Below, one piece after another: positions 1 through 64,000 of a stretch of DNA of 64,000 bases (within the stretch, counting starts at the first letter, position 1; every line of letters starts with the position of its first letter). Origin of the DNA: Escherichia phage CJ20; the sequence record MT533174.1; one strand, 5' to 3'. The notes under the pieces are model-generated. The model did not search any database, was not told the origin of the DNA, and worked only from the letters and a program-made list of their open reading frames with translations. The position numbers and the translations under genes were made by a program.

Positions 1-1537
1 GAGCCTCTTTGGACTCCAATTCAATTTGCTTAGCTTCTTGATTAATTTCTTCATCAGACATCTGGAGGAAATCCTTCATAGCCGTTTGATGCGAAATATA
101 TTTACCGATAAACGGTTCAGCCATCGTTAGCATATTGATTCTGCGTTCCATGATTTCTGCATCTTTCATTTCGGTGAAATAGCTATCACGGTTGAACGTA
201 ACTTTAATATTATTTAGTTCCTTGTCCCATTCCTCTTCTGAAATAACTTTTTTCAGGATAAGGTTTGTTTTAAGCGGGTCGAGGAAAACTTCTTCAAATT
301 TATTCTGTAGCTGCCTAATCCATTTAGCGAAATTCAATTCATCACGAGTAATTGTCGCGCCTGCATCAAACATAACGCCACTGTTTTGGTCATTAGGGAT
401 ACGAGATAATGGAATTCGGAGAGCCTGATATAGGTTGTTCTTAAACCAACGAACATCGTCCATATCCGACATGCCTTGTGCACCCGGGAGTGTATCAACT
501 TCAGTGACTGCTTTACCATCACGACGTTGCAACCAATAGTCTTCTGTCATTGACATGTTGTGCTGTTGGTTTTTGATTTTACCCGTGGTTGCATCATATA
601 CGACACGGTTTTTCATCGTGTTCATAATATGTTGCATATGTGCTGCTGCTTTACGAGACGGCATATTCCCGGTATCGATATAAAAGACTCGGCGGTCTGG
701 AGCACGAGTTATACGATAAATGACTAAAGCATCTTCTAATAGTTTTAATTGGTTTGCAGGTTTAATTGCTCGTTGCAAGTATCCGATGATATTCTTGCCA
801 CAACAATCGAGTAATCCAGAATGCGCATATACAATCGCCGCGCGAGGAATTTTTATTTTAGTACCTGCTTCATATATACGACCATCGGCACAATAACTTT
901 CATGGCCAGTATCGTATACAAAATATTCTCTGTAACCGTCGACAATTTTTGTACCATTTTCCATGCGTGTAACGATTTCACGGATGAACTGGATTTGTCT
1001 TGGGTCAAGGCGACGAAGTTCTTGAACTCCATCTTTAAGTTTTGATGGGTTGATAATTTTGTGGAAGAAAATTCGAGAATCCACATACCAACGTTTAAAA
1101 TGGTCAGAACCTTTACGCTCGAAATTAAGGAGGTTATTGACTTCCAAAAATTCTTCGAGGATTCGGTCTTTAATTTTCTGACTAAATTCGGTAGCATCAA
1201 GGTTAAGAGATACAACATCTTTACCGTCTTCAAAAACGATAGCATCAGACACAATTTCTTGCACCGCGTTATCAACTTCATAATTATTTAGTAGGTTGCG
1301 GTAAGTGTCAATTAATTCCCTGGTATTTTTTACTTCAGGTTCATTGCTCCCGAACATCTGTTGCATCAATGCATTATACGGGACGTTTTGTTCTTGTGAC
1401 TCAATTTCGCGAGCCCCATCATCAAACTTCGGCCCGGTCATTGACTCTAAATTATTTTTTTCTTGTTGCTTATATTCTTGTTCATCTTCTTTAGCCCAAG
1501 GCTTAAGAAAATTTAGTATTGTGTTAAAACCTGCCAT
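1..1537 (-). CDS. 20: portal vertex protein, T4 gp20-like (3' end of gene lies beyond window start)
   Basis: Reverse-strand ATG at 1535-1537 preceded by GGAG; translation [24 protein letters not shown]... stays open to position 1, where it reads ...[19 protein letters not shown]; both ends resemble T4 gp20 as I recall it; lies downstream of gene 19 as in T4. Absent from the ORF track because no stop codon falls inside the window. Confidence 0.88.
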
Positions 1538-1585
1538 TAGAGTCTCCGAAGTTTGGGAAATGAGGCCGAAGCCTCATAATAACTT

Positions 1586-1593
1586 TATTTATA
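1586..1593 (-). promoter_or_regulatory. T4-type late promoter (TATAAATA) upstream of gene 20
   Basis: Plus strand reads TATTTATA, i.e. TATAAATA on the minus strand, about 50 nt upstream of the gene 20 start; a GC hairpin (tgaggccgaagcctca, 1561-1576) lies between promoter and start. Confidence 0.6.
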
Positions 1594-1594
1594 C

Positions 1595-2086
1595 TTATTC
1601 CCACCAGTCAATTGCGAACGTTGCTTCGAACGTTTCAATTTCGTTGTTCGAATCCCAATCCATCTGGACTTCCCCAACGTTGGTTGGCCACATGCCGGTA
1701 ATAACAACTTCTTTCGTAACAGTTTTGCCATCACGATGGAACTGGCGGACAGTAGCAGTTTTCTTATAATCAGCAGGAGCTGCACCGGTAATTTCGTTAG
1801 TCATACCGTGACACAGATTTTGCCAATCAACAATTGCTTGACGAACTTTATGAGCATCGTCGTTATAAATCGTAATAGTCCAGTCATCAAATGTACGGTC
1901 ACCCGCTACGTTGATTTTACGGTTCATGTAACCGACCGGAACTTTTTCTACAATGCCTGCTGGCATCGGGGCTGCTTTACAATGGAAAGCAAAGTTTTTA
2001 CCCAGGAATGGGATTTCGACTTCGAACAGGTTAGGGCGAGCAAAGTCGCCGGATTCGAAAGCGCGTGTGATATCGGTCAACTCCAT
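1595..2086 (-). CDS. 19: tail tube protein, T4 gp19-like
   Basis: 163 codons from the internal ATG at 2084-2086 (MELTDITRAFESGDFARPNLFEVEI...); near-identical in my recall to T4 gp19 (163 aa); RBS GAGG upstream. The ORF-track N-terminal extension to 2137 is rejected. Confidence 0.9.
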   Translation of the reverse strand: MELTDITRAFESGDFARPNLFEVEIPFLGKNFAFHCKAAPMPAGIVEKVPVGYMNRKINVAGDRTFDDWTITIYNDDAHKVRQAIVDWQNLCHGMTNEITGAAPADYKKTATVRQFHRDGKTVTKEVVITGMWPTNVGEVQMDWDSNNEIETFEATFAIDWWE

Positions 2087-2138
2087 TAAGGAATCCTCTT
2101 TATAGACACAGGTCGCGCGAACGCGTCCCTGATGCATG

Positions 2139-2146
2139 TATTTATA
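2139..2146 (-). promoter_or_regulatory. T4-type late promoter (TATAAATA) upstream of gene 19
   Basis: Plus strand TATTTATA at 2139-2146, 53 nt upstream of the gene 19 ATG. Confidence 0.6.
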
Positions 2147-2225
2147 CTAGGTAATATGATTCATCATCTCAAGATAATGGCTTCCCAGAATCAACCACAG
2201 GAGTCCGTAGAACCGATTATGCTTT

Positions 2226-2233
2226 TATTTATA
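2226..2233 (-). promoter_or_regulatory. second TATAAATA late-promoter motif in the 18-19 intergenic region
   Basis: Plus strand TATTTATA at 2226-2233 between the gene 18 stop and gene 19. Confidence 0.4.
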
Positions 2234-2290
2234 ACACTGTATAATGGTTCTACGGTTTCTAACTGATTAATTCATTCTAAGCGATGATAA

Positions 2291-4270
2291 TTATTGTGGT
2301 CCAATCAACTCATCGAAATCAGCACCCGTGCTTGTTGCCACGAAGTTAAGAGTGATGTAGTTGATGCTGCGCGCAGGTTTGAAATAAATGCTAGCAACAA
2401 ACTCATTTCGGTCTATGACCGACGGGGTGTTGTTAGTAGTATCACAAACCACACGACCTTCATAAATGCCACCGAGCGCACGAATACCATCTAAGTATTG
2501 AGAAGTTTCCATACGGAATGATGCGCGAGTAAAGTTATCGTTAAGCTCAAACAGTTTATATTTGGATGCGTCACCGATATTTTTCTTCAGCATATTCGTA
2601 AGACGGCGAACGTTGATATGGTCCATCGGAGATGGAACTTTAGTTGCAGTCTTATCACCATACAGAACAAAACCATCACCACCTGCGAAACCAACAACCG
2701 GGTTGATAGCTTCCTGATACATGCGGTCACGTTGGGTCTGACGTGGTTCAACAGCCAATTTCAGAACATTCAGAATCTGACCACGGTTATAGCCGGCCGG
2801 AGACATCCAAGGCTGAGAAACATCATCAGTACGAGCACACAGACCAGCCATATCAGCTGCCAGAGGAACCCAACGGTTAACGTCGTTATATTTATCATAC
2901 TGATATTTATAGTTGCCATCAATCGCTGCATAAGTCGTGCTGATATTCATGTTATCAGTATCAAATGCACCACTACCTGTACGCCAGTCAATCAGGTTAT
3001 CCACTGCACGGGTCAGAGGAACGTTAACCAACAGACCTTTCGGCGGAGAGATAAATGCCAAGCAATCCTGACGTTCGTCAGCGATAGAAACTACGTGCTT
3101 CTGAACAGTGGAAGCGGTTGCATCACCTTCACCAGCACAAGCACCAGCGATAAGCAGGTTAATATGTAGTGCTTCACGGTCAGCAAACAGGTCCCAACCT
3201 TGCATCAAATCACCAGCGGTAACTTGGTCGTTTGCAGAAATACCGCCCATCAGATTGATGATGCCTGCAAAACCTTTTGGCCAGTTCAGAGAAGTTGCAT
3301 AGATGTAATTGGAAGTACCTTTTGCAAAGTAGTCATCCAGATAAATGTTGTTGCCGTAAACGTCTTTATCGCCTTCTTTAGTTGACAGAACAACGTTTTC
3401 AACGATAGCACCATCACGGCGAACGATGATTGCATACTGGTCATCAGACTGTGGACCATAGTTAAACACCGCACGAGCTACAGAAGCACGGGAACCACCA
3501 TTTGGATAGATGTCAAGCATCTTCGAAGCGCCAGCATCATAAGCAGCTTTGGAAACGATTTCAACTTCGAGAGTCGAGCCGATTTCACCAGGATAAAGAG
3601 CAACAACACCTGGCATTGCATATTTCTGCAGGGAAGCCTGGAATTCCAGAGAGGTAATAGCTTCTTCACTATTTTCCGCTTCAGTCAACAGGATACCAGA
3701 ATCGGTAACAATTTTCCCGATGGTAATCGTACCAGACACACCTGAAGAAGTGGTCAGGATTTCAGCAGTCCAAGCCGGGCCTAAAGCAGGATACTGGTTT
3801 ACAGATTTTGCAAAGGCAATAATTTTGTCAGACGGAATGAAGACCGCAAGGATTTTCCCGTCAACGTCTACCTTGGTGATACGGCCGGCGGTTTCAACAA
3901 CAGTCTGGTTGTGTTTAACCTGGATAACGTCACCGACTGCATAGTTAGAACCAGCTGTAGCGATTGTACTTTCGATGTTCCCTGCTACCGGGGATGCGTT
4001 TTTAGCGTGGTCGCGGTTAACTACACGAACAGTACGCAGGTCATTACCATATTGAAGGAAGTTCATTCCACTCATAAAGTAGTCAGCCGTGATATTGTTC
4101 GGGCCACCAAACAAATCAACAAGTTCTACTTCGTTTGTAATCTGAGTTACCTGGAAAGCTGGGCCCCACTGGAATTTACCAACCAGCGCCGCACGACCCG
4201 TCGCGTTACGAACAACAGTGCTTTGGACCGTTGTTTCTTTGAGCTCAATGCCCGGGGATAATAAAGCCAT
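2291..4270 (-). CDS. 18: tail sheath protein, T4 gp18-like
   Basis: 659-aa ORF, same length as T4 gp18; MALLSPGIELKETTVQSTVV... and long internal stretches (VSQPWMSPAGYNRGQILNV, YITLNFVATSTGADFDEL) match my recall of T4 gp18. Confidence 0.95.
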   Translation of the reverse strand: MALLSPGIELKETTVQSTVVRNATGRAALVGKFQWGPAFQVTQITNEVELVDLFGGPNNITADYFMSGMNFLQYGNDLRTVRVVNRDHAKNASPVAGNIESTIATAGSNYAVGDVIQVKHNQTVVETAGRITKVDVDGKILAVFIPSDKIIAFAKSVNQYPALGPAWTAEILTTSSGVSGTITIGKIVTDSGILLTEAENSEEAITSLEFQASLQKYAMPGVVALYPGEIGSTLEVEIVSKAAYDAGASKMLDIYPNGGSRASVARAVFNYGPQSDDQYAIIVRRDGAIVENVVLSTKEGDKDVYGNNIYLDDYFAKGTSNYIYATSLNWPKGFAGIINLMGGISANDQVTAGDLMQGWDLFADREALHINLLIAGACAGEGDATASTVQKHVVSIADERQDCLAFISPPKGLLVNVPLTRAVDNLIDWRTGSGAFDTDNMNISTTYAAIDGNYKYQYDKYNDVNRWVPLAADMAGLCARTDDVSQPWMSPAGYNRGQILNVLKLAVEPRQTQRDRMYQEAINPVVGFAGGDGFVLYGDKTATKVPSPMDHINVRRLTNMLKKNIGDASKYKLFELNDNFTRASFRMETSQYLDGIRALGGIYEGRVVCDTTNNTPSVIDRNEFVASIYFKPARSINYITLNFVATSTGADFDELIGPQ

Positions 4271-4299
4271 TTTGAGTCCTCTAATAGTTTGCTTTACTT

Positions 4300-6606
<2,307 letters not shown>

Positions 6607-6610
<4 letters not shown>

Positions 6611-7482
6611 AATGATACCCTATTTTTTCTTGGCGCTGGAGGTGCTGGGTCAACCGGTACAGGAATATCCTGCGAGTATGTTTGAACGGATTCACCTTGC
6701 CAGTCTTCTTGGTCGACATCTCGCGGAACGGCTTCCGAGTCAACAGATTCGAAATTACCTTCCGGCGCAAGCTCTCTGGAATTTGCAAAGAAGTCAAGAT
6801 AGATAGTACGGATTTCTCCGGCCACTTCTTTAACCGGTGGATATAGCCAACCGTTGACTTCGAACATAATGGACCATTCAAGTCTACGACGGGTCATTGC
6901 ATCACCTTCAATTTGCTCATCCATAGCAATGGACTGAAGCACGATTCTTATATCACGTTCGAATGTAATTTCATTCGTGTAGAGTTCGGTGATAGTTGTA
7001 TTAAAATGTGGCTGGAAGTAAGGCATGATTTGTTCGATAATCTGGAACATATCATCTTGATGCCTTGTATATATTCCAAGCTCAAAAATCATTTTGACCG
7101 GCACCGGAGAATATTGAGATATCTGCTTGCGAGGGTCGTTATTAGCAAATCGCGCCTGTGTGTGATTCTGGAGAGCCGTTTTATATTGCCCGTTATACAT
7201 CAAGTCAACAAGATGTAAGTTCATACGGGGCAGTACGGTCTCGATTTTAGCCTTCTGAGCAGCACGTTCTTGTGGTGACATGTCAGGAGTCGGTGTATTC
7301 TGAATTGCGGTCCATTTTCCAAGCTGCATCATGAATTTTTCTTTTGATGCGTAGGAAATAGGGACCTTAATATATTTAAGTCCAGTGTCTTCTCTGGTTC
7401 TGGCCACTTGTACATGGGAAAATAAATCGCCCATTAAAACGATATAGCGACGCAGAGACGAATTATAAAAATGCCCAAACAA
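6607..7482 (-). CDS. 15: tail sheath stabiliser / tail terminator, T4 gp15-like
   Basis: 291-aa [24 protein letters not shown]... resembling the T4 gp15 N-terminus; the conserved first codon is TTG (plus strand CAA at 7480-7482) with GGAGG 8 nt upstream. Confidence 0.85.
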
Positions 7483-7525
7483 AGTAACCTCCGGGCGCCC
7501 AGTTCGGGCGCATTAATAAATGTAT

Positions 7526-8311
7526 TTATTCATCAAAGAAACTATCGTCAAAGCTATCCTGTTTTGCCTTAGGCGGTGACTCAAGCCCACGACCATTCTG
7601 CACAAAATATGGTTTAACATATTCAGCTGCTTCTGCGTTAATCTCATCAGATTCTGCATAAGGAATATCACTGATATCTGTAAGGCCATCGATATTGTGG
7701 ATTGGTTGCAAATCGAGCTCACTGAATTCTGGAATATTAATACCTTCATTTCGTTGCAATTCGGGTTTAAGCTCTTCTCCGGAGTAAATGTATTTGCTCG
7801 CGGTGATTTTACGGATGGCGTTTTGACCTACCTGATAGAACGGGTCATAAGGCTGTACCCAGGTTATTTCGAACAGACTGTTATCGAGAGGGAAATAAAT
7901 CAAATCCCCTGCAATAGGTTCGGTGCCGTTGCATTGATGTTTAAACAGATTAGGGTTAATCGACACTGTGATTTCATCATTCACAGTCATACCAAATTTA
8001 CTGAAGATGGAACCATCACCCTGATAAGCATCGAACGTATCCAGATAACCAGCAAATTTCCATGCTTTATCAAATTTACTCTGGAGGTCTTCACCGAATA
8101 ACAAATCTGGTTTAACGAATTGTCTTGGGATGTAATAGAGAGACATCCCGCGCATCTGAATACTTTCAGCAACAATAGCATCGGCTAAAGTCTGGGTATT
8201 TTCATGATGCATAAAGTTTACATAAGGGTTCAATATCTCTGTAGCATTGGTATTGTCATACCCGGTCCCGTCTTCGAGCCGAGCGAATAAGTTCGCGTCA
8301 TATGTAGCCAT
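7526..8311 (-). CDS. 14: neck protein, T4 gp14-like
   Basis: 261-aa [21 protein letters not shown]...; position and size match T4 gp14 (256 aa); start shares a base with the gene 13 stop (TAATG). Confidence 0.85.
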
Positions 8312-9249
8312 TAGCCCACCAATATAGGAGTCGGTGCATCCAGCAGGTCAAGTTCTTCGCGAAGACGTTCTTTTTCCATACGAGCTTCTTCAATTAAACG
8401 AACACCATCAACCGTGGTACCACCCGGCATCATCATTCCCTGGTGCTTTGCCAATACGTTGCCGTTAACTTCCTTAACAAGCGCCGTGGCATAGTCTTTC
8501 ACCCAACGGTTGTTGTATGCACCATCTTGAAGTCCAAGGTCCTCACCAGCTCTCATGCCGCTTATTCTGCGTGCAGGGTTATCCCACTGCGCACCAGTGT
8601 TCCACGGATTATCACAATCACCAGAAGCATAACCATAACCCGCCGTATTGCTGGCCATTGCATCAACACCATTAAAGGATTTGGTGTAAACTTCAATTAC
8701 AATCACATCTCCCTGGCGGAAGTTGCCCATAATTTTAAGTTGTTCAGTATCGTCATTATACCAGTAATCTGGAAGCGGAACCATCAGGTCTTGCATCATC
8801 GAACGATATTGCATAAGCTGTGTAAAATAACCAAGGTCTGCACCAAAGGCATTTGGGCCAAAGCTATTACAAGAACTCCCCATTCCACCGTTAATCCCGG
8901 CAAGCCCCAGAACGAAATCTGTGAACCATGGGTATGTTGCCTGACCATCCATCGAAGTTAATGAACCGACGTTGGTACGAATAATCTGTGTTACTGCAAA
9001 AATATTACGACCTTTTAAATCGAAAACACCATCACGGAATTTCTGTTGTGAAACTTCATCATGGCCAATATAAAAAGCCTGATAGCCTTTGTTGTAACCA
9101 TTATAATGATATTCACCATATAATTCTAATGCGCGCTGGATACAATCATAAACCTGTTCGGTCGTGACTTCGATATTCGTGATTGGGGCGCCAAGACGAC
9201 GAAGGATTGCATCTTTTAATTGTTTCGGGTTGTATGATTCAGTTGCCAT
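8311..9249 (-). CDS. 13: neck protein, T4 gp13-like
   Basis: 312-aa ORF between wac and gene 14; size and synteny as T4 gp13 (309 aa). Confidence 0.82.
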
Positions 9250-9267
9250 ATGTTTTCCTCTTTACTG

Positions 9268-9275
9268 TATTTATA
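9268..9275 (-). promoter_or_regulatory. T4-type late promoter (TATAAATA) upstream of gene 13
   Basis: Plus strand TATTTATA at 9268-9275, 19 nt upstream of the gene 13 ATG. Confidence 0.65.
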
Positions 9276-9277
9276 CG

Positions 9278-9296
9278 AAAAAAGGGCCGAAGCCCT
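9278..9296 (-). terminator. rho-independent terminator after wac (hairpin usable in both directions)
   Basis: GGGC-CGAA-GCCC hairpin at 9284-9295, followed on the minus strand by a U-run (plus-strand A-run 9278-9283); located between the wac stop and the gene 13 late promoter. Confidence 0.6.
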
Positions 9297-9301
9297 TTTG
9301 T

Positions 9302-10879
9302 TTATGGTCCAACAGTCACGAATGTCGACAAAAGAACCCATGCATTATCAACAAGCACGTAAGGGAGTCCGTCAGCCGCAGGAGCGACAGGAGGCCTTTT
9401 GGCGAGCTCTGTTTCTAAGGCTGATACTTTACCTTCAAGTTCAGTTATCTTCGTCTCGGCTCCACTGGTGCGCGATTCGATACCATCCACACGTGATACT
9501 AGAGCAGGAATATCACCACCTACGATTTCGGCCCAAGCACCGTCCTGGCGCCCGTAAATCTTCGTATCAGATGGAGCGTCACTAAGCTTAGTCGGCATTT
9601 CATTTACCAGGCCTTCAACAGTCGGGAGAATACCTTTTTCAGCAACAGTCGAACCGTTTGGGTTAGTCCCTTCGATTTGTGATTTAATCGTCAGGATAGA
9701 ACCTTTAAGACCAGATTGGTTGTTACCAATTTCTGCCTGAATATCCTGAATAGCCGCGGCATTTGCGCGACTAGAAGTTTCGACTTCACGCATACGCGGA
9801 ATCAAGGAAGTTGGTGCCGGACTATCACTAATACCCACTGCAACGTTAAGGGCTACAACTTGTCCCTGTAAACCACTGCTTGTATTTTCTCCGATAACAA
9901 CATGAACACCTGTCATGTCATCACGCAACGTTTTTAGACGACCATTAATGGAAGTCGGTTTGGCATCAGTACCAATATCTGTTTCAACTTTCGACAATCT
10001 TGTATTCATACCAGAAGTGGTATTTTCTAAATTTGTTGCCTTGGTTTCCAGAGTCCCGACACGGTTTGCGATACTTTGACCTTGGCCAAAACCAATTGCG
10101 GTTTTGATATTCCCTATATCAGTTTCATTAGTTCCGGCTTTAGCTTCGACTGCAGTTAAACGAGTATAAACAGGAGATTTACCAATACCTTCAGTGCGAG
10201 GACCAAGTTCTTCGCGCATCTCATTTAATTTAATCGCGAGGCCACCAACATCCGAATCATTATAATTATCTTCGAGAATAGTAAGACGACGTTGCGTGGT
10301 TGCAATTGCCGTACTATTATCGATGATAATACGTTTCATCCCGGTGGCATCATTGGTTTCGCCTTCAGGCAACGGGTCGCCATTGATATCTTGGTTTGCA
10401 TAATGACCCATTTCACGCTTAATACGGTTAATATTGGCACGAACGGTCAAATATGGTCCATCTTCCAGTGGGTTATAATAACCAACATCTTCCTGTAATT
10501 CACCGAGATTTGTGCTGGTATCAAGTAAAGCAATATCAGTTTCGGCTAAACCAGTCTGGAGGCTTACAATATTAATACGGTTAGTTTCAATCTGTTGAAT
10601 AACGCTTGCATCTGTAGAAATATCCAGAGCTTCTTTAATCTGGTTAACGCTATCGACAATTTCGTTTACTTTGTCTTTAGTGGTCGCGTCATTCTTTTCC
10701 AGAGTTTCAACGTTGGTCTGTACACCCAAAGCTGCAGCATTAAGGGCACCATCGTGCCCATATTTGGTAGTGGCTGCAGTTAAGCAATCACCATTGCGAA
10801 TCCATTCAATTCGTTTTTGGTTAGCTTCTGGCACACCATCGACAAACGGAAGATTCACTAATTCTAATTTGTTAATCAT
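9302..10879 (-). CDS. wac: fibritin (whisker antigen control), T4 wac-like
   Basis: 525-aa coiled-coil protein; N-terminus ...LPFVDGVPEANQKRIEWIRNG... and foldon-like C-terminus ...GLPYVLVDNAWVLLSTF resemble T4 fibritin; synteny 12-wac-13. Confidence 0.9.
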   Translation of the reverse strand: MINKLELVNLPFVDGVPEANQKRIEWIRNGDCLTAATTKYGHDGALNAAALGVQTNVETLEKNDATTKDKVNEIVDSVNQIKEALDISTDASVIQQIETNRINIVSLQTGLAETDIALLDTSTNLGELQEDVGYYNPLEDGPYLTVRANINRIKREMGHYANQDINGDPLPEGETNDATGMKRIIIDNSTAIATTQRRLTILEDNYNDSDVGGLAIKLNEMREELGPRTEGIGKSPVYTRLTAVEAKAGTNETDIGNIKTAIGFGQGQSIANRVGTLETKATNLENTTSGMNTRLSKVETDIGTDAKPTSINGRLKTLRDDMTGVHVVIGENTSSGLQGQVVALNVAVGISDSPAPTSLIPRMREVETSSRANAAAIQDIQAEIGNNQSGLKGSILTIKSQIEGTNPNGSTVAEKGILPTVEGLVNEMPTKLSDAPSDTKIYGRQDGAWAEIVGGDIPALVSRVDGIESRTSGAETKITELEGKVSALETELAKRPPVAPAADGLPYVLVDNAWVLLSTFVTVGP

Positions 10880-10888
10880 TTTTATTCC

Positions 10889-12424
10889 TTATCTGACCTT
10901 AATAATAAAAAGAATAGACATGGACCATGGGCGGCTTTCATTACCTATCAGACCTTCGCTGTTTAATGTAGTTCGAGAATCACGACTGCCATCGCCATCG
11001 ACTTCATAACCTTCGTTCGTAAAATAAGAACGGTTATCCCAGTCCAAACCTTTACGAGTGCCTGCATAGTTTGAACGAGCTGTGTTACCAAATGCACCAG
11101 CATTATCATGTTCACCAAAACCACCGGCGTGCTTGTGGAAACGGAGTTGTTGTGCCTGTACTGTACCGTGACCATATGAACCAACACCTTGACCCAATTT
11201 AGGTTTTTGTTTGGAATCATTTCCTTTGGCGTTTCTTATATTAATGTTTGTTTCCCATTCCTTCATAGCACCATCGTTAGAGCTGTTGGAACCACGAGGA
11301 AACAATCCACGAAAATCTGGCTTATTACCAGTTGCGCCCCATTTACCACCAACGACATTTCGGAAACCAGCATCACCGACATTACCGCCGTCACAAATTT
11401 CCCAACCAGAAGGAATATTACCAGTTTGACCGCCCCACATAATAATAGTTCCGATTGGCACACTATCTTTTAGTTCGTTACGGGTTACAACATCCTGACC
11501 ATTTCTGCGTAAAGTTCCATTAACGTTAAGAGTTCCATTAATTGTACCGCCCCCAGTCGAAATGACGTTTGCATTATATGCAAGAGCTGTATTACCATCA
11601 CCTGAGCCAACGGTAGTTGTTAATTTAACAACACCAAGGCGACCAGTTGTGCCAGTTCTGGATAAAAGAGTGGACGGAGATAATGCAATATTCGAGTTAC
11701 TTCCCGCAGCTGCCTCGGACGGAGTTGCCAGACGAATAAGACCATTTTGGCTTTGCGTAGAAACGAGTTGTTTCAAGCCAAGCGGAGAAACTGCAACGCC
11801 ATCATTCATTGTCCCCTGCTGAACTTCCGCCGGAGTTGCAATTTTAACAATCCCTTGAACAGTGGTTGTTGCGGTGCTATAAGTTGGAAGTGCAGCCGTG
11901 GCTTTACCGATTGCTAATGAAACCTTCAGAGGAGTCATAGCTGTTGTATCATCAGTTCCGGCTAGCGCAGCCGGTTGGGTTGAAATCTTAATTACACCAT
12001 TGCGGTCTTCAGTAGAAGTGCGAGTATTAAATGTATTATCAATGGATGCTTTAAGACTTGACGGGACAATAGCTGCATCGGTTACTGTACCATCAATAGC
12101 TTCTGCATTGGTTGCGTAACGGGTAATACCAACATATGTTTCGGTAGCTTGTGTCGGGATAGTCAGTCGAGCTTTAAGAGTTTCTGGAGTTACTGCTGTA
12201 TTATTACCGAGACCATCAATAACTTCTTGTTCAGTTGCCAGTCGAATAATACCTGGGACTGCAACAGTTGCTTCTGGGATAAATCCATCAATAGCAATAG
12301 GAGCCAAAGCCCCTAATGCATCTTGAACGTTTGTTACTGTCGGCGAGAATGAAGTTCCCGCCGGGTCAAATGTTTTATATTCGGATTTATCGCTAATATG
12401 TTTTAGCGTGTTAGTCGTTGTCAT
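10889..12424 (-). CDS. 12: short tail fibre protein, T4 gp12-like
   Basis: 511-aa ORF; C-terminal region ...HKHAGGFGEHDNAGAFGNTARSNYAGTRKGLDWDNRSYFTNEGYE... closely matches my recall of T4 gp12. Confidence 0.9.
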   Translation of the reverse strand: MTTTNTLKHISDKSEYKTFDPAGTSFSPTVTNVQDALGALAPIAIDGFIPEATVAVPGIIRLATEQEVIDGLGNNTAVTPETLKARLTIPTQATETYVGITRYATNAEAIDGTVTDAAIVPSSLKASIDNTFNTRTSTEDRNGVIKISTQPAALAGTDDTTAMTPLKVSLAIGKATAALPTYSTATTTVQGIVKIATPAEVQQGTMNDGVAVSPLGLKQLVSTQSQNGLIRLATPSEAAAGSNSNIALSPSTLLSRTGTTGRLGVVKLTTTVGSGDGNTALAYNANVISTGGGTINGTLNVNGTLRRNGQDVVTRNELKDSVPIGTIIMWGGQTGNIPSGWEICDGGNVGDAGFRNVVGGKWGATGNKPDFRGLFPRGSNSSNDGAMKEWETNINIRNAKGNDSKQKPKLGQGVGSYGHGTVQAQQLRFHKHAGGFGEHDNAGAFGNTARSNYAGTRKGLDWDNRSYFTNEGYEVDGDGSRDSRTTLNSEGLIGNESRPWSMSILFIIKVR

Positions 12425-13089
12425 TAGTAGACTCGCTTATAGTGATAAAGAGATGTTGGACCATTAACCGAACCACCTTGCAATACTACATCTTGTGCGC
12501 CAAGATATTCCCATTGGCCATAACCAGAGCGGGGTTGCTGAACAATAGTCTGTTCCATAACACATCCATATTGGGTCGTAGGAGCAAAGATGTGATTCTG
12601 ATAGTCGTTATATGTAATATTTAATATAGACTGGTCCAGTGCATCGATAGCAGTCGCAGAAATAATCATTCCCTGGGAAATTGCAGTCAAAAGAACGTCA
12701 TTGACTTTCGATGCAACCAGCACGCTCGAGTCGCCGACAATAACTTCTACCGGGAAACCGAATACTTTAATAAGAACCGTTTCGCCAAGGTTTTCGCCAG
12801 AAATAGACCCAGTGAACTTAATTTTATCAGACTGACTAATAAATCCAGGGGCGGTATTCTCATGACGAGTAATTATCGAACCAACAGGAAGTTCTGCACG
12901 AAATGCAATATCATCAATTGCACTTTGGACTGTTGGATAGAATACACCATCATTTGTCTGGTTAGCAGACGGGCCACCGATATAGCGGTTACCCGCTACA
13001 GCAGTGGAATCAGTAGTTGTATAATCAAACTGGAGGTAACCAGCATGGCGGGATATTACACCCGCCTTTTTATTTGTCAACGTAGTCAT
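12424..13089 (-). CDS. 11: baseplate wedge / short tail fibre attachment protein, T4 gp11-like
   Basis: 221 codons from the ATG at 13087-13089 (MTTLTNKKAGVISRHAGYL..., cf. T4 gp11 MSLLNNKAGVISR); start overlaps the gene 10 stop as TAATG; the ORF-track TTG extension to 13107 is rejected. Confidence 0.85.
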   Translation of the reverse strand: MTTLTNKKAGVISRHAGYLQFDYTTTDSTAVAGNRYIGGPSANQTNDGVFYPTVQSAIDDIAFRAELPVGSIITRHENTAPGFISQSDKIKFTGSISGENLGETVLIKVFGFPVEVIVGDSSVLVASKVNDVLLTAISQGMIISATAIDALDQSILNITYNDYQNHIFAPTTQYGCVMEQTIVQQPRSGYGQWEYLGAQDVVLQGGSVNGPTSLYHYKRVY

Positions 13090-14900
13090 TATGCAATCCT
13101 TACCCAACGGTAAACAATCAAATATGGAGGAAGCGTATCTATTGGCTGTGCCAGCGGGTCAAGAGCTTCGTTAATAGTCGCATAATCTTCACGATAGTTT
13201 GTATAAGCAGGACCTTGCGCATCTGGGTCAACCTGGCAACCACCAACAATAATTGGACCAGTTGCATCAGCTACCAATACTTTTTCATCGGTCTGAATTT
13301 TAGGAATATTGTTTGATTTAATATGAATCTGTACATTACCACCAGTTCCGCCCGCAGTTGCCTGAGGAGCACCAGAAGAATCAAGGTCGTTATTGTTCGT
13401 ATGGAAGTTCGAGGCTGGGTCAGCAGACCAACCAATCAAAACACGTTCTTCAAGGCGCTTCCATGTTCCCATACCCATATATGTTGCAGGGTTATTCGGG
13501 TTAGTCGTGTTCTCGTAAATTGTGCCAATTGGATGGAACATATTAAAGAGAATCGAAACAGCAGATGGTTTAATTTCGCTTGGGTCAACCGGTTCCAGGT
13601 TAGGAGCAAACGGATTATCGTAATCCGTAATTCTTATATCGCCGGTGATTGAAACTTCTGGACCCTGGGAAACATAGATGTTATTTGTTTCATCTGTAAT
13701 TTCATCAAGAGTCATTGTGGTGCCGATATCGTTATTATACCAAACGATAGACAGAATATCGCCATCTTCAAATGTGCGAGCAAACTCAAAAGATTCAATA
13801 CGGTTGTCTTCATCAAAGGTTGTTATATAGTCTTCTTTTGATTTAGCCCATTGACCACCATTATCTGTACACTCTTCTGCAGTGTCACCATCAGCACCTT
13901 CGCATGTATAAGCTGGATAGTTTGCAGTTCCTGCTTCGTGTTGTAATATGCTGTTGATATAAACTTCACATGCGTTCGGGTTAATTGGACTGCTAGGAGA
14001 TACCGCTAGTTCAGTAACCATAAATGTGTGTTTAGTAGATAAATCAGCTACAACCAAAGAGCCTTCGACAGGGGTTTCAAGAGTAAATTTCGAATCACGG
14101 ATTTGAACATCTCGACGGTTATAAGAACTACGATACTGAGCAATACCATCGTTGAATGTTCTGACAATAACTGTGTCACCAGCTGCACAAGGCATACGTA
14201 AACGAATATTGCGACCGTCAAGGGTTACAATTTCACCAGGCGCAGCACCAGGCGAACCGAATTCAGCATTAACCGGGTCGAAAATATCATCTTTGCCATA
14301 AAACAGGTCGTTACCACGATGTTTAACTTCGAGGCTTGCAATGTTATAAGGACGACCATTAAACACATCCAGGAAGTCCGTTTGACCTTCTGTTGCGATG
14401 AATTGCTGGGTCTCAACAGTTGCCACGTCGTTATTTGAAATCTTGTCAATCTGTTTGTTGTCAATGTATTCCCAACGACCTGGAGAGCAATAAACCAGTT
14501 CGATATCTGCCAGGTTACGACGGATAACAACAGGGTCAGGAGAGCCTTTCATTGTGTCACCGACAGCCGGAACAATCGTCACCGGGGAGACTTGCCATGT
14601 TGCAAACACATCACGCAAACGAATAACGTAATTATATTCGGCTGGTGTCCCTTTAGGTAGTTTAACAGTAATCATACCATTTGAAGTATTCACTGCATAG
14701 CTACGACCCATAACGGCTTCCAGAGTTGTACCGTCGGCTACTGACCATGTTTTCCATGCACCAGCAGCATGAGGATTTTCTCCATCGCCGAGCTGGTAGT
14801 AAAGGTCATCAAAGTTATTATTAATTTTTTGGCCGCCGAGACGAAGATAATCGCCGGTACCATCATCGACCATCACGCCTATTTTTAAATTTTGTTTCAT
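13089..14900 (-). CDS. 10: baseplate wedge protein, T4 gp10-like
   Basis: 603-aa ORF; size (T4 gp10 is 602 aa) and synteny 9-10-11; start overlaps the gene 9 stop (TAATG). Confidence 0.82.
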   Translation of the reverse strand: MKQNLKIGVMVDDGTGDYLRLGGQKINNNFDDLYYQLGDGENPHAAGAWKTWSVADGTTLEAVMGRSYAVNTSNGMITVKLPKGTPAEYNYVIRLRDVFATWQVSPVTIVPAVGDTMKGSPDPVVIRRNLADIELVYCSPGRWEYIDNKQIDKISNNDVATVETQQFIATEGQTDFLDVFNGRPYNIASLEVKHRGNDLFYGKDDIFDPVNAEFGSPGAAPGEIVTLDGRNIRLRMPCAAGDTVIVRTFNDGIAQYRSSYNRRDVQIRDSKFTLETPVEGSLVVADLSTKHTFMVTELAVSPSSPINPNACEVYINSILQHEAGTANYPAYTCEGADGDTAEECTDNGGQWAKSKEDYITTFDEDNRIESFEFARTFEDGDILSIVWYNNDIGTTMTLDEITDETNNIYVSQGPEVSITGDIRITDYDNPFAPNLEPVDPSEIKPSAVSILFNMFHPIGTIYENTTNPNNPATYMGMGTWKRLEERVLIGWSADPASNFHTNNNDLDSSGAPQATAGGTGGNVQIHIKSNNIPKIQTDEKVLVADATGPIIVGGCQVDPDAQGPAYTNYREDYATINEALDPLAQPIDTLPPYLIVYRWVRIA

Positions 14901-15769
14901 TAGATTGCTACCCCAATGGTTTGTGTCTCGGCTACCTTAATGGCGAGCTTCATGGAGACTGGTGCGCTTACGGTCGCCGTAACGAAGTTGTCAGCGCCTA
15001 TTTTAAAGTTAATGGTATATAACTCATCATCGTCATCCACGTGACCACGACGCAATACACCGTATTCTGTGCTATACACTTGGTTAGCTTGAGTGTCTAC
15101 AAAGAGCATGACCTCTGATGCTTTGTATTTAGTTTCATCAGTAGATATAGCGGTTAACAAAAGTTTCATTGTTTTGAAATCACTGCGCAATGCAATCGGA
15201 ATATCTCTTGCGTTCAGGCCAATATTATAAGTTCGGTCCAAAGGAATGTGTTTTACACCAAACATATTTTCGATTGAATAATCCCAGGTACCGACGCCGT
15301 TTGCATCATCGATACACCAAAGAGTAATCTTTGTATAAGGGCTGGTGAAGCGAATTTTGTTAGTCGGTGCCGAAACGAAAGTATCTGTGCCTTGTAGTTC
15401 GATTTCCAGAGATTGAGTCGGTGATAAAGTCCCGTTAGAGTTAATGAAGATAATACCTTCACCCATTTTACCGCGGGCAATCCTGGCAGTAACAACACCC
15501 TTGGAGGTATCAACGTCACGGAGAGAACCGAGCGCAACAGGAGTGTTCCATTCGATTATGTTTGTTGCTTTTTGATAATAACCAGTAGCATGCAAGACTT
15601 GGGATTTCTGACCGTTATCGATTGAATAAAGACGTTGGTCACCGAAGGTATTATAGACGTTATCAAAATCTTCGTTAATTTTACGACCACCATCATATAA
15701 GATATCGCCGGTGCTGGCGTTACCAATTTCGCCGACATCTATTAGAAGTTTTGGGGTTTGATTAATCAT
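14900..15769 (-). CDS. 9: baseplate wedge / long tail fibre socket protein, T4 gp9-like
   Basis: 289-aa ORF; size (T4 gp9 is 288 aa) and synteny; preceded by a late promoter. Confidence 0.82.
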   Translation of the reverse strand: MINQTPKLLIDVGEIGNASTGDILYDGGRKINEDFDNVYNTFGDQRLYSIDNGQKSQVLHATGYYQKATNIIEWNTPVALGSLRDVDTSKGVVTARIARGKMGEGIIFINSNGTLSPTQSLEIELQGTDTFVSAPTNKIRFTSPYTKITLWCIDDANGVGTWDYSIENMFGVKHIPLDRTYNIGLNARDIPIALRSDFKTMKLLLTAISTDETKYKASEVMLFVDTQANQVYSTEYGVLRRGHVDDDDELYTINFKIGADNFVTATVSAPVSMKLAIKVAETQTIGVAI

Positions 15770-15796
15770 AGGTAAGCCTCATTATTGATATAGCTA

Positions 15797-15804
15797 TATT
15801 TATA
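15797..15804 (-). promoter_or_regulatory. T4-type late promoter (TATAAATA) upstream of gene 9
   Basis: Plus strand TATTTATA at 15797-15804, 28 nt upstream of the gene 9 ATG. Confidence 0.65.
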
Positions 15805-15830
15805 AAATAAAAAAGGGACCCGAAGGTCCC
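15805..15830 (-). terminator. rho-independent terminator after gene 8
   Basis: GGGACC-CGAA-GGTCCC hairpin at 15815-15830, followed on the minus strand by a U-run (plus-strand A-run 15805-15814). Confidence 0.6.
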
Positions 15831-15833
15831 TAG

Positions 15834-16838
15834 TTAGAATTCAAAAATAATATTTACTTCTTCGGTTTGGTCCATTGCACGATAAACAGGTGGCCTGTTT
15901 TCCATGTAAATCATTTCACCAGAATGTCGACTCAAATCAATAGCATCATAATATTCCTTTGTTGCTTTGATGTTTGGGTCATTAGGAGCAGCTTTAATTT
16001 CCAGAGGGTTAGCGACAATTGAAATCTGTCTAAAACCTTTGTTACCTGGAAGACTGAACTGAGGAAAATAAATCGAATCCATGAAAGCCTTGAAACGAAT
16101 TGTATTACCCTTGATACGATAGATTAAACCATAATCATTTTGCTGCCATGTCAGGTTATCTTTGTACCCCCAACGTTCTGGGTCTTCTGCAATTTCTTCT
16201 GGCCATGGAACAACGATATATTCGTTTGTGCAGCGGTTAATGGATACGTCAGGTGGAATCTCATAGAGATATTCCCAGAGATAGCCATCACCCATATCAA
16301 CACGTCCTTCAGTATCGCCAGTCCCTGATGGAGCCCGGCTGGAAGCATAGTCTGAAGTCCATTTACCACCAAGCTTAAGACATTCTTGCTTATTAGTGAT
16401 GGAATAAATCGAACAAGTACCAGATTCAGGAACATCCACACAACGATAAACCATCCAACCTTTACCAACATCAGTTCGGTTATATGGTGCGGTATTACTT
16501 ACGACAATTTCGCCAATCTGGAAGTTCAGCGGGTTAGGATAACGAACATCACCCCAATCCTTACGAGGAACCACGCAGTCAAGCATGGATTTATACACCT
16601 TGACTGCTCCCATCATATTAGTCCAAACATCTTCAACACCTTGAGCATCATCAACCGGATAAGGTGGAGCAAACCCCGGGTCGTTCTCGTTTGCAGCCCA
16701 TGGTTCTGCACGACCGAACGTGACATACATTGTATTTTCAGTGGCGCTATCCCCGATAGCGCCGTAAAAGTTATACATTTTTTCCGTTCTGAATTTTGAT
16801 GTAACAATCGAACGGTAAACTACGGTAGAGTTATTCAT
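15834..16838 (-). CDS. 8: baseplate wedge protein, T4 gp8-like
   Basis: 334-aa ORF, exactly the T4 gp8 length; synteny 7-8-9; overlaps the gene 7 stop by 8 nt. Confidence 0.82.
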   Translation of the reverse strand: MNNSTVVYRSIVTSKFRTEKMYNFYGAIGDSATENTMYVTFGRAEPWAANENDPGFAPPYPVDDAQGVEDVWTNMMGAVKVYKSMLDCVVPRKDWGDVRYPNPLNFQIGEIVVSNTAPYNRTDVGKGWMVYRCVDVPESGTCSIYSITNKQECLKLGGKWTSDYASSRAPSGTGDTEGRVDMGDGYLWEYLYEIPPDVSINRCTNEYIVVPWPEEIAEDPERWGYKDNLTWQQNDYGLIYRIKGNTIRFKAFMDSIYFPQFSLPGNKGFRQISIVANPLEIKAAPNDPNIKATKEYYDAIDLSRHSGEMIYMENRPPVYRAMDQTEEVNIIFEF

Positions 16839-19800
16839 TTACATTTACCTGTGTAGGATTAACCGGGTCTCTTGGATTACCAATATCATCTTTAAGACGT
16901 TGGTCAACTAATGCTCTCCAATTCGAGAATGTAACAGCAGACTGGTCAAACAGTGGACTATATTTTCCACGACGTTGTGACGGTAACAACCCATAGAACA
17001 TAGAGAAATCATTCTCGGCATCATAATCCGCAGGTAACGGGAAAGGTTGACCAGCATTAGGAGCGATGTTATATATTGCTTCGCCTGTGGTAGGGTTTTT
17101 CTCAATAGCACCATCAACACCAATCACCGCAACTCGGTCATTCCATTCGGACGGAATACCAGAAGACCATCTATAGTTACTTAATTTATTAATGATTGTC
17201 TCGGTGTGTTTAAGAGTCAAACCAACGTTAACAAACATTGTCAGCAACGTAATACCGATGAATCCAAATCCAACCGGGTGAACGAATCTTAAAACGTCAT
17301 TACGATAACGGGAGGTCGGAAGGTTTGACTTAATTGTCATTACGTAATAAGAGCGATTACGGTTAATATAATCGATGTTGTTACTCAACAACTCTTTACC
17401 ACGAACACCTTGTACAATCATCCCCTCGAATGAGGTTCTTTCTGATTTAATTTCTTGTCCAGCAATAAAACGACCCAGGAGATTATGAATCGTGATGCGC
17501 CATCTTAATTTACCATCTTTATAATCGCGCTCCATATAAGTCACATTACTGCGCCCGGTAGCGGTATAAATGGTTTGGCCTACAATGTCTTCACTGATAT
17601 TATCAGATTCAACTACGATATCATACTCGGTTCCGTTCTTGGATTCGATGTCAATTTCAACATCTTCATTATATAACAATTTGAACAGGAATTTATAAGA
17701 TGCTTCTGTGCCTTTTGTTGCCCAAAAATCAGACTGTCTGGCTTGGAAGAATCGAACAGCTTCGTCACGTTTTTCCTTGGAAAGATAAATGTTGCGTTTG
17801 TACATTTCGCTCCAGAGATATTCCCATGCATCTTCCTCTCGCGGATATTGGTTGCGAATAAGATTCAAAAGGTTATTATAGTATGTACCGGAACCATCAC
17901 TGATGAACTGCAAATAGTATTCACAGAATTTTTCAAATTTGCTATCCTGTAAAAGATAACTATCCGGGACCATTTTCGTTAACAGTGGCTGCAAGTCAGG
18001 GTCTTTTTCCTTGTTCTCATTTTCCGGAGTCCATGGAATATCGTGTTCCTGGTTTTGCAGTTCAGCCATAAGCATAATTTCTTTTGGCTTCCAGATGATG
18101 CGCACTTCATCACGCACGCGATAGTCAAACTCAAAATAGCCAATTAATTCCCCGGTATTTTTATGAAGCATAATCCCGGAGGCATATTTTTTAAAGCTAT
18201 TGAATTCGATGTTAGGTGCAGTAATCGTTACTTGACCTTTGTTCCAATATTCATGCACGATACGTTCCGGGGAAGTTCCACCAAATGTATCGATGATATA
18301 TTGATAAAGAACATCATTATAGACGACCATTGCTCGGTCTGAAGTCGTAATCCAACAACGAGTATCGTCACGTCTTGACCAGTTAAAGAACGGCTCTGCA
18401 TAGTAAGTCATACGACCTGGTTTGAACTCTTCGAAATCAGAATCTTCACCAGCTCTGAAGCTCATCATCAGGTAATGCTTATCATGTATCCATTGCTCAT
18501 CGTAAACGTATTTGACTGCTTCATTAACTTCATCAGGATATTTAAGAGGTAGTTCAGTATCAGGCTCAACCGAATATTTGAAGTTACTGGAGCTAAAGAA
18601 CACTTCGATGCCATCAGTTGACATGCTCGCATAACCGTGTTCGATTCGACGACGTTCTTCTTCTGTATTACCAAAAACTCTCGTCCATGTATCAGTAGCG
18701 GGGTCTAATTTATAAACACCTTTATCCAGAGAGTCAACAACGTTTTCAGGTTTAGTTGGGTCTTGTCTTTCTTCTTTAACTTCACCCGTAATTAATGCAA
18801 ATGTATGACCTTGAACCGAATCCATTTTATAGCAAACTGCTTTAGGGTTCGCCGTAATTGTACTGTAACCAGTTTCAAATAGTTTTTCACCGAAGGTTGG
18901 AGACCCTGGAGTTGTATCAATCGGGGCATCGGAGGTTTTTGCTTTATACACACGACCGCGCGCCGCAACATAAATGAACTCATCCGAAACCGTAATAGCT
19001 TCTGCTATTTGCGAAATATAGGCCGGAAGTCTTGCATAGTTACCGAAGATTTCAATATCAAATCCAAGGTTAATATCCGAACCGACTTTAGCAAATGTAA
19101 TATCTTCAGAACTGAATCGAACATCATCTGCAGACCATCTTATGTCACTTGACTGACGACCATAGAATATGCGGTCATACCCAAGAACATAAGTTGTGGT
19201 ATCAGTCTGGTAATACACAGTTCTTGACACAGGGTTACCGATACGCTCATTAAAGAGTCTTATGTAATACCAGTTCTGACCTTTGTCATTGGAGACTTTA
19301 ACCATCGGCTGAAAGCGTTCGAACAGATAAAGCACGCCACCAAGTTCAGCAAGCATCGTACGGTTTTGGTCAACACAAACTGCTTGAATCGGTCCCTGGA
19401 TTTCGTGATATTGGTCTTCTTGTAAAACATAGTTCGAGATTGAAGACAAATGAGAATATGCAGAGGTCCATGTAAAGTCTTCGGACATCAATGAGGCCAT
19501 AATAGCATCATTGTTAAAGTTGATATATCTCTGATTGTTATTGGTGAATTTTTCTTCAATGAACTTATTGGCCAAGCTAAATTCGCGCATATGTTCAAAA
19601 GTATATGCGTTCGTGGCGAAGGTTTCAAATTCCTCGGTGTATTCCCAATCAGACCGTTCGAAGCCCATTGCCGCAACAGACACGCGCATCTGATAACTTG
19701 TTAACGGACGAATATATTCCTGCTCAAACCATTCATTGTCTGCGGTATAACCAAGGTCACGCCAAATTAAATCTCTAGTTGGGATGTGTACTCCATTTTC

Positions 19801-19926
19801 TGTGATTTGTGCAATCTCCACAAAATAGTAAAAGTTGGAGCCTACATCATCCCATTTAATACTAACCTGGTTGGCAGATAGTTTATCAATCCGCAAGCTA
19901 GTAACAGAAGGGGCTTTAACAGTCAT
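16831..19926 (-). CDS. 7: baseplate wedge protein, T4 gp7-like
   Basis: 1031-aa ORF (T4 gp7 is 1032 aa); synteny 6-7-8. Confidence 0.85.
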   Translation of the reverse strand: MTVKAPSVTSLRIDKLSANQVSIKWDDVGSNFYYFVEIAQITENGVHIPTRDLIWRDLGYTADNEWFEQEYIRPLTSYQMRVSVAAMGFERSDWEYTEEFETFATNAYTFEHMREFSLANKFIEEKFTNNNQRYINFNNDAIMASLMSEDFTWTSAYSHLSSISNYVLQEDQYHEIQGPIQAVCVDQNRTMLAELGGVLYLFERFQPMVKVSNDKGQNWYYIRLFNERIGNPVSRTVYYQTDTTTYVLGYDRIFYGRQSSDIRWSADDVRFSSEDITFAKVGSDINLGFDIEIFGNYARLPAYISQIAEAITVSDEFIYVAARGRVYKAKTSDAPIDTTPGSPTFGEKLFETGYSTITANPKAVCYKMDSVQGHTFALITGEVKEERQDPTKPENVVDSLDKGVYKLDPATDTWTRVFGNTEEERRRIEHGYASMSTDGIEVFFSSSNFKYSVEPDTELPLKYPDEVNEAVKYVYDEQWIHDKHYLMMSFRAGEDSDFEEFKPGRMTYYAEPFFNWSRRDDTRCWITTSDRAMVVYNDVLYQYIIDTFGGTSPERIVHEYWNKGQVTITAPNIEFNSFKKYASGIMLHKNTGELIGYFEFDYRVRDEVRIIWKPKEIMLMAELQNQEHDIPWTPENENKEKDPDLQPLLTKMVPDSYLLQDSKFEKFCEYYLQFISDGSGTYYNNLLNLIRNQYPREEDAWEYLWSEMYKRNIYLSKEKRDEAVRFFQARQSDFWATKGTEASYKFLFKLLYNEDVEIDIESKNGTEYDIVVESDNISEDIVGQTIYTATGRSNVTYMERDYKDGKLRWRITIHNLLGRFIAGQEIKSERTSFEGMIVQGVRGKELLSNNIDYINRNRSYYVMTIKSNLPTSRYRNDVLRFVHPVGFGFIGITLLTMFVNVGLTLKHTETIINKLSNYRWSSGIPSEWNDRVAVIGVDGAIEKNPTTGEAIYNIAPNAGQPFPLPADYDAENDFSMFYGLLPSQRRGKYSPLFDQSAVTFSNWRALVDQRLKDDIGNPRDPVNPTQVNVNE

Positions 19927-19954
19927 TAAGATTCCTTAAAGCCTCCGAAGAGGC

Positions 19955-21913
19955 TTATAATGTAATTGGTTCTAAATTAATAGTCGTATAATGTGGACGA
20001 AGGTCATTTTCGAATACGATAAGCGAACCGTCTTTTGTGTAGATGTTGTCCTGGTCTGGACCCGCATACAGTTCGATTGATTGCACTTCAAAACGGTCCG
20101 AAGTCAAACCAATCGCGGCAATGTCCCAGAAGATATAATCAGACCAATAATCGATTTCACCGATTACAAAGTATTGAGTCTGGTCAGCTGGTGCAACCAT
20201 CTTATTAAAGTCATTACCTGTATAAGGTTGAATATTCGCATTAAGCTGAACATCACCTGGACGGAACGGACCAATGACCATTTTACCATCGCCAGAAGAG
20301 TTGCGGTCAGTCGCTACAATACGGACGTTATATGAGGTAATGGTATCGCTTTGGTTTGTTGGAACGAATTCGAATTCGCTTGATTCCACCGACCTATTAG
20401 TATATTGATTATAATATTTAATGCCGGATTCTGGAGTCTTAAAGAAGTTCAAGACCTCGCGAACCATTGTCACCGTTGCAGACGAACCCAAAATACTATG
20501 GTCAGTATTATCCACATAAGTGAGCATTTTCGATTTAGCAAAACTGTGGTTAAACAATTCAACTTCATCAATATAATAGCGGTCAATCTGGTTAATGATT
20601 TGTGCTTGCAACCACTGTTCAGATTCCTGTAATTTATTCAGCGCATAAGACACTTTGATATTGTGTTTAAGGAACAAATAATCAGGAGAAATAACTGATG
20701 GTGTAATTGTCGATACGTTGAACTCACTAAGGTAGTTTTTGATGTCCTCACGCTGCACTGCGGTGAGATACAAGCCCGATTTAGGTTTAACTGATATAAA
20801 CGCATACCCAGGTTTATTTGCGTCCGTAAACGTCTGTACGGCTTGTACGATTGAGCCGAATCTTTCTGATACGAAGGTATCATAATCGGTCCCGGTGACA
20901 GCACGCATCTGCGCTTCACGTTTAACTACAGCCAGTTCACGGATTCGTTCAATATCTTCCGGGTCACCGCCACCATCAGCTCCAACGTAATCTTTATCGT
21001 TATTGTAGTTTTCGGTAATCTTGTCAACAGTGATATAAGTCAAGGAGTCTGCATAGCTGAAATCAACTGCACCATTTGCATCAGCCCCTGATGTGCGAAG
21101 ATATTCGATAACAATTGTCGAATCCTGCACAGGTTTCAATCCACCAATATAGTTGGCTTCCAATACGCCACCGGCAACCGATTTGGTCGATTCCCCTTCA
21201 CCAAAGAAGAATTCAGTATTACCATCAACAGTTTCACGCATATAGAAAATGGTGGATGTTGAGCCAGCATGAACCATTGATTTGTTTGTCCAGTCAGTCC
21301 ACTCGATACCGTTCACAAAAAGCTTAACTTCTTTTCGGTCAATATCCGGGTCACGAATAAGAATAGGTTGTTTCGGGTCATACAAAAGTTCGGTACGAAT
21401 AATGCGGCCTTGTGCAAGGGATACAATCGGCAGATATTGGTTGTTAATGTCTTTTACCGCGATTACATTATCCGTTGTGACAAACATATAAGGGTCAGCT
21501 GATGTATCACGAGCATAAGCCAGGAACTTAGTCCCGCGCGGGATTTCAATATTCGATGGTTGGAGAGCGTGAGAACATGTCAGCATAACCGAAGTCTTTG
21601 CGGCTGAACGTGAAGATGGAAGATAACCATTATCCTGTGCAGCTTGAACAACCGAAGACCTTAGGTTTGCAGTTCCGATAAATGATTCATAAACTGCCGT
21701 ATTAGCAAACTGCTGCATATACAATGTATTATATGCAAGCATATCAATCAGGATATTCATTCGCGAACCTACGAAATCATAATCCTTAAATTCATCCTGG
21801 CTTGATAACCAGTCAATGATGTTCTTTTTAATTTCTTCAAACGTAGCTCCCACAAATACTTTTGGGATAGCGTTAACGGTTCTTGTTAATTGGTAATTCG
21901 TAGGAGTAGCCAT
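19955..21913 (-). CDS. 6: baseplate wedge protein, T4 gp6-like
   Basis: 652-aa ORF (T4 gp6 is 660 aa); synteny; followed by an AAGCCTC-CGAA-GAGGCTT hairpin at 19937-19954. Confidence 0.82.
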   Translation of the reverse strand: MATPTNYQLTRTVNAIPKVFVGATFEEIKKNIIDWLSSQDEFKDYDFVGSRMNILIDMLAYNTLYMQQFANTAVYESFIGTANLRSSVVQAAQDNGYLPSSRSAAKTSVMLTCSHALQPSNIEIPRGTKFLAYARDTSADPYMFVTTDNVIAVKDINNQYLPIVSLAQGRIIRTELLYDPKQPILIRDPDIDRKEVKLFVNGIEWTDWTNKSMVHAGSTSTIFYMRETVDGNTEFFFGEGESTKSVAGGVLEANYIGGLKPVQDSTIVIEYLRTSGADANGAVDFSYADSLTYITVDKITENYNNDKDYVGADGGGDPEDIERIRELAVVKREAQMRAVTGTDYDTFVSERFGSIVQAVQTFTDANKPGYAFISVKPKSGLYLTAVQREDIKNYLSEFNVSTITPSVISPDYLFLKHNIKVSYALNKLQESEQWLQAQIINQIDRYYIDEVELFNHSFAKSKMLTYVDNTDHSILGSSATVTMVREVLNFFKTPESGIKYYNQYTNRSVESSEFEFVPTNQSDTITSYNVRIVATDRNSSGDGKMVIGPFRPGDVQLNANIQPYTGNDFNKMVAPADQTQYFVIGEIDYWSDYIFWDIAAIGLTSDRFEVQSIELYAGPDQDNIYTKDGSLIVFENDLRPHYTTINLEPITL

Positions 21914-21914
21914 T

Positions 21915-23978
21915 TTATTTCCTAGTAGGAGATTCTAAACAAGGTATGCAAATGGAAAGGGATGGAAATGCAATCGTTAAACCGAATATTCCCAGCATCT
22001 TATTAATCCATTGTACCACCTTACTTAATGATAATGTTGATATTTGGTTATACATTGATTTGCACAAGTCTTTCATTGACCTGGAACCATCAGTAAATTC
22101 GTGATATAAAGATTTTGCTTTAGTTACTGAGTTCTCGTATATAACCATGATATCATCTACAGTAGCTCCGAGCATACCGAGAAGTTCTTCCATTTGAGTC
22201 ACAATAGGAAGCTTTTTGAATTCTTCTAAAGCCATATCTAATACATCAGAAACGGAGGTTTGACTTTCGGTAATAGAGTTCTTAATCTGATTATATTTAT
22301 TCTTTAAAAGTTCAAGTGCAGCTTCAGCTTGTGCTAATGCGGCTTCCTTCTGAGCAGTTAGCTCGTCTGTAACTTTTTCGTACATTCCTGAAAGATATTG
22401 TTTAAATTCAATAGCTTGTTTTTGTACTTCTTGCTTTTTGAGCTTAATCTCATTCCACAGATTGAGTGCCTGGGTTTTAAGAGCCTCAATCATTGCATAA
22501 GCTTCGTCTATTTTCTGGTCTACCTTTTCCATAACCATTTGATAAACATCTGATGCTGTGAATCCTGGAAAGTTACCGCTCATTATCATGTCCAGTGGTT
22601 TAACTTGCTTCATCATTTCCTTGACCGCAGTAATAACGCTCCAAACTGGGTTCGGAACTATAGGAGGCATACTCCATATTTGAGCGAGGTCTACACACAG
22701 TTTTGATAATGCAACACCAGCCATAAGCAATTGAGACCAGGCCCAGTCATACAAGTCTGTAATTGCATCAATAAGGTCACGCGAATACATCTTGACGCGT
22801 TCAACCGAATAATCGTATGCCGACCCAATGGCAGAATAAATCGATTGGATGGTTTCTTCTAAATTAAAGTTTTTCCATGCTTCTTTTAATTTCTGTACAC
22901 CATCACCTGAAGTGCAGAGGTCTTCCAGGTCAATAGTCATGCCCATAATAGTAATCGAGGGTAAAAAGCTTTTAAGTAAGTCCCACCCACCGCCAACAAT
23001 ATTCAAGACCTGTGATATGGCATCTTTAAATGCAAGAAAAGCCATTTGCTGAACATATTGACACATAGCAACAGCTGAGTTGCCTAGCTCTTCCATTGCG
23101 ACCGATAGCTTACTATAACCAGAATCGAAGAATTTTTCCCAATCGGTTCCACCAGATGATGGCCATCCAGGGAGCATATCCCAATATAATTTGAATGAAT
23201 TCCTAGATGTATTCCATGAAGCCATAATCGCATTGGTCAATCCGTTGTAAGGGAATTCCGCTGTAAAAGGAACACAGCTTATTGCCCTGGCTCGCCCGGT
23301 TATTTCTGGCGGTAAAGACCCGATGGATACCGGTCCCGGAATCGGAGTTCCTGGGATACTCATATCAACATCTAGATTTAATATCAGTCCAACATAAGTA
23401 CAAGGTTTTGTCTCATAGTACTTCAAATAAGCCCTGCGGGAGTCACCAAGGCCGTTAAAGTTGACATACATATGATAATCAGCCGTAACTGCAATCATCG
23501 TCCTGGGGTCCATTCTGGGGCCTTGTGACGTCCATACACCGCCACAGTTTTCGATGCGATACATATCATATTCAATAGATGTTTTATACAATACAGATTT
23601 TGATAAATCGGCGCCGTACCAATCATTACCGGACAAAAGAGTTGCACCAATCGATTCTACATAATTTTCTAAATCCAATTGCGTAATAAAGAATATTCCG
23701 AGTTTAGCACACCAGATACCTTGACTTGTTCCATCTTCCGGCGGGGGAGGTGCAGGAAAAGTTTCGGACTTATTACCAAATGGATTTTGTGTGTATAAAT
23801 GTGTAGCTAGTGGAATAATCTCGGTATCCCATTCAACGCCATTCCCAGGTTGAATAAAAGCACCTGTTGGGTTATATAATTCCCATTTAACCCGGCGATA
23901 TTCACCGGGTCCTACTGCGTCATCACAGGGACTTGTTACAGTCCCTACCACTTCATCAACTTTATTGTAGTAATTCAT
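21915..23978 (-). CDS. hypothetical 687-aa protein inserted between genes 5 and 6 (baseplate module); C-terminal third predicted coiled coil
   Basis: Long uninterrupted minus-strand ORF; likely start is the ATG at 23976-23978, 1 nt after the gene 5 stop (the ORF track uses an upstream GTG at 24002); ends 1 nt before the gene 6 start. T4 has only small genes (5.1-5.4) here, and I do not recognise this protein. Confidence 0.8.
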   Translation of the reverse strand: MNYYNKVDEVVGTVTSPCDDAVGPGEYRRVKWELYNPTGAFIQPGNGVEWDTEIIPLATHLYTQNPFGNKSETFPAPPPPEDGTSQGIWCAKLGIFFITQLDLENYVESIGATLLSGNDWYGADLSKSVLYKTSIEYDMYRIENCGGVWTSQGPRMDPRTMIAVTADYHMYVNFNGLGDSRRAYLKYYETKPCTYVGLILNLDVDMSIPGTPIPGPVSIGSLPPEITGRARAISCVPFTAEFPYNGLTNAIMASWNTSRNSFKLYWDMLPGWPSSGGTDWEKFFDSGYSKLSVAMEELGNSAVAMCQYVQQMAFLAFKDAISQVLNIVGGGWDLLKSFLPSITIMGMTIDLEDLCTSGDGVQKLKEAWKNFNLEETIQSIYSAIGSAYDYSVERVKMYSRDLIDAITDLYDWAWSQLLMAGVALSKLCVDLAQIWSMPPIVPNPVWSVITAVKEMMKQVKPLDMIMSGNFPGFTASDVYQMVMEKVDQKIDEAYAMIEALKTQALNLWNEIKLKKQEVQKQAIEFKQYLSGMYEKVTDELTAQKEAALAQAEAALELLKNKYNQIKNSITESQTSVSDVLDMALEEFKKLPIVTQMEELLGMLGATVDDIMVIYENSVTKAKSLYHEFTDGSRSMKDLCKSMYNQISTLSLSKVVQWINKMLGIFGLTIAFPSLSICIPCLESPTRK

Positions 23979-23979
23979 A

Positions 23980-25767
23980 TTAACCGACCTGTACGTTGCC
24001 ACCAGATACTTTAGCTAATGAACCGCCATCCATATGCACAGTATTTGATGCGTTTAAATTAATGTTCGTCGCTGCAAAATTTAAATCTTGTTCGACATTT
24101 ACATCCATATTTTGAGCATTGATTGTGGCCTTTTGTTTAACGCTTATATCTGCATTCTGGTTGACATTAACTGTTGTATCTTTTTCAACCGTAATATATG
24201 CTTCTTGTTCAACAGTTATATCAGCAGTACCCATAATAACTATTTTAACATTTCCTTTAACAAGCAGAGTTCCATTACCTTCTACAGTTTTGGTTTCATT
24301 CCCTCTGATATGAATACTTTCGTTTCCATCGGTCTGACGACGAACGTTAGCCATATTATAATAGGTTTCATCACCACCAACGTTGACTTTATTATTACCG
24401 CCAACGTAAGTACTCGAATCGCCCTGGGTCATATAATAACCATCAGCCACTGTCTTCGAAGTCTTACGACCATCTGGCGCAACTTCCTCATAGGAACCGG
24501 TCGGATGAATCAGTCGATAACGTTCTTGACCTGGGGTGTTATCGAATTCCTGTACATGCCCGCCTTCGGTTTGCATTGTCTGCACATAAGGATATTCGCC
24601 CTTGTAACTTGATTCTGGCTCTTTAAATAGAATCCTTGTATCTTCTGGAGTCCACGGGTCGGCTGGGTCAGAATTTGTAGGGGCCACAAAGGTTTGAATC
24701 ATCCTATACGAACGCCCTTTAAATTCTATTTCTTTTGGGGCCATAATACCGTATGATTCCATATTACCTGTAAGGATAATCATTGATACCCTTGATGCAC
24801 GCCCTTTAGTTTGGTTAAACCATACTGAATTACGAGCTTCCTCAAATGCCTTTTTATAATCACCTACTAACATTGCGCTAAGCATTCCACGGAATTTAGT
24901 TAATCCGCCTAATCCCATTTGGAAAGCCATGTTTTCAAGAGCCATTTGTCTCGAACGGTTTTCTTTATTATAAACCGGACCAACAACACTGTGTTTGCCT
25001 ATATCATTTTGAACTTTTTTAAGGTCTTCTTGGAATAACTTAGAAGCCTCGTCCATTGATATTGCACCAGGGTTACCTTTAACTTCACGGCCTATTTGAT
25101 TAGATAATATTTTGTTTATCTGATTCATATCTCTAATAGGTTGTGGTGCAATTAAGTGGCCTATACCTATAGTTGGATATCCTTCGGTGTCCCAATATAC
25201 CTTCAGTCGAAGACCTTCATCACGGTGAAGCATATTTTCAATTGTGAAATTAGGGTTATCATCTGGTTTAACCTGACTCAAATCAAGACCATCAGGGTTA
25301 ATACCAAGGTCAAGGTTTGCATCCTGAATTACGTTCGAAGTTGCATCATAACCGACTTCACCGCCACGGTTAAGCGCCGCCGCATCATTACCAACATAAA
25401 GTGGGTATTGCCCTGTGGGGTCAGAGAAACCTTCGTTAGGATTTGCTTTTTGTCTTGAGGCTGAACCATACGTACCAATAACAAGACCGTTGAGCTTCCA
25501 CTTGTCTAAAAAGTGACCATATACTTGAGTACCTGGGACCATACCAGTCATGGCAGTTTGAATCCCAGAAACTGATGCAGATGATGTTGGCATCAATACA
25601 GACATCCAAGGAAGGTCTTCGGTTCTGATACCTTTAACAGGCCCTTGTGCTTTCTCATATGGATGCATACCCCATACACGAACACGAACACGACCTTGCT
25701 GAAGTGGGTCCATTCGGTCTTCGACAACCCCGACGAACCAACTTACATTATCTGACATGTTAATCAT
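23980..25767 (-). CDS. 5: baseplate hub / cell-puncturing spike with tail lysozyme domain, T4 gp5-like
   Basis: 595-aa ORF; N-terminus NVSWFVGVVEDRMDP...GRVRVRV, lysozyme core LRLKVYWDTEGYPTIGIGHLI and a C-terminal beta-helix-like repeat region (VNVNQNADISVKQKATINAQNMDVNVEQ) as in T4 gp5. Confidence 0.92.
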   Translation of the reverse strand: MINMSDNVSWFVGVVEDRMDPLQQGRVRVRVWGMHPYEKAQGPVKGIRTEDLPWMSVLMPTSSASVSGIQTAMTGMVPGTQVYGHFLDKWKLNGLVIGTYGSASRQKANPNEGFSDPTGQYPLYVGNDAAALNRGGEVGYDATSNVIQDANLDLGINPDGLDLSQVKPDDNPNFTIENMLHRDEGLRLKVYWDTEGYPTIGIGHLIAPQPIRDMNQINKILSNQIGREVKGNPGAISMDEASKLFQEDLKKVQNDIGKHSVVGPVYNKENRSRQMALENMAFQMGLGGLTKFRGMLSAMLVGDYKKAFEEARNSVWFNQTKGRASRVSMIILTGNMESYGIMAPKEIEFKGRSYRMIQTFVAPTNSDPADPWTPEDTRILFKEPESSYKGEYPYVQTMQTEGGHVQEFDNTPGQERYRLIHPTGSYEEVAPDGRKTSKTVADGYYMTQGDSSTYVGGNNKVNVGGDETYYNMANVRRQTDGNESIHIRGNETKTVEGNGTLLVKGNVKIVIMGTADITVEQEAYITVEKDTTVNVNQNADISVKQKATINAQNMDVNVEQDLNFAATNINLNASNTVHMDGGSLAKVSGGNVQVG

Positions 25768-26366
25768 AGAGCCTTCTCCATTTCACGGATAAGCGCAGAA
25801 ATAAATGACTCAATATCTTCTGGGTCAATTATTTTTATTTCGCGTTTGTATTCATTTTTACGAATAGCATCTTCATAGATATCCACTGCAGCCAATGGGC
25901 CTTCGTATTGTGGATATAATTTGTTCTTATCACCTTTATCGTACCAGGTGTATGGATTATCAGGATAAGAAACAAGATTCCAGAATTTTTCACCATCTTC
26001 ATTCACATGATAAAGGACCTGGTTACCACCTATATTCGAATAGCGTTGAATTGATGCCTGATACGATGATTCTTGTGAACATATCCAACCATAATAAGGG
26101 TCATAGATATTATTAAGCATAAGGAGAACCCAATAGAGTTGCGTGTTTCCATAGAGCTGGTATGCAAGTTCTTCAGGTCTCGGAGCTCCGGCGATGTAAT
26201 ATGTTTTTGGTGTATAATTAACCGCAACCTTATCAAAATAGGCACGATAGTTTCTGAAGATGTCAGTCATTGGGATGCTTAAGACATCTTCTTTCGTTAA
26301 TGATGCCGAGTTTTTTCTGATTGTTTTAGCATCATAATCAATTGGGTTAAAAAATGAAAAAAGCAT
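25764..26366 (-). CDS. 53: baseplate wedge protein, T4 gp53-like
   Basis: 200 codons from the ATG at 26364-26366 (MLFSFFNPIDYDAKT..., cf. T4 gp53 MLFTFFDPIEYAAKT) with GGAGG upstream; the ORF-track TTG extension to 26396 is rejected. Confidence 0.88.
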   Translation of the reverse strand: MLFSFFNPIDYDAKTIRKNSASLTKEDVLSIPMTDIFRNYRAYFDKVAVNYTPKTYYIAGAPRPEELAYQLYGNTQLYWVLLMLNNIYDPYYGWICSQESSYQASIQRYSNIGGNQVLYHVNEDGEKFWNLVSYPDNPYTWYDKGDKNKLYPQYEGPLAAVDIYEDAIRKNEYKREIKIIDPEDIESFISALIREMEKAL

Positions 26367-26378
26367 AAAGCCTCCATT

Positions 26379-26386
26379 TATAAATA
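26379..26386 (+). promoter_or_regulatory. T4-type late promoter (TATAAATA) upstream of gene 4, in the divergent 53/4 intergenic region
   Basis: Plus strand TATAAATA at 26379-26386, 29 nt upstream of the gene 4 ATG; AGGAGG RBS at 26405-26410. Confidence 0.65.
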
Positions 26387-26414
26387 AGTATATCAATATT
26401 TATTAGGAGGCTAT

Positions 26415-26864
26415 ATGGCATACTCCGGGAAATTTAAGCCCACCAATATAGAAAAATATAAGGGCGACTGGAAGAAAATACAATACCGGTCAAGCTGGGA
26501 GGCGTGGTTGATGAGATGGCTCGACAACCATCCGAACGTTGTTCAATGGGGCTCTGAGACTGTCATTATCCCCTACTTTAGCAATGCCGATGGTAAAAAG
26601 CGCAGATATTATATGGATTTCTGGGTTAAGTTTGATACGGGACAACAGTTCTTTTTCGAAGTTAAGCCATTAAAAGAAACAAGACCTCCAACCAAACCGG
26701 CCAATAATACCACTGCGAGTAAAAAGAGATTTATTAATGAGATGTACACCTGGAGCGTTAACTCTGACAAATGGAAAGCTGCGCAAGCTACCGCTGATAA
26801 GATGGGTATAACGTTCAGGATAATCACTGAAAACTCACTGAAAAAATTAGGATGGAAAGGATGA
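26415..26864 (+). CDS. 4: head completion protein, T4 gp4-like
   Basis: 149-aa [32 protein letters not shown]... closely matching my recall of T4 gp4 (150 aa). Confidence 0.9.
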
Positions 26865-27685
26865 GTATTTTTACATTTATCAATGAATCTGCAGATAAAC
26901 CAGGTCCGAAACCCAGTAAATCCGAACAACAATGGGTTGAAATAGGGGTTGAATTTTATACAGCAAAAGAAAAGGGAATGACCTCGAAGAAGTTTGCTGA
27001 AGAGAAAGGAATCAATTATTCGACCTTTACCAAAAGCATGTCAAGATACCATTCGAGAATTCAGACTGCTTATAAAGTATCCAAGCTCAAAAAGAAACCT
27101 GCTGGTAAACTTACGAAGGCTGAACGCCAGCTGATAATGGTGAATAGTTTTAGGAAGAGCATAAGAGATAAGATTGCTAACGAAGGTGCAGCAAGCAACA
27201 CCAAATCTGCCAGATGGTTTGCTGAGACAATTAAGAAATCAGTTCGCGGTCACGTAACGGCTAAACCTCAACCAGGTAAGATTTATGCTTATATCTATGA
27301 TGCAAAGCATAAGGATACTCTTCCGTACTGGGACAAATACCCGTTAATCATTTATCTTGGGCTAGGTAAGCATAATTTGATGTATGGTTTGAACTTGCAC
27401 TATATTCCACCGAAGGCACGCCAAGAGTTCCTTGAGGAACTTCTTAAGCAATATGCTAATACTCCTACGATTACGAACAAGACTCATCTGAAGATTGATT
27501 GGTCAAAGGTGAAGGGATTTAAAGGGGCTGACCAGATGATTAAAGCATATATACCTGGCAATATAAAAGGTACTATCACTGAAATCAAGCCCAGCGACTG
27601 GGCAAACGTTGTTATGCTTCCGTTGCAAGCTTTTTACAGCAAAGGCAAAAAATTCTCTGCACAAAAAGTTTGGAGAAATTCATAA
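26861..27685 (+). CDS. 2: DNA end protector protein, T4 gp2-like
   Basis: 274-aa ORF from the ATG at 26861 ([10 protein letters not shown]...), overlapping the gene 4 stop; an in-frame ATG at 26852 is an alternative start; size and synteny as T4 gp2. Confidence 0.82.
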
Positions 27686-27770
27686 TCTATTATCGGTCAG
27701 TGTTATTGGTAAGGACAAAAGGTCTAGAACCATTATAACACTGATTGGTTTAAAGCAAACAAGGTGCACT

Positions 27771-28370
27771 ATGTCAGGTTTATATAATCAAACTAACACG
27801 ACTAACTTTATATTAGAGGTAAGCGATTCAAACCTCACACAGACTTTTAAACTCAACGTTCAAGACGTTACCCTCCCAGGGGTTCACATTCCTGTGACGG
27901 ATGTCCCCGGCGGAACGCAAGGTATAAATCGCTCCAGTCTTCCTGGTAGTACAATAGAATTCGACCCGCTGATTGTTAACTTTCTGTGTGACAAAGACCT
28001 AAGAGCATGGCTTGACATCTATAAATGGATGCTCTCGCTCAACAACTACATCACACACGAATCAAAAGCATGGCATCCAAAGGGTCGTCCTGAAGCGGTC
28101 ACGCTTCATATCTTAGATAACAACAAGGACAAAATTGTCATGTCAATCCATTACTATGGAGCATGGCCGTCCGACCTGTCAGAGATTCAGTATTCATATA
28201 AAGAAGATTCTGACCCGGCTATCAACGCAACAGCAACTTTTAACTTTAAGTCTTTTGCTGTAGAAATTGATGGTATAATAATAGAAGGTAGACCACAGAT
28301 TGATAGTAATGCAGCAATGCAACAGGAAATCAGGTCTAAGTCAATGCATCCATCTATGAGAAACGTATGA
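27771..28370 (+). CDS. 3: tail completion and sheath stabiliser protein, T4 gp3-like
   Basis: 199 codons from the internal ATG at 27771 (MSGLYNQTNTTNFILEVSDSNLTQTFKLNVQDVTLPGVH...), resembling T4 gp3; the ORF-track extension from 27609 overlaps gene 2 and is rejected. Confidence 0.85.
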   Translation: MSGLYNQTNTTNFILEVSDSNLTQTFKLNVQDVTLPGVHIPVTDVPGGTQGINRSSLPGSTIEFDPLIVNFLCDKDLRAWLDIYKWMLSLNNYITHESKAWHPKGRPEAVTLHILDNNKDKIVMSIHYYGAWPSDLSEIQYSYKEDSDPAINATATFNFKSFAVEIDGIIIEGRPQIDSNAAMQQEIRSKSMHPSMRNV

Positions 28371-29043
28371 AATTAATTGCGATTGTGGGTAAAAAACGCA
28401 GTGGTAAAGATACGACTGCTGATTATGTTATTAGTCAAAACGGAACAAAGTGGCAGCTTGCAGGTCCGATTAAAGAAGCGCTTTATAAAGCGTGGATTCG
28501 TCAAGACCTGCCACACAATTTGACCCTGGAAAATTTTGATGGGCAAGGTTATGACCGTGAAAAAACCTTGATAATGAACAACACCGAAGCTTATATTCTT
28601 CTGGTTGATGCTCTTGAATGGTTAAAACAACAATATAATCTTGACCTTCCGAATCCAGATATGGTTCGTAAAATTATTGAATTTCACACACTAAATAATG
28701 TTGAGCCCTGGACGGTTAGACGTTTCATGCAGACCCTTGGAACTGACATCGTTTGTACAGAGTTCGACAGCATGTTTTGGATTAAAACTTTTGCATGCGA
28801 TTATCTTGACAACCTCTATTCTGGATATAAATATTACGTTGTCCCGGATGTTCGCCAAAAGAACGAACTTGATTCGCTTCGGGCGATGGGTGCTACAATA
28901 ATCTTTGTAGAACGCGATGAAGCAAATCATTCTACTGATACACACATTACGGAAGCTGGACTTCCACCACTAGCTAGTGACATTGTTATTAAAAACGATG
29001 GCACACTCGATGAACTTTTTGATAAAATTAATAAGGTAATATA

Positions 29044-29044
<1 letters not shown>
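28367..29044 (+). CDS. 1: deoxynucleoside monophosphate kinase, T4 gp1-like
   Basis: 225-aa ORF MKLIAIVGKKRSGKDTTADYVIS... with P-loop GKKRSGKDT and ...HITEAGLP... as in T4 gp1; ATGA overlap with gene 3. Confidence 0.9.
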
Positions 29045-29728
<684 letters not shown>

Positions 29729-29729
<1 letters not shown>

Positions 29730-29758
29730 TGTACAAATGAGTGTAGGTGCAGTATTAT
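29729..29758 (+). promoter_or_regulatory. T4-type early promoter with downstream stem-loop (PeSL-like cassette)
   Basis: -35 GTGTAC (29729-29734), 18-nt spacer, -10 TATTAT (29753-29758); inverted repeat GTAGG...CCTAC spans the -10 region. Confidence 0.55.
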
Positions 29759-29789
29759 GCTCCTACACCAACGAACAAACGGAGTTAAA

Positions 29790-30122
29790 ATGAACATAAA
29801 GACTTACAACGAGTTTTTAGCCGAATCCGCCATCAATGAGACCAAATCAATTGATGATAGTGAAGGCTCTCTGAAATTTGGTTTAACCAAAAATGCAGAT
29901 GGTGTTTTCTTTCAGATTGGTAATGAACGTTTTCAAACGTCCAAATATTCCAAAGCTGCAGTTGAAGCTGTCCTGAAATCTGGTGGCAAGTGGAAAGGCA
30001 AAGAAGGTACTAAAGAAATTGGCATCGCTGTTGACGGTGGTATGGCTTATTTTAAAATTGGCGATGAACAATTTATTATGTCTGCTCGCGGACGTAAAGA
30101 ACTGGCAAAACTTTATAAATAA
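29790..30122 (+). CDS. internal protein (ip)-like, with variant capsid-targeting N-terminus MNIKTYNEFLAE
   Basis: 110 codons from the ATG at 29790 with GGAG RBS; N-terminus is a variant of the T4 IP capsid-targeting sequence MKTYQEFIAE; lies at the T4 ipI position after 57B. Confidence 0.7.
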   Translation: MNIKTYNEFLAESAINETKSIDDSEGSLKFGLTKNADGVFFQIGNERFQTSKYSKAAVEAVLKSGGKWKGKEGTKEIGIAVDGGMAYFKIGDEQFIMSARGRKELAKLYK

Positions 30123-30130
30123 GGTTTCTT

Positions 30131-30403
30131 ATGAAAACTTTCAATGAATTTTTCAACGAGTCCCAACTGAATGAAGAAGTAAAAATTAGTAAAGCAGTCA
30201 AAGCTATGATTGACAATATCAATCACCTGTACAGCATTGACTTGACTGACCATATAACAATTGGTAACAAACGCAACTTTTTCGCGTTTGACATCTCTGA
30301 ACTTGACCAGAACCAAATTAATAACATTGAGCGTTTTGCCAATGACAAGGGTCTCCGCCATGAGACAGCTGGTTATAAAAAATATGCAATTTATCTAAAA
30401 TAG
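30131..30403 (+). CDS. internal protein (ip)-like, N-terminus MKTFNEFFNE
   Basis: 90-aa ORF with a variant CTS N-terminus; second gene of a tandem ip cluster. Confidence 0.7.
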   Translation: MKTFNEFFNESQLNEEVKISKAVKAMIDNINHLYSIDLTDHITIGNKRNFFAFDISELDQNQINNIERFANDKGLRHETAGYKKYAIYLK

Positions 30404-30411
30404 GATTTCAA

Positions 30412-30711
30412 ATGCAAACTTTTCATGAATTTTTGGTAGAAAACAATTACCTGGCGGAAGCAAAAACCTGGCCTCTGGGTCTTCAGAAGAAAAACACCTA
30501 TAAATGGGTTGACTTCAAAGGTAAAGGCGACGCTGAAGACTTTGACCAGCTGCGTAAAAATGGTTATACCTTCCTTGACTCTAACTATAACAAAATTACC
30601 TCTTTTAGTCAGAAGTCAAGCATTGCCTTCATTGAAACTGGTAAGAACTCTCCTAAAGATATTTCTGACGACTTCGCCGCTTATGGTGTAATTCGTGGTT
30701 CAAAAATGTAA
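30412..30711 (+). CDS. internal protein (ip)-like, N-terminus MQTFHEFLVE; paralog of the gene at 44475
   Basis: 99-aa ORF; variant CTS; shares GDAEDF...NGY(T/S)F...IAF(I/V)...G with the ip-like gene at 44475-44738. Confidence 0.7.
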   Translation: MQTFHEFLVENNYLAEAKTWPLGLQKKNTYKWVDFKGKGDAEDFDQLRKNGYTFLDSNYNKITSFSQKSSIAFIETGKNSPKDISDDFAAYGVIRGSKM

Positions 30712-30740
30712 TGTACATGATGGGATAGTTGCAGTATAAT
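30711..30740 (+). promoter_or_regulatory. T4-type early promoter with stem-loop (PeSL-like cassette)
   Basis: -35 ATGTAC (30711-30716), 18-nt spacer, -10 TATAAT (30735-30740) centred in the inverted repeat GGGATAgttgcagTATAATTATCCC. Confidence 0.6.
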
Positions 30741-30766
30741 TATCCCATCAACTACTGGAGCTACTA

Positions 30767-31045
30767 ATGAAAACTTATCAAGAATTTATTAACGAATCAA
30801 TTAGTCACCCGGATATGCTGGAAGACCTGAAAGGACATCTGATGGTTAAGGCCAAACCGGTTGATGGTGGCGCATTTGAGTTGTTTCTTGTTAAAGGCGA
30901 AAACGGTCCTGATAACAAGAAAGTTTCAGCAATGATGTTGACTAAAGGTTACAAAGTCAGTTCTTCCTGGAATGCTCCATTCACTTACGCGGTAAGCCCT
31001 CGTGAACTGAAAAAAGTTAAAGCTGGACAATATACAAAAATTTAG
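30767..31045 (+). CDS. internal protein (ip)-like, N-terminus MKTYQEFINE
   Basis: 92-aa ORF beginning with the canonical CTS MKTYQEFI.E; GGAG RBS. Confidence 0.75.
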   Translation: MKTYQEFINESISHPDMLEDLKGHLMVKAKPVDGGAFELFLVKGENGPDNKKVSAMMLTKGYKVSSSWNAPFTYAVSPRELKKVKAGQYTKI

Positions 31046-31074
31046 TGTACGTGATGGGATAGTTGTAGTATGAT
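31045..31074 (+). promoter_or_regulatory. T4-type early promoter with stem-loop (PeSL-like cassette)
   Basis: -35 GTGTAC (31045-31050), 18-nt spacer, -10 TATGAT (31069-31074); same GGGATAGTTG...ATCTCATCAACTACTGAGGAG leader as the copy at 30711. Confidence 0.55.
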
Positions 31075-31102
31075 TATCTCATCAACTACTGAGGAGAATA
31101 AA

Positions 31103-31288
31103 ATGAAACGTTGCGAATTAATTAGAAATGTTACTGCCCTTGTTGCTGTTACCACTTTTGGTTTTAGCATGTTTGCTGGCTTTATGTTGAATATGCTTTC
31201 AACTTCTGAGAATATAATCTCTTTAGTAGTTGCATTTTTAATTGGTTCAATCTCTTTCGTTATGGATAAAATCTCTAAAGGTGAGTAA
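31103..31288 (+). CDS. small hydrophobic (membrane) protein, 61 aa
   Basis: ATG at 31103 after GAGGAG; MKRCELIRNVTALVAVTTFGFSMFAGFMLNML... carries a predicted transmembrane segment. Confidence 0.55.
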   Translation: MKRCELIRNVTALVAVTTFGFSMFAGFMLNMLSTSENIISLVVAFLIGSISFVMDKISKGE

Positions 31289-31289
31289 A

Positions 31290-31670
31290 ATGTATAAAGT
31301 GTATGCGGATTATCAGGCAAATCCATCTGAAAAACCAGATTGCCAAATTGGGTGGGCGCATGACACCCTGCTTGAAGCGGTAGATGAAGCTCAAAAATTA
31401 GGGTATAGTTATGTGGATATTGTTCAACCTGGTGGAACAGTTATTACTCTTGAAGAATTCAAGAATATCAAAACAAACTTTTTACTCTTTGCTGGCGATA
31501 ACTATTATCCTCGTGGCGGTTATGCTGACTTAATTGCAAAAGCGGCGACTGAAGATGAACTGCGTGATATCATTAAAGAAAACGAGAAGAAGCCTTGTTA
31601 TGGTTCCAACCGTTTTGACTGGTGGCAGATTGTTAATGCCAATACACATACTATTGTTGATGAGGGCTGA
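31290..31670 (+). CDS. hypothetical protein, 126 aa
   Basis: ATG at 31290, 1 nt after the previous stop (MYKVYADYQANPSEKPD...); no family recognised. Confidence 0.6.
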   Translation: MYKVYADYQANPSEKPDCQIGWAHDTLLEAVDEAQKLGYSYVDIVQPGGTVITLEEFKNIKTNFLLFAGDNYYPRGGYADLIAKAATEDELRDIIKENEKKPCYGSNRFDWWQIVNANTHTIVDEG

Positions 31671-31672
31671 TT

Positions 31673-32149
31673 ATGAATATTAAATTTGGTCAGACCATCC
31701 CTAAAGGTTATGTGATTGAAATTGAAACCTGGGAAAATGATGGTGACAACTATAAAACCCAAACGGTATTTGGCGTAGAAGAACAAGAAATCCAACAGTA
31801 CAAATATATCCTGGAACTTTTCCATGGTTCACATTGTAACAACCGCAATAAATGTGGTAATTCAGAATGGGATGTGGTTAAACACTTGGTTATCGCCCAC
31901 ATTGCATCTGGTGTAAAATCTGGGCAGTTGACTTATGAATTTTTGGATAAAGTTCTTGGTATTGCAGATTTGGAAGCCTTGTTGAATGACGATGATGAAG
32001 AATACTACCTGAATGAAGCTCTGACTGAACTTTTAGGTATGGCTTGCGAATATGATGGCGATTTCATGCGTGTAATTTCTTATGTTAAGCTATATATAAT
32101 CGAAGAAGAAATCCGAATCCCATCTGTTAAAGCGCTTGACATGCTTTAA
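31673..32149 (+). CDS. hypothetical protein, 158 aa
   Basis: ATG ORF (MNIKFGQTIPKGYVIEIETWENDGDNYK...) directly following the previous gene; no family recognised. Confidence 0.6.
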   Translation: MNIKFGQTIPKGYVIEIETWENDGDNYKTQTVFGVEEQEIQQYKYILELFHGSHCNNRNKCGNSEWDVVKHLVIAHIASGVKSGQLTYEFLDKVLGIADLEALLNDDDEEYYLNEALTELLGMACEYDGDFMRVISYVKLYIIEEEIRIPSVKALDML

Positions 32150-32270
32150 CAAAAACGCGTTATTATTAATAAGTACCCTCTATTACCAAAGGTTCTTCCC
32201 TCAAAGAACCTTTCATAATAGCATGTGCTATTAATCAAACTTACTTTACTTAATTTTATTTGAGGTGTTT

Positions 32271-32540
32271 ATGTTAGTATTAAAATTAGCTTTTTATGAC
32301 CCTAAAACAAAGACAACCACTACCAAACGTTGCTCTATTTCGTATGAGTGTCAATTTGGCGAAATTCAGCATCCAACAGGCGAAACTTTTATGTCAATTG
32401 GTTGTTCAACATTCAATAAAGTCAAATTAATCCCGTTGGTTAATACGGCGGCTTATCTGGTTGCACCAGAAGAAATGACTTATCATACAATTCAGCATAT
32501 GGTTAAAGATGATAATGCTCCCGCTGGATTTGTAATTTAA
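32271..32540 (+). CDS. hypothetical protein, 89 aa
   Basis: ATG at 32271 with GAGG RBS (MLVLKLAFYDPKTKTTTTKRC...); ends 5 nt before the first tRNA. Confidence 0.5.
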   Translation: MLVLKLAFYDPKTKTTTTKRCSISYECQFGEIQHPTGETFMSIGCSTFNKVKLIPLVNTAAYLVAPEEMTYHTIQHMVKDDNAPAGFVI

Positions 32541-32545
32541 TTTTA

Positions 32546-32621
32546 GGCCCTGTAGCTCAATTGGTTAGAGCATCCGGCTCATAACTGGCAGGTTTCCGGT
32601 TCAAGTCCGGATGGGGCCACC
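32546..32621 (+). tRNA. tRNA with anticodon CAU (Met, or Ile if the C34 is lysidine-modified as in the T4 tRNA-Ile)
   Basis: Hand-folded cloverleaf: acceptor GGCCCTG/TGGGGCC, D stem GCTC/GAGC, anticodon loop CTCATAA, T arm TCCGG-TTCAAGT-CCGGA, discriminator A plus CC; one mismatch in the anticodon stem. Confidence 0.75.
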
Positions 32622-32698
32622 CGGGGTGTAGCTTAATTGTATAGAGCAACGGTCTTCTAAACCGTAGGTTGTGGGTTAGAATCCCGCCACCCCGACCA
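32622..32698 (+). tRNA. tRNA-Arg (anticodon UCU)
   Basis: Hand-folded cloverleaf with all stems pairing: acceptor CGGGGTG/CACCCCG, D stem GCTT/GAGC, anticodon stem ACGGT/ACCGT with loop CTTCTAA, T arm GTGGG-TTAGAAT-CCCGC, discriminator A and encoded CCA. Confidence 0.82.
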
Positions 32699-32713
32699 AT
32701 TACTGAGGATATT

Positions 32714-32953
32714 ATGGTTATTAGTGAATCATATGCAGTTATGGATATAACCAGCAACGAGCTGGTTTATAGCTTTGATGAGTTTGATGAAAATGATAAA
32801 CAAGTCCCATGGTTTGCATTAACTGCTCCACCTGAGCATAATAAATATCTAAGTTTCCCGACACGTAGATTAGCAGCAAATTTTATGGAATTCAATGACC
32901 TTGATTCCAATTATAAGGTTGTTAAAGTCAAATTAGCTATTACAATTGAATGA
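32714..32953 (+). CDS. hypothetical protein, 79 aa
   Basis: ATG at 32714 after GAGGA (MVISESYAVMDITSNELVYSFDEFDENDK...); the ORF-track extension from 32669 overlaps the tRNA and is rejected. Confidence 0.5.
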   Translation: MVISESYAVMDITSNELVYSFDEFDENDKQVPWFALTAPPEHNKYLSFPTRRLAANFMEFNDLDSNYKVVKVKLAITIE

Positions 32954-33243
32954 GAAACCGGGTCGCTACCGGTAAGTCGTCGGACTGATGTTCCCTGCGT
33001 AAGGACTGGTCTTAATAAATCTTTACGATTTGTTAATATCCCCTTACATCACAGCAGAAACGGCGCACAGAATTATCGATTCGAGGAAATATCTTTGCCG
33101 TAAGCCGAGTAGCGTTTTTGACGGAACGTTCGGATATGGTCGAGATATGGCCTTTTAAAAATATTGAGTAGCGTCAACTGCTTAATAACCGGGTTCGAAT
33201 CCCGGCGTTTCGTACAAACACTTGCCTTGCAGGTGGAACCCCG
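32954..33243 (+). ncRNA. candidate structured stable RNA(s) downstream of the tRNA pair (possible counterpart of T4 RNA species 1/2); contains a tRNA-like T-arm
   Basis: About 290 nt with no convincing ORF, GC-richer than its surroundings, several hairpins (ACCGG-gtcgcta-CCGGT at about 32949-32965), a perfect tRNA-type T arm CCGGGTTCGAATCCCGG at 33179-33195 and a terminator immediately downstream; T4 encodes small stable RNAs next to its tRNA cluster. Confidence 0.3.
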
Positions 33244-33271
33244 ACAAGGTATAGCCCCTTCCGAAAGGTTG
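33244..33271 (+). terminator. rho-independent terminator
   Basis: GCCCC...GGGGC hairpin followed by TTTTTT at 33266-33271. Confidence 0.65.
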
Positions 33272-33304
33272 GGGCTTTTTTATAAATCAACTAAAGAGAA
33301 ACGT

Positions 33305-33859
33305 ATGAAACTGTTAAAATATTTGAGTTGGATTCTGTTAGTTCCGCTGGATTTTATCTCCATGATTCTGGCCGTTATCCTGGCTCCATTTGTAGTTCCG
33401 TTCCATAATAAAAAGACTGGTAAACTTCCGTTTGGGTTTGATTGGATGATGACTTATGATAATCCGATTGATGGTGACCGGGGTCATGTCAAACGTTGGT
33501 CAAAAATCCGAAAATGGCCATTAGGTGTTTACTTCCAACGAGTAGCCTGGCTCTGGCGAAACAAAGCATACAATTTTGCTTACCACAAGCTCGGCCGTGA
33601 TTGCAATTCAGAATTCCATTATAAAGGTAATCCTGATGTCGAATCTGGTTCCCCGGATAAAGCTCATCACGGTTGGCTCTTTATGTGGACGGACAATGCC
33701 TGGGGTGTTTTTGCTTCTGTTCCTTATCTTAAGGTCGGTGGAATCACCTTTTATCTGCGTGTTTATTGTGGCTGGAAGCTCAAGAGTCTTCTGTCCCGAC
33801 CTATCCCTAAGGCTATGCTCGCCTTCCATATAAATCCGTTCCGCTTTTATAAGAACTAA
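33305..33859 (+). CDS. hypothetical membrane-anchored protein, 184 aa
   Basis: ATG at 33305 (MKLLKYLSWILLVPLDFISMILAVILAPFVVPF...) with an N-terminal transmembrane helix; bracketed by terminators; the ORF-track extension from 33164 runs through the upstream terminator and is rejected. Confidence 0.65.
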   Translation: MKLLKYLSWILLVPLDFISMILAVILAPFVVPFHNKKTGKLPFGFDWMMTYDNPIDGDRGHVKRWSKIRKWPLGVYFQRVAWLWRNKAYNFAYHKLGRDCNSEFHYKGNPDVESGSPDKAHHGWLFMWTDNAWGVFASVPYLKVGGITFYLRVYCGWKLKSLLSRPIPKAMLAFHINPFRFYKN

Positions 33860-33860
33860 C

Positions 33861-33882
33861 AGCCCGCATTGCGGGCTTTTTT
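33861..33882 (+). terminator. rho-independent terminator
   Basis: AGCCCGC-ATT-GCGGGCT hairpin followed by TTTTTT. Confidence 0.7.
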
Positions 33883-33919
33883 ATACCCTGAATAAATTTG
33901 AAATTTTCTTCAAAAAGTA

Positions 33920-33949
33920 GTGTACATCCGAATTGACCGGGTGCATAAT
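33920..33949 (+). promoter_or_regulatory. T4-type early promoter (PeSL-like cassette with conserved leader)
   Basis: -35 GTGTAC (33920-33925), 18-nt spacer, -10 CATAAT (33944-33949), then the conserved leader GATTCCATACTGAGTTACA...GGAGAAATAAAATG. Confidence 0.6.
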
Positions 33950-34000
33950 GATTCCATACTGAGTTACACACTGAATCAAACAAAACTTTGGAGAAATAAA

Positions 34001-34426
34001 ATGAACTTTCTGACCCTGACCTCTGCATTCTCTGTTACCCGCATCACTAACAAAATGGTTGCTGACGAAGTATGTGAAATCTGCATTCGTGAAGATGCAC
34101 TTATTCATCTGACTTCAACCCAGATTGTTGCCATCGCCAAGTCCCTTAATTCTGAACTGAAGGTAAACACCAAACAGTCAAAAGAATCTATCATTGAATT
34201 AATCCAAGCTGAAATGATTGAATTTCCAATTGAAGAAGTTAAAGAAGAAAAAATCCAGTCCAAATCTGGTAACGCTCGTGACATTTGCTTCCAGGCATTT
34301 GCAGAAATTGATATGAATGATAATGCAGCTCGCCGCGCTCTGATTGATGTTCTGGTTACCACCCATGATATCAAAAAGACTGTTGTTCAGTCATATGCAT
34401 CCAACTTCCGCAAAGCTCAAAAATAA
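34001..34426 (+). CDS. hypothetical protein, 141 aa; C-terminal domain paralogous to the gene at 34879
   Basis: ATG at 34001 after GGAGAAATAAA; C-terminus ...DNAARRALIDVLVTTHDIKKTVVQSYASNFRKAQK shares a roughly 50-aa domain with the 34879 protein. Confidence 0.65.
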   Translation: MNFLTLTSAFSVTRITNKMVADEVCEICIREDALIHLTSTQIVAIAKSLNSELKVNTKQSKESIIELIQAEMIEFPIEEVKEEKIQSKSGNARDICFQAFAEIDMNDNAARRALIDVLVTTHDIKKTVVQSYASNFRKAQK

Positions 34427-34438
34427 TTGAGAAAAGTG

Positions 34439-34467
34439 TTTTACTTCCAGGTGGGATAGTGTATAAT
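34439..34467 (+). promoter_or_regulatory. T4-type early promoter with stem-loop (PeSL-like cassette)
   Basis: -35 TTTTAC (34439-34444), 17-nt spacer, -10 TATAAT (34462-34467) inside the inverted repeat GGGATAgtgTATAATTATCCC; conserved leader ...CATACTGAGTTAACAAATAAAACACTGGAGAATAAAATG. Confidence 0.6.
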
Positions 34468-34508
34468 TATCCCATACTGAGTTAACAAATAAAACACTGG
34501 AGAATAAA

Positions 34509-34805
34509 ATGTTCAACGCACCTGCATGGCACGCTACCCAAGCTCAAGAAGAAAACAAAGCAATCATTTCTGCTAAAATTGAAGCTCAACTGAATGAATT
34601 GTGTGAAACTGCTTCTGAAGAAGTTGTTGCAATCATCAAACAGTATCCTGCATCCAACTACTCCCTGGCATGCATCAAAACAGAAATGGTTAACTTGTGG
34701 CGTAAGAACAAGAAAACTTTCTTGGGTATGCAGTACCAAGCAATCGCGTCTGCAGTAGTAAACATGTATGACTTTGAAGTTTATTTCCCAACTTCTGAAA
34801 ATTAA
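34509..34805 (+). CDS. hypothetical protein, 98 aa
   Basis: ATG at 34509 after the conserved GGAGAATAAA leader (MFNAPAWHATQAQEENKAIISAKIE...). Confidence 0.6.
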   Translation: MFNAPAWHATQAQEENKAIISAKIEAQLNELCETASEEVVAIIKQYPASNYSLACIKTEMVNLWRKNKKTFLGMQYQAIASAVVNMYDFEVYFPTSEN

Positions 34806-34806
34806 T

Positions 34807-34836
34807 GTGTACTTTGGAATTTAACTAAGACATAAT
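34807..34836 (+). promoter_or_regulatory. T4-type early promoter (PeSL-like cassette with conserved leader)
   Basis: -35 GTGTAC (34807-34812), 18-nt spacer, -10 CATAAT (34831-34836), then GATTCCATACTGAGTTAACAAATAAA. Confidence 0.6.
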
Positions 34837-34878
34837 GATTCCATACTGAGTTAACAAATAAACAAACGGGATAATAAA

Positions 34879-35322
34879 ATGAAAACTTCAAAACTGGTTA
34901 AGTATGTTAAACTGGCATTAAACAACTCTTCTGAAGCTGAAGCACAATCCGCAGCACGTATGTTCTTCAAACGTCTGACAGCTGAAGGTATTTCATTTAA
35001 CCCGGCAGTATTTGGTATCACTCGTGGCGAAGCTGCTAAACTGGCAACACTGGCAGGTAAAATTTTTAAAGGTCTGAATGATGGACAGGTTAAACCAGAA
35101 GTTAAACCTACTCCTAAGACTGAACCAAAAGCTGAACGTAAGGCACCTAAACGCTCCGGTATGAGCAACAAAGATTTATGCTATGATATGTTCAAAACTG
35201 TTAATATGTCTAATGGTGCTGCTCGCAGAGCTGTTATTGATATGATTGTGCGTGAGTTTGGATTCAACAAAGCATCAGTTCAGTCTTATGCTTCCAACTT
35301 CCGCAAAGAATTTGAAATTTAA
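34879..35322 (+). CDS. hypothetical protein, 147 aa; C-terminal domain paralogous to the gene at 34001
   Basis: ATG at 34879; C-terminus ...SNGAARRAVIDMIVREFGFNKASVQSYASNFRKEFEI. Confidence 0.65.
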   Translation: MKTSKLVKYVKLALNNSSEAEAQSAARMFFKRLTAEGISFNPAVFGITRGEAAKLATLAGKIFKGLNDGQVKPEVKPTPKTEPKAERKAPKRSGMSNKDLCYDMFKTVNMSNGAARRAVIDMIVREFGFNKASVQSYASNFRKEFEI

Positions 35323-35329
35323 TTCAAAA

Positions 35330-35355
35330 AGGGGGGTATACAAGCCCCCTGCTTT
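35330..35355 (+). terminator. hairpin, possible weak terminator overlapping the next early promoter
   Basis: GGGGGG-tatacaag-CCCCCT hairpin followed by GCTTTA; the -35 of the downstream promoter lies in its loop. Confidence 0.4.
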
Positions 35356-35365
35356 AAGGCATAAT
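35336..35365 (+). promoter_or_regulatory. T4-type early promoter (PeSL-like cassette with conserved leader)
   Basis: -35 GTATAC (35336-35341), 18-nt spacer, -10 CATAAT (35360-35365), then the GATTCCATACTGAGTTACACAATAAAACACTGGAGAATAAAATG leader. Confidence 0.55.
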
Positions 35366-35406
35366 GATTCCATACTGAGTTACACAATAAAACACTGGAG
35401 AATAAA

Positions 35407-35712
35407 ATGAAATTCATCATCAACCTGGCGCTTGTTGACTTTGATAAAACTGGTAATTTCGCATCTGCTGAAAATATGATTCGTAACACCAAGTTTAAAG
35501 TGCAAGTTCAACAGGCGGTAGCAAAAGAGTTCTTTACTGATAAATTAACTAACGTTGTCAATCACCTGAATGTGCAAGTTAAATTTACTCGTGAAGCAGA
35601 AACTACTGTTGCATTTGATTTTGACTGCCAATACCATGATGAATATGTTCGCCGTATCCTGGATATTGTGTCTGATGAACTGTATTATGGTGTGCAGGAA
35701 AACAAAATCTAA
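35407..35712 (+). CDS. hypothetical protein, 101 aa
   Basis: ATG at 35407 after the conserved leader (MKFIINLALVDFDKTGNFASAENMIRNTK...). Confidence 0.6.
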   Translation: MKFIINLALVDFDKTGNFASAENMIRNTKFKVQVQQAVAKEFFTDKLTNVVNHLNVQVKFTREAETTVAFDFDCQYHDEYVRRILDIVSDELYYGVQENKI

Positions 35713-35716
35713 ATCA

Positions 35717-35746
35717 GTGTACGCTTTAATGGGAACATGATAGTAT
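35717..35746 (+). promoter_or_regulatory. T4-type early promoter with stem-loop (PeSL-like cassette)
   Basis: -35 GTGTAC (35717-35722), 18-nt spacer, -10 TAGTAT (35741-35746) inside the inverted repeat GGGAACATgatagtATGTTCCC. Confidence 0.55.
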
Positions 35747-35788
35747 GTTCCCTGGATAATAAAACATTAACCAACTGAAGGAAATACC

Positions 35789-36382
35789 ATGAATACTTTA
35801 AAGAAAATTGTTGAATTCATCCGCTCCAAACTGGGTACTGCAATGGCAAAAAACCTGTCTATTGAAGACCAATATACTCAAGCGGCTTCTACCCTGATTG
35901 ACAAGATTACTGAGCTCCAGACTGCCCACGTTAAGTCTATTAATGAAGAAAAACGCATCCGCGAGTTGGCGAATGAAAAAGACCAACTGGCAGCTTCAAA
36001 AGAGCGTGAAATCCGCAAACTGATTGCTGATGGTGCGGATGTCCAGGTCCATGCTAAACTGGGTCTCCTGTATCGCCGCACCGCTAAACAACTTCGTAAG
36101 AAGGCAGATGATTATGTTGAAATGCGTAATGAAATTAAATTGAAAGTTAAAGAGCTGGATGACTCTCGTCAGGAACTAGCTGTTAAACTGGAATACATCC
36201 GCGAAACCCGTAAAGTATCTGCTCTGGGTATTGCGACCGCAGATGATGTTGTTGAAATCGCTGCATTGACTAAGATTGATATTGAAGACACTCTGATGCG
36301 TGTTGAAACCTTCAAAGGTCCACAGGTTGGTGTGGATACCACGTCCGCTGACATTGAAGAATACATCAATTCACTTAAGTAA
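35789..36382 (+). CDS. coiled-coil protein, 197 aa (possibly PspA/IM30-like; unverified)
   Basis: [50 protein letters not shown]... predicted almost entirely alpha-helical with heptad character; followed by a GGGGGC-TTT-GCCCCC hairpin. Confidence 0.6.
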
Positions 36383-36424
36383 GATAAAGGGGGCTTTGCC
36401 CCCTAATTGGGAGAGGAGAAAATT

Positions 36425-36979
36425 ATGAGCTTATATACTGACCTTATATCAAATGTAGACTGGTTTGGCGGTAGTGGTCTTGCTACTGAAACTAATACAG
36501 TTCTTTATAGAATCCGCGGTGATTTGGGTTATTCCAATGATTTCTTAAGAAGAACGACAAGTCGCGGTGATACTACAAAATTGCCTTTTATTTTTGCTTT
36601 AGCTGAAGACCTTTCTTTTGCAGATGCCTTGGAAATTATTGATGTAAATCTGGGTATTCAACGAGTGGAATTCGCTGGACTACGTTATTCAGTATATGCT
36701 TTAAACGAGAGCGATGATTGTATACTTCTTAATATGGCAGATGATGATTACCATTTAGTATGTTATGTGACGCTAGAAAATGGTGATGTATTTGGAATGG
36801 TTGACCGCCGGCCAGCTTATACTGATATTAAAAATTATGATAAAGATGAGCTTACTATTTTGGCTAATGAGTACACATTAGAGAGTCGTAAACGGAAACG
36901 TAAGCTTAATCGTTTTATTGCTGAATGTCGTGAATATGCTAAAGGGGTTCATAATGCGAACGTTATATCTGCCAAGTAA
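36425..36979 (+). CDS. hypothetical protein, 184 aa, with C-terminal ...LNRFIAECREY tail shared with three downstream membrane proteins
   Basis: ATG at 36425 after GAGAGGAGAA (the ORF track starts at TTG 36407); MSLYTDLISNVDWFGGSGLATE... Confidence 0.6.
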   Translation: MSLYTDLISNVDWFGGSGLATETNTVLYRIRGDLGYSNDFLRRTTSRGDTTKLPFIFALAEDLSFADALEIIDVNLGIQRVEFAGLRYSVYALNESDDCILLNMADDDYHLVCYVTLENGDVFGMVDRRPAYTDIKNYDKDELTILANEYTLESRKRKRKLNRFIAECREYAKGVHNANVISAK

Positions 36980-37313
36980 ACCAGAAAAATTTGTATACGC
37001 AGACAAGATTGATAAAGACCTTATGCCTCCATTTGGAGCTTTGTCCATGTGCATCGTTGGGGTTATAATGATGGTGCTTTGTGGGGATATGAATATCATT
37101 AGTGTTGGAGTCGCCTGGACGCTAGTAATTGCAGCTCCTTTTATTACAGTCCTGTGTATGGTATTGATAAATGTGTGGCATCAAAATCATATGAATAAAG
37201 GTTATCGTGGGCGAGTTAAAGCGTGGGAACAAAAATGTGTTTCCCTGCAAGAAGAGCACAAAATTAAATGTGCCGAAGAATTTATTAAGGAGGTTCGTAA
37301 TGGAACGGCCTAG
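36954..37313 (+). CDS. small membrane protein, 119 aa, two predicted TM helices, C-terminal ...EEFIKEVRNGTA
   Basis: ATG at 36954 overlapping the end of the previous gene (MRTLYLPSKPEKFVYADKID...); hydrophobic segments MCIVGVIMMVLCG and WTLVIAAPFITVLCMVLINVW. Confidence 0.6.
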   Translation: MRTLYLPSKPEKFVYADKIDKDLMPPFGALSMCIVGVIMMVLCGDMNIISVGVAWTLVIAAPFITVLCMVLINVWHQNHMNKGYRGRVKAWEQKCVSLQEEHKIKCAEEFIKEVRNGTA

Positions 37314-37653
37314 TCTTGCATCACATGTTTATCAATTGGTTGAATATGATATTGGTGCCAATTTATTATTAGGGATTGTCACTGCCATGCTTGGTGGTTT
37401 GGTTGGTCTGGTAATGACCACGGTTATGGCTGCAATCGAGGGAGTCATGCCCATTGAGATGGGTTTCTTTATGATAATCGCTCCGGCTGTTGTGTCTTAT
37501 TTTATCCCTGTTGTGTATGATATCTGTCACACAAATGCCGTGAATGCTCCTAGTCGGAAGAGATACGCTTCAGCAATGGCTGAGTATAATAAGTTCCTAG
37601 ACAAAACAAAACGTAATGACCTTGAAACCTTTATTAAGGAATGTAAATCATGA
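37300..37653 (+). CDS. small membrane protein, 117 aa, two predicted TM helices, C-terminal ...LETFIKECKS
   Basis: ATG at 37300 after AGGAGG (MERPSLASHVYQLVEYDIGANLLLGIVTAMLGGLVGLVMTTVMAAIEG...). Confidence 0.6.
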   Translation: MERPSLASHVYQLVEYDIGANLLLGIVTAMLGGLVGLVMTTVMAAIEGVMPIEMGFFMIIAPAVVSYFIPVVYDICHTNAVNAPSRKRYASAMAEYNKFLDKTKRNDLETFIKECKS

Positions 37654-37940
37654 ATAAAATTGAAATTGCTATCCCCAAGTATTATGATGAGAAATCTGCA
37701 GAAAAAGCCATCTATTCTCTTCTAAATAAGACCTCTGAAATTGAAAAACACTGTGAAGAAATCGCAGATGAATATGGTATCCAATTCGGTACCGGTGATT
37801 ATGGTTCAGGCCGCACATATTATCCTGTCGGTTATGAATGCTCCCAGTGGTTTAAAAATGAAATTGAAAACAACGGTGGTGAAGTTGAAAACGGTGTCGT
37901 TACAGTTGGTGCTTGGGTCTCCTCTTCGGCAATGTGCTAA
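37650..37940 (+). CDS. member 1 of a tandem four-gene family, 96 aa, C-terminal ...GAWVSSSAMC
   Basis: ATG at 37650 in ATGA overlap with the previous gene; MNKIEIAIPKYYDEKSAEKAIYSLLNKTSEIEKHCEEIADEYGIQF... Confidence 0.65.
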   Translation: MNKIEIAIPKYYDEKSAEKAIYSLLNKTSEIEKHCEEIADEYGIQFGTGDYGSGRTYYPVGYECSQWFKNEIENNGGEVENGVVTVGAWVSSSAMC

Positions 37941-37949
37941 GGAAACGCT

Positions 37950-38231
37950 ATGATGAATGATTACCGTAAAAATAAAGAACTGGCTAACGCAGTAAATGAC
38001 ATCCATAAAGCTATTCGTCGTGCCGAGGAAATTGCAGACAAATATGAGACTCATTTTAATATATACCCTGCTCGCGGTATGGGCGGTGACTATTATTCTC
38101 CTGGCGCCTTGAAAGCTGACCTTGCCCATTGGGAAGAACATGGTCATCCTGAATGGGCTATTGTTAATACTCATGACTATACAACTGACCTGGAAAATGG
38201 TGGTTGGGTGTCCTCCTCTTACGAATGCTAA
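37950..38231 (+). CDS. member 2 of a tandem four-gene family, 93 aa, C-terminal ...GGWVSSSYEC
   Basis: ATG after the TAAGGAAACGCT junction; shares EEIADKYETHF and the C-terminal tail with member 1. Confidence 0.65.
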   Translation: MMNDYRKNKELANAVNDIHKAIRRAEEIADKYETHFNIYPARGMGGDYYSPGALKADLAHWEEHGHPEWAIVNTHDYTTDLENGGWVSSSYEC

Positions 38232-38240
38232 GGAAATAAA

Positions 38241-38468
38241 ATGACTGCTAAAACTGTTAAAGAAATTGAAAACCAAATCCGTGCACTAATCTGTGAAGGT
38301 GAGCAGCTGGCCGATAAAACTGGTGAATACTTTCATGTGTATGCTGATAGTCTTCAACGATATATTCCCGCAGGTTGTCCAGAATATGAAGAATATGACT
38401 GGATTCGCGGTGATTACGGTATCCCAGATGGTAAAGGCTTCTGGTTTAACTCCTCTATGACTTGTTAA
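38241..38468 (+). CDS. member 3 of a tandem four-gene family, 75 aa, C-terminal ...GFWFNSSMTC
   Basis: ATG after the TAAGGAAATAAA junction; MTAKTVKEIENQIRALICEGEQLADKTGEYFHVY... Confidence 0.65.
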   Translation: MTAKTVKEIENQIRALICEGEQLADKTGEYFHVYADSLQRYIPAGCPEYEEYDWIRGDYGIPDGKGFWFNSSMTC

Positions 38469-38477
38469 GGTGATAAA

Positions 38478-38711
38478 ATGACTACTGCTGTTGAACATGC
38501 TGAATTAGAAAAAGCTGCCCTTGAACTGGCTGCGCTGTATAAGAAAGTAAAAGATATGGCTTCTGCCCAAGATTTCGGTGTTGAGCTTGACGATTATGAT
38601 GGCGAAGTCCGTCTTGAAGATTGGTTGAATAGCTCTTGTTACGGTGAAGAAGCTGGTCGTACCTTCGTTGCTCGTGCCGATGGTAAAATCTGGTACCCGA
38701 GCTCATGCTAA
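38478..38711 (+). CDS. member 4 of a tandem four-gene family, 77 aa, C-terminal ...KIWYPSSC (also has an internal WLNSSC)
   Basis: ATG after the TAAGGTGATAAA junction; MTTAVEHAELEKAALELAALYKKVKDMASAQDFGVELDDYDGE... Confidence 0.65.
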   Translation: MTTAVEHAELEKAALELAALYKKVKDMASAQDFGVELDDYDGEVRLEDWLNSSCYGEEAGRTFVARADGKIWYPSSC

Positions 38712-38932
38712 AATTAAAGAAAAGATATATTCGTAAAATAAATGGTCTTCGTGATTATGCCAAAGGTTGGCCATTAAGTATTATTATGGCTGATAGACAT
38801 CCACGTTATAATAACGAGTTGACTTATTACAAAAAGTATGATTCGTATTGTCGGTCTAAAGCGGGTCGTTTAGATGGTTCCTATGAAGAATATTTCGGTA
38901 AAAAACCTACTCGTATTTCGTTAGGAAAATAA
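38705..38932 (+). CDS. hypothetical protein, 75 aa
   Basis: ATG ORF overlapping the previous stop (MLKLKKRYIRKINGLRDYAKGWPLSIIMADRHPRYNN...). Confidence 0.5.
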   Translation: MLKLKKRYIRKINGLRDYAKGWPLSIIMADRHPRYNNELTYYKKYDSYCRSKAGRLDGSYEEYFGKKPTRISLGK

Positions 38933-38962
38933 TTTAATCACAAGGATGTGGTAGGAGGAATT

Positions 38963-39292
38963 ATGCATAAAGATTCGGTATTCAAATATCTTTTGAAAAC
39001 AGATAAAGAATTCTATATGAATGGGCAAGCCTTCTTGTTCGTTCGTGGTAAACGTGAGATGTTTTACAAATGCGACCTCTCAATGCATCATCATATGTAT
39101 CATACCCACGGTGAGCATATACTGGGGTTCTCCGGTGACGAGACTAGACATATAGCTATGTACTATGACCATTTTAAGCTTAATGATTGTGGTGACAATG
39201 CTTTAGTCTGGAACTCATCTTGGCGCCGATGGGACGTAGTAGACAACAATAAATTATTTTTAGAATATTGTCGAAGCAGTATACAAGTCTAA
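38963..39292 (+). CDS. hypothetical His/Cys-rich protein, 109 aa
   Basis: ATG at 38963 after GGAGGAATT (MHKDSVFKYLLKTDKEF...CDLSMHHHMYHTHGEH...); possible metal-binding cluster. Confidence 0.55.
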   Translation: MHKDSVFKYLLKTDKEFYMNGQAFLFVRGKREMFYKCDLSMHHHMYHTHGEHILGFSGDETRHIAMYYDHFKLNDCGDNALVWNSSWRRWDVVDNNKLFLEYCRSSIQV

Positions 39293-39356
39293 AAAACTGT
39301 GTTACTATACTCCTATCAACTGATGACAATCACGTTATCAGAACAGGAGAATAAAA

Positions 39357-39557
39357 ATGTCTATCGCAAACGAATTAATCAAAGTTCTGAACGAAGCCAA
39401 AGTCAACCAACTGGAGGTTAATCTCCAGGAAGTTTCTGATGGCATTAAAGTAACCATCAGTGGTGATTACGCAGGCGTCACAGAACGTGTTTGTGATTCT
39501 CTGGAAGAAGTAGTTTCCTGCATTAAAAGAGATATTTACGCATACGGTATTATTTGA
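39357..39557 (+). CDS. hypothetical protein, 66 aa
   Basis: ATG after AGGAGAATAAAA (MSIANELIKVLNEAKVNQLEVNLQE...). Confidence 0.55.
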   Translation: MSIANELIKVLNEAKVNQLEVNLQEVSDGIKVTISGDYAGVTERVCDSLEEVVSCIKRDIYAYGII

Positions 39558-39567
39558 GGAAAATATT

Positions 39568-39798
39568 ATGTGGTATTACGCCCCAATGGCTGATGAGCCC
39601 GTAAAAATTAGTCGTGCTAAGTTTACAAAGATTTACGGTCTCGTTTATAAGAAGTCTGATTACGGTGTTCGTTTTGAAGATGCGCACTGTATCAACGACC
39701 CTTATAATGAAGACCTCTATGGCAAATTGGTTCCTATCGTTAAGGGGTCCGCTTCTGAGATGATAGATGAATCTAATATCTCTGCTGCTGAAATTTAA
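39568..39798 (+). CDS. hypothetical protein, 76 aa
   Basis: ATG after GAGGAAAATATT (MWYYAPMADEPVKISRAKFTKIYGLVYKK...). Confidence 0.55.
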   Translation: MWYYAPMADEPVKISRAKFTKIYGLVYKKSDYGVRFEDAHCINDPYNEDLYGKLVPIVKGSASEMIDESNISAAEI

Positions 39799-39816
39799 GT
39801 TACTGAGGAAAATATT

Positions 39817-40776
39817 ATGATGTTAGTTATTGGCTCTCGCGCATTGCATAACGCCGGTCTGATTGAAAGTAAGAAAATTGAAAACTCTGATTGGGACTTT
39901 ATAGCAGACCAAGGTTCCTGGAACAACTTTAAAACCCAGATGATGGGGCAGCATGTTCCTGTGGATAACCCAGATGTGCAAGCTTTTAAGTGTATGCACA
40001 ACGGTAAAGAAACCTATTTTGAAGCATACATCGTCCGAGCCCTGACAAGTGTTCGTGAGCTGACTGATGAGCTACAAGAGGAAGATTTTACTTCCAGTTA
40101 TCGTCTGCTCAAATATGCGAAGGCAAATATTCAGAAAGACCGTCTATCTGGTTTTTACTGGGCGACCCCTGATATTTGTCTGGCAATTAAATTGTCTCAT
40201 CGTTACCTGAAGAACAATCCATTCTTCCTGAAGACAATGAGCCATATTAATTACCTTCGTAATAAGGGTGTTGTTCTTAATGATGAACTACAAAAAATCA
40301 TGCAACAACGACAGGCAGAAACACTGTCATATAGCCACCCTAAACTAGACGTGGGCAAGAAAACTTTCTTTAATGATACAATCTATACCCTTGACCATGA
40401 CTCCATCCACGAGGCCGTGGCGCTTGCTGATAAGCCTGCATATAAGTTCTATATGAAGGATGATTCAGAAGTTATGACCTCGCGTGAAAAATTTGAAGCA
40501 CTCCCTGAGATTATTAAACTGGCAGGGGTTTATGAAGAAGCATGTGTGCTCGCTCTGGAGCGTTCGCAGGTTCCTAATGAGTTCAATATTTCTCCATCCG
40601 TGAGCTTCCATATTGCACTGGAAAAAGTCTGTACCTCCATTACTTCTGGATGGTTCCGTGAGTATGCCTGGGAACATTACCAGGAAGTGGTTAATATGTA
40701 CAACACCCTGGGTCACGAAGACTATGTTAAACGTTTCAAGGCTAACCAACATTTAATTCGTCCTTTCGAAAAATAA
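39817..40776 (+). CDS. hypothetical protein, 319 aa (N-terminal G-S...D-W-D pattern is at best a weak nucleotidyltransferase-like hint)
   Basis: Long ATG ORF after GAGGAAAATATT (MMLVIGSRALHNAGLIESKKIENSDWDFIADQ...); no family confidently recognised. Confidence 0.7.
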   Translation: MMLVIGSRALHNAGLIESKKIENSDWDFIADQGSWNNFKTQMMGQHVPVDNPDVQAFKCMHNGKETYFEAYIVRALTSVRELTDELQEEDFTSSYRLLKYAKANIQKDRLSGFYWATPDICLAIKLSHRYLKNNPFFLKTMSHINYLRNKGVVLNDELQKIMQQRQAETLSYSHPKLDVGKKTFFNDTIYTLDHDSIHEAVALADKPAYKFYMKDDSEVMTSREKFEALPEIIKLAGVYEEACVLALERSQVPNEFNISPSVSFHIALEKVCTSITSGWFREYAWEHYQEVVNMYNTLGHEDYVKRFKANQHLIRPFEK

Positions 40777-40778
40777 TT

Positions 40779-40808
40779 GTGTACATCCAAGTGGGGCTAT
40801 GACACAAT
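40779..40808 (+). promoter_or_regulatory. T4-type early promoter (PeSL-like cassette)
   Basis: -35 GTGTAC (40779-40784), 18-nt spacer, -10 CACAAT (40803-40808), RBS GAGGAAAATATT before the ATG at 40836. Confidence 0.5.
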
Positions 40809-40835
40809 GGTCCCACAATCAATGAGGAAAATATT

Positions 40836-41528
40836 ATGAACAGTCCAAAAACTTTTAATAGTCAAATGCGTGAAGTTGGTCAATTTGCTCAATATGTCAG
40901 TAATGACGAAATCAAAAATGAACCGATGTTCTTTAACTGCTATCCAGAATTTGCGCATAAGCATGGTGGCCCAATCACGCGCAGTTTTCTTGATAACCTA
41001 CCAAAAGAATGGACTGATGGTCCTGATAATTTGGTGTTTGACTCTCGCGTCCATATGTTGATGCCTGGTTGGTATCCTGCTATCCCTGGGTATCACCATG
41101 ATGATGTACCACGTCCAGATATTCCAGCAGGACAACATTTTATTACAGCAGGACAACCTGATTATGATAACCCTCGTTACCATTCTGAACACATCCTGGG
41201 TCTGGTTAACGCTTCTGTTTGCCCTACTAATTTTGCTCTGGGAACTTCAGAATTCAGTCAGATTCCTGATGGCGAACTTATCTATCGCCAGTGGCACCAG
41301 GAAGTTCTGGAAAAAATCAAGGCGGGTGAACTTTTAGTTCAAGAAGCTCCTGACCGCACATTATGTGAATTCAACTGGCAGACCTGGCATACTGGAACAA
41401 AAACAGTTAGTAACGGTTGGCGCTGGTTTGGTCGCGTATCTCGTAAAACAGACCGTGTTAATAAAGTTACCAATGAAATCCGCGTTAATGCTCAAGTATA
41501 TCTGGAATTCCCCATGGAGGGCTGGTAA
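40836..41528 (+). CDS. hypothetical protein, 230 aa
   Basis: ATG ORF (MNSPKTFNSQMREVGQFAQYVSNDEIKNEPMFFNCYPEF...); no family recognised. Confidence 0.7.
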   Translation: MNSPKTFNSQMREVGQFAQYVSNDEIKNEPMFFNCYPEFAHKHGGPITRSFLDNLPKEWTDGPDNLVFDSRVHMLMPGWYPAIPGYHHDDVPRPDIPAGQHFITAGQPDYDNPRYHSEHILGLVNASVCPTNFALGTSEFSQIPDGELIYRQWHQEVLEKIKAGELLVQEAPDRTLCEFNWQTWHTGTKTVSNGWRWFGRVSRKTDRVNKVTNEIRVNAQVYLEFPMEGW

Positions 41529-42115
41529 TGGCCCTTTATGAACCTGGGTGTATGGGTGTTGATGTAAACTTCATCCGTCGCCCAGAAAATGCAGGAATTA
41601 TTGTCTCAAGAGACGAATTTATGATTACCAAAAGATATTGGGCGGACCTTGATGATGGTGATGAAGGAATCAAGGTTGAAAACGTTGATTGGTCGCGATG
41701 CAATCGTCATGTGAAAGAGCTTTTAATTAAGGAATATAAAATGGGATATATTGTTAATGGGTATCAACCGGAACCACTCAAAGAACAGACACCCGACCCA
41801 TTAATTTCTTATAGCAAGAAATATGGATTTCGTACCTGGAAAGATGAATTTGATAAGTTAATTTGTTCCAGGTTTTATGTGTGGGCTGGAATCTTATTTT
41901 TACCAATCCTGTTGTTTTTCTTGACAGGTAAAAATGAAGCACCTGTGGCTGTAATGGGTGCGTGCATTTCTTCTGCTGCTGTTGGACTTATTGCATCATT
42001 TTTATGGACTATGGCTATTGAAGTACCTTTTCGTATTTCTAAAGTTAAAAAGGTATACGACGATATCGCTAAGAAAAATACATTAAATTCTTTTATTGAG
42101 GAATGCCGTAAATGA
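41528..42115 (+). CDS. membrane protein, 195 aa, two predicted TM helices, C-terminal ...LNSFIEECRK
   Basis: ATGA overlap with the previous gene; hydrophobic segments FYVWAGILFLPILLFFL and VAVMGACISSAAVGLIASFLWTMAI; the C-terminal tail matches the FIxEC family at 36425-37653. Confidence 0.65.
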   Translation: MALYEPGCMGVDVNFIRRPENAGIIVSRDEFMITKRYWADLDDGDEGIKVENVDWSRCNRHVKELLIKEYKMGYIVNGYQPEPLKEQTPDPLISYSKKYGFRTWKDEFDKLICSRFYVWAGILFLPILLFFLTGKNEAPVAVMGACISSAAVGLIASFLWTMAIEVPFRISKVKKVYDDIAKKNTLNSFIEECRK

Positions 42116-42348
42116 GTATTGCAATTTATATTAAATCTGAGTCGTGTGATTCTTATCTGTATTCCTATGACACCGGAACATCAGAAGAGAAAATCAAAGA
42201 AGATTTGGAAAGTGACTTGGATATGTTCCGGCCTATTTCCGATTATATGGTCCAAATATCTGATAGTGAAAGCCCATCAACAGAAACATGCGTTGAAATT
42301 ATTATGGCCGAAATCTTTAAAAAATCTTGGGAACGTGATGATGAGTAA
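42112..42348 (+). CDS. small acidic protein, 78 aa
   Basis: ATGA overlap with the previous gene (MSIAIYIKSESCDSYLYSYDTGTSEEKIKEDLESDLDMF...); preferred over the overlapping frame that forms the N-terminal extension of the nudE ORF. Confidence 0.55.
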   Translation: MSIAIYIKSESCDSYLYSYDTGTSEEKIKEDLESDLDMFRPISDYMVQISDSESPSTETCVEIIMAEIFKKSWERDDE

Positions 42349-42793
42349 GAAAGTGAAGGAATTATCTGCTGGCATTATTTTCATGACTGAAGATAAAGAG
42401 TTATTTATGGGGCGTGTGACTGGTTCTCGTAAACCAGGTATGCCTGCGCACAAATGGGACATCCCTAAGGGTCATGTTGAAGCTGGTGAATCCCCGATTG
42501 AAGCTGCTATCCGTGAAACCGAAGAAGAAACCGGGTTTACCCAATATGACCCGGCATTCTTAAAAGACCTGGGTGAGTTCCGTTATTCAGATAACAAAAA
42601 CCTTCACCTGTTTTTGTATACGGTTCCTGTCGAGCATGAACAATTCAGACATAGTAAATGCTCTGCCTATCATACCTTCCCGGATGGCAGTTCGGTCCCA
42701 GAGTTTGATGCGTTTGCTCTGATTAAACCGAGCCAATGGCAGTACGTGATGGGCAAATCGATGTACAAGGTACTGACTCAAATTTTCGGATAA
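42338..42793 (+). CDS. nudE: Nudix hydrolase, T4 NudE (e.1)-like
   Basis: 151 codons from the ATG at 42338 (MMSKKVKELSAGIIFMTEDKELFMGRV...); Nudix box GHVEAGESPIEAAIRETEEETG; same length and position (adjacent to e) as T4 NudE. Confidence 0.85.
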   Translation: MMSKKVKELSAGIIFMTEDKELFMGRVTGSRKPGMPAHKWDIPKGHVEAGESPIEAAIRETEEETGFTQYDPAFLKDLGEFRYSDNKNLHLFLYTVPVEHEQFRHSKCSAYHTFPDGSSVPEFDAFALIKPSQWQYVMGKSMYKVLTQIFG

Positions 42794-42796
42794 TAA

Positions 42797-42819
42797 ATAC
42801 CCCTATATAAGGGGGTATT
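42797..42819 (+). promoter_or_regulatory. stem-loop immediately 5' of the e start codon (possible RBS-occluding hairpin)
   Basis: TACCCC-tatataa-GGGGGTA hairpin ending 1 nt before TTATG; the G-run that should act as Shine-Dalgarno is within the 3' arm. Confidence 0.5.
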
Positions 42820-43311
42820 ATGAATATATTCGAAATGTTACGCATAGATGAAGGTTGTAAGTTGGATTTGTATAAAGATACTGAAGGCTATTGGACCATT
42901 GGTATCGGGCAACTGATAACTAAGAACCCATCAAAAGATGTTGCTCGTGCCGAGCTCGACAAGCTCATGGGTCGCGTCTGTAATGGTCGCATAACCCAGC
43001 ACGAAGCTGAAACATTGTTTAACCGTTCGGTCGAAAAAGCTAAAGCCGGAATCTTGAGACACCCTGTCTTAAAACCTGTTTATGATGTGCTAGATGAAGT
43101 TCGTCGTTGTGCACTCATTAATATGGTATTCCAGATGGGTGTTGCTGGTGTTGCTGGTTTTCCTAAGGGTATGCGATTGTTGAAGGCCAAATCGTGGGAA
43201 GCCGCCGCCAAGGAACTGGCCGACTCGAGATGGTATAAAGTCCAGACTCCGAACCGAGCCAAACGAGTTATAGAAACGTTCCGTACCGGAACTTTTAGCG
43301 CATACAAATAA
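42820..43311 (+). CDS. e: endolysin (lysozyme), T4 e-like
   Basis: 163-aa [37 protein letters not shown]... matching T4 lysozyme, with catalytic E11, D20 and T26 positions preserved. Confidence 0.95.
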
Positions 43312-43319
43312 GGTAAAAT

Positions 43320-43622
43320 ATGAAAACGTATAAAGAATTTATCACCGAAGCGCGCGTAAGTGCAGGTAAATTAGAAGCCGCTGTAAATAAAAAGGCCCAT
43401 TCATTTCATGATTTACCAGATAAAGACCGTAAGAAACTTGTAAGCCTTTATATTGACAAAGAGCGTATTCTAGCTCTCCCTGGCGCTAACGAAGGTAAAC
43501 AGGCCAAGCCTTTGAATTCTGTCGAAAAGAAAATTGATAACTTTGCTTCTAAGTTCGGCATGTCTATGGATGACCTTCAGCAAGCGGCTATCGAAGCAGC
43601 TAAAGCAATTAAAGGTAAATAA
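43320..43622 (+). CDS. internal protein (ip)-like, N-terminus [10 protein letters not shown] (T4 ipIII/ipII position)
   Basis: 100-aa ORF beginning with the capsid-targeting sequence; lies between e and denV, where T4 carries ipIII and ipII. Confidence 0.75.
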
Positions 43623-43624
43623 CA

Positions 43625-43653
43625 GTTTACTTCCACGATACGTGTGATATAAT
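43625..43653 (+). promoter_or_regulatory. T4-type early promoter with stem-loop (PeSL-like cassette)
   Basis: -35 GTTTAC (43625-43630), 17-nt spacer, -10 TATAAT (43648-43653), followed by the inverted repeat GTTCTCCTacaaacatAGGAGAAC, which contains the RBS. Confidence 0.6.
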
Positions 43654-43681
43654 GTTCTCCTACAAACATAGGAGAACAAAC

Positions 43682-44098
43682 ATGACTCGCATTAATTTAA
43701 CCCTGGTATCTGAACTCGCTGACCAACATCTTATGGCTGAATATCGTGAACTTCCTCGCGTGTTTGGTGCTGTTCGTAAGCATGTGCAAAATGGTAAAAA
43801 GGTGTCTGACTTTAAAATCCCATCATCTTTTCTTTTAGGGACTGGTCATGTCACCTTCTTTTATGATAAGCTTTTGTTCCTTAAAAACCGGCATCAAGAA
43901 CTTATTGCGGAATGTTTAAAGCGAGGGTTTAACATAAAAGATATTTCTACCCAAGATTTAAATGATATTCCTGATGAATGGAAGAATGATTATCAACCAT
44001 CAATCTGGTCAATTGAAATCAGTCAAGCCAGACTGAATGAGAAAATTTCTCAAAAGCCTACCTGGTACAAATACTATGGGAAAGCTGTGTACGCTTAA
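43682..44098 (+). CDS. denV: endonuclease V (pyrimidine-dimer DNA glycosylase/AP lyase), T4 denV-like
   Basis: 138 codons from the ATG at 43682; [34 protein letters not shown]... is nearly identical to T4 DenV as I recall it; the ORF-track N-terminal extension is rejected. Confidence 0.93.
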
Positions 44099-44146
44099 CT
44101 AAAAAGGTTGTATAATGATTTTATCAACCAAACAATGGAATATAAA

Positions 44147-44461
44147 ATGAAAACTTATCAAGAATTTATTACTGAATCTACCCAAAAACGTGTTGAAGGC
44201 GGTTATGTCTGGATTGAACAATTAACCCCACCAAGTGAAACGAGCACGGGTTCGTGGAAAATTACTGTTGATGGCCCTGGTGGAAAACGTAAGACTATTA
44301 AAGAAATTAAAGGCTATTATGATGAAGCCAAATCATGGGCTGGTAGTCATGTAATGCAGATTAAAATTGCAAACCCGGATAACGTTCATGCGGCAAAAGC
44401 ATTCCGTCGCATTGGTAATAAACTTTATGATGCGTTTTTGCGTGATTTCCCTAAAGAGTAA
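44147..44461 (+). CDS. internal protein (ip)-like, N-terminus MKTYQEFITE
   Basis: 104 codons from the ATG at 44147; canonical CTS N-terminus. Confidence 0.75.
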   Translation: MKTYQEFITESTQKRVEGGYVWIEQLTPPSETSTGSWKITVDGPGGKRKTIKEIKGYYDEAKSWAGSHVMQIKIANPDNVHAAKAFRRIGNKLYDAFLRDFPKE

Positions 44462-44474
44462 TTAAAGAGACATT

Positions 44475-44738
44475 ATGAAAACTTATCAAGAATTTATTAC
44501 TGAATCTGCTAAAGCTCCTACCGGTGCTTTTAAAGTCCGCGCCTTCGCTGGTGATGCTGAAGACTTTGGCACCATGAAGCGCAATGGTTATTCTTTCTTT
44601 GGTGGCGATGGTAAAGAAATTGTTACCTATGCAAAACGCCGCGAAATCGCATTCGTGGTTGCTGGTAAGAAAGTTGATGTTGACGATATTGAATGGGATT
44701 TTGATACCTTTGGTATTGTTTCTGGCGGTAAAGCATAA
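44475..44738 (+). CDS. internal protein (ip)-like, N-terminus MKTYQEFITE; paralog of the gene at 30412
   Basis: 87-aa ORF; CTS N-terminus; GDAEDF...NGYSF...IAFV...G shared with the ip-like gene at 30412. Confidence 0.75.
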   Translation: MKTYQEFITESAKAPTGAFKVRAFAGDAEDFGTMKRNGYSFFGGDGKEIVTYAKRREIAFVVAGKKVDVDDIEWDFDTFGIVSGGKA

Positions 44739-44740
44739 CT

Positions 44741-44768
44741 GTTTACTTTATGATGGGATAATTATACA
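44741..44768 (+). promoter_or_regulatory. T4-type early promoter with stem-loop (PeSL-like cassette)
   Basis: -35 GTTTAC (44741-44746), -10 TATACA (44763-44768), inverted repeat GGGATAattatacacTATCCC. Confidence 0.5.
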
Positions 44769-44794
44769 CTATCCCATCAACTTGGAGCGAATAA

Positions 44795-45094
44795 ATGAAA
44801 ACTTATCAAGAATTTATTACTGAAGCCAAAGCTCCTAAAGCATTTCAAATTGGGGTTCAGGGTAATTTAGACCAACAATATGTTGATGCTATTGTAGCAA
44901 GCCTCGGCAAGCAGGGTGTACAAGTGGATTTGGTTGATTTTACTAAAGGTAATACTTTTAATATTGTTACATCTAAAGGTTCTTTAGCTAAAGTTAAAAA
45001 GGCCTTTGGTGTAGCACAAGCATACGAAATCGACCATTCTGAATTAGAAAATAAAGGTCGCCAGAACACAATTAAAGGCTCTGGTTCTTTTTAA
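44795..45094 (+). CDS. internal protein (ip)-like, N-terminus MKTYQEFITE
   Basis: 99-aa ORF with the canonical CTS. Confidence 0.75.
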   Translation: MKTYQEFITEAKAPKAFQIGVQGNLDQQYVDAIVASLGKQGVQVDLVDFTKGNTFNIVTSKGSLAKVKKAFGVAQAYEIDHSELENKGRQNTIKGSGSF

Positions 45095-45256
45095 TAAAGG
45101 CAAACCGACCCTCTCCTCATGAACGTCGCGTCCTCTGAGTGATGGACCTTTCCCTACCTGTAATAAGGTCGAGCCCGAGTGCGGTAAGGGGTTTACATTC
45201 GGATACATGGATGAATTATGTGCCAAGGAACGGCCCCAACTTAAAAAGAGACAATT

Positions 45257-45802
45257 ATGAAAACGTTTTTAACCGGTAGTTATCTATCCCTGATGAATGC
45301 TTTTGCAAACCATTCTGATGCTAGAGTAGAGCACATTTGTAATAGTGGGTTTTATGTACCTGATTCACAAACCCTGTTTAAAGAATGCTGCACCCTAAAA
45401 CTTGATGGTGGACGCCAATCTGGTAAAACAAGGGCAGTATCCATTTTTGCGTCTGATTGGCTCGCAGGTGGTGGGACTGTAATTATTTTGTCTAATTGCG
45501 CCGCGTATGCTAATGTTTCGGCTACTGCAATCCGAAAGGAATATTTTAATAACCATACAGAAAGTATTAAGCACCGTTTGTACACTGATTCTGTTCGTAG
45601 TTTTATTGGTAACACTGCATGCAAATTCCGTGGATTATCACTTTCACGGGTTCTGTATATAATTGATGAGCCTGTTAAAACACCTGATATGGATAAGATT
45701 TATGATGCCCACATAAAGGTTGTGCATTATTGCTGTCGTGCATCATGTGAAGAAACCAATCAAACCACACGTCCTCTGTTCTTTGTGATAGGAATGCAAT
45801 GA
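45257..45802 (+). CDS. small P-loop NTPase, 181 aa
   Basis: ATG ORF with Walker A DGGRQSGKT and Walker B VLYIIDEP; preceded by a 160-nt GC-rich intergenic region. Confidence 0.7.
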   Translation: MKTFLTGSYLSLMNAFANHSDARVEHICNSGFYVPDSQTLFKECCTLKLDGGRQSGKTRAVSIFASDWLAGGGTVIILSNCAAYANVSATAIRKEYFNNHTESIKHRLYTDSVRSFIGNTACKFRGLSLSRVLYIIDEPVKTPDMDKIYDAHIKVVHYCCRASCEETNQTTRPLFFVIGMQ

Positions 45803-46095
45803 TGACTGATGAAGAACTTTTTGAGTTCTGTTATTTCTCACGTAAGGTCCGAAGAGAGGACCTTACTACAAATTTCGAATATGCTTATTTCTATCCGTTA
45901 GAATATGTATTCATGACAGGGCCCTTTAAGGGCTCTCGTTTTAGATGTCATGCACCAAGCATCCGATTAATGAAACAGGTTCCTTACTTTACTCTGGAAT
46001 TTATTTCTGGGCCGTGTAAGGGTATTATCACTCGCAGTCTCTTAACTTATGACCAAGAGATTCATATGATTTCTGACTGGAAAAAATATGTCTAA
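45799..46095 (+). CDS. hypothetical protein, 98 aa
   Basis: ATGA overlap with the previous gene (MMTDEELFEFCYFSRKVRREDL...). Confidence 0.55.
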   Translation: MMTDEELFEFCYFSRKVRREDLTTNFEYAYFYPLEYVFMTGPFKGSRFRCHAPSIRLMKQVPYFTLEFISGPCKGIITRSLLTYDQEIHMISDWKKYV

Positions 46096-46302
46096 ATTGA
46101 CAATTGAAGGCTCTGATGAAGCTCTGAAGATGTTTGTTGACTGGTTCCACGAACAGGGCGAACAAGGCTTTATGGAATGTTGGGATGGTGGGCAATGGAA
46201 CGGTAAAGAAATTGTTTATCCGAGCACATATATCTCTGTTCGTGGTGGATATGATGGCCTTCGTTTGGTAGAATATGATACTGCATCTGATGAGGAAGTA
46301 AA

Positions 46303-46306
<4 letters not shown>
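46088..46306 (+). CDS. small acidic protein, 72 aa
   Basis: ATG overlapping the previous stop (MSKLTIEGSDEALKMFVDWFHEQGEQGFMECWDGGQWNGKE...). Confidence 0.55.
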
Positions 46307-46885
<579 letters not shown>

Positions 46886-46886
<1 letters not shown>

Positions 46887-46915
46887 TGTACAAGCAGGTT
46901 GAAATGAGTTATGAT
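46886..46915 (+). promoter_or_regulatory. T4-type early promoter (PeSL-like cassette)
   Basis: -35 GTGTAC (46886-46891), 18-nt spacer, -10 TATGAT (46910-46915), then ...ATCCCATCAAACAAAAGGAGATAATCATG. Confidence 0.55.
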
Positions 46916-46942
46916 TATCCCATCAAACAAAAGGAGATAATC

Positions 46943-47401
46943 ATGACTACTATCGATTCAAGTGTTTACATTCGCCGCAATAAACTTCGTCGTATTTTTG
47001 AAACGGAGTTCCTCAAAATTAATAATGCTATCAACAAGGCTTGTAAAGAAGCAGGTCTTGAAGCATTCTTCATTAAGTACAGTCCGCACCTGTTGGACCG
47101 TGCAATCCAACGTGAAATTGACGAACAATATGTTTTTGACTTGTTTGGAAAAATCACACCACATGTAAAAGAAATCGTTGAATTCCTGGAGATGAAACCA
47201 CTCCCGGAAGTTGAAGCACAAATTGACCCGAGTGTGAACTACCGTCCACTTCGTCTGGAAATCACAGACAAGAACCTATGGTTAGGAATGACAGTTAACC
47301 CAGCTCTTCCTGGGAAGTCTCCAACCATGTGTTGTCGTATGGCGTTTGTTAACTCTAATCGTCTTGAAGGAAAAATTAGCACAAAAGTGATTTATATCTA
47401 A
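46943..47401 (+). CDS. regB: site-specific endoribonuclease, T4 RegB-like
   Basis: 152 codons from the ATG at 46943; MTTIDSSVYIRRNKLRRIFETEFLKINNAINKA...HLLDRAIQREIDEQYVF...LEITDKNLWLG... closely matches my recall of T4 RegB. Confidence 0.88.
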   Translation: MTTIDSSVYIRRNKLRRIFETEFLKINNAINKACKEAGLEAFFIKYSPHLLDRAIQREIDEQYVFDLFGKITPHVKEIVEFLEMKPLPEVEAQIDPSVNYRPLRLEITDKNLWLGMTVNPALPGKSPTMCCRMAFVNSNRLEGKISTKVIYI

Positions 47402-47411
47402 TGGGGAATTC

Positions 47412-47954
47412 ATGAAAAAAGTAATAGCCACTTTACTATTGACAGTTAGTATGTCTGCCCATAGCGTAGAGCCTACTTTCAGTAATGAACAAATGGAAAA
47501 TCTTCAATATGCTTATGCGTTTGGAGAACAGTTCCAGAAAAATGGTAAGTACAAAGAAAATCCGCACCAACATAATGGTTTGGGATATATCATGGCTGGT
47601 TTAACCTGGCAGGAATCATCTGCTGGTGTTAATACAGGATTAAATAAAGATAAGCATCATGCATATGGTATATTCCAAAATTATCTTCCAACCGTGCGTG
47701 AGCGCGTAAAACAGGTTGGGTGGACAATGACAGATAAAGAAATAATCAAGATGATAAGCAAGAGAGAGAACAGTGCACGCTGGGCTTATATTGAGCTTTC
47801 ATACTGGTTGAACATTCACAAGGGGGACATAAGAAAAACACTATCATCATATAACGCAGGGTGGAATGTGAAAGCTGGAAACACGTATGCTTCGCAAGTC
47901 CTAGAAAAAGCTAACTACTTAAAATCACGAGGCCTATTAAAAACGGTGGATTAA
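47412..47954 (+). CDS. secreted lytic transglycosylase (SLT-domain)-like protein, 180 aa
   Basis: N-terminal signal peptide MKKVIATLLLTVSMSAHS; SLT motifs in order: catalytic E-S (TWQESSAG), GIFQ (GLMQ-like) and SYNAG (AYNAG-like). Confidence 0.7.
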   Translation: MKKVIATLLLTVSMSAHSVEPTFSNEQMENLQYAYAFGEQFQKNGKYKENPHQHNGLGYIMAGLTWQESSAGVNTGLNKDKHHAYGIFQNYLPTVRERVKQVGWTMTDKEIIKMISKRENSARWAYIELSYWLNIHKGDIRKTLSSYNAGWNVKAGNTYASQVLEKANYLKSRGLLKTVD

Positions 47955-48314
47955 ATGGTAAGAGTCATAACTTTAGCCATAGGGTTAGTATTTAGCACGG
48001 GAGGAATAGCTTCAGTACAGAGCGATGATAATAATAGCATCATAGAATATGCAACGAGGACGGCCAAAGATTATTGCGCATCAAGCAATGTGGATTGTGT
48101 AATCCAGTTCAGTGCCAAACTCACTGCTGCCTATAAAGACGGTCAAAATGATGTTGAACACACTCTTATGAAAAAGAGTATTTTATCCAACAAATATGAA
48201 AAGAAACTATTTGAAATGGATTGTATTCTGTCGAGTGCCAAATATAAAGCGGCCTGTACCAGTATGGTTGACAGGTTAGTCGATTCCTATAACAGAGGAT
48301 TGAACTCTAAATGA
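47955..48314 (+). CDS. secreted/periplasmic Cys-containing protein, 119 aa
   Basis: ATG 1 nt after the previous stop; signal-peptide-like N-terminus MVRVITLAIGLVFSTGGIASVQS. Confidence 0.6.
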   Translation: MVRVITLAIGLVFSTGGIASVQSDDNNSIIEYATRTAKDYCASSNVDCVIQFSAKLTAAYKDGQNDVEHTLMKKSILSNKYEKKLFEMDCILSSAKYKAACTSMVDRLVDSYNRGLNSK

Positions 48315-48790
48315 TTGTTAACTATATTAAGGGCGATATAGTCGCCCTCTTTCTCGAAGGAAACATCATAGCTCATGGCTGTAATTGTTTCCATACAATG
48401 GGTTCAGGTGTCGCTGGCCAACTGACAAAGGCTTACCCAAAAATTTTAGAAATGGATAAGACATCAACTGAATACGGTTCCCGAGAAAAACTCGGTGATA
48501 TGTCTATCGTTTTTAAACATAAGCCAACTGGATTTGGTATGTGCTATAACCTTTATACCCAGTATGAACCGGGTCCAAATCTGGATTATGGCGCTTTAGT
48601 AAATTGCATGATAGAATTAAATCTACAAGCAGAATCACTTTTGTTCAAGCCTGTGATTTATATTCCCAGGATTGGATGTGGTATTGCAGGTGGTGATTGG
48701 GATAAGGTTTCCCGGTTAATTGATATGTTTACTCCTGATATTGATTTGGTGGTAGTTGATTATGAAAGCACATTATCCACATCCGTTTGA
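48311..48790 (+). CDS. macro domain protein (TARG1/OARD1-like ADP-ribose-binding or hydrolase fold), 159 aa
   Basis: Motifs in canonical macro-domain order: GDIVALFLEGNIIAHGCNC (cf. AHCISxDxxMGAGIA of TARG1), MGSGVAGQL (Gly-rich phosphate loop), IPRIGCGIAGGDWDKV (second loop). Confidence 0.7.
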   Translation: MIVNYIKGDIVALFLEGNIIAHGCNCFHTMGSGVAGQLTKAYPKILEMDKTSTEYGSREKLGDMSIVFKHKPTGFGMCYNLYTQYEPGPNLDYGALVNCMIELNLQAESLLFKPVIYIPRIGCGIAGGDWDKVSRLIDMFTPDIDLVVVDYESTLSTSV

Positions 48791-48974
48791 CCCTAAAAAC
48801 AAAGCTACAATTATTCGACACTGGTCCGAAACACGGGTAACCAAGTGTCCTATAAAAAGTCCTCACAATGTAGATAAGTGGTATATCGGCGAGTATGTTG
48901 AATATACTTTTATTGACAAAAACAAACGTAAACAGTATGTAGAAGAATACTGCTTAAAGGTACAATGGTTATGA
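48756..48974 (+). CDS. hypothetical protein, 72 aa
   Basis: ATG ORF overlapping the end of the macro-domain gene by about 35 nt (an alternative start at 48762 exists). Confidence 0.45.
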   Translation: MIMKAHYPHPFDPKNKATIIRHWSETRVTKCPIKSPHNVDKWYIGEYVEYTFIDKNKRKQYVEEYCLKVQWL

Positions 48975-49177
48975 GCCAAGCCCGAATTCTTAAAACGGCC
49001 AAATGTGAAAAATGTGAATGGCCAGTAATCGCAGCTTTATGCAACGATGAAATGAATTGCGAATTTGATTACCGGTGGTACTGTTCTAATAAAGGATGTT
49101 CTAATCATAAGGGTGAAGGTTTTCATTCTGGCGATTGCGAACATCCTAAATTTGTGCGATATGGGGAACCGAAATGA
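48965..49177 (+). CDS. Cys-rich small protein, 70 aa (possible zinc-binding)
   Basis: ATG ORF with 10 Cys residues (CEKCEWP...CNDEMNCEF...YCSNKGCSNHKGEGFHSGDCEH). Confidence 0.55.
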   Translation: MVMSQARILKTAKCEKCEWPVIAALCNDEMNCEFDYRWYCSNKGCSNHKGEGFHSGDCEHPKFVRYGEPK

Positions 49178-49359
49178 GTTTAAGCATTAGTCAGAAAAGT
49201 AGATTATTTGAGCTTATCCATGAGCTTTTGGATGAGCATACAGAAGCAAACGCTTTTTATGATGAATACGGTCCAATAGATGCCGAACATCAGGAAGAAT
49301 TTGCCAATCGATTTGATGCGAAAGAAAACGAATTAATAGCTTATGTGAATACGCTTTAA
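49174..49359 (+). CDS. small acidic protein, 61 aa
   Basis: ATGA overlap with the previous gene (MSLSISQKSRLFELIHELLDEHTEANAFYDEYGPIDAEHQEEF...). Confidence 0.5.
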   Translation: MSLSISQKSRLFELIHELLDEHTEANAFYDEYGPIDAEHQEEFANRFDAKENELIAYVNTL

Positions 49360-49368
49360 GAAGGTGAT

Positions 49369-49941
49369 ATGGCGAGTTTAATTTATCATTACGCAGCAAT
49401 GAATGCAGGCAAAACAGCTTCATTGCTGACTGCAGCTTATTCCTATAAAGAGCGTGGAATGAGTGTGCTTTTGCTAAAACCTGTTATTGATAATCGGGAC
49501 TCGGAAGGCGAAATTAAATCACGCATCGGTATTAGCCAGGAAGCAAACCTGGTAACGGCCGACATGAACCTGTTTGAATTCTATAAATGGGCCGAGTCTC
49601 AAAAGGATATCCATTGTGTCCTGGTCGATGAAGCTCAATTTTTGTTACCAGAGCAAATTGACCAGTTAGCTCAAGTGGTTGATAATTACAATATCCCCGT
49701 TATGTGTTACGGGTTAAGAACAGATTTTCGGGGTCAATTATTTCCCGGTTCGGCCAGACTTCTGGCTATTTCGGATAAACTGGTTGAATTAAAGGGCGTC
49801 TGTCATTGCGGCCGGAAAGCAACCATGACCGCTCGAGTAATCGACGGTGCTGCTGTAAAGGACGGCGAGCAAGTGTTAGTCGGTGGGAATGAATCGTACG
49901 TATCTTTATGCAGGAAACATTGGCTCGAATTGACAAGCTGA
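49369..49941 (+). CDS. tk: thymidine kinase, T4 tk-like
   Basis: 190-aa ORF MASLIYHYAAMNAGKTASLL...VDEAQFL...CHCGRKATMTARV...VSLCRKHW closely matching my recall of T4 Tk. Confidence 0.93.
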   Translation: MASLIYHYAAMNAGKTASLLTAAYSYKERGMSVLLLKPVIDNRDSEGEIKSRIGISQEANLVTADMNLFEFYKWAESQKDIHCVLVDEAQFLLPEQIDQLAQVVDNYNIPVMCYGLRTDFRGQLFPGSARLLAISDKLVELKGVCHCGRKATMTARVIDGAAVKDGEQVLVGGNESYVSLCRKHWLELTS

Positions 49942-49948
49942 GGTTCGC

Positions 49949-50224
49949 ATGGTATACAAGGTTTGGACGTATATCTCTATTTTTGTTATTGCTGGAATTG
50001 CATTTATCCCCACACAAACAGATAGCGAGAGATATGAAAGGGAAATTGAAATAGTAGCAAGCACGTACCATTCTGTTAATAAAGAATGCCCGAATAAAAA
50101 TGGAATAAATTTACAAAAATCACATTATATGCTGACTGTTACTAGTCCAGTGCAAAGAATATGGGTTGATAGACATTTTTCTGATTTATTTGCAATGTAT
50201 TGTTTCAAATTTAAAAGATTATAA
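49949..50224 (+). CDS. small membrane-anchored protein, 91 aa
   Basis: ATG ORF with an N-terminal hydrophobic segment WTYISIFVIAGIAFIP; lies between tk and rI. Confidence 0.55.
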   Translation: MVYKVWTYISIFVIAGIAFIPTQTDSERYEREIEIVASTYHSVNKECPNKNGINLQKSHYMLTVTSPVQRIWVDRHFSDLFAMYCFKFKRL

Positions 50225-50226
50225 AT
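50219..50226 (+). promoter_or_regulatory. T4-type late promoter motif (TATAAATA) upstream of rI
   Basis: Exact TATAAATA at 50219-50226, 73 nt upstream of the rI ATG. Confidence 0.45.
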
Positions 50227-50298
50227 ACAGTTACTAACTAGTATTCCGCTATGTTAAGGCTGCAAAGCGTAATCATGACCAACAATAAGGAGTCCTTT

Positions 50299-50595
50299 AT
50301 GGACCTTATTCGAGGACTTTCTCTAAGTCTATTACTAATGGGCTGTTTGGGCCCAAACATGTCCTCTGCTACAGATGGTAAATTTACCCAGTATGCAGAT
50401 AGTGCGATGCAAATCTATTCGCAATTCAAAGAACCTAGCGTCGCGCAGTCCGAACAATTTTGGGCTTTTATTAAAACTGAATGGAACAATAAGAGTCAAT
50501 GTGTAAATGAAATCACATGTCAAATTGATGGCCGGGCTGCTGCAGTCGAATACGCTAAATTAATGAAGGTAAAATTGGAAGATGAAATTCGATGA
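50299..50595 (+). CDS. rI: lysis-inhibition regulator (periplasmic antiholin), T4 rI-like
   Basis: 98 codons from the ATG at 50299 after AAGGAG; signal-anchor N-terminus, then ...QSEQFWAFIKTEWNNKSQCVNEITCQIDGRAAAVEYAKLMKVKLE, which parallels T4 RI (...ESSEQFYSFMRTTYKNDPCSSDFECIERGAEMAQSYARIMNIKLE). Confidence 0.8.
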   Translation: MDLIRGLSLSLLLMGCLGPNMSSATDGKFTQYADSAMQIYSQFKEPSVAQSEQFWAFIKTEWNNKSQCVNEITCQIDGRAAAVEYAKLMKVKLEDEIR

Positions 50596-50965
50596 TTTCG
50601 TAACAGGTCGTGGGTCTGAGGTGGATTCATACATTGGGTGGCTATTAGTCTCTTTGGCTTATTTTAAATCCGCCCATCTTGAAACCAAAAGTTACGCCCG
50701 CCATAAAGCTTATGATTTCTACTTCACAGAAATCCAAGGTCCACTCGACCAGTTCAGTGAGCAATGGTTAGGTTACAGCGGGAAACAATACAAAGCTGCA
50801 TTACCGTCCGCCTCGGACTTGCCGAAAGATACAATTTTGTTTTTAGATGAAATGATTAAAAGCTCGGAAAGAGTCTATAAAGTTGTACCCAAGGCTATTC
50901 AATCGACTCTGGACGATATCGTTGGAGTTTTCTTTCAGACTAAGTATCTGTTAACATTAGAGTAA
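50582..50965 (+). CDS. hypothetical protein, 127 aa (at the T4 rI.-1 position)
   Basis: ATG ORF overlapping the rI stop (MKFDDFVTGRGSEVDSYIGWLLVSLAYFK...). Confidence 0.6.
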   Translation: MKFDDFVTGRGSEVDSYIGWLLVSLAYFKSAHLETKSYARHKAYDFYFTEIQGPLDQFSEQWLGYSGKQYKAALPSASDLPKDTILFLDEMIKSSERVYKVVPKAIQSTLDDIVGVFFQTKYLLTLE

Positions 50966-50971
50966 TTCAAA

Positions 50972-50998
50972 AGGTCTGCCTTCGGGTGGACCTTTTTT
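50972..50998 (+). terminator. rho-independent terminator
   Basis: AGGTCTGCC-TTCG-GGTGGACCT hairpin followed by TTTTTT. Confidence 0.7.
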
Positions 50999-51007
50999 CA
51001 TTTAGGG

Positions 51008-51037
51008 GTTTACATCCTCATCAAAAGGGTGTACTAT
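51008..51037 (+). promoter_or_regulatory. T4-type early promoter (PeSL-like cassette)
   Basis: -35 GTTTAC (51008-51013), 18-nt spacer, -10 TACTAT (51032-37), then ...TATCCCATCAACTACTGAGGAGAACACAATG. Confidence 0.5.
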
Positions 51038-51065
51038 TATCCCATCAACTACTGAGGAGAACACA

Positions 51066-51269
51066 ATGAGAATTAAAAATATCAAGATTGATGCAGTTAA
51101 TACTGGTGATGAGGTTGTTATCTATCTTAATGATTATGCAATCTTTATGGACAGTGCCACTGATGAAGAAGTGGTTGAACTCTTACAGAAAGCTCCATTT
51201 GAACTGTGTGAAGAAGATGCTACCCATCTTTCATCAGCAATTTTCTCATTATCATATGTGGTGGAATAA
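51066..51269 (+). CDS. small acidic protein, 67 aa
   Basis: ATG after GAGGAGAACACA (MRIKNIKIDAVNTGDEVVIYLNDYAIFMDSATDEEVVELL...). Confidence 0.55.
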   Translation: MRIKNIKIDAVNTGDEVVIYLNDYAIFMDSATDEEVVELLQKAPFELCEEDATHLSSAIFSLSYVVE

Positions 51270-51505
51270 TGAAACTTACAAATACCATGGTTTCATTGGA
51301 ATATGAAACCAATAATCATATTCTTGAAATTAAGATATTTGATGACAGAAGTATATTTGCTGATTACAGGGGATACAGAATCCGCCTGGAAAAGGAACAG
51401 CTTAAAGATGTTGAGCTTTTTAAAGAAACATTAAAAAGTTGTGGGTGTAAACTGAAAAATACTCAAGTCCAAGAATTAATTTCTACCATCAACAAATACT
51501 GGTGA
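51269..51505 (+). CDS. hypothetical protein, 78 aa
   Basis: ATGA overlap with the previous gene. Confidence 0.5.
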   Translation: MKLTNTMVSLEYETNNHILEIKIFDDRSIFADYRGYRIRLEKEQLKDVELFKETLKSCGCKLKNTQVQELISTINKYW

Positions 51506-51509
51506 TATT

Positions 51510-51692
51510 ATGTTAACTACTGAACAAATTGAAAAAATTATTAAACTCGCCTGGCATATTGAAAATGCATCTAATGACCTGGCAGTGGAATTATGTGAAG
51601 GCTATTCATATTCTGGAATAGAACAGTGTAAGCGTGATTTGAATAGTTCTAAAGCTAATTTGGTTGAGTATCTGAATGAGTTGAAAGAATAA
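51510..51692 (+). CDS. hypothetical protein, 60 aa
   Basis: ATG ORF directly after the previous gene. Confidence 0.45.
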   Translation: MLTTEQIEKIIKLAWHIENASNDLAVELCEGYSYSGIEQCKRDLNSSKANLVEYLNELKE

Positions 51693-51949
51693 TGGCTGTT
51701 GGATTTGCAAAAGATGGTGCTGAACAGTTAGAGATGGAAGCGGTTGTCCAAGCCGCTATCACCCATGCGAGAGCACAAGTTGCAGTTGAAAGGGAGTCTG
51801 CTGAATTCTGTTTTGACTGCGACGAAAAAATTCCTGAAGCGCGGAGACAAGCGATTAAAGGTGTGATATATTGTGTTGGTTGTCAATCAATGCATGATGA
51901 AATTTTTAAACGTGAGCCACGAAACTGTTGGCACAGGAGCATGAGATGA
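51692..51949 (+). CDS. TraR/DksA-family C4 zinc-finger protein, 85 aa
   Basis: CFDC-(17 aa)-CVGC spacing with IPEARRQAIKG between the Cys pairs, the hallmark of the TraR/DksA zinc ribbon. Confidence 0.7.
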   Translation: MAVGFAKDGAEQLEMEAVVQAAITHARAQVAVERESAEFCFDCDEKIPEARRQAIKGVIYCVGCQSMHDEIFKREPRNCWHRSMR

Positions 51950-52040
51950 TTTACTATCTTGAACCTTGGGCTTGGTTAACAATGGCTATAGGGCCTGTTT
52001 TAATTGGTTTATTCTTTTCATGGTTAGCGAGGAAACTGTA

Positions 52041-52256
52041 ATGTTGTATGACCCAAGTGGTAATTCTGAAAATGGTGTGATTGTTCTGGAACCTGAGCAT
52101 CCAGTTGGTGACGTATACCGCCCAGTTGAAGTGTGCGAATGTAATTTTGTTAAAGGTAATACTGGTGGGATTTCCATTGAGCAAGATGATGATGTTATTT
52201 ACCTGGATGCAAGCCAAGTAGAAGCGCTTTATAGTATTTTAAAACATAACCGTTGA
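52041..52256 (+). CDS. hypothetical protein, 71 aa
   Basis: ATG at 52041 after GAGGAAACTGTA (MLYDPSGNSENGVIVLEPEHPVGDVYRPVEVCECNF...); the ORF-track extension from 51966 is rejected. Confidence 0.5.
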   Translation: MLYDPSGNSENGVIVLEPEHPVGDVYRPVEVCECNFVKGNTGGISIEQDDDVIYLDASQVEALYSILKHNR

Positions 52257-52266
52257 GGAACAGAAA

Positions 52267-52827
52267 ATGATTATTGAAACAACTGAATTGTTTGGCGAAC
52301 TGACCGCTGAAGTAGTTAATAACGCAATTGAGCTTTGTCAAGAAGACGATAAAATCGTACTGACTATCGCTGATATTAAACCGCTTTATGATTTAATGGT
52401 TTTGGATAAAGATGAATATCTTAACGGTAGTTTTAGTGGTGTATTTGATATTAACGATGATGTATGCGCTCGCATTTATAAGCACGACGCTGGGTTTAAT
52501 ATTGAAACAGATGAAAAATGTCTGAGCATCAGCGATTCTGATAAATTCTTTGATTGTATTTTCAAACTGTTCCAGGAAGAATGCAAGCCAGAAGTTGAAT
52601 GGAAAGTCCCTGGTCAAGACGCACTGATTCGCTCTAGCGAAACGTTTGAAGGCGATGAAGAGGAATTAGATTATAATACTGAACTGACTGTGCATCAACA
52701 TAACGGCCGTGACTTGTTGTCCATTGTCCAAAGACATGACGGTGAAAGTGAAGTGGTATTTACTAAGGACGAGCTAAAAGTTTTAGTCTCTTATCTGAAC
52801 TCTGTTATCCCAACTATGAACTCTTAA
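52267..52827 (+). CDS. strongly acidic protein, 186 aa (estimated net charge about -28); candidate DNA-mimic-type protein
   Basis: ATG after GAGGAACAGAAA; by my count about 43 Asp/Glu versus about 15 Lys/Arg, spread along the whole sequence (MIIETTELFGELTAEVVNNAIELCQEDDK...). Confidence 0.65.
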   Translation: MIIETTELFGELTAEVVNNAIELCQEDDKIVLTIADIKPLYDLMVLDKDEYLNGSFSGVFDINDDVCARIYKHDAGFNIETDEKCLSISDSDKFFDCIFKLFQEECKPEVEWKVPGQDALIRSSETFEGDEEELDYNTELTVHQHNGRDLLSIVQRHDGESEVVFTKDELKVLVSYLNSVIPTMNS

Positions 52828-52837
52828 GGAAAATATT

Positions 52838-53290
52838 ATGATTATCAATTCAAACTCTTGGCACGTTAAATTACATGACCGTTTTTATGACCGTCATTCT
52901 CGACCACACTCTCTGTGCGCTTATTTCTGGAAAATGGTTTGGGCTTGTTTCGTTTGTGCTATTGTTGCAGGTGGTACGCTTTTTGGATTAACTGTTGCAG
53001 GAGCTAGTGTATTAGAGCATTTCTTTGTATTAAGTACTCCTGTTCTGTTGAGTCTCGGGTTTGTTTTAGGGTTGGTTGCAATAGCTCTTATTATTGCGAT
53101 ATCCATTGGTTTGGCCTTCGGTGCGATGAATTTACACGCGTGGTATGATTTACATAAAGAAGAAAAGGAATGGCAACGTATTAAAGCCAAACGTGAAGGA
53201 AAGGAAATTAAAGAAAACATCGTTATCCAATACATTAAAGCTCGTAAATCTAAGATGTGTCCGGTAATCCATTTTGAGGCGAAGAAATGA
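52838..53290 (+). CDS. polytopic small membrane protein, 150 aa
   Basis: ATG ORF with at least three hydrophobic helices (FWKMVWACFVCAIVAGGTLFGLTVAGA, VLLSLGFVLGLVAIALIIAISIGLAFGA). Confidence 0.65.
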   Translation: MIINSNSWHVKLHDRFYDRHSRPHSLCAYFWKMVWACFVCAIVAGGTLFGLTVAGASVLEHFFVLSTPVLLSLGFVLGLVAIALIIAISIGLAFGAMNLHAWYDLHKEEKEWQRIKAKREGKEIKENIVIQYIKARKSKMCPVIHFEAKK

Positions 53291-54297
53291 GAACAGTTAT
53301 GAAAGGCTACTTCGGTAGCCATCTTTATGGAACAAGTACTCCGGAATCTGATGTCGATTTTAAAGAAATCTTTGTTCCTCATCCGCGAGATATCCTGCTC
53401 GGGACCGCGATGAACCATACCAACCTGAACACGAATAACACGGCTACCAAAAATACAAAAGATGATGTTGACCATGAACTTTATAGTCTGAAATATTTCT
53501 TTAAACTGGCAGCCGAAGGCGAAACCGTTGCTCTGGACATGATTCACACACCGGCTGACCTGGTTGTCAAATCCGATTTACCAGATGTATGGAAGTTTAT
53601 CCAGGATAACCGTTCACGGTTCTATACAACTAACATGAAAGCCTATTTGGGGTATGTCCGTAAGCAAGCTTCTAAGTATGGTGTTAAAGGTTCTCGATTG
53701 GCTGCACTGCGTGGTGTACTGGCAATTGTTAACCAGATTCCTGAACAGTGGGTCGATTATCAAGAAGATGGTTCTACTAAGCAACGACGTACTAAGGTAG
53801 AAGATATCAAACACCGGCTCCCTGAAAACGAGTTCTGTGAATGGGTATTTCATAACCATGAGAAAACAGGTCCTCAAACATTCTATACTGTTCTCGGTCG
53901 TAAATACCAAACTACCCTGTCTTTAATCGAGCTCAAGCAGTCTCTGAATAAACTTGATGCCGAATATGGTGAACGTGCTCGTAAGGCTGAAGCCAATGAA
54001 GGTATTGACTGGAAAGCTCTGAGTCATGCTTATCGTGCCGGATACCAGTTGAAGGAAATCTATCAAACTGGTGACCTCCAATATCCTTTACGTACAGCAC
54101 CGTTTATCCTTGAAATCAAACAAGGGCTTCATGCTTTTAAAGATGTACAGGCCGAACTTGAAGCTATCGTTGATGAAGTCGAAACTAATGCCATCTGGGC
54201 CGCTAAGAATGGTATGCCTGAGAAGGTAGACATGAAGTTCTGGGACAAGTTCGTTGAAGAGGTATACCTTGACAACCACAATTCCTATTATCGTTAA
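53287..54297 (+). CDS. Pol-beta-superfamily nucleotidyltransferase-like protein, 336 aa
   Basis: N-terminal hG[GS]x(10)DhDh signature (YFGSHLYGTSTPESDVDF) typical of minimal nucleotidyltransferases, followed by a helical domain of about 300 aa; ATGA overlap with the previous gene. Confidence 0.7.
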   Translation: MRTVMKGYFGSHLYGTSTPESDVDFKEIFVPHPRDILLGTAMNHTNLNTNNTATKNTKDDVDHELYSLKYFFKLAAEGETVALDMIHTPADLVVKSDLPDVWKFIQDNRSRFYTTNMKAYLGYVRKQASKYGVKGSRLAALRGVLAIVNQIPEQWVDYQEDGSTKQRRTKVEDIKHRLPENEFCEWVFHNHEKTGPQTFYTVLGRKYQTTLSLIELKQSLNKLDAEYGERARKAEANEGIDWKALSHAYRAGYQLKEIYQTGDLQYPLRTAPFILEIKQGLHAFKDVQAELEAIVDEVETNAIWAAKNGMPEKVDMKFWDKFVEEVYLDNHNSYYR

Positions 54298-54303
54298 ATT
54301 CTA

Positions 54304-54327
54304 AGGACCCTTCGGGGTCCTTTTTTA
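54304..54327 (+). terminator. rho-independent terminator
   Basis: GGACCC-TTCG-GGGTCC hairpin followed by TTTTTT. Confidence 0.75.
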
Positions 54328-54341
54328 TTTTAAAAAAAGTA

Positions 54342-54371
54342 GTGTACAACCAGATGGTCATGAGGCATAAT
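54342..54371 (+). promoter_or_regulatory. T4-type early promoter (PeSL-like cassette with conserved leader)
   Basis: -35 GTGTAC (54342-54347), 18-nt spacer, -10 CATAAT (54366-54371), then GATTCCATACTGAGTTACCAAATAAAAACGGAGAATAAAATG. Confidence 0.6.
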
Positions 54372-54410
54372 GATTCCATACTGAGTTACCAAATAAAAAC
54401 GGAGAATAAA

Positions 54411-54617
54411 ATGTTAGAATTAATCAAAGCTGCTGGTGAAAAAGGTCTGATGGTTAACACTCGTGACCCTGAACAACGTCAAGCATTTGGCGAGTTAAAA
54501 GCCAAAGGTCTGGTTAAAGCATCCCTTGGTATTGGTAATGCTTTGCGTGTGACTTTGACCCCTGCAGGTAAAGCAATGTTCTTCCCTAAACCATTACCAA
54601 AACGTCGTCGCAAGTGA
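54411..54617 (+). CDS. small basic protein, 68 aa
   Basis: ATG at 54411 after the conserved leader (MLELIKAAGEKGLMVNTRDPEQRQAF...LPKRRRK). Confidence 0.55.
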   Translation: MLELIKAAGEKGLMVNTRDPEQRQAFGELKAKGLVKASLGIGNALRVTLTPAGKAMFFPKPLPKRRRK

Positions 54618-54623
54618 GGAATT

Positions 54624-54926
54624 ATGAAAAAGTATGAACTTGACATGATTGAGGCATGTCTGAAATCTGCTGACCATTTTAAGTTGAAAATGCACAAGTT
54701 AAGAGGAATGGTCAAAACTCCAGAAGAGAAGAAGCGATACGCTCTAAAGGAGAAATGTAAAGCTCTTATCATGATGGATAAGCTGCAAATGGTCGCCGCA
54801 GAAGCCCACAGGACGCGTAAAGCTGAGGCCCTTGGTGTTTATATGGCAGAGCAGCTCCATCGCGCACAGCAAGCCGTTAAGAGCGTCTGGTTCAGCGGTG
54901 AAAATACTGAAAGAACTTTTAATTAA
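54624..54926 (+). CDS. hypothetical protein, 100 aa
   Basis: ATG after GAGGAATT (MKKYELDMIEACLKSADHFKLKMHKLRG...). Confidence 0.55.
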   Translation: MKKYELDMIEACLKSADHFKLKMHKLRGMVKTPEEKKRYALKEKCKALIMMDKLQMVAAEAHRTRKAEALGVYMAEQLHRAQQAVKSVWFSGENTERTFN

Positions 54927-54929
54927 ATG

Positions 54930-54959
54930 TTGTACATAGTATGGGGATAGACGTATAAT
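54930..54959 (+). promoter_or_regulatory. T4-type early promoter with stem-loop (PeSL-like cassette with conserved leader)
   Basis: -35 TTGTAC (54930-54935), 18-nt spacer, -10 TATAAT (54954-54959) within GGGGATAgacgTATAATGTTCCC, then CATACTGAGTTACCAAATACTGGAGAATAAAATG. Confidence 0.6.
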
Positions 54960-54995
54960 GTTCCCATACTGAGTTACCAAATACTGGAGAATAAA

Positions 54996-55520
54996 ATGGA
55001 CGCAAAATCAATCTTTAATCTGATTAATTACAATAATGGTAATTTTAAATCAGAAGCACAAAGTAAGTTCTTTAATGATGTTGCTTGTGCGGGTGAGATT
55101 ACAGTATCAGGTGGTCAAACTTATAAAAACGCCTGGAACTGGATTGTGACTGTTGATTCAGTTGGTATTGTTGATGTGTATAAAAACACCAACAAAAACC
55201 GCTCTTTGTTCTGGTCAAGAGAGACTAATGCAGAATATCAAGCGGCAAGAGCGAAGAAAAATATGCCTACTGAATCTGATGTACAAAACATCAAATCAGA
55301 TATCCAATATTATGATGGTCTGATTGCTGAACAACAAGCGGTGCTTGATAAGTTCAATGAAATCAAGGCGTGTAAAGAGATTCCTGAATTCATGAGGGAA
55401 TCAGTTAATGAACAATACAATCTCACTTCAGAGCGTATTGAAACCTATACCAAACAAAGAGCAGAGCGCCAGGTACTCCTTCAGAAGTTTGAAGAGCGTT
55501 TAAAGACGGTTCTCGCATAA
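54996..55520 (+). CDS. hypothetical protein, 174 aa, C-terminal coiled coil
   Basis: ATG after the conserved leader (MDAKSIFNLINYNNGNFKSEAQSKFFNDVACAG...). Confidence 0.6.
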   Translation: MDAKSIFNLINYNNGNFKSEAQSKFFNDVACAGEITVSGGQTYKNAWNWIVTVDSVGIVDVYKNTNKNRSLFWSRETNAEYQAARAKKNMPTESDVQNIKSDIQYYDGLIAEQQAVLDKFNEIKACKEIPEFMRESVNEQYNLTSERIETYTKQRAERQVLLQKFEERLKTVLA

Positions 55521-55546
55521 ACGCTTTATACCAAGGATGGTATAAT
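55517..55546 (+). promoter_or_regulatory. probable early promoter (weaker -35)
   Basis: -10 TATAAT at 55541-55546 preceded by CCAAGGATGG (the same spacer motif as the promoter at 57549); the -35 region ATAAAC matches poorly. Confidence 0.35.
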
Positions 55547-55583
55547 GGTTCTGACCTTTGATTAATCTATTGAGGAAATTATT

Positions 55584-56429
55584 ATGTCGCAAGCAATTAA
55601 TGAAATTCGTTCTGAAGTTAAAAAAGTTGTTAAATTTAACAGCATTCCAAGCACTAAAGATGTGGTTTTAAAGGTTCTATATATGATGTGGGATAAGTTC
55701 AATGTTTGTACTAATTCTGCTGAATTCACTAAAATCTTTGAAAAGACCAAAGGCCTTCTTACATTAGAAGACCGAGTCATGAAATCTCTTCATCGTTCAG
55801 GTATGTTGTCTCGTGCTAATGCTAAAATTCTACTTAAAAATTATAACAAAGGCTATGACCTTTATGGTCGTGCGATTAGCACCATGACGTTTGATGAAGT
55901 GGTTAAAGACCTTTGGAAGAACCAACGACGTTTACTGGCTCTTGGTGCTCGTTTGGCAAGCGGTCAAGATAAACAAATGACCTTTAAAACCAATAATTCT
56001 TTAGATTATAAACTATTTAATGTTATTAAAGGTCAAAATGAAGGCGAATACAGTATTTCTTCTTTTAGTGGATGTCAATACGAAAACTGGAAATTCCACC
56101 TCCGTTTGGCTTTGTCTGAACTCGAACATCATGGGGTTCTTACCTTTTATGATGTTAAAACTGGAGGCGTCCAGCGTATTAAACTATGTCAAATTAAAGA
56201 CCGAGTTGAAGTCAGTCCTTCAGAACAAGCTCCTAAAATGGAACAGGTTCCAGTGCGAAGCAATGAAAAATATTCAGAGCAAATTGAGCTTTTCACTAAA
56301 CAGATTGAAGAACTTAACATCACCATCCAGCAGCAAGATGATGAAATTTTCCGCCTGACAGGATTGAACAGTGCAGCGAAAGCTGAACGTCAGAAACTGA
56401 TGAACGTTATTGAATTGCTTAAGGATTAA
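55584..56429 (+). CDS. hypothetical protein, 281 aa, C-terminal coiled coil
   Basis: ATG after GAGGAAATTATT (MSQAINEIRSEVKKVVKFNSIPSTKD...). Confidence 0.65.
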   Translation: MSQAINEIRSEVKKVVKFNSIPSTKDVVLKVLYMMWDKFNVCTNSAEFTKIFEKTKGLLTLEDRVMKSLHRSGMLSRANAKILLKNYNKGYDLYGRAISTMTFDEVVKDLWKNQRRLLALGARLASGQDKQMTFKTNNSLDYKLFNVIKGQNEGEYSISSFSGCQYENWKFHLRLALSELEHHGVLTFYDVKTGGVQRIKLCQIKDRVEVSPSEQAPKMEQVPVRSNEKYSEQIELFTKQIEELNITIQQQDDEIFRLTGLNSAAKAERQKLMNVIELLKD

Positions 56430-56430
56430 T

Positions 56431-56646
56431 ATGACCATTTTTATTATCAGTATTATTTTTGGTTATCTTTTGACGGGATTTATTACTACCCTATTGCTCC
56501 ACAAGTTTGATAGTCCCTACGAAAGTGGGGACGAGTATGATGCAGTGTTCACTACATTTGCATGGCCTTTGTTTTGGATAATCGCTGTTATAATGTTTGT
56601 GACCTGGCCTTTTGCTAAACTCTATGAAAAATTATTTGGATTATGA
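56431..56646 (+). CDS. small membrane protein, 71 aa, two predicted TM helices
   Basis: ATG at 56431 after AAGGATTAAT (MTIFIISIIFGYLLTGFITTLLL...FAWPLFWIIAVIMFVTWPF); the ORF-track start at 56410 lies inside the previous gene. Confidence 0.55.
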   Translation: MTIFIISIIFGYLLTGFITTLLLHKFDSPYESGDEYDAVFTTFAWPLFWIIAVIMFVTWPFAKLYEKLFGL

Positions 56647-56647
56647 T

Positions 56648-57547
56648 ATGAAAATTAAAACTCGTGCTGAATATGCTAGTAGTTATGAACCACATGACGG
56701 TCGTGTGACTCGTCTTATCGCAATGAATTCTTTGGTTAACTTTGGCAAAATTAAATCAGGTTCTGCCACCCAGGGGTATGGACAACGTATTGTAAAGATT
56801 GATTCTTTGAATGATTACTGCCGCCGCCCGGCGTTTTTGTTTGGTGCCACGGTTCGTAAGAGTATCAAGGAAATTCTGGCCGGTGGATTTCGTATTCGCA
56901 AAGCTCCGGTTAACATCAAGAACTATAATTTTAACTCTGACAACTTGATTATCAATATCAAGAATGATGGTATACAGATTAAGTTCAAACCAACCACCAA
57001 GGGCGATGTTGCTCTTTGCCATAACTTTAAAGAGGTTATGGGTATTGCACTGTTTTATATGCGTCATGCTGTTGAATCTTACACGTTTGATGAAGATACA
57101 AATTATATCCACCAAACGGAAAAATTCCTCAAAACTATAGTCATTGATATTAAATTAACTAAAGAATATCTTTTGTCTTATGCTCCTTATCAAGAGAAAA
57201 ATGAACCAGAAGAGGAAAAGGAACCAGAAATGGAACGTATCCCTACCGCATCATATGGCCCAGCATTTGCAGGTCAATTTAAATCTTATGACCAGACTAA
57301 AATTTCACCACATGACGTTAAAAATATGTACAAATGGAACGTCCAGCCAAACAGCTCTCTTGAAATCTTTAACCCACCAATGAAGCCTATTGAGAGCTAT
57401 CATGCTGATGCTATCCGGGAATCAGTTAACCGCTTAAATGGTCTGATTGAAGATGAGAAAAAGGGTATCCAGGATGTTCTGAATCGCATCAAGAATATGG
57501 AAAAACAACGCAATAAATTGCAAGCTGCAATCAAAGCATTAAAATAA
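56648..57547 (+). CDS. hypothetical protein, 299 aa, C-terminal coiled coil
   Basis: ATG at 56648 (MKIKTRAEYASSYEPHDGRVTRLIAMNSLVNFG...). Confidence 0.65.
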   Translation: MKIKTRAEYASSYEPHDGRVTRLIAMNSLVNFGKIKSGSATQGYGQRIVKIDSLNDYCRRPAFLFGATVRKSIKEILAGGFRIRKAPVNIKNYNFNSDNLIINIKNDGIQIKFKPTTKGDVALCHNFKEVMGIALFYMRHAVESYTFDEDTNYIHQTEKFLKTIVIDIKLTKEYLLSYAPYQEKNEPEEEKEPEMERIPTASYGPAFAGQFKSYDQTKISPHDVKNMYKWNVQPNSSLEIFNPPMKPIESYHADAIRESVNRLNGLIEDEKKGIQDVLNRIKNMEKQRNKLQAAIKALK

Positions 57548-57548
57548 T

Positions 57549-57578
57549 GTTTACTTCCAAGGATGGAGGGAGTATAAT
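57549..57578 (+). promoter_or_regulatory. T4-type early promoter (PeSL-like cassette)
   Basis: -35 GTTTAC (57549-57554), 18-nt spacer, -10 TATAAT (57573-57578); RBS GAGGAGAACAC before the ATG at 57606. Confidence 0.6.
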
Positions 57579-57605
57579 GAATTCCTACTTTATGAGGAGA
57601 ACACT

Positions 57606-58595
57606 ATGACACGTAATGAATATATCCAGGCCTTTAACACCACTATCGATGCAAAAGTAAAACCATTAACAGGTGAATCGGCTATCCTTTCAATTATCAA
57701 TTCCTGGTTAAATCAGATTGATTCGACTATTGTTGCATCTTGTCGCTTTGAAAAAGACATCGCAACTATTGCGAGTCGCGCCGGTAATGATGATATCAAG
57801 AAAACTTTTAAAGGTTCCCGAGTCCTGGCATACCTGGTTAATAAAGACCTTCTTAACAAGTTTGGTGTTGAATCCAGACGCGGTAAAGGTACAATTGGCT
57901 ATCATTGGTTTGGTGATGTTGAAAAATACTATCTTGATAAACAAGGCTATACTGTTTCTGAATTCGCAAATTGCTGGGCGCGTGAATTCAGAGATAACAA
58001 AATGTCTATCATCAAATCAGCGACAAAATTGATGGATGGTGATTATCGCACTATCTCCCATTTGGCTGAGCACATGGTCAAGGTTAAAGAGTCTGGGGAA
58101 AACCAGGTAATTATTACAGTTAAGCATGAGTTCTTTACTCCAGTAGCTACCCCAGAAAATGTCAAAAAGTATTTGGATGCTGCGAGCATGCTTACTTCAC
58201 AACTGCAGTGTGCCCTTAACTATATGCGTACTGTTGAAAAAATTAAAGTAGACCCTATTACCAGTACTCATGGTTGGAAAGGTTGGAAATTTGTGGTGAC
58301 ATTACGCGAAGTTAAATGTGCAAAGCAACCAACTGTTGCAGAAATCCATAAAAAGAAAAGTGAGGAAATTATGAATGCACCACAAGAAACCACCCTTGAA
58401 GACCTGATTGATAATCTGAATAATGAGCCAGTGGAACAAAAAGCGCCTGAAATTGTTGCTCTGGAAATGGCGTATAATAAAGCTCTTGCTGTTAATAAAA
58501 AGGCAACTGAAGACTATACCAAAGCCAAGCGACTTTGGGAAGAATCAACTAATCGTCTGGATAAACTGGAACAGGCTCTGGAGCTGCTGAAATGA
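57606..58595 (+). CDS. hypothetical protein, 329 aa, C-terminal coiled coil
   Basis: ATG ORF (MTRNEYIQAFNTTIDAKVKPLTGESAILSIINSW...). Confidence 0.65.
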   Translation: MTRNEYIQAFNTTIDAKVKPLTGESAILSIINSWLNQIDSTIVASCRFEKDIATIASRAGNDDIKKTFKGSRVLAYLVNKDLLNKFGVESRRGKGTIGYHWFGDVEKYYLDKQGYTVSEFANCWAREFRDNKMSIIKSATKLMDGDYRTISHLAEHMVKVKESGENQVIITVKHEFFTPVATPENVKKYLDAASMLTSQLQCALNYMRTVEKIKVDPITSTHGWKGWKFVVTLREVKCAKQPTVAEIHKKKSEEIMNAPQETTLEDLIDNLNNEPVEQKAPEIVALEMAYNKALAVNKKATEDYTKAKRLWEESTNRLDKLEQALELLK

Positions 58596-58894
58596 AACAA
58601 CGTTTAAGAGAAGACATTGCTTCAGCATCTAATACAGGTTTATTGAACTTTATTAAAGGAGCCGAATTGATTGGTAAGATTCACGGTTGTGATGATTATA
58701 GCCAAGATATTCCTGATTGGAATGCGATTATTAAAATTGTCGAACGTCGTGAAAAAGCTTCTAAGAACGTTCCGAACTGTCCTGAATGCGGAACTGAACA
58801 GGTCCAATTGACTTATTGGCGTAGCTCTCCGCTTCAATATAAATGCAGACATTGTAAACACAAATTTGAGCGAGATGAAAATGGCAAAGCGTAA
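58592..58894 (+). CDS. zinc-ribbon protein, 100 aa
   Basis: ATGA overlap with the previous gene; C-terminal CPECGTEQ...(15 aa)...CRHCKHKF zinc-ribbon pattern. Confidence 0.6.
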
Positions 58895-59123
58895 AGAATA
58901 TGTTGAGACCGCCGAAAGGGTGGTCCGTGAATTAACTCTGGCTTATTATAAAGAACACGGTAAACTTCCGGATAGTTATTCAGTATTGAAATCTGCTTTA
59001 ACTCGTTCATATAATAATATGCGTTCAGAAGTTTATGGTATTATGGTCAAACATAAAGAACAAACCGGTCAATACTCCGATTATACTGAGACCTTCAAAC
59101 AAGTATTAGGAATTAAGGAATAA
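58881..59123 (+). CDS. hypothetical protein, about 80 aa
   Basis: ATG at 58881 ([31 protein letters not shown]...); the in-frame ATG at 58866 is an alternative start; overlaps the previous gene. Confidence 0.5.
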
Positions 59124-59124
59124 T

Positions 59125-59388
59125 ATGTTTAAAGTATATGGTTATGATTCATCTATCCATCGCTGTGTTTTCTGTGATAATGCAAAACGTTTACTTGACG
59201 TTAAAAAACAACCTTACGAATTCATTAACGTTATGCCGGAAAAAGGTGTGTTTGATGATGAGAAGATTGCTCAACTCCTGGTTGCACTTGGTCGTGAATC
59301 CCAAATTGGTTTGACCATGCCGCAAGTATTTGCCCCTGATGGAAGTCATATTGGTGGCTTCGACCAACTGCGAGCTTATTTTAAATGA
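59125..59388 (+). CDS. nrdC: glutaredoxin/thioredoxin, T4 NrdC-like
   Basis: 87-aa ORF MFKVYGYDSSIHRCVFCDNAKRLLDVKKQPYEFINVMPEKGVFDDEKIAQ...; C-x-x-C active site; near-identical to T4 NrdC as I recall it. Confidence 0.93.
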   Translation: MFKVYGYDSSIHRCVFCDNAKRLLDVKKQPYEFINVMPEKGVFDDEKIAQLLVALGRESQIGLTMPQVFAPDGSHIGGFDQLRAYFK

Positions 59389-59552
59389 TTGAATTATCGT
59401 TGGGTGTTTTGTATCTTATCATCGGTATTGGTTATGCTAAGACCCTAGCTAAATTAGATGATTTCGGTGCAGGTGACTTTTGTTGGTGGCTGACGTCTAT
59501 GATTTGTTGGCCTTTATTTCTGGTTGGTGCTTCATTCTGGAACTTTAAATGA
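59385..59552 (+). CDS. small membrane protein, 55 aa (below the ORF-track size cut-off)
   Basis: ATG at 59385 overlapping the nrdC stop; MIELSLGVLYLIIGIGYAKTLAKLDDFGAGDFCWWLTSMICWPLFLVGASFWNFK; its stop overlaps the next gene's ATG (ATGA). Confidence 0.45.
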   Translation: MIELSLGVLYLIIGIGYAKTLAKLDDFGAGDFCWWLTSMICWPLFLVGASFWNFK

Positions 59553-59857
59553 TTGAATTAAGCGGACAAACAATTTATCTGGGCGATGGCAACGAAGACG
59601 ACCTGGAATATAAACTCTACGAATACATGGTCGCCCTGGCGAAAGCAGAAGGTATTGACTTTGCTGTGGCTAACCCGTATGGTGAGAACACTGTTGTAAT
59701 CGGCGGCACTGCTTATGAAGTCCAATGGCAATACGTTGGGCTTGAATCTGAAGAATATGAAGAAGATAAGCATGGCGATTGGCATCCGGTTGGTCCTTGG
59801 TACTGGGACGACGGTGAGCCTGATTTTGAAGTATCAAGCTATTGGAGTGACCAATGA
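59549..59857 (+). CDS. strongly acidic protein, 102 aa
   Basis: ATG ORF (MIELSGQTIYLGDGNEDDLEYKLYEYMVALAKAEGIDFAVANPYGENT...), about a quarter Asp/Glu. Confidence 0.6.
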   Translation: MIELSGQTIYLGDGNEDDLEYKLYEYMVALAKAEGIDFAVANPYGENTVVIGGTAYEVQWQYVGLESEEYEEDKHGDWHPVGPWYWDDGEPDFEVSSYWSDQ

Positions 59858-60174
59858 CTATTGAAAATGAATTAGATGTTGATGCTGTTTTAAGCGAAAT
59901 CATTGAAGACCATGATGCGTTTACTGAATCATACGAGTTTGAATTTTCGGACTATCTGGTTCCGGTTGAATTAGGCGAATGGACACAAACCGGCAAATAC
60001 CAATATCGCCAGGCAATTTATTTCAGCAAAAAACATAATGTGCATGTGGCTGTAAACGAAACTCGTACCGGCTCTTATCATACCGACTGGGACCATATGG
60101 TCCCGACTGTTGAACTGGTTAAGCCCCAAGAACGCGTCGTAACCCAAACTATCAGAGAATGGATTACGCTATAA
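59854..60174 (+). CDS. acidic protein, 106 aa
   Basis: ATGA overlap with the previous gene (MTIENELDVDAVLSEIIEDHDAFTESYEFEFSDYLVPVELGEW...). Confidence 0.6.
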   Translation: MTIENELDVDAVLSEIIEDHDAFTESYEFEFSDYLVPVELGEWTQTGKYQYRQAIYFSKKHNVHVAVNETRTGSYHTDWDHMVPTVELVKPQERVVTQTIREWITL

Positions 60175-60291
60175 AACCATGGTATACCGCTCGATGGGAA
60201 ACTGTCGAGCCAGAGGAACCTGTTTACATCGGTTCCGAAACAGAGTATAATGAACCTTCAAACAATGATTTAATTGATATGGAATATGGCT

Positions 60292-60465
60292 ATGAGTACC
60301 AAAATTGAAATTGGTCGTCATAAAGGCCGTCTGATTGAACATTCGCTTTACGAGTTATCGGATTCGGGTTCTTTACCTGACCTAGAATCCGATTTGATTA
60401 AAGCTGCAGCCGATTATATTCATTGGCTTGAAGCTCAACTCCGCTTTTCCGATGAGGTCTTCTGA
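60292..60465 (+). CDS. hypothetical small protein, about 57 aa
   Basis: ATG at 60292 (MSTKIEIGRHKGRLIEHSLYELSDSGSLPDLESDLIKAAADYIHWLEAQLRF...); start uncertain (the ORF track uses TTG at 60274). Confidence 0.4.
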   Translation: MSTKIEIGRHKGRLIEHSLYELSDSGSLPDLESDLIKAAADYIHWLEAQLRFSDEVF

Positions 60466-60642
60466 TGAAAACTGTATTAGTCTATACCGAAAAGTTAAAC
60501 GGTGACAAGGTCTGGAAACTTCTTATCAAAGGAAGTCCTACCGACCAGTTTATGGCCACCTGTGTGGGATTGTATACTCGTCCTACCAAAAAGATGATTC
60601 GTCAATTTAAACGGTTACATCGCTCGTTCTACGGGGTCTGAT
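60466..60642 (+). CDS. hypothetical small basic protein, 58 aa (below the ORF-track size cut-off)
   Basis: ATG at 60466 overlapping the previous stop; MKTVLVYTEKLNGDKVWKLLIKGSPTDQFMATCVGLYTRPTKKMIRQFKRLHRSFYGV. Confidence 0.4.
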
Positions 60643-60740
60643 ATGGATGCTCTTATTACGGTATTTTGGGTCGGAGTCGTTTTATTCGGATTGTTGTTAG
60701 TGCTAAGTTGCACTGCTAAACTATTGGGATATTAATAAAT

Positions 60741-60765
60741 ACCCTTATCTAATAATGGTAAGGGT
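60741..60765 (+). promoter_or_regulatory. stem-loop immediately 5' of the gene 49 start (possible RBS-occluding hairpin)
   Basis: ACCCTTA-(11-nt loop)-TAAGGGT hairpin ending 5 nt before the ATG; the purine-rich RBS candidate is in the 3' arm. Confidence 0.45.
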
Positions 60766-60770
60766 TTATT

Positions 60771-61244
60771 ATGTTGTTGACTGGCAAATTATACAAAGAA
60801 GAAAAACAAAAACTTTATGATGCACAAGCTGGTAAGTGTCCAATTTGCCACCGTGATTTGGACTCTGATGTTCAGGCCAACCATCTTGATCATGACCACG
60901 AATTGAACGGACCAAAAGCCGGTAAGGTTCGCGGGTTACTATGCAATCTGTGCAATGGAACAGAAGGACAAATGAAGCATAAGTTCAGCCGTTCGGGTCT
61001 AAAAAGTCGCGATGTTGACTACCTGGAATGGTTAGAGAGTTTGCTTGTCTATCTGAAATCTGATTATACCGAAAACAATATTCACCCCAATTTTGTAACA
61101 GACAAAGCCAAAGAGTTTGGCCGCCTGGGGAAAGAAGAAATGATTCGGGAAATGCTTTTGAATGGTATGACTTATAATGAATCTGACACCAAAACACAAT
61201 TAATGGCTTCATTTAAGAAGCAGCTTAGAAAGAGTTTAAAATGA
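60771..61244 (+). CDS. 49: endonuclease VII (Holliday-junction resolvase), T4 gp49-like
   Basis: 157-aa ORF MLLTGKLYKEEKQKLYDAQAGKCPICHRDL...HLDHDHELNGPKAGKVRGLLCNLCN... matching T4 endo VII (157 aa). Confidence 0.95.
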   Translation: MLLTGKLYKEEKQKLYDAQAGKCPICHRDLDSDVQANHLDHDHELNGPKAGKVRGLLCNLCNGTEGQMKHKFSRSGLKSRDVDYLEWLESLLVYLKSDYTENNIHPNFVTDKAKEFGRLGKEEMIREMLLNGMTYNESDTKTQLMASFKKQLRKSLK

Positions 61245-63058
61245 CAATTGAAAACGAAATTGAAGGATTGATTCATAAAACTAATAAAGACCTTTTAAAC
61301 GAGAATGCTAATAAAGATTCTCGTGTTTTTCCAACTCAACGTGACCTTATGGCTGGTATTGTATCTAAACACATTGCCAAAAATATGGTCGCGTCTTTTA
61401 TTATGAAAGCACATGAAAGCGGAATTATTCATTTCCATGATATTGATTATTCCCCTGCTCTTCCATTTACTAATTGTTGTTTAGTAGATTTAAAAGGAAT
61501 GCTTGAGAATGGATTTAAGCTCGGTAATGCGCAGATTGAAACTCCTAAATCAATTGGCGTTGCTACTGCAATTATGGCGCAAATTACTGCACAGGTTGCT
61601 TCTCACCAATATGGCGGAACGACTTTTGCTAATGTAGACAAAGTATTTTCTCCTTATGTTAAACGCACCTATGCAAAACATATTGAGGATGCAGAAAAAT
61701 GGCAAATCACTGATGCGTTGAATTATGCCCAATCTAAAACAGAAAAAGATGTATACGATGCATTCCAAGCTTATGAATATGAAGTAAACACTCTCTTTAG
61801 TTCAAACGGACAGACCCCTTTTGTGACAATTACATTTGGTACTGGAACTGATTGGACTGAACGAATGATTCAGAAAGCAATTCTGAAAAATCGTATTAAA
61901 GGTCTTGGTCGTGATGGGATAACTCCTATTTTCCCTAAGCTTGTTATGTTTGTTGAAGAAGGTGTTAATCTTTATAAAGACGACCCGAACTATGATATTA
62001 AGCAGCTTGCTCTAGAGTGTGCAAGCAAAAGGATGTATCCTGATATTATTTCAGCTAAGAACAATAAAGCTATCACTGGTTCATCTGTTCCTGTTTCTCC
62101 AATGGGTTGCCGTAGTTTCTTGAGCGTATGGAAAGATTCGACTGGCAATGAAATTCTTGATGGACGTAATAATCTTGGTGTTGTAACACTGAATCTTCCT
62201 CGTATTGCATTAGATTCTTATATTGGAACACAGTTCAATGAACAGAAATTTGTTGAGCTATTTAATGAACGAATGGATTTATGTTTTGAAGCTTTAATGT
62301 GTAGAATTAGTTCCTTAAAAGGAGTTAAAGCGACTGTTGCTCCTATTCTTTATCAAGAAGGTGCATTCGGGGTTCGTCTTAAACCTGATGACGATATAAT
62401 TGAGTTATTTAAAAACGGTAGAAGTTCAGTGTCTTTAGGATACATTGGTATTCACGAATTGAATATTCTTGTCGGTCGTGATATTGGACAAGAAATTTTG
62501 ACTAAAATGAATGCTCGTCTTAAGCAGTGGACTGAAAGAACCGGATTTGCTTTTAGTTTGTATTCTACTCCTGCTGAAAACCTGTGCTATCGCTTCTGTA
62601 AACTTGATACCGAAAAATATGGAAGTGTAAAAGATGTTACTGATAAAGGCTGGTACACTAATAGTTTCCACGTTTCAGTAGAAGAAAATATTACTCCGTT
62701 TGAAAAGATTTCTCGCGAAGCCCCATATCATTTCATTGCAACAGGTGGTCACATTTCTTATGTTGAACTTCCTGATATGAAAAATAACTTAAAAGGTCTT
62801 GAGGCTGTATGGGATTATGCTGCACAACATTTAGATTATTTTGGTGTTAATATGCCAGTAGATAAATGTTTTACGTGTGGAAGTACCCATGAAATGACTC
62901 CTACTGAAAACGGATTTGTTTGTTCTATTTGTGGAGAAACTGACCCTAAAAAGATGAACACAATAAGAAGAACATGCGGCTATTTGGGGAATCCGAACGA
63001 ACGTGGATTTAATCTCGGCAAAAATAAAGAAATCATGCATAGGGTTAAACACCAATGA
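61241..63058 (+). CDS. nrdD: anaerobic ribonucleoside-triphosphate reductase, T4 NrdD-like (uninterrupted, no intron)
   Basis: 605-aa ORF; C-terminal glycyl-radical motif RRTCGYLG and Cys cluster CFTCGS...CSICGE; one continuous reading frame. Confidence 0.93.
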   Translation: MTIENEIEGLIHKTNKDLLNENANKDSRVFPTQRDLMAGIVSKHIAKNMVASFIMKAHESGIIHFHDIDYSPALPFTNCCLVDLKGMLENGFKLGNAQIETPKSIGVATAIMAQITAQVASHQYGGTTFANVDKVFSPYVKRTYAKHIEDAEKWQITDALNYAQSKTEKDVYDAFQAYEYEVNTLFSSNGQTPFVTITFGTGTDWTERMIQKAILKNRIKGLGRDGITPIFPKLVMFVEEGVNLYKDDPNYDIKQLALECASKRMYPDIISAKNNKAITGSSVPVSPMGCRSFLSVWKDSTGNEILDGRNNLGVVTLNLPRIALDSYIGTQFNEQKFVELFNERMDLCFEALMCRISSLKGVKATVAPILYQEGAFGVRLKPDDDIIELFKNGRSSVSLGYIGIHELNILVGRDIGQEILTKMNARLKQWTERTGFAFSLYSTPAENLCYRFCKLDTEKYGSVKDVTDKGWYTNSFHVSVEENITPFEKISREAPYHFIATGGHISYVELPDMKNNLKGLEAVWDYAAQHLDYFGVNMPVDKCFTCGSTHEMTPTENGFVCSICGETDPKKMNTIRRTCGYLGNPNERGFNLGKNKEIMHRVKHQ

Positions 63059-63525
63059 ATTATGATAGATTTTATCCTTGCGATTTTGTGAATGGCCCTG
63101 GATGCAGGGTCGTTCTTTTCGTTACAGGTTGTTTGCATAAATGCGAAGGGTGTTATAATAAATCAACATGGAATGCTAGAAATGGTGTTCCATTTACTGG
63201 TGAAACACTAGAACAATTAATTGAATGTTTGAATAATGATTATATAGAAGGATTAACTATAACCGGAGGAGACCCTCTCTATCCTGATAACCGAGATGTT
63301 ATTCACTCTGTGGTTCAAACTATTAAAAATCTTTATCCCAATAAAAGCATTTGGATGTGGACGGGATATAAGTTTGAAGATATTAAACAACTAGAAATGC
63401 TTAAATATGTTGATGTTATTATTGATGGGAAGTATGAGAAAAATCTTCCGACCAAAAAACTGTGGCGAGGGTCAGATAATCAGCGACTTTGGTCAAATAC
63501 CGATGGGGTGTGGAAACATGATTAA
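63055..63525 (+). CDS. nrdG: anaerobic ribonucleotide reductase activating protein (radical SAM), T4 NrdG-like
   Basis: 156-aa ORF (T4 NrdG is 156 aa) with the radical-SAM Cys cluster GCLHKCEGCYN; ATGA overlap with nrdD. Confidence 0.9.
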   Translation: MNYDRFYPCDFVNGPGCRVVLFVTGCLHKCEGCYNKSTWNARNGVPFTGETLEQLIECLNNDYIEGLTITGGDPLYPDNRDVIHSVVQTIKNLYPNKSIWMWTGYKFEDIKQLEMLKYVDVIIDGKYEKNLPTKKLWRGSDNQRLWSNTDGVWKHD

Positions 63526-63639
63526 ATTGAATTACATTATGGATACTATAAATGATATGATTTTTCGTTTTGGTCCAGAATTTTATTCGCAGTATAGTTT
63601 AGTGTTTATCAATGCTTGGTTAATCAATTAAGGGTAAAT

Positions 63640-63855
63640 ATGAATAAATTTCGTAATGCTACAGCAGATATTCTGGCAAACATAACGCTTGTGTTGTTCA
63701 TCGTTTGTCTGCTTATTCTGGCTATCCCGTTTGGTTTGCTGTTTGTTATTATCGGTTGGTTAAGCACCAATCCTGGCCTCGAAAGCTCTGAATTCAACAA
63801 AAGAATCCAGACTATTCATAGTACCATTGCAAAAATGCTGAAGGTGAAAGAATGA
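63640..63855 (+). CDS. small membrane protein, 71 aa
   Basis: ATG at 63640 after AAGGGTAAAT (MNKFRNATADILANITLVLFIVCLLILAIPFGLLFVIIGWL...). Confidence 0.5.
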   Translation: MNKFRNATADILANITLVLFIVCLLILAIPFGLLFVIIGWLSTNPGLESSEFNKRIQTIHSTIAKMLKVKE

Positions 63856-64000
63856 AACGTTTTGAAGAATATGTAGCTACTAATTGGACCGCATGGGACA
63901 AGTTCGGTGATGAATGGTACTTCCACGACTGTGACCTGGACCCGGAATTCTTTGTCGGTAAGGAAGAAGACCTTAAAGACATCTATGCATTGTCTGAGAT
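63852..64000 (+). CDS. hypothetical protein, 5' part only (runs off the window end)
   Basis: ATG at 63852 after AAGGTGAAAG in ATGA overlap with the previous gene; open to the window end (MKRFEEYVATNWTAWDKFGDEWYFHDCDLDPEFFVGKEEDLKDIYALSE...). Confidence 0.4.
   Translation, partial: MKRFEEYVATNWTAWDKFGDEWYFHDCDLDPEFFVGKEEDLKDIYALSE

What the first reader, a model, noticed from the sequence alone, without database searches (positions are those of the whole stretch)
43320..45094. Cluster B of ip-like genes flanking denV, including a paralog pair shared with cluster A
Four more genes with the canonical CTS ([10 protein letters not shown], then three with MKTYQEFITE) flank denV at the T4 ipII/ipIII locus. 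The gene at 44475 and the cluster-A gene at 30412 share a cargo-domain signature (GDAEDF...NGY(S/T)F...IAF(V/I)...G), implying duplication or exchange between the two ip loci about 14 kb apart. With cluster A this gives eight CTS-tagged genes against three in T4, making this the most obviously diversifying locus in the window.
Basis: partly seen in the sequence, partly recalled or inferred. Interest (0 to 1): 0.55.

Follow-up and report, generated by a model that had tools for sequence, protein, structure and literature searches.

The report
Known T4-type internal-protein gene cluster
These are four genes for small proteins that a T4-like phage packs into its head and injects with its DNA, probably to disarm host defences; they are real, but both the genes and the variability of this locus are already described.

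Summary
Four same-strand ORFs (43320-43622, 44147-44461, 44475-44738, 44795-45094) start with the T4 capsid-targeting sequence MKTY(K/Q)EFITE and flank denV (43682-44098). With four more at 29790-31045, these are the only CTS-type ORFs in the window.

The window is a Gaprivervirus (VR7/SP18-like).
- B1 is the T4 IpII orthologue (94/100 aa).
- B2, B3 and B4 correspond to VR7 ip10, ORF127c and ip7.

The 30412/44475 similarity is real: with the CTS removed, E = 7e-14 and z is about 19-20, and no other pair is related. It is an old split, not a recent exchange. The A-type always sits after 57B and the B-type after denV, in several genera.

Ten related phages carry one to three ip genes at this locus; the window carries four. 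Junctions show the crossover lies inside the 33-nt CTS-coding repeat. ipII looks laterally acquired: 94% nt identity to T4, against 68-71% for the flanking genes.

This is the hyperplastic IP locus described in 1994, so it is already known and of low interest.

By-product: a roughly 160-nt unannotated element upstream of vs.8, found in 962 phage records, with covariation support for a fold.

The parts
42820..43311 (+). e (lysozyme): conserved left flank of the ip locus
   Evidence: 98-99% aa identity to e of VR7, MN01 and P896; 69% to T4 e.
43320..43622 (+). B1: ipII orthologue. [13 protein letters not shown]; mature form 90 aa, pI 9.7
   Evidence: 94/100 aa and 94.4% nt identical to T4 ipII. 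phrog_7857 'internal virion protein', E = 1e-54. 100% identical in MN01 and P896; absent from VR7, TH57, TH15, TH41 and RZ.
43626..43678 (+). Promoter plus stem-loop spacer (PeSL-like) upstream of denV
   Evidence: TTTACT-N16-TATAAT with a TG extension. A 10-bp stem-loop at 43653-43678, MFE z = -4.6. Matches the PST/T4 PeSL promoter consensus TTTACW-N17-TAYWAT except for a 16-nt spacer (PMC4122927).
43682..44098 (+). denV (endonuclease V); not an ip gene, sits inside the cluster
   Evidence: 97.8-100% aa identity to denV of nine of the ten Gapriverviruses sampled (phage 212: 64.5%); 78% to T4 denV.
44093..44146 (+). Constant leader after denV: GCTTA, 13 nt, TATAAT (44111-44116), then a weak hairpin and the RBS
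   Evidence: The 60 nt upstream of the first post-denV ip gene are identical or differ at one position in nine related phages, whichever cargo follows. Reading it as a MotA-type middle promoter is inference.
44147..44461 (+). B2: ip10-type. CTS MKTYQEFITE; mature form 94 aa, pI 9.6
   Evidence: 99% identical to VR7 ip10; 67% to RB69 ORF124c. phrog_3966, E = 2.5e-32.
44475..44738 (+). B3: VR7ORF127c / RB69 ORF125c type. CTS MKTYQEFITE; mature form 77 aa, pI 6.2. Paralogue of 30412-30711
44742..44779 (+). TTTACT box plus 10-bp stem-loop (GATGGGATA...TATCCCATC) upstream of B4
   Evidence: MFE z = -5.8. The same GATGGGATA/TATCCCATCAAC stem is found in the 57-nt repeats flanking A4 at 30701-30757 and 31035-31091.
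44795..45094 (+). B4: ip7-type. CTS MKTYQEFITE; mature form 89 aa, pI 9.3
   Evidence: 97-100% identical to ip7 of VR7, MN01 and P896. phrog_2667 'internal head protein', E = 8e-43. Present in all 10 Gapriverviruses sampled.
44147..44179 (+). 33-nt CTS-coding repeat. Other copies at 44475-44507 (33/33), 44795-44827 (31/33), 30767-30799 (30/33) and 43320-43352 (27/33)
   Evidence: Repeat family D2. It is the crossover point in the P896, TH15, phage 212, TH44, MN01 and RZ junctions.
30412..30711 (+). A3: cluster-A paralogue of B3, with a degenerate CTS MQTFHEFLVE
   Evidence: 75-79% identical orthologue directly after 57B in Gelderlandvirus.
45089..45260 (+). Conserved unannotated element between the last ip gene and vs.8 (right boundary of the variable locus)
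45257..45802 (+). vs.8 homologue (right flank)
   Evidence: 95% aa identity to TH44, 63% to RB69, only 38% to the VR7 allele.

Best explanation
Cluster B is one of the two hypervariable internal-protein (ip) loci of T-even-type phages, here in a Gaprivervirus. Each of the four genes encodes a small protein of 8-11 kDa once processed.

Proposed mechanism, by analogy with T4:
- The 10-residue N-terminal capsid-targeting sequence docks the protein to the scaffolding core of the prohead.
- The prohead protease gp21 cuts after the I-T-E motif.
- The mature cargo stays among the packaged DNA and is injected with it.
- In the cell it acts stoichiometrically as a binder or inhibitor of a host defence before any phage gene is expressed.

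B1 is IpII, and so most likely blocks a BrxU/GmrSD-type type IV restriction enzyme of the ECOR21 class. B2 (ip10), B3 (ORF127c type) and B4 (ip7) have unknown targets. B3 and its cluster-A paralogue A3 are old, locus-faithful copies, best read as specificity variants of one inhibitor scaffold.

The locus diversifies by homologous recombination at short shared sequences: the 33-nt CTS-coding segment at the start of every cassette and the promoter/stem-loop spacers between cassettes. Whole cargo modules are thereby deleted, inserted or imported from other genera.

Shown here: the CTS motifs, orthology, paralogy, cassette combinations, crossover junctions and the foreign-looking identity of ipII. 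Inferred: packaging, cleavage and injection in this phage, and the anti-defence targets.
For: CTS with all functionally mapped residues in all four genes (PMC9026906).

Orthology:
- B1 is 94/100 aa identical to T4 IpII.
- T4 Ip1, Ip2 and Ip3 each inhibit a distinct GmrSD type IV enzyme (PMC12373910).
- B2, B3 and B4 are 96-100% identical to VR7 ip10, ORF127c and ip7, and match PHROG internal head/virion protein families.

Packaging in a relative: the Morganella phage MP1 member of the A3/B3 family is P0015, 11,212.6 Da. This matches gp136 (11,210 Da) next to 57B. It was found in purified virions with 6 unique peptides and 59% coverage (PMC5384007 Table 1).

Physical properties: mature pI is 9.3-9.7 for B1, B2 and B4, as for the T4 IPs.

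Cassette combinations at this locus in 10 Gapriverviruses:
- e-denV slot: IpII, a different ip, or nothing.
- After denV: B2-B3-B4, B3-B4, or B4 alone.

Junctions: the constant post-denV leader and CTS DNA are fused directly to the B3 or B4 cargo. The CTS DNA is 33/33 identical between B2 and B3.

Lateral transfer: ipII is 94.4% nt identical to T4, against 68-71% for nudE, e, denV and vs.8.

Stem-loop spacers have z scores of -3.3 to -5.8.

The A3/B3 family contains only small CTS-bearing phage proteins among 1.84 billion representative sequences.
Against: - There is no proteomic or genetic data for this phage.
- The MP1 virion preparation also contained non-structural proteins (ligase, clamp), so detection there is supportive rather than conclusive.
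- ip4-ip10 were tested against 15 GmrSD groups and gave no reproducible inhibition (PMC12373910 section 10 and Suppl. Fig. 9). An anti-GmrSD role for ip7/ip10-type proteins is therefore unproven and may be wrong.
- B3 is not basic (pI 6.2).
- No exact late promoter TATAAATA lies in 43000-45300, so expression at the time of head assembly must rely on other promoters or read-through.
Confidence: 0.8

Rival explanations
1. The proteins are packaged, but their main role is structural or physical: basic DNA-associated proteins that neutralise charge, help head assembly or packaging, or aid ejection. On this view their sequence diversity is mostly drift under weak constraint.
For: B1, B2 and B4 are small and basic. 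In T4, about 1000 IP molecules are embedded in the DNA and their lysines contact phosphates (PMC3012670). IPIII mutants assemble heads more slowly (PMC9026906). ip4-10 showed no reproducible anti-GmrSD activity.
Against: All three T4 IPs now have specific defence targets. IP-null T4 grows on laboratory strains. Cargo families keep 67-75% identity across genera, and B3 folds confidently into a compact domain, which argues for specific function. Presence or absence varies between near-identical phages, as expected for host-specific accessory genes.
Confidence: 0.15
2. The 30412/44475 pair arose by a recent duplication or gene conversion between the two ip loci of this phage lineage.
For: The two proteins are clearly homologous. 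Both loci share CTS-coding DNA and stem-loop spacers that could mediate ectopic exchange.
Against: The cargo domains are only 38% identical. Each type has 75-79% identical orthologues at the same locus in Gelderlandvirus, and the A-type sits at the 57B locus even in Morganella phage MP1. The A and B clades are separate, with bootstrap 98 and 77. Mosigviruses carry only the B-type.
Confidence: 0.04
3. The conserved N-terminal 10 codons are kept mainly as a DNA or RNA element (a translation-initiation region or recombination site). Some of these ORFs would then be ordinary cytoplasmic early proteins that are not packaged.
For: The CTS-coding DNA is identical even at synonymous sites between B2 and B3 (33/33) and is demonstrably a crossover site. 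The promoters upstream look early or middle rather than late.
Against: The 10-residue CTS is sufficient to target foreign proteins into T4 heads (PMC3012670, PMC9026906). The amino-acid pattern is kept even where the DNA differs, as in B1, A1-A3 and the metagenomic family members. The MP1 family member was detected in virions.
Confidence: 0.05

Closest known systems
T4 internal protein II (IpII/Ip2) and the T4 e-ipIII-ipII-denV locus
   Same: B1 is 94/100 aa identical (95.6% in the mature part) and sits between e and denV as in T4. It has the same CTS architecture. T4 Ip2 inhibits GmrSD-ECOR21.
   Different: The CTS differs at two residues (K5, T9). There are four substitutions in the mature part. 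There is no IpIII here. Three further ip genes lie on the other side of denV, where T4 has none.
Gaprivervirus VR7 ip10, VR7ORF127c and ip7; RB69 ORF127c, 125c and 124c
   Same: B2, B3 and B4 are 96-99% identical to the VR7 genes, in the same order. RB69 has B3- and B2-type genes (72% and 67%) after denV and an ip gene between e and denV.
   Different: VR7 lacks the e-denV ip gene. RB69 has the B3 and B2 types in the opposite order and lacks ip7. No record in the 50,697-phage collection has the window's full four-gene arrangement; the best, TH57, covers 85% and lacks B1.
T4 IPI* (GmrS/GmrD inhibitor; solved NMR structure)
   Same: The same delivery logic (CTS, gp21 cleavage, injection) and a small single-domain cargo (PMC3012670).
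PeSL (promoter-early stem-loop) cassette boundaries and the hyperplastic IP loci of Repoila et al. 1994
   Same: Early-type promoter plus stem-loop spacers lie between variable ORFs. Insertions and deletions coincide with these elements and with the conserved ip leader.
   Different: At this locus the observed deletion junctions lie inside the CTS-coding repeat rather than in the spacer. The stem sequences differ from the published RB49 and nt-1 consensus sequences.

Membership tests
T4-type internal (injected) head proteins | N-terminal ~10-residue capsid-targeting sequence resembling MKTYQEFIAE, with an aromatic residue at 4 and F at 7 (targeting) | tested here: met
   All four B genes and all four A genes. 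Residue roles are from PMC9026906.
T4-type internal (injected) head proteins | gp21 cleavage motif (L/I)-x-E at the end of the CTS | tested here: met
   B1-B4 have I-T-E at residues 8-10. Cluster A has L-A-E, F-N-E (atypical), L-V-E and I-N-E.
T4-type internal (injected) head proteins | Encoded in one of the two hypervariable ip loci (after 57B, or the e/denV/vs.8 region) | tested here: met
   Synteny with VR7, RB69, T4 and STML-198.
T4-type internal (injected) head proteins | Small, basic mature protein | tested here: inconclusive
   B1, B2 and B4 have pI 9.3-9.7 at 9.5-10.6 kDa. B3 has pI 6.15 at 8.3 kDa.
T4-type internal (injected) head proteins | Physically present in virions in processed form and ejected into the host | not testable with these tools
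   Indirect only: the MP1 homologue of A3/B3 was found in virion MS with 59% coverage. T4 IpII is a classical virion protein.
T4-type internal (injected) head proteins | Partner machinery (gp22 scaffold, gp21 protease) in the same genome | not tested
   I did not look for genes 21/22 in the window. They belong to the T4 core genome (PMC9026906).
IpII (Ip2) orthologous group, anti-GmrSD(ECOR21) | Full-length sequence orthology to T4 IpII | tested here: met
   94/100 aa; phrog_7857, E = 1e-54.
IpII (Ip2) orthologous group, anti-GmrSD(ECOR21) | Inhibition of the cognate type IV restriction enzyme | not testable with these tools
   Shown for T4 Ip2 only (PMC12373910).
PeSL promoter/stem-loop cassette boundary | Early promoter (TTTACW-N17-TAYWAT type) combined with a stem-loop, in spacers next to variable ORFs | tested here: met
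   Upstream of denV: 10/12 promoter match plus a 10-bp stem. A4 is flanked by 57-nt repeats that are 89% identical. The element upstream of B4 has the TTTACT box and the stem but no well-spaced -10.
Rfam RNA families (for the element at 45089-45260) | Match to any curated covariance model | tested here: not met
   No hit at gathering threshold or at E <= 1. No tRNA or tmRNA.

The most novel reading that the evidence does not exclude
The B3/A3 family (RB69 ORF125c type) may be an uncharacterised injected inhibitor family. I found no evidence that it is among the ip1-ip10 genes tested experimentally, though I could not check the sequences of those genes. Its compact alpha/beta fold has no significant solved or predicted relative outside the family. 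Its two paralogues have been kept at the two separate ip loci since before Gaprivervirus, Gelderlandvirus and Mosigvirus diverged, perhaps because they neutralise two variants of one still unidentified host defence. Separately, the 160-nt element that closes the locus may be a new conserved structured leader RNA of vs.8.
Probability: 0.3. Interest if true: 0.5.

Novelty: already known. Interest (0 to 1): 0.2.

Why it matters
Injected internal proteins act before any phage gene is expressed and help set the host range of T4-like phages, many of which are candidates for therapy. After the 2025 demonstration that T4 Ip1, Ip2 and Ip3 each block a different GmrSD type IV restriction enzyme, every uncharacterised ip family became a candidate anti-defence protein. 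This locus adds no new kind of system. It does give a clean natural example of how cargo modules are swapped at the CTS-coding repeat. It also picks out one family (B3/A3) with paralogues at both loci, proteomic support in a relative and no known target, which makes it a sensible candidate for target screens.

Tried and rejected
- Pfam: no family reached its cut-off for any of the eight proteins.
- Foldseek against BFVD: only family members matched.
- HMM search of 1.84 billion representatives: long TIG/IPT and EF-hand repeat proteins scored by summing many short stretches. Pfam showed these to be artefacts.
- PHROGs places B4 with B3/A3 (phrog_2667) and B2 with A1 (phrog_3966). With the CTS removed, hhalign of the B3/A3 profile against each other cargo gives probabilities <= 0.8%, and pairwise z < 1.4. 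I therefore do not claim those as further paralogue pairs. The A1-B2 test used pairwise scores only.
- IMG/VR scan for family loci: returned only genomes already seen.
- The 20-nt core of the conserved element in 185,579 prokaryotic genomes: 5 hits, all limited to the seed itself. I estimate about 17 such hits by chance, and none matched the covariance model.
- RNAalifold on a plain MAFFT alignment of 28 element copies gave a different, weak consensus. Single-sequence folding of the element is no better than shuffles (z = 0.02).
- One literature search for the element was swamped by dengue 'DENV' papers.
Full report
**Source and observation**

The window comes from a T4-like phage of the genus Gaprivervirus (VR7/SP18 group). 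Megablast of 42800-45300 finds 274 phage records. The best are Escherichia phages TH57, MN01 and TH44, and only one record covers at least 80% of the query.

A six-frame scan for the capsid-targeting-sequence (CTS) pattern returns exactly eight ORFs in 64 kb. All are on the + strand and all carry the motif at the ORF start.
- Cluster A: 29790, 30131, 30412 and 30767.
- Cluster B: 43320-43622 (B1, [10 protein letters not shown]), 44147-44461 (B2), 44475-44738 (B3) and 44795-45094 (B4), the last three with MKTYQEFITE.

denV (43682-44098) lies between B1 and B2. The only correction is that B2 starts at ATG 44147.

**What the genes are**

- B1 is the orthologue of T4 IpII: 94 of 100 residues identical and colinear. 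It lies between e and denV, as ipII does in T4.
- B2, B3 and B4 are 96-99% identical to VR7 ip10, VR7ORF127c and ip7, in the same order.
- RB69 has B3-type (ORF125c, 72%) and B2-type (ORF124c, 67%) genes after denV, and another ip gene between e and denV.
- PHROGs assigns all eight proteins to phage families, five of them labelled internal head or virion protein. Pfam has nothing.
- Cluster A lies directly after 57B, the classical ipI locus.

All four B proteins have Y4, F7, I8 and E10. In T4 IPIII these residues were mapped as important for head targeting (4, 7) and for gp21 cleavage (8, 10) (PMC9026906). Predicted mature products are 8.3-10.6 kDa. B1, B2 and B4 are basic (pI 9.3-9.7); B3 is not (pI 6.15).

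**The paralogue pair**

With the CTS removed, A3 (30412) and B3 (44475) align with E = 6.6e-14 and 38% identity over 61 residues. The Smith-Waterman z-score is about 19-20 against shuffles. All 27 other cargo pairs have z < 1.4. So the homology is real.

It is not recent, for four reasons.
- tblastn shows 207 phage records with a B3-type gene and about 37 with a second place.
- The A-type gene sits immediately after 57B in Gaprivervirus, in the Gelderlandvirus STML-198 (gp199, 79% to A3) and in Morganella phage MP1 (Gualtarvirus).
- The B-type sits after denV in Gaprivervirus and Mosigvirus, and next to vs.8 at the same locus in Gelderlandvirus.
- A neighbour-joining tree of 15 cargo domains separates an A clade (bootstrap 98; 54 when MP1 is included) from a B clade (77), each spanning several genera.

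The two copies are therefore old, locus-faithful paralogues.

PHROGs also groups B4 with B3/A3, and B2 with A1. Once the CTS is removed I could not reproduce either relationship.

**Evidence for packaging**

Nothing can be measured for this phage. However, the MP1 family member (P0015, 11,212.6 Da) matches 'gp136' in the published MP1 virion proteome. That entry is listed at 11,210 Da, lies next to the 57B homologue gp137, and has its best hit in Salmonella phage STP4-a. It was detected with 6 unique peptides and 59% coverage (PMC5384007 Table 1). That preparation also contained some replication proteins, so this evidence is supportive rather than conclusive.

**How the locus varies**

In ten Gapriverviruses the e-to-vs.8 interval holds one to three ip genes; the window holds four.
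- The e-denV slot is empty (VR7, TH57, TH15, TH41, RZ), holds IpII (MN01, P896, and the window itself), or holds a different 89-aa ip gene (phage 212, TH44).
- After denV there is B2-B3-B4, B3-B4, or B4 alone.

The 60 nt upstream of the first post-denV gene are identical or differ at one position in all of them. These 60 nt and the CTS-coding DNA are joined directly to the B2, B3 or B4 cargo. The CTS-coding 33-mer is 33/33 identical between B2 and B3 and 31/33 in B4. The deletions or insertions therefore have their crossover inside this repeat.

The spacers carry early-type promoters and strong stem-loops:
- upstream of denV, TTTACT-N16-TATAAT plus a 10-bp stem, z = -4.6;
- upstream of B4, z = -5.8;
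- two 57-nt repeats, 89% identical, that bracket A4.

These resemble the PeSL elements proposed to mediate cassette shuffling in T4-like phages (PMC4122927).

The ipII cassette is 94.4% identical in DNA to T4 ipII, while nudE, e, denV and vs.8 are 68-71% identical. This points to lateral transfer of the cassette between genera.

**Function**

T4 IPI* inhibits GmrS/GmrD (PMC3012670). In 2025, T4 Ip2 and Ip3 were each shown to inhibit a different GmrSD type IV enzyme, with no cross-protection (PMC12373910). By orthology, B1 most likely blocks a GmrSD of the ECOR21 (BrxU-like) class.

ip4-ip10 were tested against 15 GmrSD groups without reproducible hits. The targets of ip7/ip10-type proteins therefore remain unknown, and I found nothing reported for the ORF127c/ORF125c family. 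The best-supported mechanism is stoichiometric inhibition of host defences by pre-made injected proteins. A mainly structural, DNA-associated role is the principal rival.

**Comparison with what is known, and novelty**

Both the phenomenon and the genes are already described. The literature states that only a CTS is conserved among highly diverse internal proteins. It also records that two hyperplastic loci encode them and shuffle between phages (Repoila et al. 1994, as cited). The specific four-gene combination is not present in any of the 50,697 phage records searched, but it is a new mix of known cassettes. I rate the finding as already known and of low interest.

**By-product**

The roughly 160-nt GC-rich spacer between B4 and vs.8 (45089-45260) is conserved in 962 phage records and is unannotated in many of the records listed. 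In every locus I examined it lies directly upstream of vs.8, whatever ip gene precedes it and whichever vs.8 allele follows. It is 94% identical to VR7 in DNA, while the vs.8 proteins are only 38% identical.

- It matches no Rfam family and no tRNA or tmRNA.
- A covariance model finds exactly one copy in each T4-like locus that contains this region, and none in the chance seed matches from prokaryotic MAGs.
- On the structure-guided alignment of 28 copies, 94.2% of cells pair. Five pairs (25 cells) show compensatory changes, concentrated in one helix. No shuffle out of 500 reaches the observed covariation score.

There are caveats. That alignment was fitted to the model. A plain MAFFT alignment gives a weaker and different RNAalifold consensus. 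The single-sequence fold is not unusually stable. The element is a candidate structured leader RNA of vs.8, or a DNA-level boundary of the variable locus, and remains unresolved.

Noticed in passing
window 45089-45260 (+): A roughly 160-nt GC-rich intergenic element directly upstream of vs.8. It is conserved in 962 T4-like phage records across many genera and has no Rfam match. It is more conserved than the genes on either side. A covariance model finds one copy in each locus that contains this region, and 5 base pairs show compensatory changes. It may be a structured leader RNA or a boundary element of the variable ip locus.
   Followed up: partly
window 30701-30757 and 31035-31091: Two 57-nt direct repeats, 89% identical, each with a GTACNTGATGGGATA...TATCCCATCAACTACTG stem-loop enclosing a TATAAT/TATGAT box. 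They bracket the cluster-A gene A4 (30767-31045) exactly, like a cassette bounded by PeSL elements. A related stem lies upstream of B4 (44751-44779).
   Followed up: partly
window 33920-35409: Four copies, 370-530 nt apart, of a 47-49-nt promoter-like repeat (GTGTAC...CATAATGATTCCATACTGAGTTA...GGAGAATAAAATG). They sit in front of small ORFs downstream of the tRNA genes and look like another run of cassette-type spacers.
   Followed up: no
window 43320-43622 compared with T4 (L013 2898-3200): The ipII gene is 94.4% identical in DNA to T4 ipII, while the flanking nudE, e, denV and vs.8 are only 68-71% identical. This indicates comparatively recent lateral transfer of this one cassette between Tequatrovirus-like and Gaprivervirus lineages. 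93-100% identical copies also occur in Klebsiella phages.
   Followed up: partly
window 44505-44545 and 44825-44850: B3 and B4 share more than the CTS. Both continue with (S)AKAP..AF (SAKAPTGAFKV and AKAPKAFQI) and a common 10-nt stretch AAAGCTCCTA. This may explain why PHROGs merges them, although the rest of the cargo domains are unrelated.
   Followed up: no
window 45257-45802 compared with L001, L007, L011: vs.8 exists as two very different alleles within Gaprivervirus. The window, TH44, TH15 and RB69 have one type, 61-95% identical to the window. The VR7, TH57, MN01 and P896 type is only 38% identical. Both are preceded by the same conserved 160-nt element.
   Followed up: no
window 30412-30460: The Gaprivervirus A3 protein has a degenerate CTS (MQTFHEFLVE) followed by a second L-A-E motif at residues 14-16. 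Its Gelderlandvirus orthologues keep the canonical MKTYQEFINE. This suggests possible use of a second gp21 site, or relaxed targeting.
   Followed up: no
window 30114-30121: Of the 12 exact T4 late-promoter boxes (TATAAATA) in the window, only one lies next to an ip gene. It overlaps the end of A1, just upstream of A2. Cluster B has none.
   Followed up: no
P0016, P0010, P0027 (metagenomic relatives of B3): Some Mosigvirus-like copies of the B3-type gene appear frameshifted or internally deleted (P0016 diverges after residue ~40; P0010 and P0027 lack the central part). This suggests ongoing decay or loss of this cassette in some lineages.
   Followed up: no

Follow-up and report, generated by a model that had tools for sequence, protein, structure and literature searches.

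The regB–tk block and its tk.4 gene

The window (that is, the whole 64,000-nucleotide stretch of DNA that was analysed, from Escherichia phage CJ20, record MT533174.1) carries a gene for a stand-alone macrodomain, tk.4 (adfM), at 48311..48790 (+), with an ATG start, a TGA stop and a product of 159 aa. The genes that precede it are those of RegB (PF10715; 46943-47401, +; Pfam match 1.4e-71), vs.1 (47412-47954) and vs (valyl-tRNA synthetase modifier; 47955-48314, +; assigned from the open reading frame list and from a slot that is the same in VR7 and T4), the last of which adjoins and overlaps tk.4. Downstream follow tk.3 (DUF7202; 48762-48974; Pfam 1.6e-36 over 48762-48971), tk.2 (DUF7438; 49174-49359; Pfam) and the gene of thymidine kinase (PF00265; 49369-49941; Pfam), and this order (regB, vs.1, vs, tk.4, tk.3, tk.2, tk) is the one annotated for VR7 and T4. 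Reading frame coordinates and sequence place an ATGA overlap between the stop codon of vs and the start codon of tk.4 at 48311..48314 (+), and this 4-nt overlap is also present in VR7 and T4; the 3′ end of tk.4 in turn overlaps the start of tk.3 by 29 nt (48762..48790, +; open reading frame list), as it does in VR7. Given the ATGA overlap, we infer that vs and tk.4 would be co-transcribed and translationally coupled. A scan of 44–51 kb for sigma-70 promoters and terminators returned 26 sites compared with 21.4 +/- 4.5 in shuffled sequence, that is, no excess.

By megablast, the region belongs to T-even-type phages, with VR7/VR25-like Gapriverviruses at approximately 92–96% nucleotide identity, and identities of the window protein to deposited ones (for example, that of VR25) reach 97.5%. 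Tk.4 of T4 aligns with it collinearly over its full length (60% identity, 75% positives, 155 aa, 0 gaps, E=1e-71), occupies the same vs/tk.3 slot with the same ATGA overlap and has H22, N25, Y82, Q84, P119, G122, G124 and W130 in common with it. The two proteins nevertheless differ at 40% of residues overall, among others in the second glycine-rich loop (GAGIGKGNW in T4, GCGIAGGDW in the window), and the window protein has four extra C-terminal residues. Because the identity of 60% is gap-free and the gene order from regB to tk is the same, the gene is, by sequence and position, the tk.4 (adfM) ortholog of a Gaprivervirus-like T-even-type phage, an identity that the preliminary description had not given.

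Several features of the surrounding DNA were recorded in passing. The open reading frame of regB (46886-47401, +) opens at a GTG (171 aa), whereas the RegB Pfam match and the VR7 and T4 annotations fit an internal ATG at 46943 (152 aa). Gene vs (47955-48314) had no Pfam match; in minimal medium, no T4 gene was depleted more strongly than its T4 counterpart (HIDEN-SEQ; 10.1101/2025.11.20.689424). Between tk.3 and tk.2 lies a Cys-rich open reading frame of 70 aa (48965-49177, +) that matches a phage zinc-binding domain (Pfam PF23895, 2.9e-27) and is missing in VR7, where tk.3 abuts tk.2; this absence is probably behind the two-piece coverage, approximately 89–90%, of a 2-kb query by VR7-type records. 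Phage 212 and SP18 span the whole 2-kb query, SP18 with an annotated hypothetical protein at this place, and both probably carry the PF23895 reading frame. The sole tRNA genes in the window (ARAGORN) are those of tRNA-Met(CAT) and tRNA-Arg(TCT), adjacent to each other at 32546-32698 (+).

Fold, class and active site of Tk.4

The macrodomain assignment of the preliminary description, which had been made from motifs, is backed by profile search: Pfam PF01661 (Macro) matches the window protein with 33.2 bits (cut-off 22; E=5.6e-8) over profile positions 2-117 of 118. The three-layer alpha/beta/alpha arrangement of the macro fold was found for the window protein in a structure run whose alignment was without a row for the T4 sequence. 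Its nearest neighbours in both structure and sequence belong to the ALC1-like class (that is, the TARG1/DarG/SCO6735/Poa1p group), and in a MAFFT alignment with references the identities to Tk.4 rank from BT1257 and SCO6735 (29 and 26%) through TARG1 (25%) to DarG (19–21%). Yeast Poa1p, an ADP-ribose 1″-phosphate phosphatase (PDB 6LFQ), is 24% identical, carries ‘PQINSGIAG’ as its second loop and gives a pairwise sequence match to Tk.4 that is broken into two pieces.

Conservation was assessed over 259 sequences, comprising the window protein and 258 relatives from two database searches. In the strand-end motif A21-H22-G23-C24-N25-C26 (48371..48388, +), His22 and Asn25 align with His24 and Asn27 of SCO6735; H22, G23, N25 and C26 are unchanged throughout 55–56 aligned relatives, and Asn25 occupies its column in all 257 sequences of the 259 that have a residue there. 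The first glycine-rich loop, which would bind the ADP-ribose diphosphate (MGSGVAG, M30 to G36; 48398..48418, +), aligns with ‘MGAGIA’ of TARG1 and ‘MGKGIA’ of DarG, and its G33 and A35 are invariant. The catalytic-position motif N80-L-Y82-T83-Q84 (48548..48562, +) places Gln84 in the column of TARG1 Lys84, DarG Lys80 and SCO6735 Gln85; Gln84 and Tyr82 are each present in 259 of 259 sequences and N80 in 258, and a lysine in the Gln84 column was found in none of the 259 relatives. In the second glycine-rich loop, P119-RIGCGIAGGD-W130 (48665..48700, +), G122 and G124 correspond to Gly126 and Gly128 of SCO6735, and conservation is complete or almost complete at P119, G122, G124 and W130. Ala126 of this loop stands in the column of TARG1 Asp125, and position 126 holds Ala in 208 sequences and Gly in 50, with Asp in none of 259.

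The assignment of the Gln84 column draws on several alignments. A family-profile alignment puts ‘LITKK’ of TARG1 over ‘NLYTQ’ of the family (Lys84 to Gln84) and ‘GCGLD’ of TARG1 (Asp125) over ‘GCGIA’ (Asp125 to Ala126), and pairs the Q of BT1257 ‘NMIGQ’ with the Q of Tk.4, followed by a 6-residue insertion; a HMMER alignment sets ‘FPTKK’ of Mycobacterium tuberculosis DarG over ‘LYTQY’ of Tk.4, the catalytic lysine being Lys80 in Thermus aquaticus numbering; and the MAFFT alignment with all references agrees on the column. For SCO6735, the sequence was taken from its alignment to BT1257, to which the published numbering (His24, Asn27, Lys34, Gln85, Gly87, Lys89) fits with a +20 tag offset, and by this numbering Gln85 falls in ‘ANMIGQ’. 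A pairwise HMMER match between BT1257 and Tk.4, in which ‘GQ’ stood against a gap and the glutamine seemed to be absent, was overruled by the family-profile and MAFFT alignments. Aligned in this way, Tk.4 shows a Gln-type (that is, SCO6735-like) active site, which is of neither the TARG1 nor the DarG type.

This bears on the likeness to human TARG1/OARD1 (PDB 4J5R/4J5S) that had been proposed for the protein. Tk.4 is indeed of the same ALC1-like structural class and of similar size, the loop after the catalytic position is equally short and aligns gap-free, and ‘AH’ and ‘PRIGCG’ are common to both; however, at 25% identity, the K84/D125 dyad on which TARG1 relies is replaced by Gln84 and Ala126, so that the likeness holds for the class and not for the catalytic residues. 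The further contrast that had been drawn, of an ‘AHC’ motif as in TARG1 rather than the ‘NAAN’ type, is half right, given that ‘AH’ is common to TARG1 but the canonical asparagine, Asn25, is kept in Tk.4 where TARG1 has Ser.

The macrodomain of DarG from DarTG2 (PDB 5M3I, 5M31/5M3E, 7OMU) is more distant (19–21% identity). Its Lys80, within the FPTK motif, becomes Gln84 in Tk.4, and its PPLGxGNGG loop becomes PRIGCGIAGG; its C-terminal DarT-binding domain has no counterpart in the 159-aa Tk.4. Membership of Tk.4 in the DarG family proper was considered and rejected: the NCBIfam DarG profile matched over positions 2-147 of 338 at 29 bits, where the cut-off is 250, and the PADLOC DarG profile over positions 3-144 of 329. 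No darT gene stands beside tk.4 in the window, where the neighbours are vs and tk.3.

The closest parallel in the active site is provided by SCO6735 of Streptomyces coelicolor and BT1257 of Bacteroides (PDB 5E3B, 2FG1/2AFC), which form the Gln-type ALC1-like subclass and have the catalytic-position Gln and the Asn and His in common with Tk.4 (Gln84, Asn25 and His22), together with, in SCO6735, glycines at the positions of Gly122 and Gly124. SCO6735 is without both of the catalytic residues of TARG1 and DarG; its Gln85 is essential (Q85A is dead on DNA as well as on protein) and depends on Asn27 for its placement (N27S is nearly inactive), and G128E abolishes activity (PMC9411070). In freeing DNA of thymidine-linked ADP-ribose it is faster than both DarG and TARG1, and it relieves DarT toxicity in E. 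coli as well as in Streptomyces (PMC9411070). The resemblance has clear bounds. Tk.4 is only 26–29% identical to SCO6735 and BT1257, which are chromosomal whereas Tk.4 is phage-borne, and it is missing the mobile loop that is 5–6 residues longer in this subclass than in DarG and TARG1 and that defines it. The short loop form is present in 159 of 259 Tk.4 relatives, TARG1 aligning gap-free and BT1257 with the 6-residue insertion. Two lysines that position DNA in SCO6735 are likewise absent: Lys34, the column of which (also that of a DarG lysine) holds Ser32 in the window protein and Ala, Ser or Gly in relatives, and Lys89, which would lie in the missing loop segment. As the longer loop, Lys34 and Lys89 are all reported to be important in SCO6735, details of the mechanism may differ in Tk.4. 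To judge from these comparisons, the Tk.4 family looks like a subgroup of its own, in which a scaffold with the short loop carries an active site of the Gln type.

Probable reversal of DNA ADP-ribosylation and competing readings

The gene is already known, and the anti-DarTG2 role of its T4 ortholog was published in 2025. When the HIDEN-SEQ preprint (10.1101/2025.11.20.689424, November 2025) screened a T4 transposon library on DarTG2-expressing E. coli, only tk.4 came out as significantly conditionally essential, and a clean T4 tk.4 knockout is DarTG2-sensitive there, which is genetic evidence from one preprint, one DarTG2 system and T4 alone (10.1101/2025.11.20.689424). Its authors described Tk.4 as structurally similar to the M. 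tuberculosis DarG macrodomain, renamed the gene adfM (anti-DarT factor Macrodomain) and proposed, without biochemistry, that AdfM enzymatically frees DNA of ADP-ribose (10.1101/2025.11.20.689424). A further factor had been predicted from the finding that T4 without adfA and adfN is still DarTG2-resistant (PMC11825919), and Tk.4 protein has been detected in T2-infected cells (bioRxiv 10.64898/2026.06.19.733364). Reversal of DarT-type DNA ADP-ribosylation, one of the roles that the preliminary description had raised for the protein, fits these genetics of the T4 ortholog. Our search of the literature on tk.4, AdfM, and SCO6735 with phage found neither a biochemical study of any Tk.4-type protein nor a paper on the Gln substitution in phage macrodomain proteins.

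We consider it likely that the window gene encodes a DNA de-ADP-ribosylating anti-DarT2 macrodomain, which, by analogy with SCO6735, most likely uses lysine-independent chemistry. DarT2 ADP-ribosylates thymidine in TNTC motifs of single-stranded DNA, by which phage replication is blocked (PMC13309987, PMC11825919). Tk.4 would be expressed from the regB–tk block, probably coupled to vs as the overlaps suggest, and, given the fold and the invariant residues, would hold ADP-ribose in the cleft between the two glycine loops. Gln84, oriented by Asn25, may then place the distal ribose for a water-mediated cleavage of the thymine–ribose bond as in SCO6735, a chemistry that would set Tk.4 apart from both TARG1, which uses Lys/Asp, and DarG, which uses Lys. 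Phage DNA would thereby be restored and replication could go on, consistent with the T4 knockout phenotype. We infer that T4 Tk.4 is enzymatic on DNA carrying thymine-linked ADP-ribose (T-ADPr) by such a mechanism and that the 60%-identical window ortholog acts alike. TARG1 too takes T-ADPr off DNA (PMC9411070, PMC13036486), and TARG1, DarG and SCO6735 all reverse thymine- or uracil-linked ADP-ribose (PMC13036486).

An activity that does not depend on DNA repair can also be envisioned, in which Tk.4 mainly binds and blocks DarT2, or in which its main substrate is another nucleic-acid adduct (for example, uracil-ADPr on RNA). Dead variants of SCO6735 (Q85A), DarG (K80A) and TARG1 (K84A) still inhibit DarT in vitro, SCO6735 most strongly (PMC9411070), and the phage factor AdfB has been proposed to work by direct interaction (PMC11481870); U-ADPr on RNA is also reversed by TARG1-like macrodomains (PMC13036486), and the T4 tk.4 data of the HIDEN-SEQ report are genetic only (10.1101/2025.11.20.689424). 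However, all ADP-ribose-binding and catalysis residues are invariant across the 259 relatives, as selection on enzyme activity would give, and Tk.4, with its 159 aa, is without the C-terminal domain by which DarG binds DarT and reaches 29 instead of 250 bits with the NCBIfam DarG profile. We therefore regard toxin binding or an alternative nucleic-acid adduct as an unlikely main function, although direct binding of DarT2 may contribute.

Erasure or editing of protein ADP-ribosylation, whether of the marks of the phage’s own Alt, ModA and ModB or of those of a host defence based on ADP-ribosyltransferases (ARTs), is another conceivable role for a macrodomain gene located in the early region; the preliminary description had likewise raised editing of Alt/Mod-type marks. 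To our knowledge, the ALC1-like class acts on acidic-residue and thymine/uracil-base linkages, and arginine-linked ADP-ribose is no known substrate of it. T-even phages encode three ARTs, and a review names arginines as the target sites of Alt and ModA, namely Arg84 of MazF and Arg265 of RNA polymerase alpha (PMC8120803); because linkage to arginine is not known for the class, editing of Alt, ModA and ModB products is unlikely. TARG1 and SCO6735 do de-ADP-ribosylate proteins as well, for example, auto-modified PARP1 E988Q (PMC9411070), yet the sole genome-wide T4 tk.4 phenotype found in the HIDEN-SEQ report is that on DarTG2 (10.1101/2025.11.20.689424), and the Tk.4 family, with 2768 phage records in all, extends to many phages that are not of the T-even group. 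Taken as a whole, a role on proteins seems to us very unlikely, and less probable than toxin binding.

Family contexts, fusions and a second AdfM

Relatives of Tk.4 were found in 2768 of 50,697 phage records, including those of Pseudomonas, Vibrio and Campylobacter phages, and the Tk.4 profile matched 18,765 clusters at 50% identity with E<=1e-3, and 1,192 with E<=1e-30. Three distant members all lie on phage-like contigs of 98–117 kb. One of them (L005, 541-888) has a gene for Acb5 (anti-CBASS) approximately 4 kb upstream, a second (L008, 6630-7190) has a Tad2-like (anti-Thoeris) gene two genes downstream, and the third is located among T4-type UvsY and RNA-ligase genes; these surroundings suggest a clustering of anti-defence genes around distant Tk.4-family genes. 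Neither a darT neighbour nor a bacterial toxin–antitoxin context was seen for the distant relatives looked up, the contexts of which were all phage-like.

A metagenomic protein of 472 aa (P0233; L003 6001-7419 and also L004 6001-7419) joins a Tk.4-type Macro domain (residues 1-151) to NADAR (170-344) and DUF4326 (360-443), and other fusions are DUF4326+Macro (P0231) and Macro+NUDIX (P0224). NADAR is the fold of the guanine-ADPr DNA hydrolases DarG1 and AdfN (PMC11825919, 10.1101/2025.11.20.689424), and the Macro–NADAR fusion therefore lends independent guilt-by-association support to a role in DNA de-ADP-ribosylation. On its domain composition, P0233 may be a single protein that reverses both thymine- and guanine-linked DNA ADP-ribosylation (that is, the products of DarT2 and DarT1).

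The same fusion weighs on what Tk.4 might do with small molecules, that is, act as a phosphatase of ADP-ribose 1″-phosphate (Appr-1″-p, hence ‘A1pp’) or as a hydrolase of O-acetyl-ADP-ribose or of gcADPR of the Thoeris type. No formation of Appr-1″-p by T4 RNA repair is known. Existing annotation leans towards the phosphatase, given that the tk.4 note of the T4 RefSeq record NC_000866 reads ‘contains A1pp phosphatase motif’ and that the window protein matches PHROG 335, ‘phosphatase’, with 9e-70; however, these names rest on homology transfer. DNA de-ADP-ribosylation would account for the DarTG2 phenotype, which these small-molecule activities do not explain, and the NADAR fusion points to DNA-base adducts. 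The Thoeris-signal reading, also raised in the preliminary description, and hydrolysis of O-acetyl-ADP-ribose found no positive evidence here; in the accessible part of the HIDEN-SEQ report, no Thoeris host is among those for which new anti-defence hits are given (10.1101/2025.11.20.689424). A small-molecule substrate is in our estimate slightly less probable again than a protein one.

The name AdfM has independently been given to gp104 of PhiKZ (Cell Rep 2026; PMC13309987), which de-ADP-ribosylates DarT2-modified DNA in vitro, rescues DarT2 toxicity and is imported into the phage nucleus (PMC13309987). Like T4 Tk.4, gp104 consists of a macrodomain alone and protects its phage from DarTG2. In contrast to Tk.4, it is of the DarG type: translation of the published construct gives a ‘FPTKD’ lysine and 37% identity to M. 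tuberculosis DarG (E=9e-25), compared with 18–20% identity to Tk.4 proteins and a score of no more than 35 bits from the profile of the Tk.4 family. The two AdfM proteins look, on these comparisons, like functional analogues from different subfamilies that were acquired separately, and the collision of names hides what are apparently two separate recruitments.

Combining these observations, we tentatively propose a broader scenario, which we regard as plausible but hold with clearly less confidence than the anti-DarT2 assignment. Tk.4-type proteins would constitute a large, mostly phage-borne ALC1-like subgroup of their own that pairs a SCO6735-like Gln site with the short loop of TARG1 and DarG; T-even and PhiKZ-like phages would have recruited different macrodomain lineages against DarT2; the proteins may be toxin-agnostic erasers of thymine- and uracil-linked ADP-ribose; and NADAR fusions would clear both thymine and guanine adducts. 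As an invariant Gln takes the place of the catalytic Lys of DarG and TARG1, mutational work on AdfM should be modelled on SCO6735 (that is, target Q84 and N25) and not on DarG. What is added here to the published role of the T4 gene (the Gln-type active site, the distinction of two AdfM subfamilies and the NADAR fusion) amounts to modest refinements.

The naming of the family deserves a separate remark. Relatives are variously labelled ‘phosphatase’, ‘macro domain protein’, ‘Poa1p-like’ and ‘hypothetical’; ‘phosphatase’ is a legacy name of the gene family and should read anti-DarT2 macrodomain. Annotation drift is also visible around the gene: tk.4 is a ‘phosphatase’ in T4 RefSeq NC_000866 and PHROG 335, the product of tk.3 is given as ‘Tk.2 conserved hypothetical protein’, and tk.4 figures as a ‘putative thymidine kinase’ in a preprint of 2026 (bioRxiv 10.64898/2026.06.19.733364). 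In the same RefSeq record, mobD.4 appears as ‘molybdopterin-guanine dinucleotide biosynthesis protein MobD’, a name apparently derived from the gene symbol.
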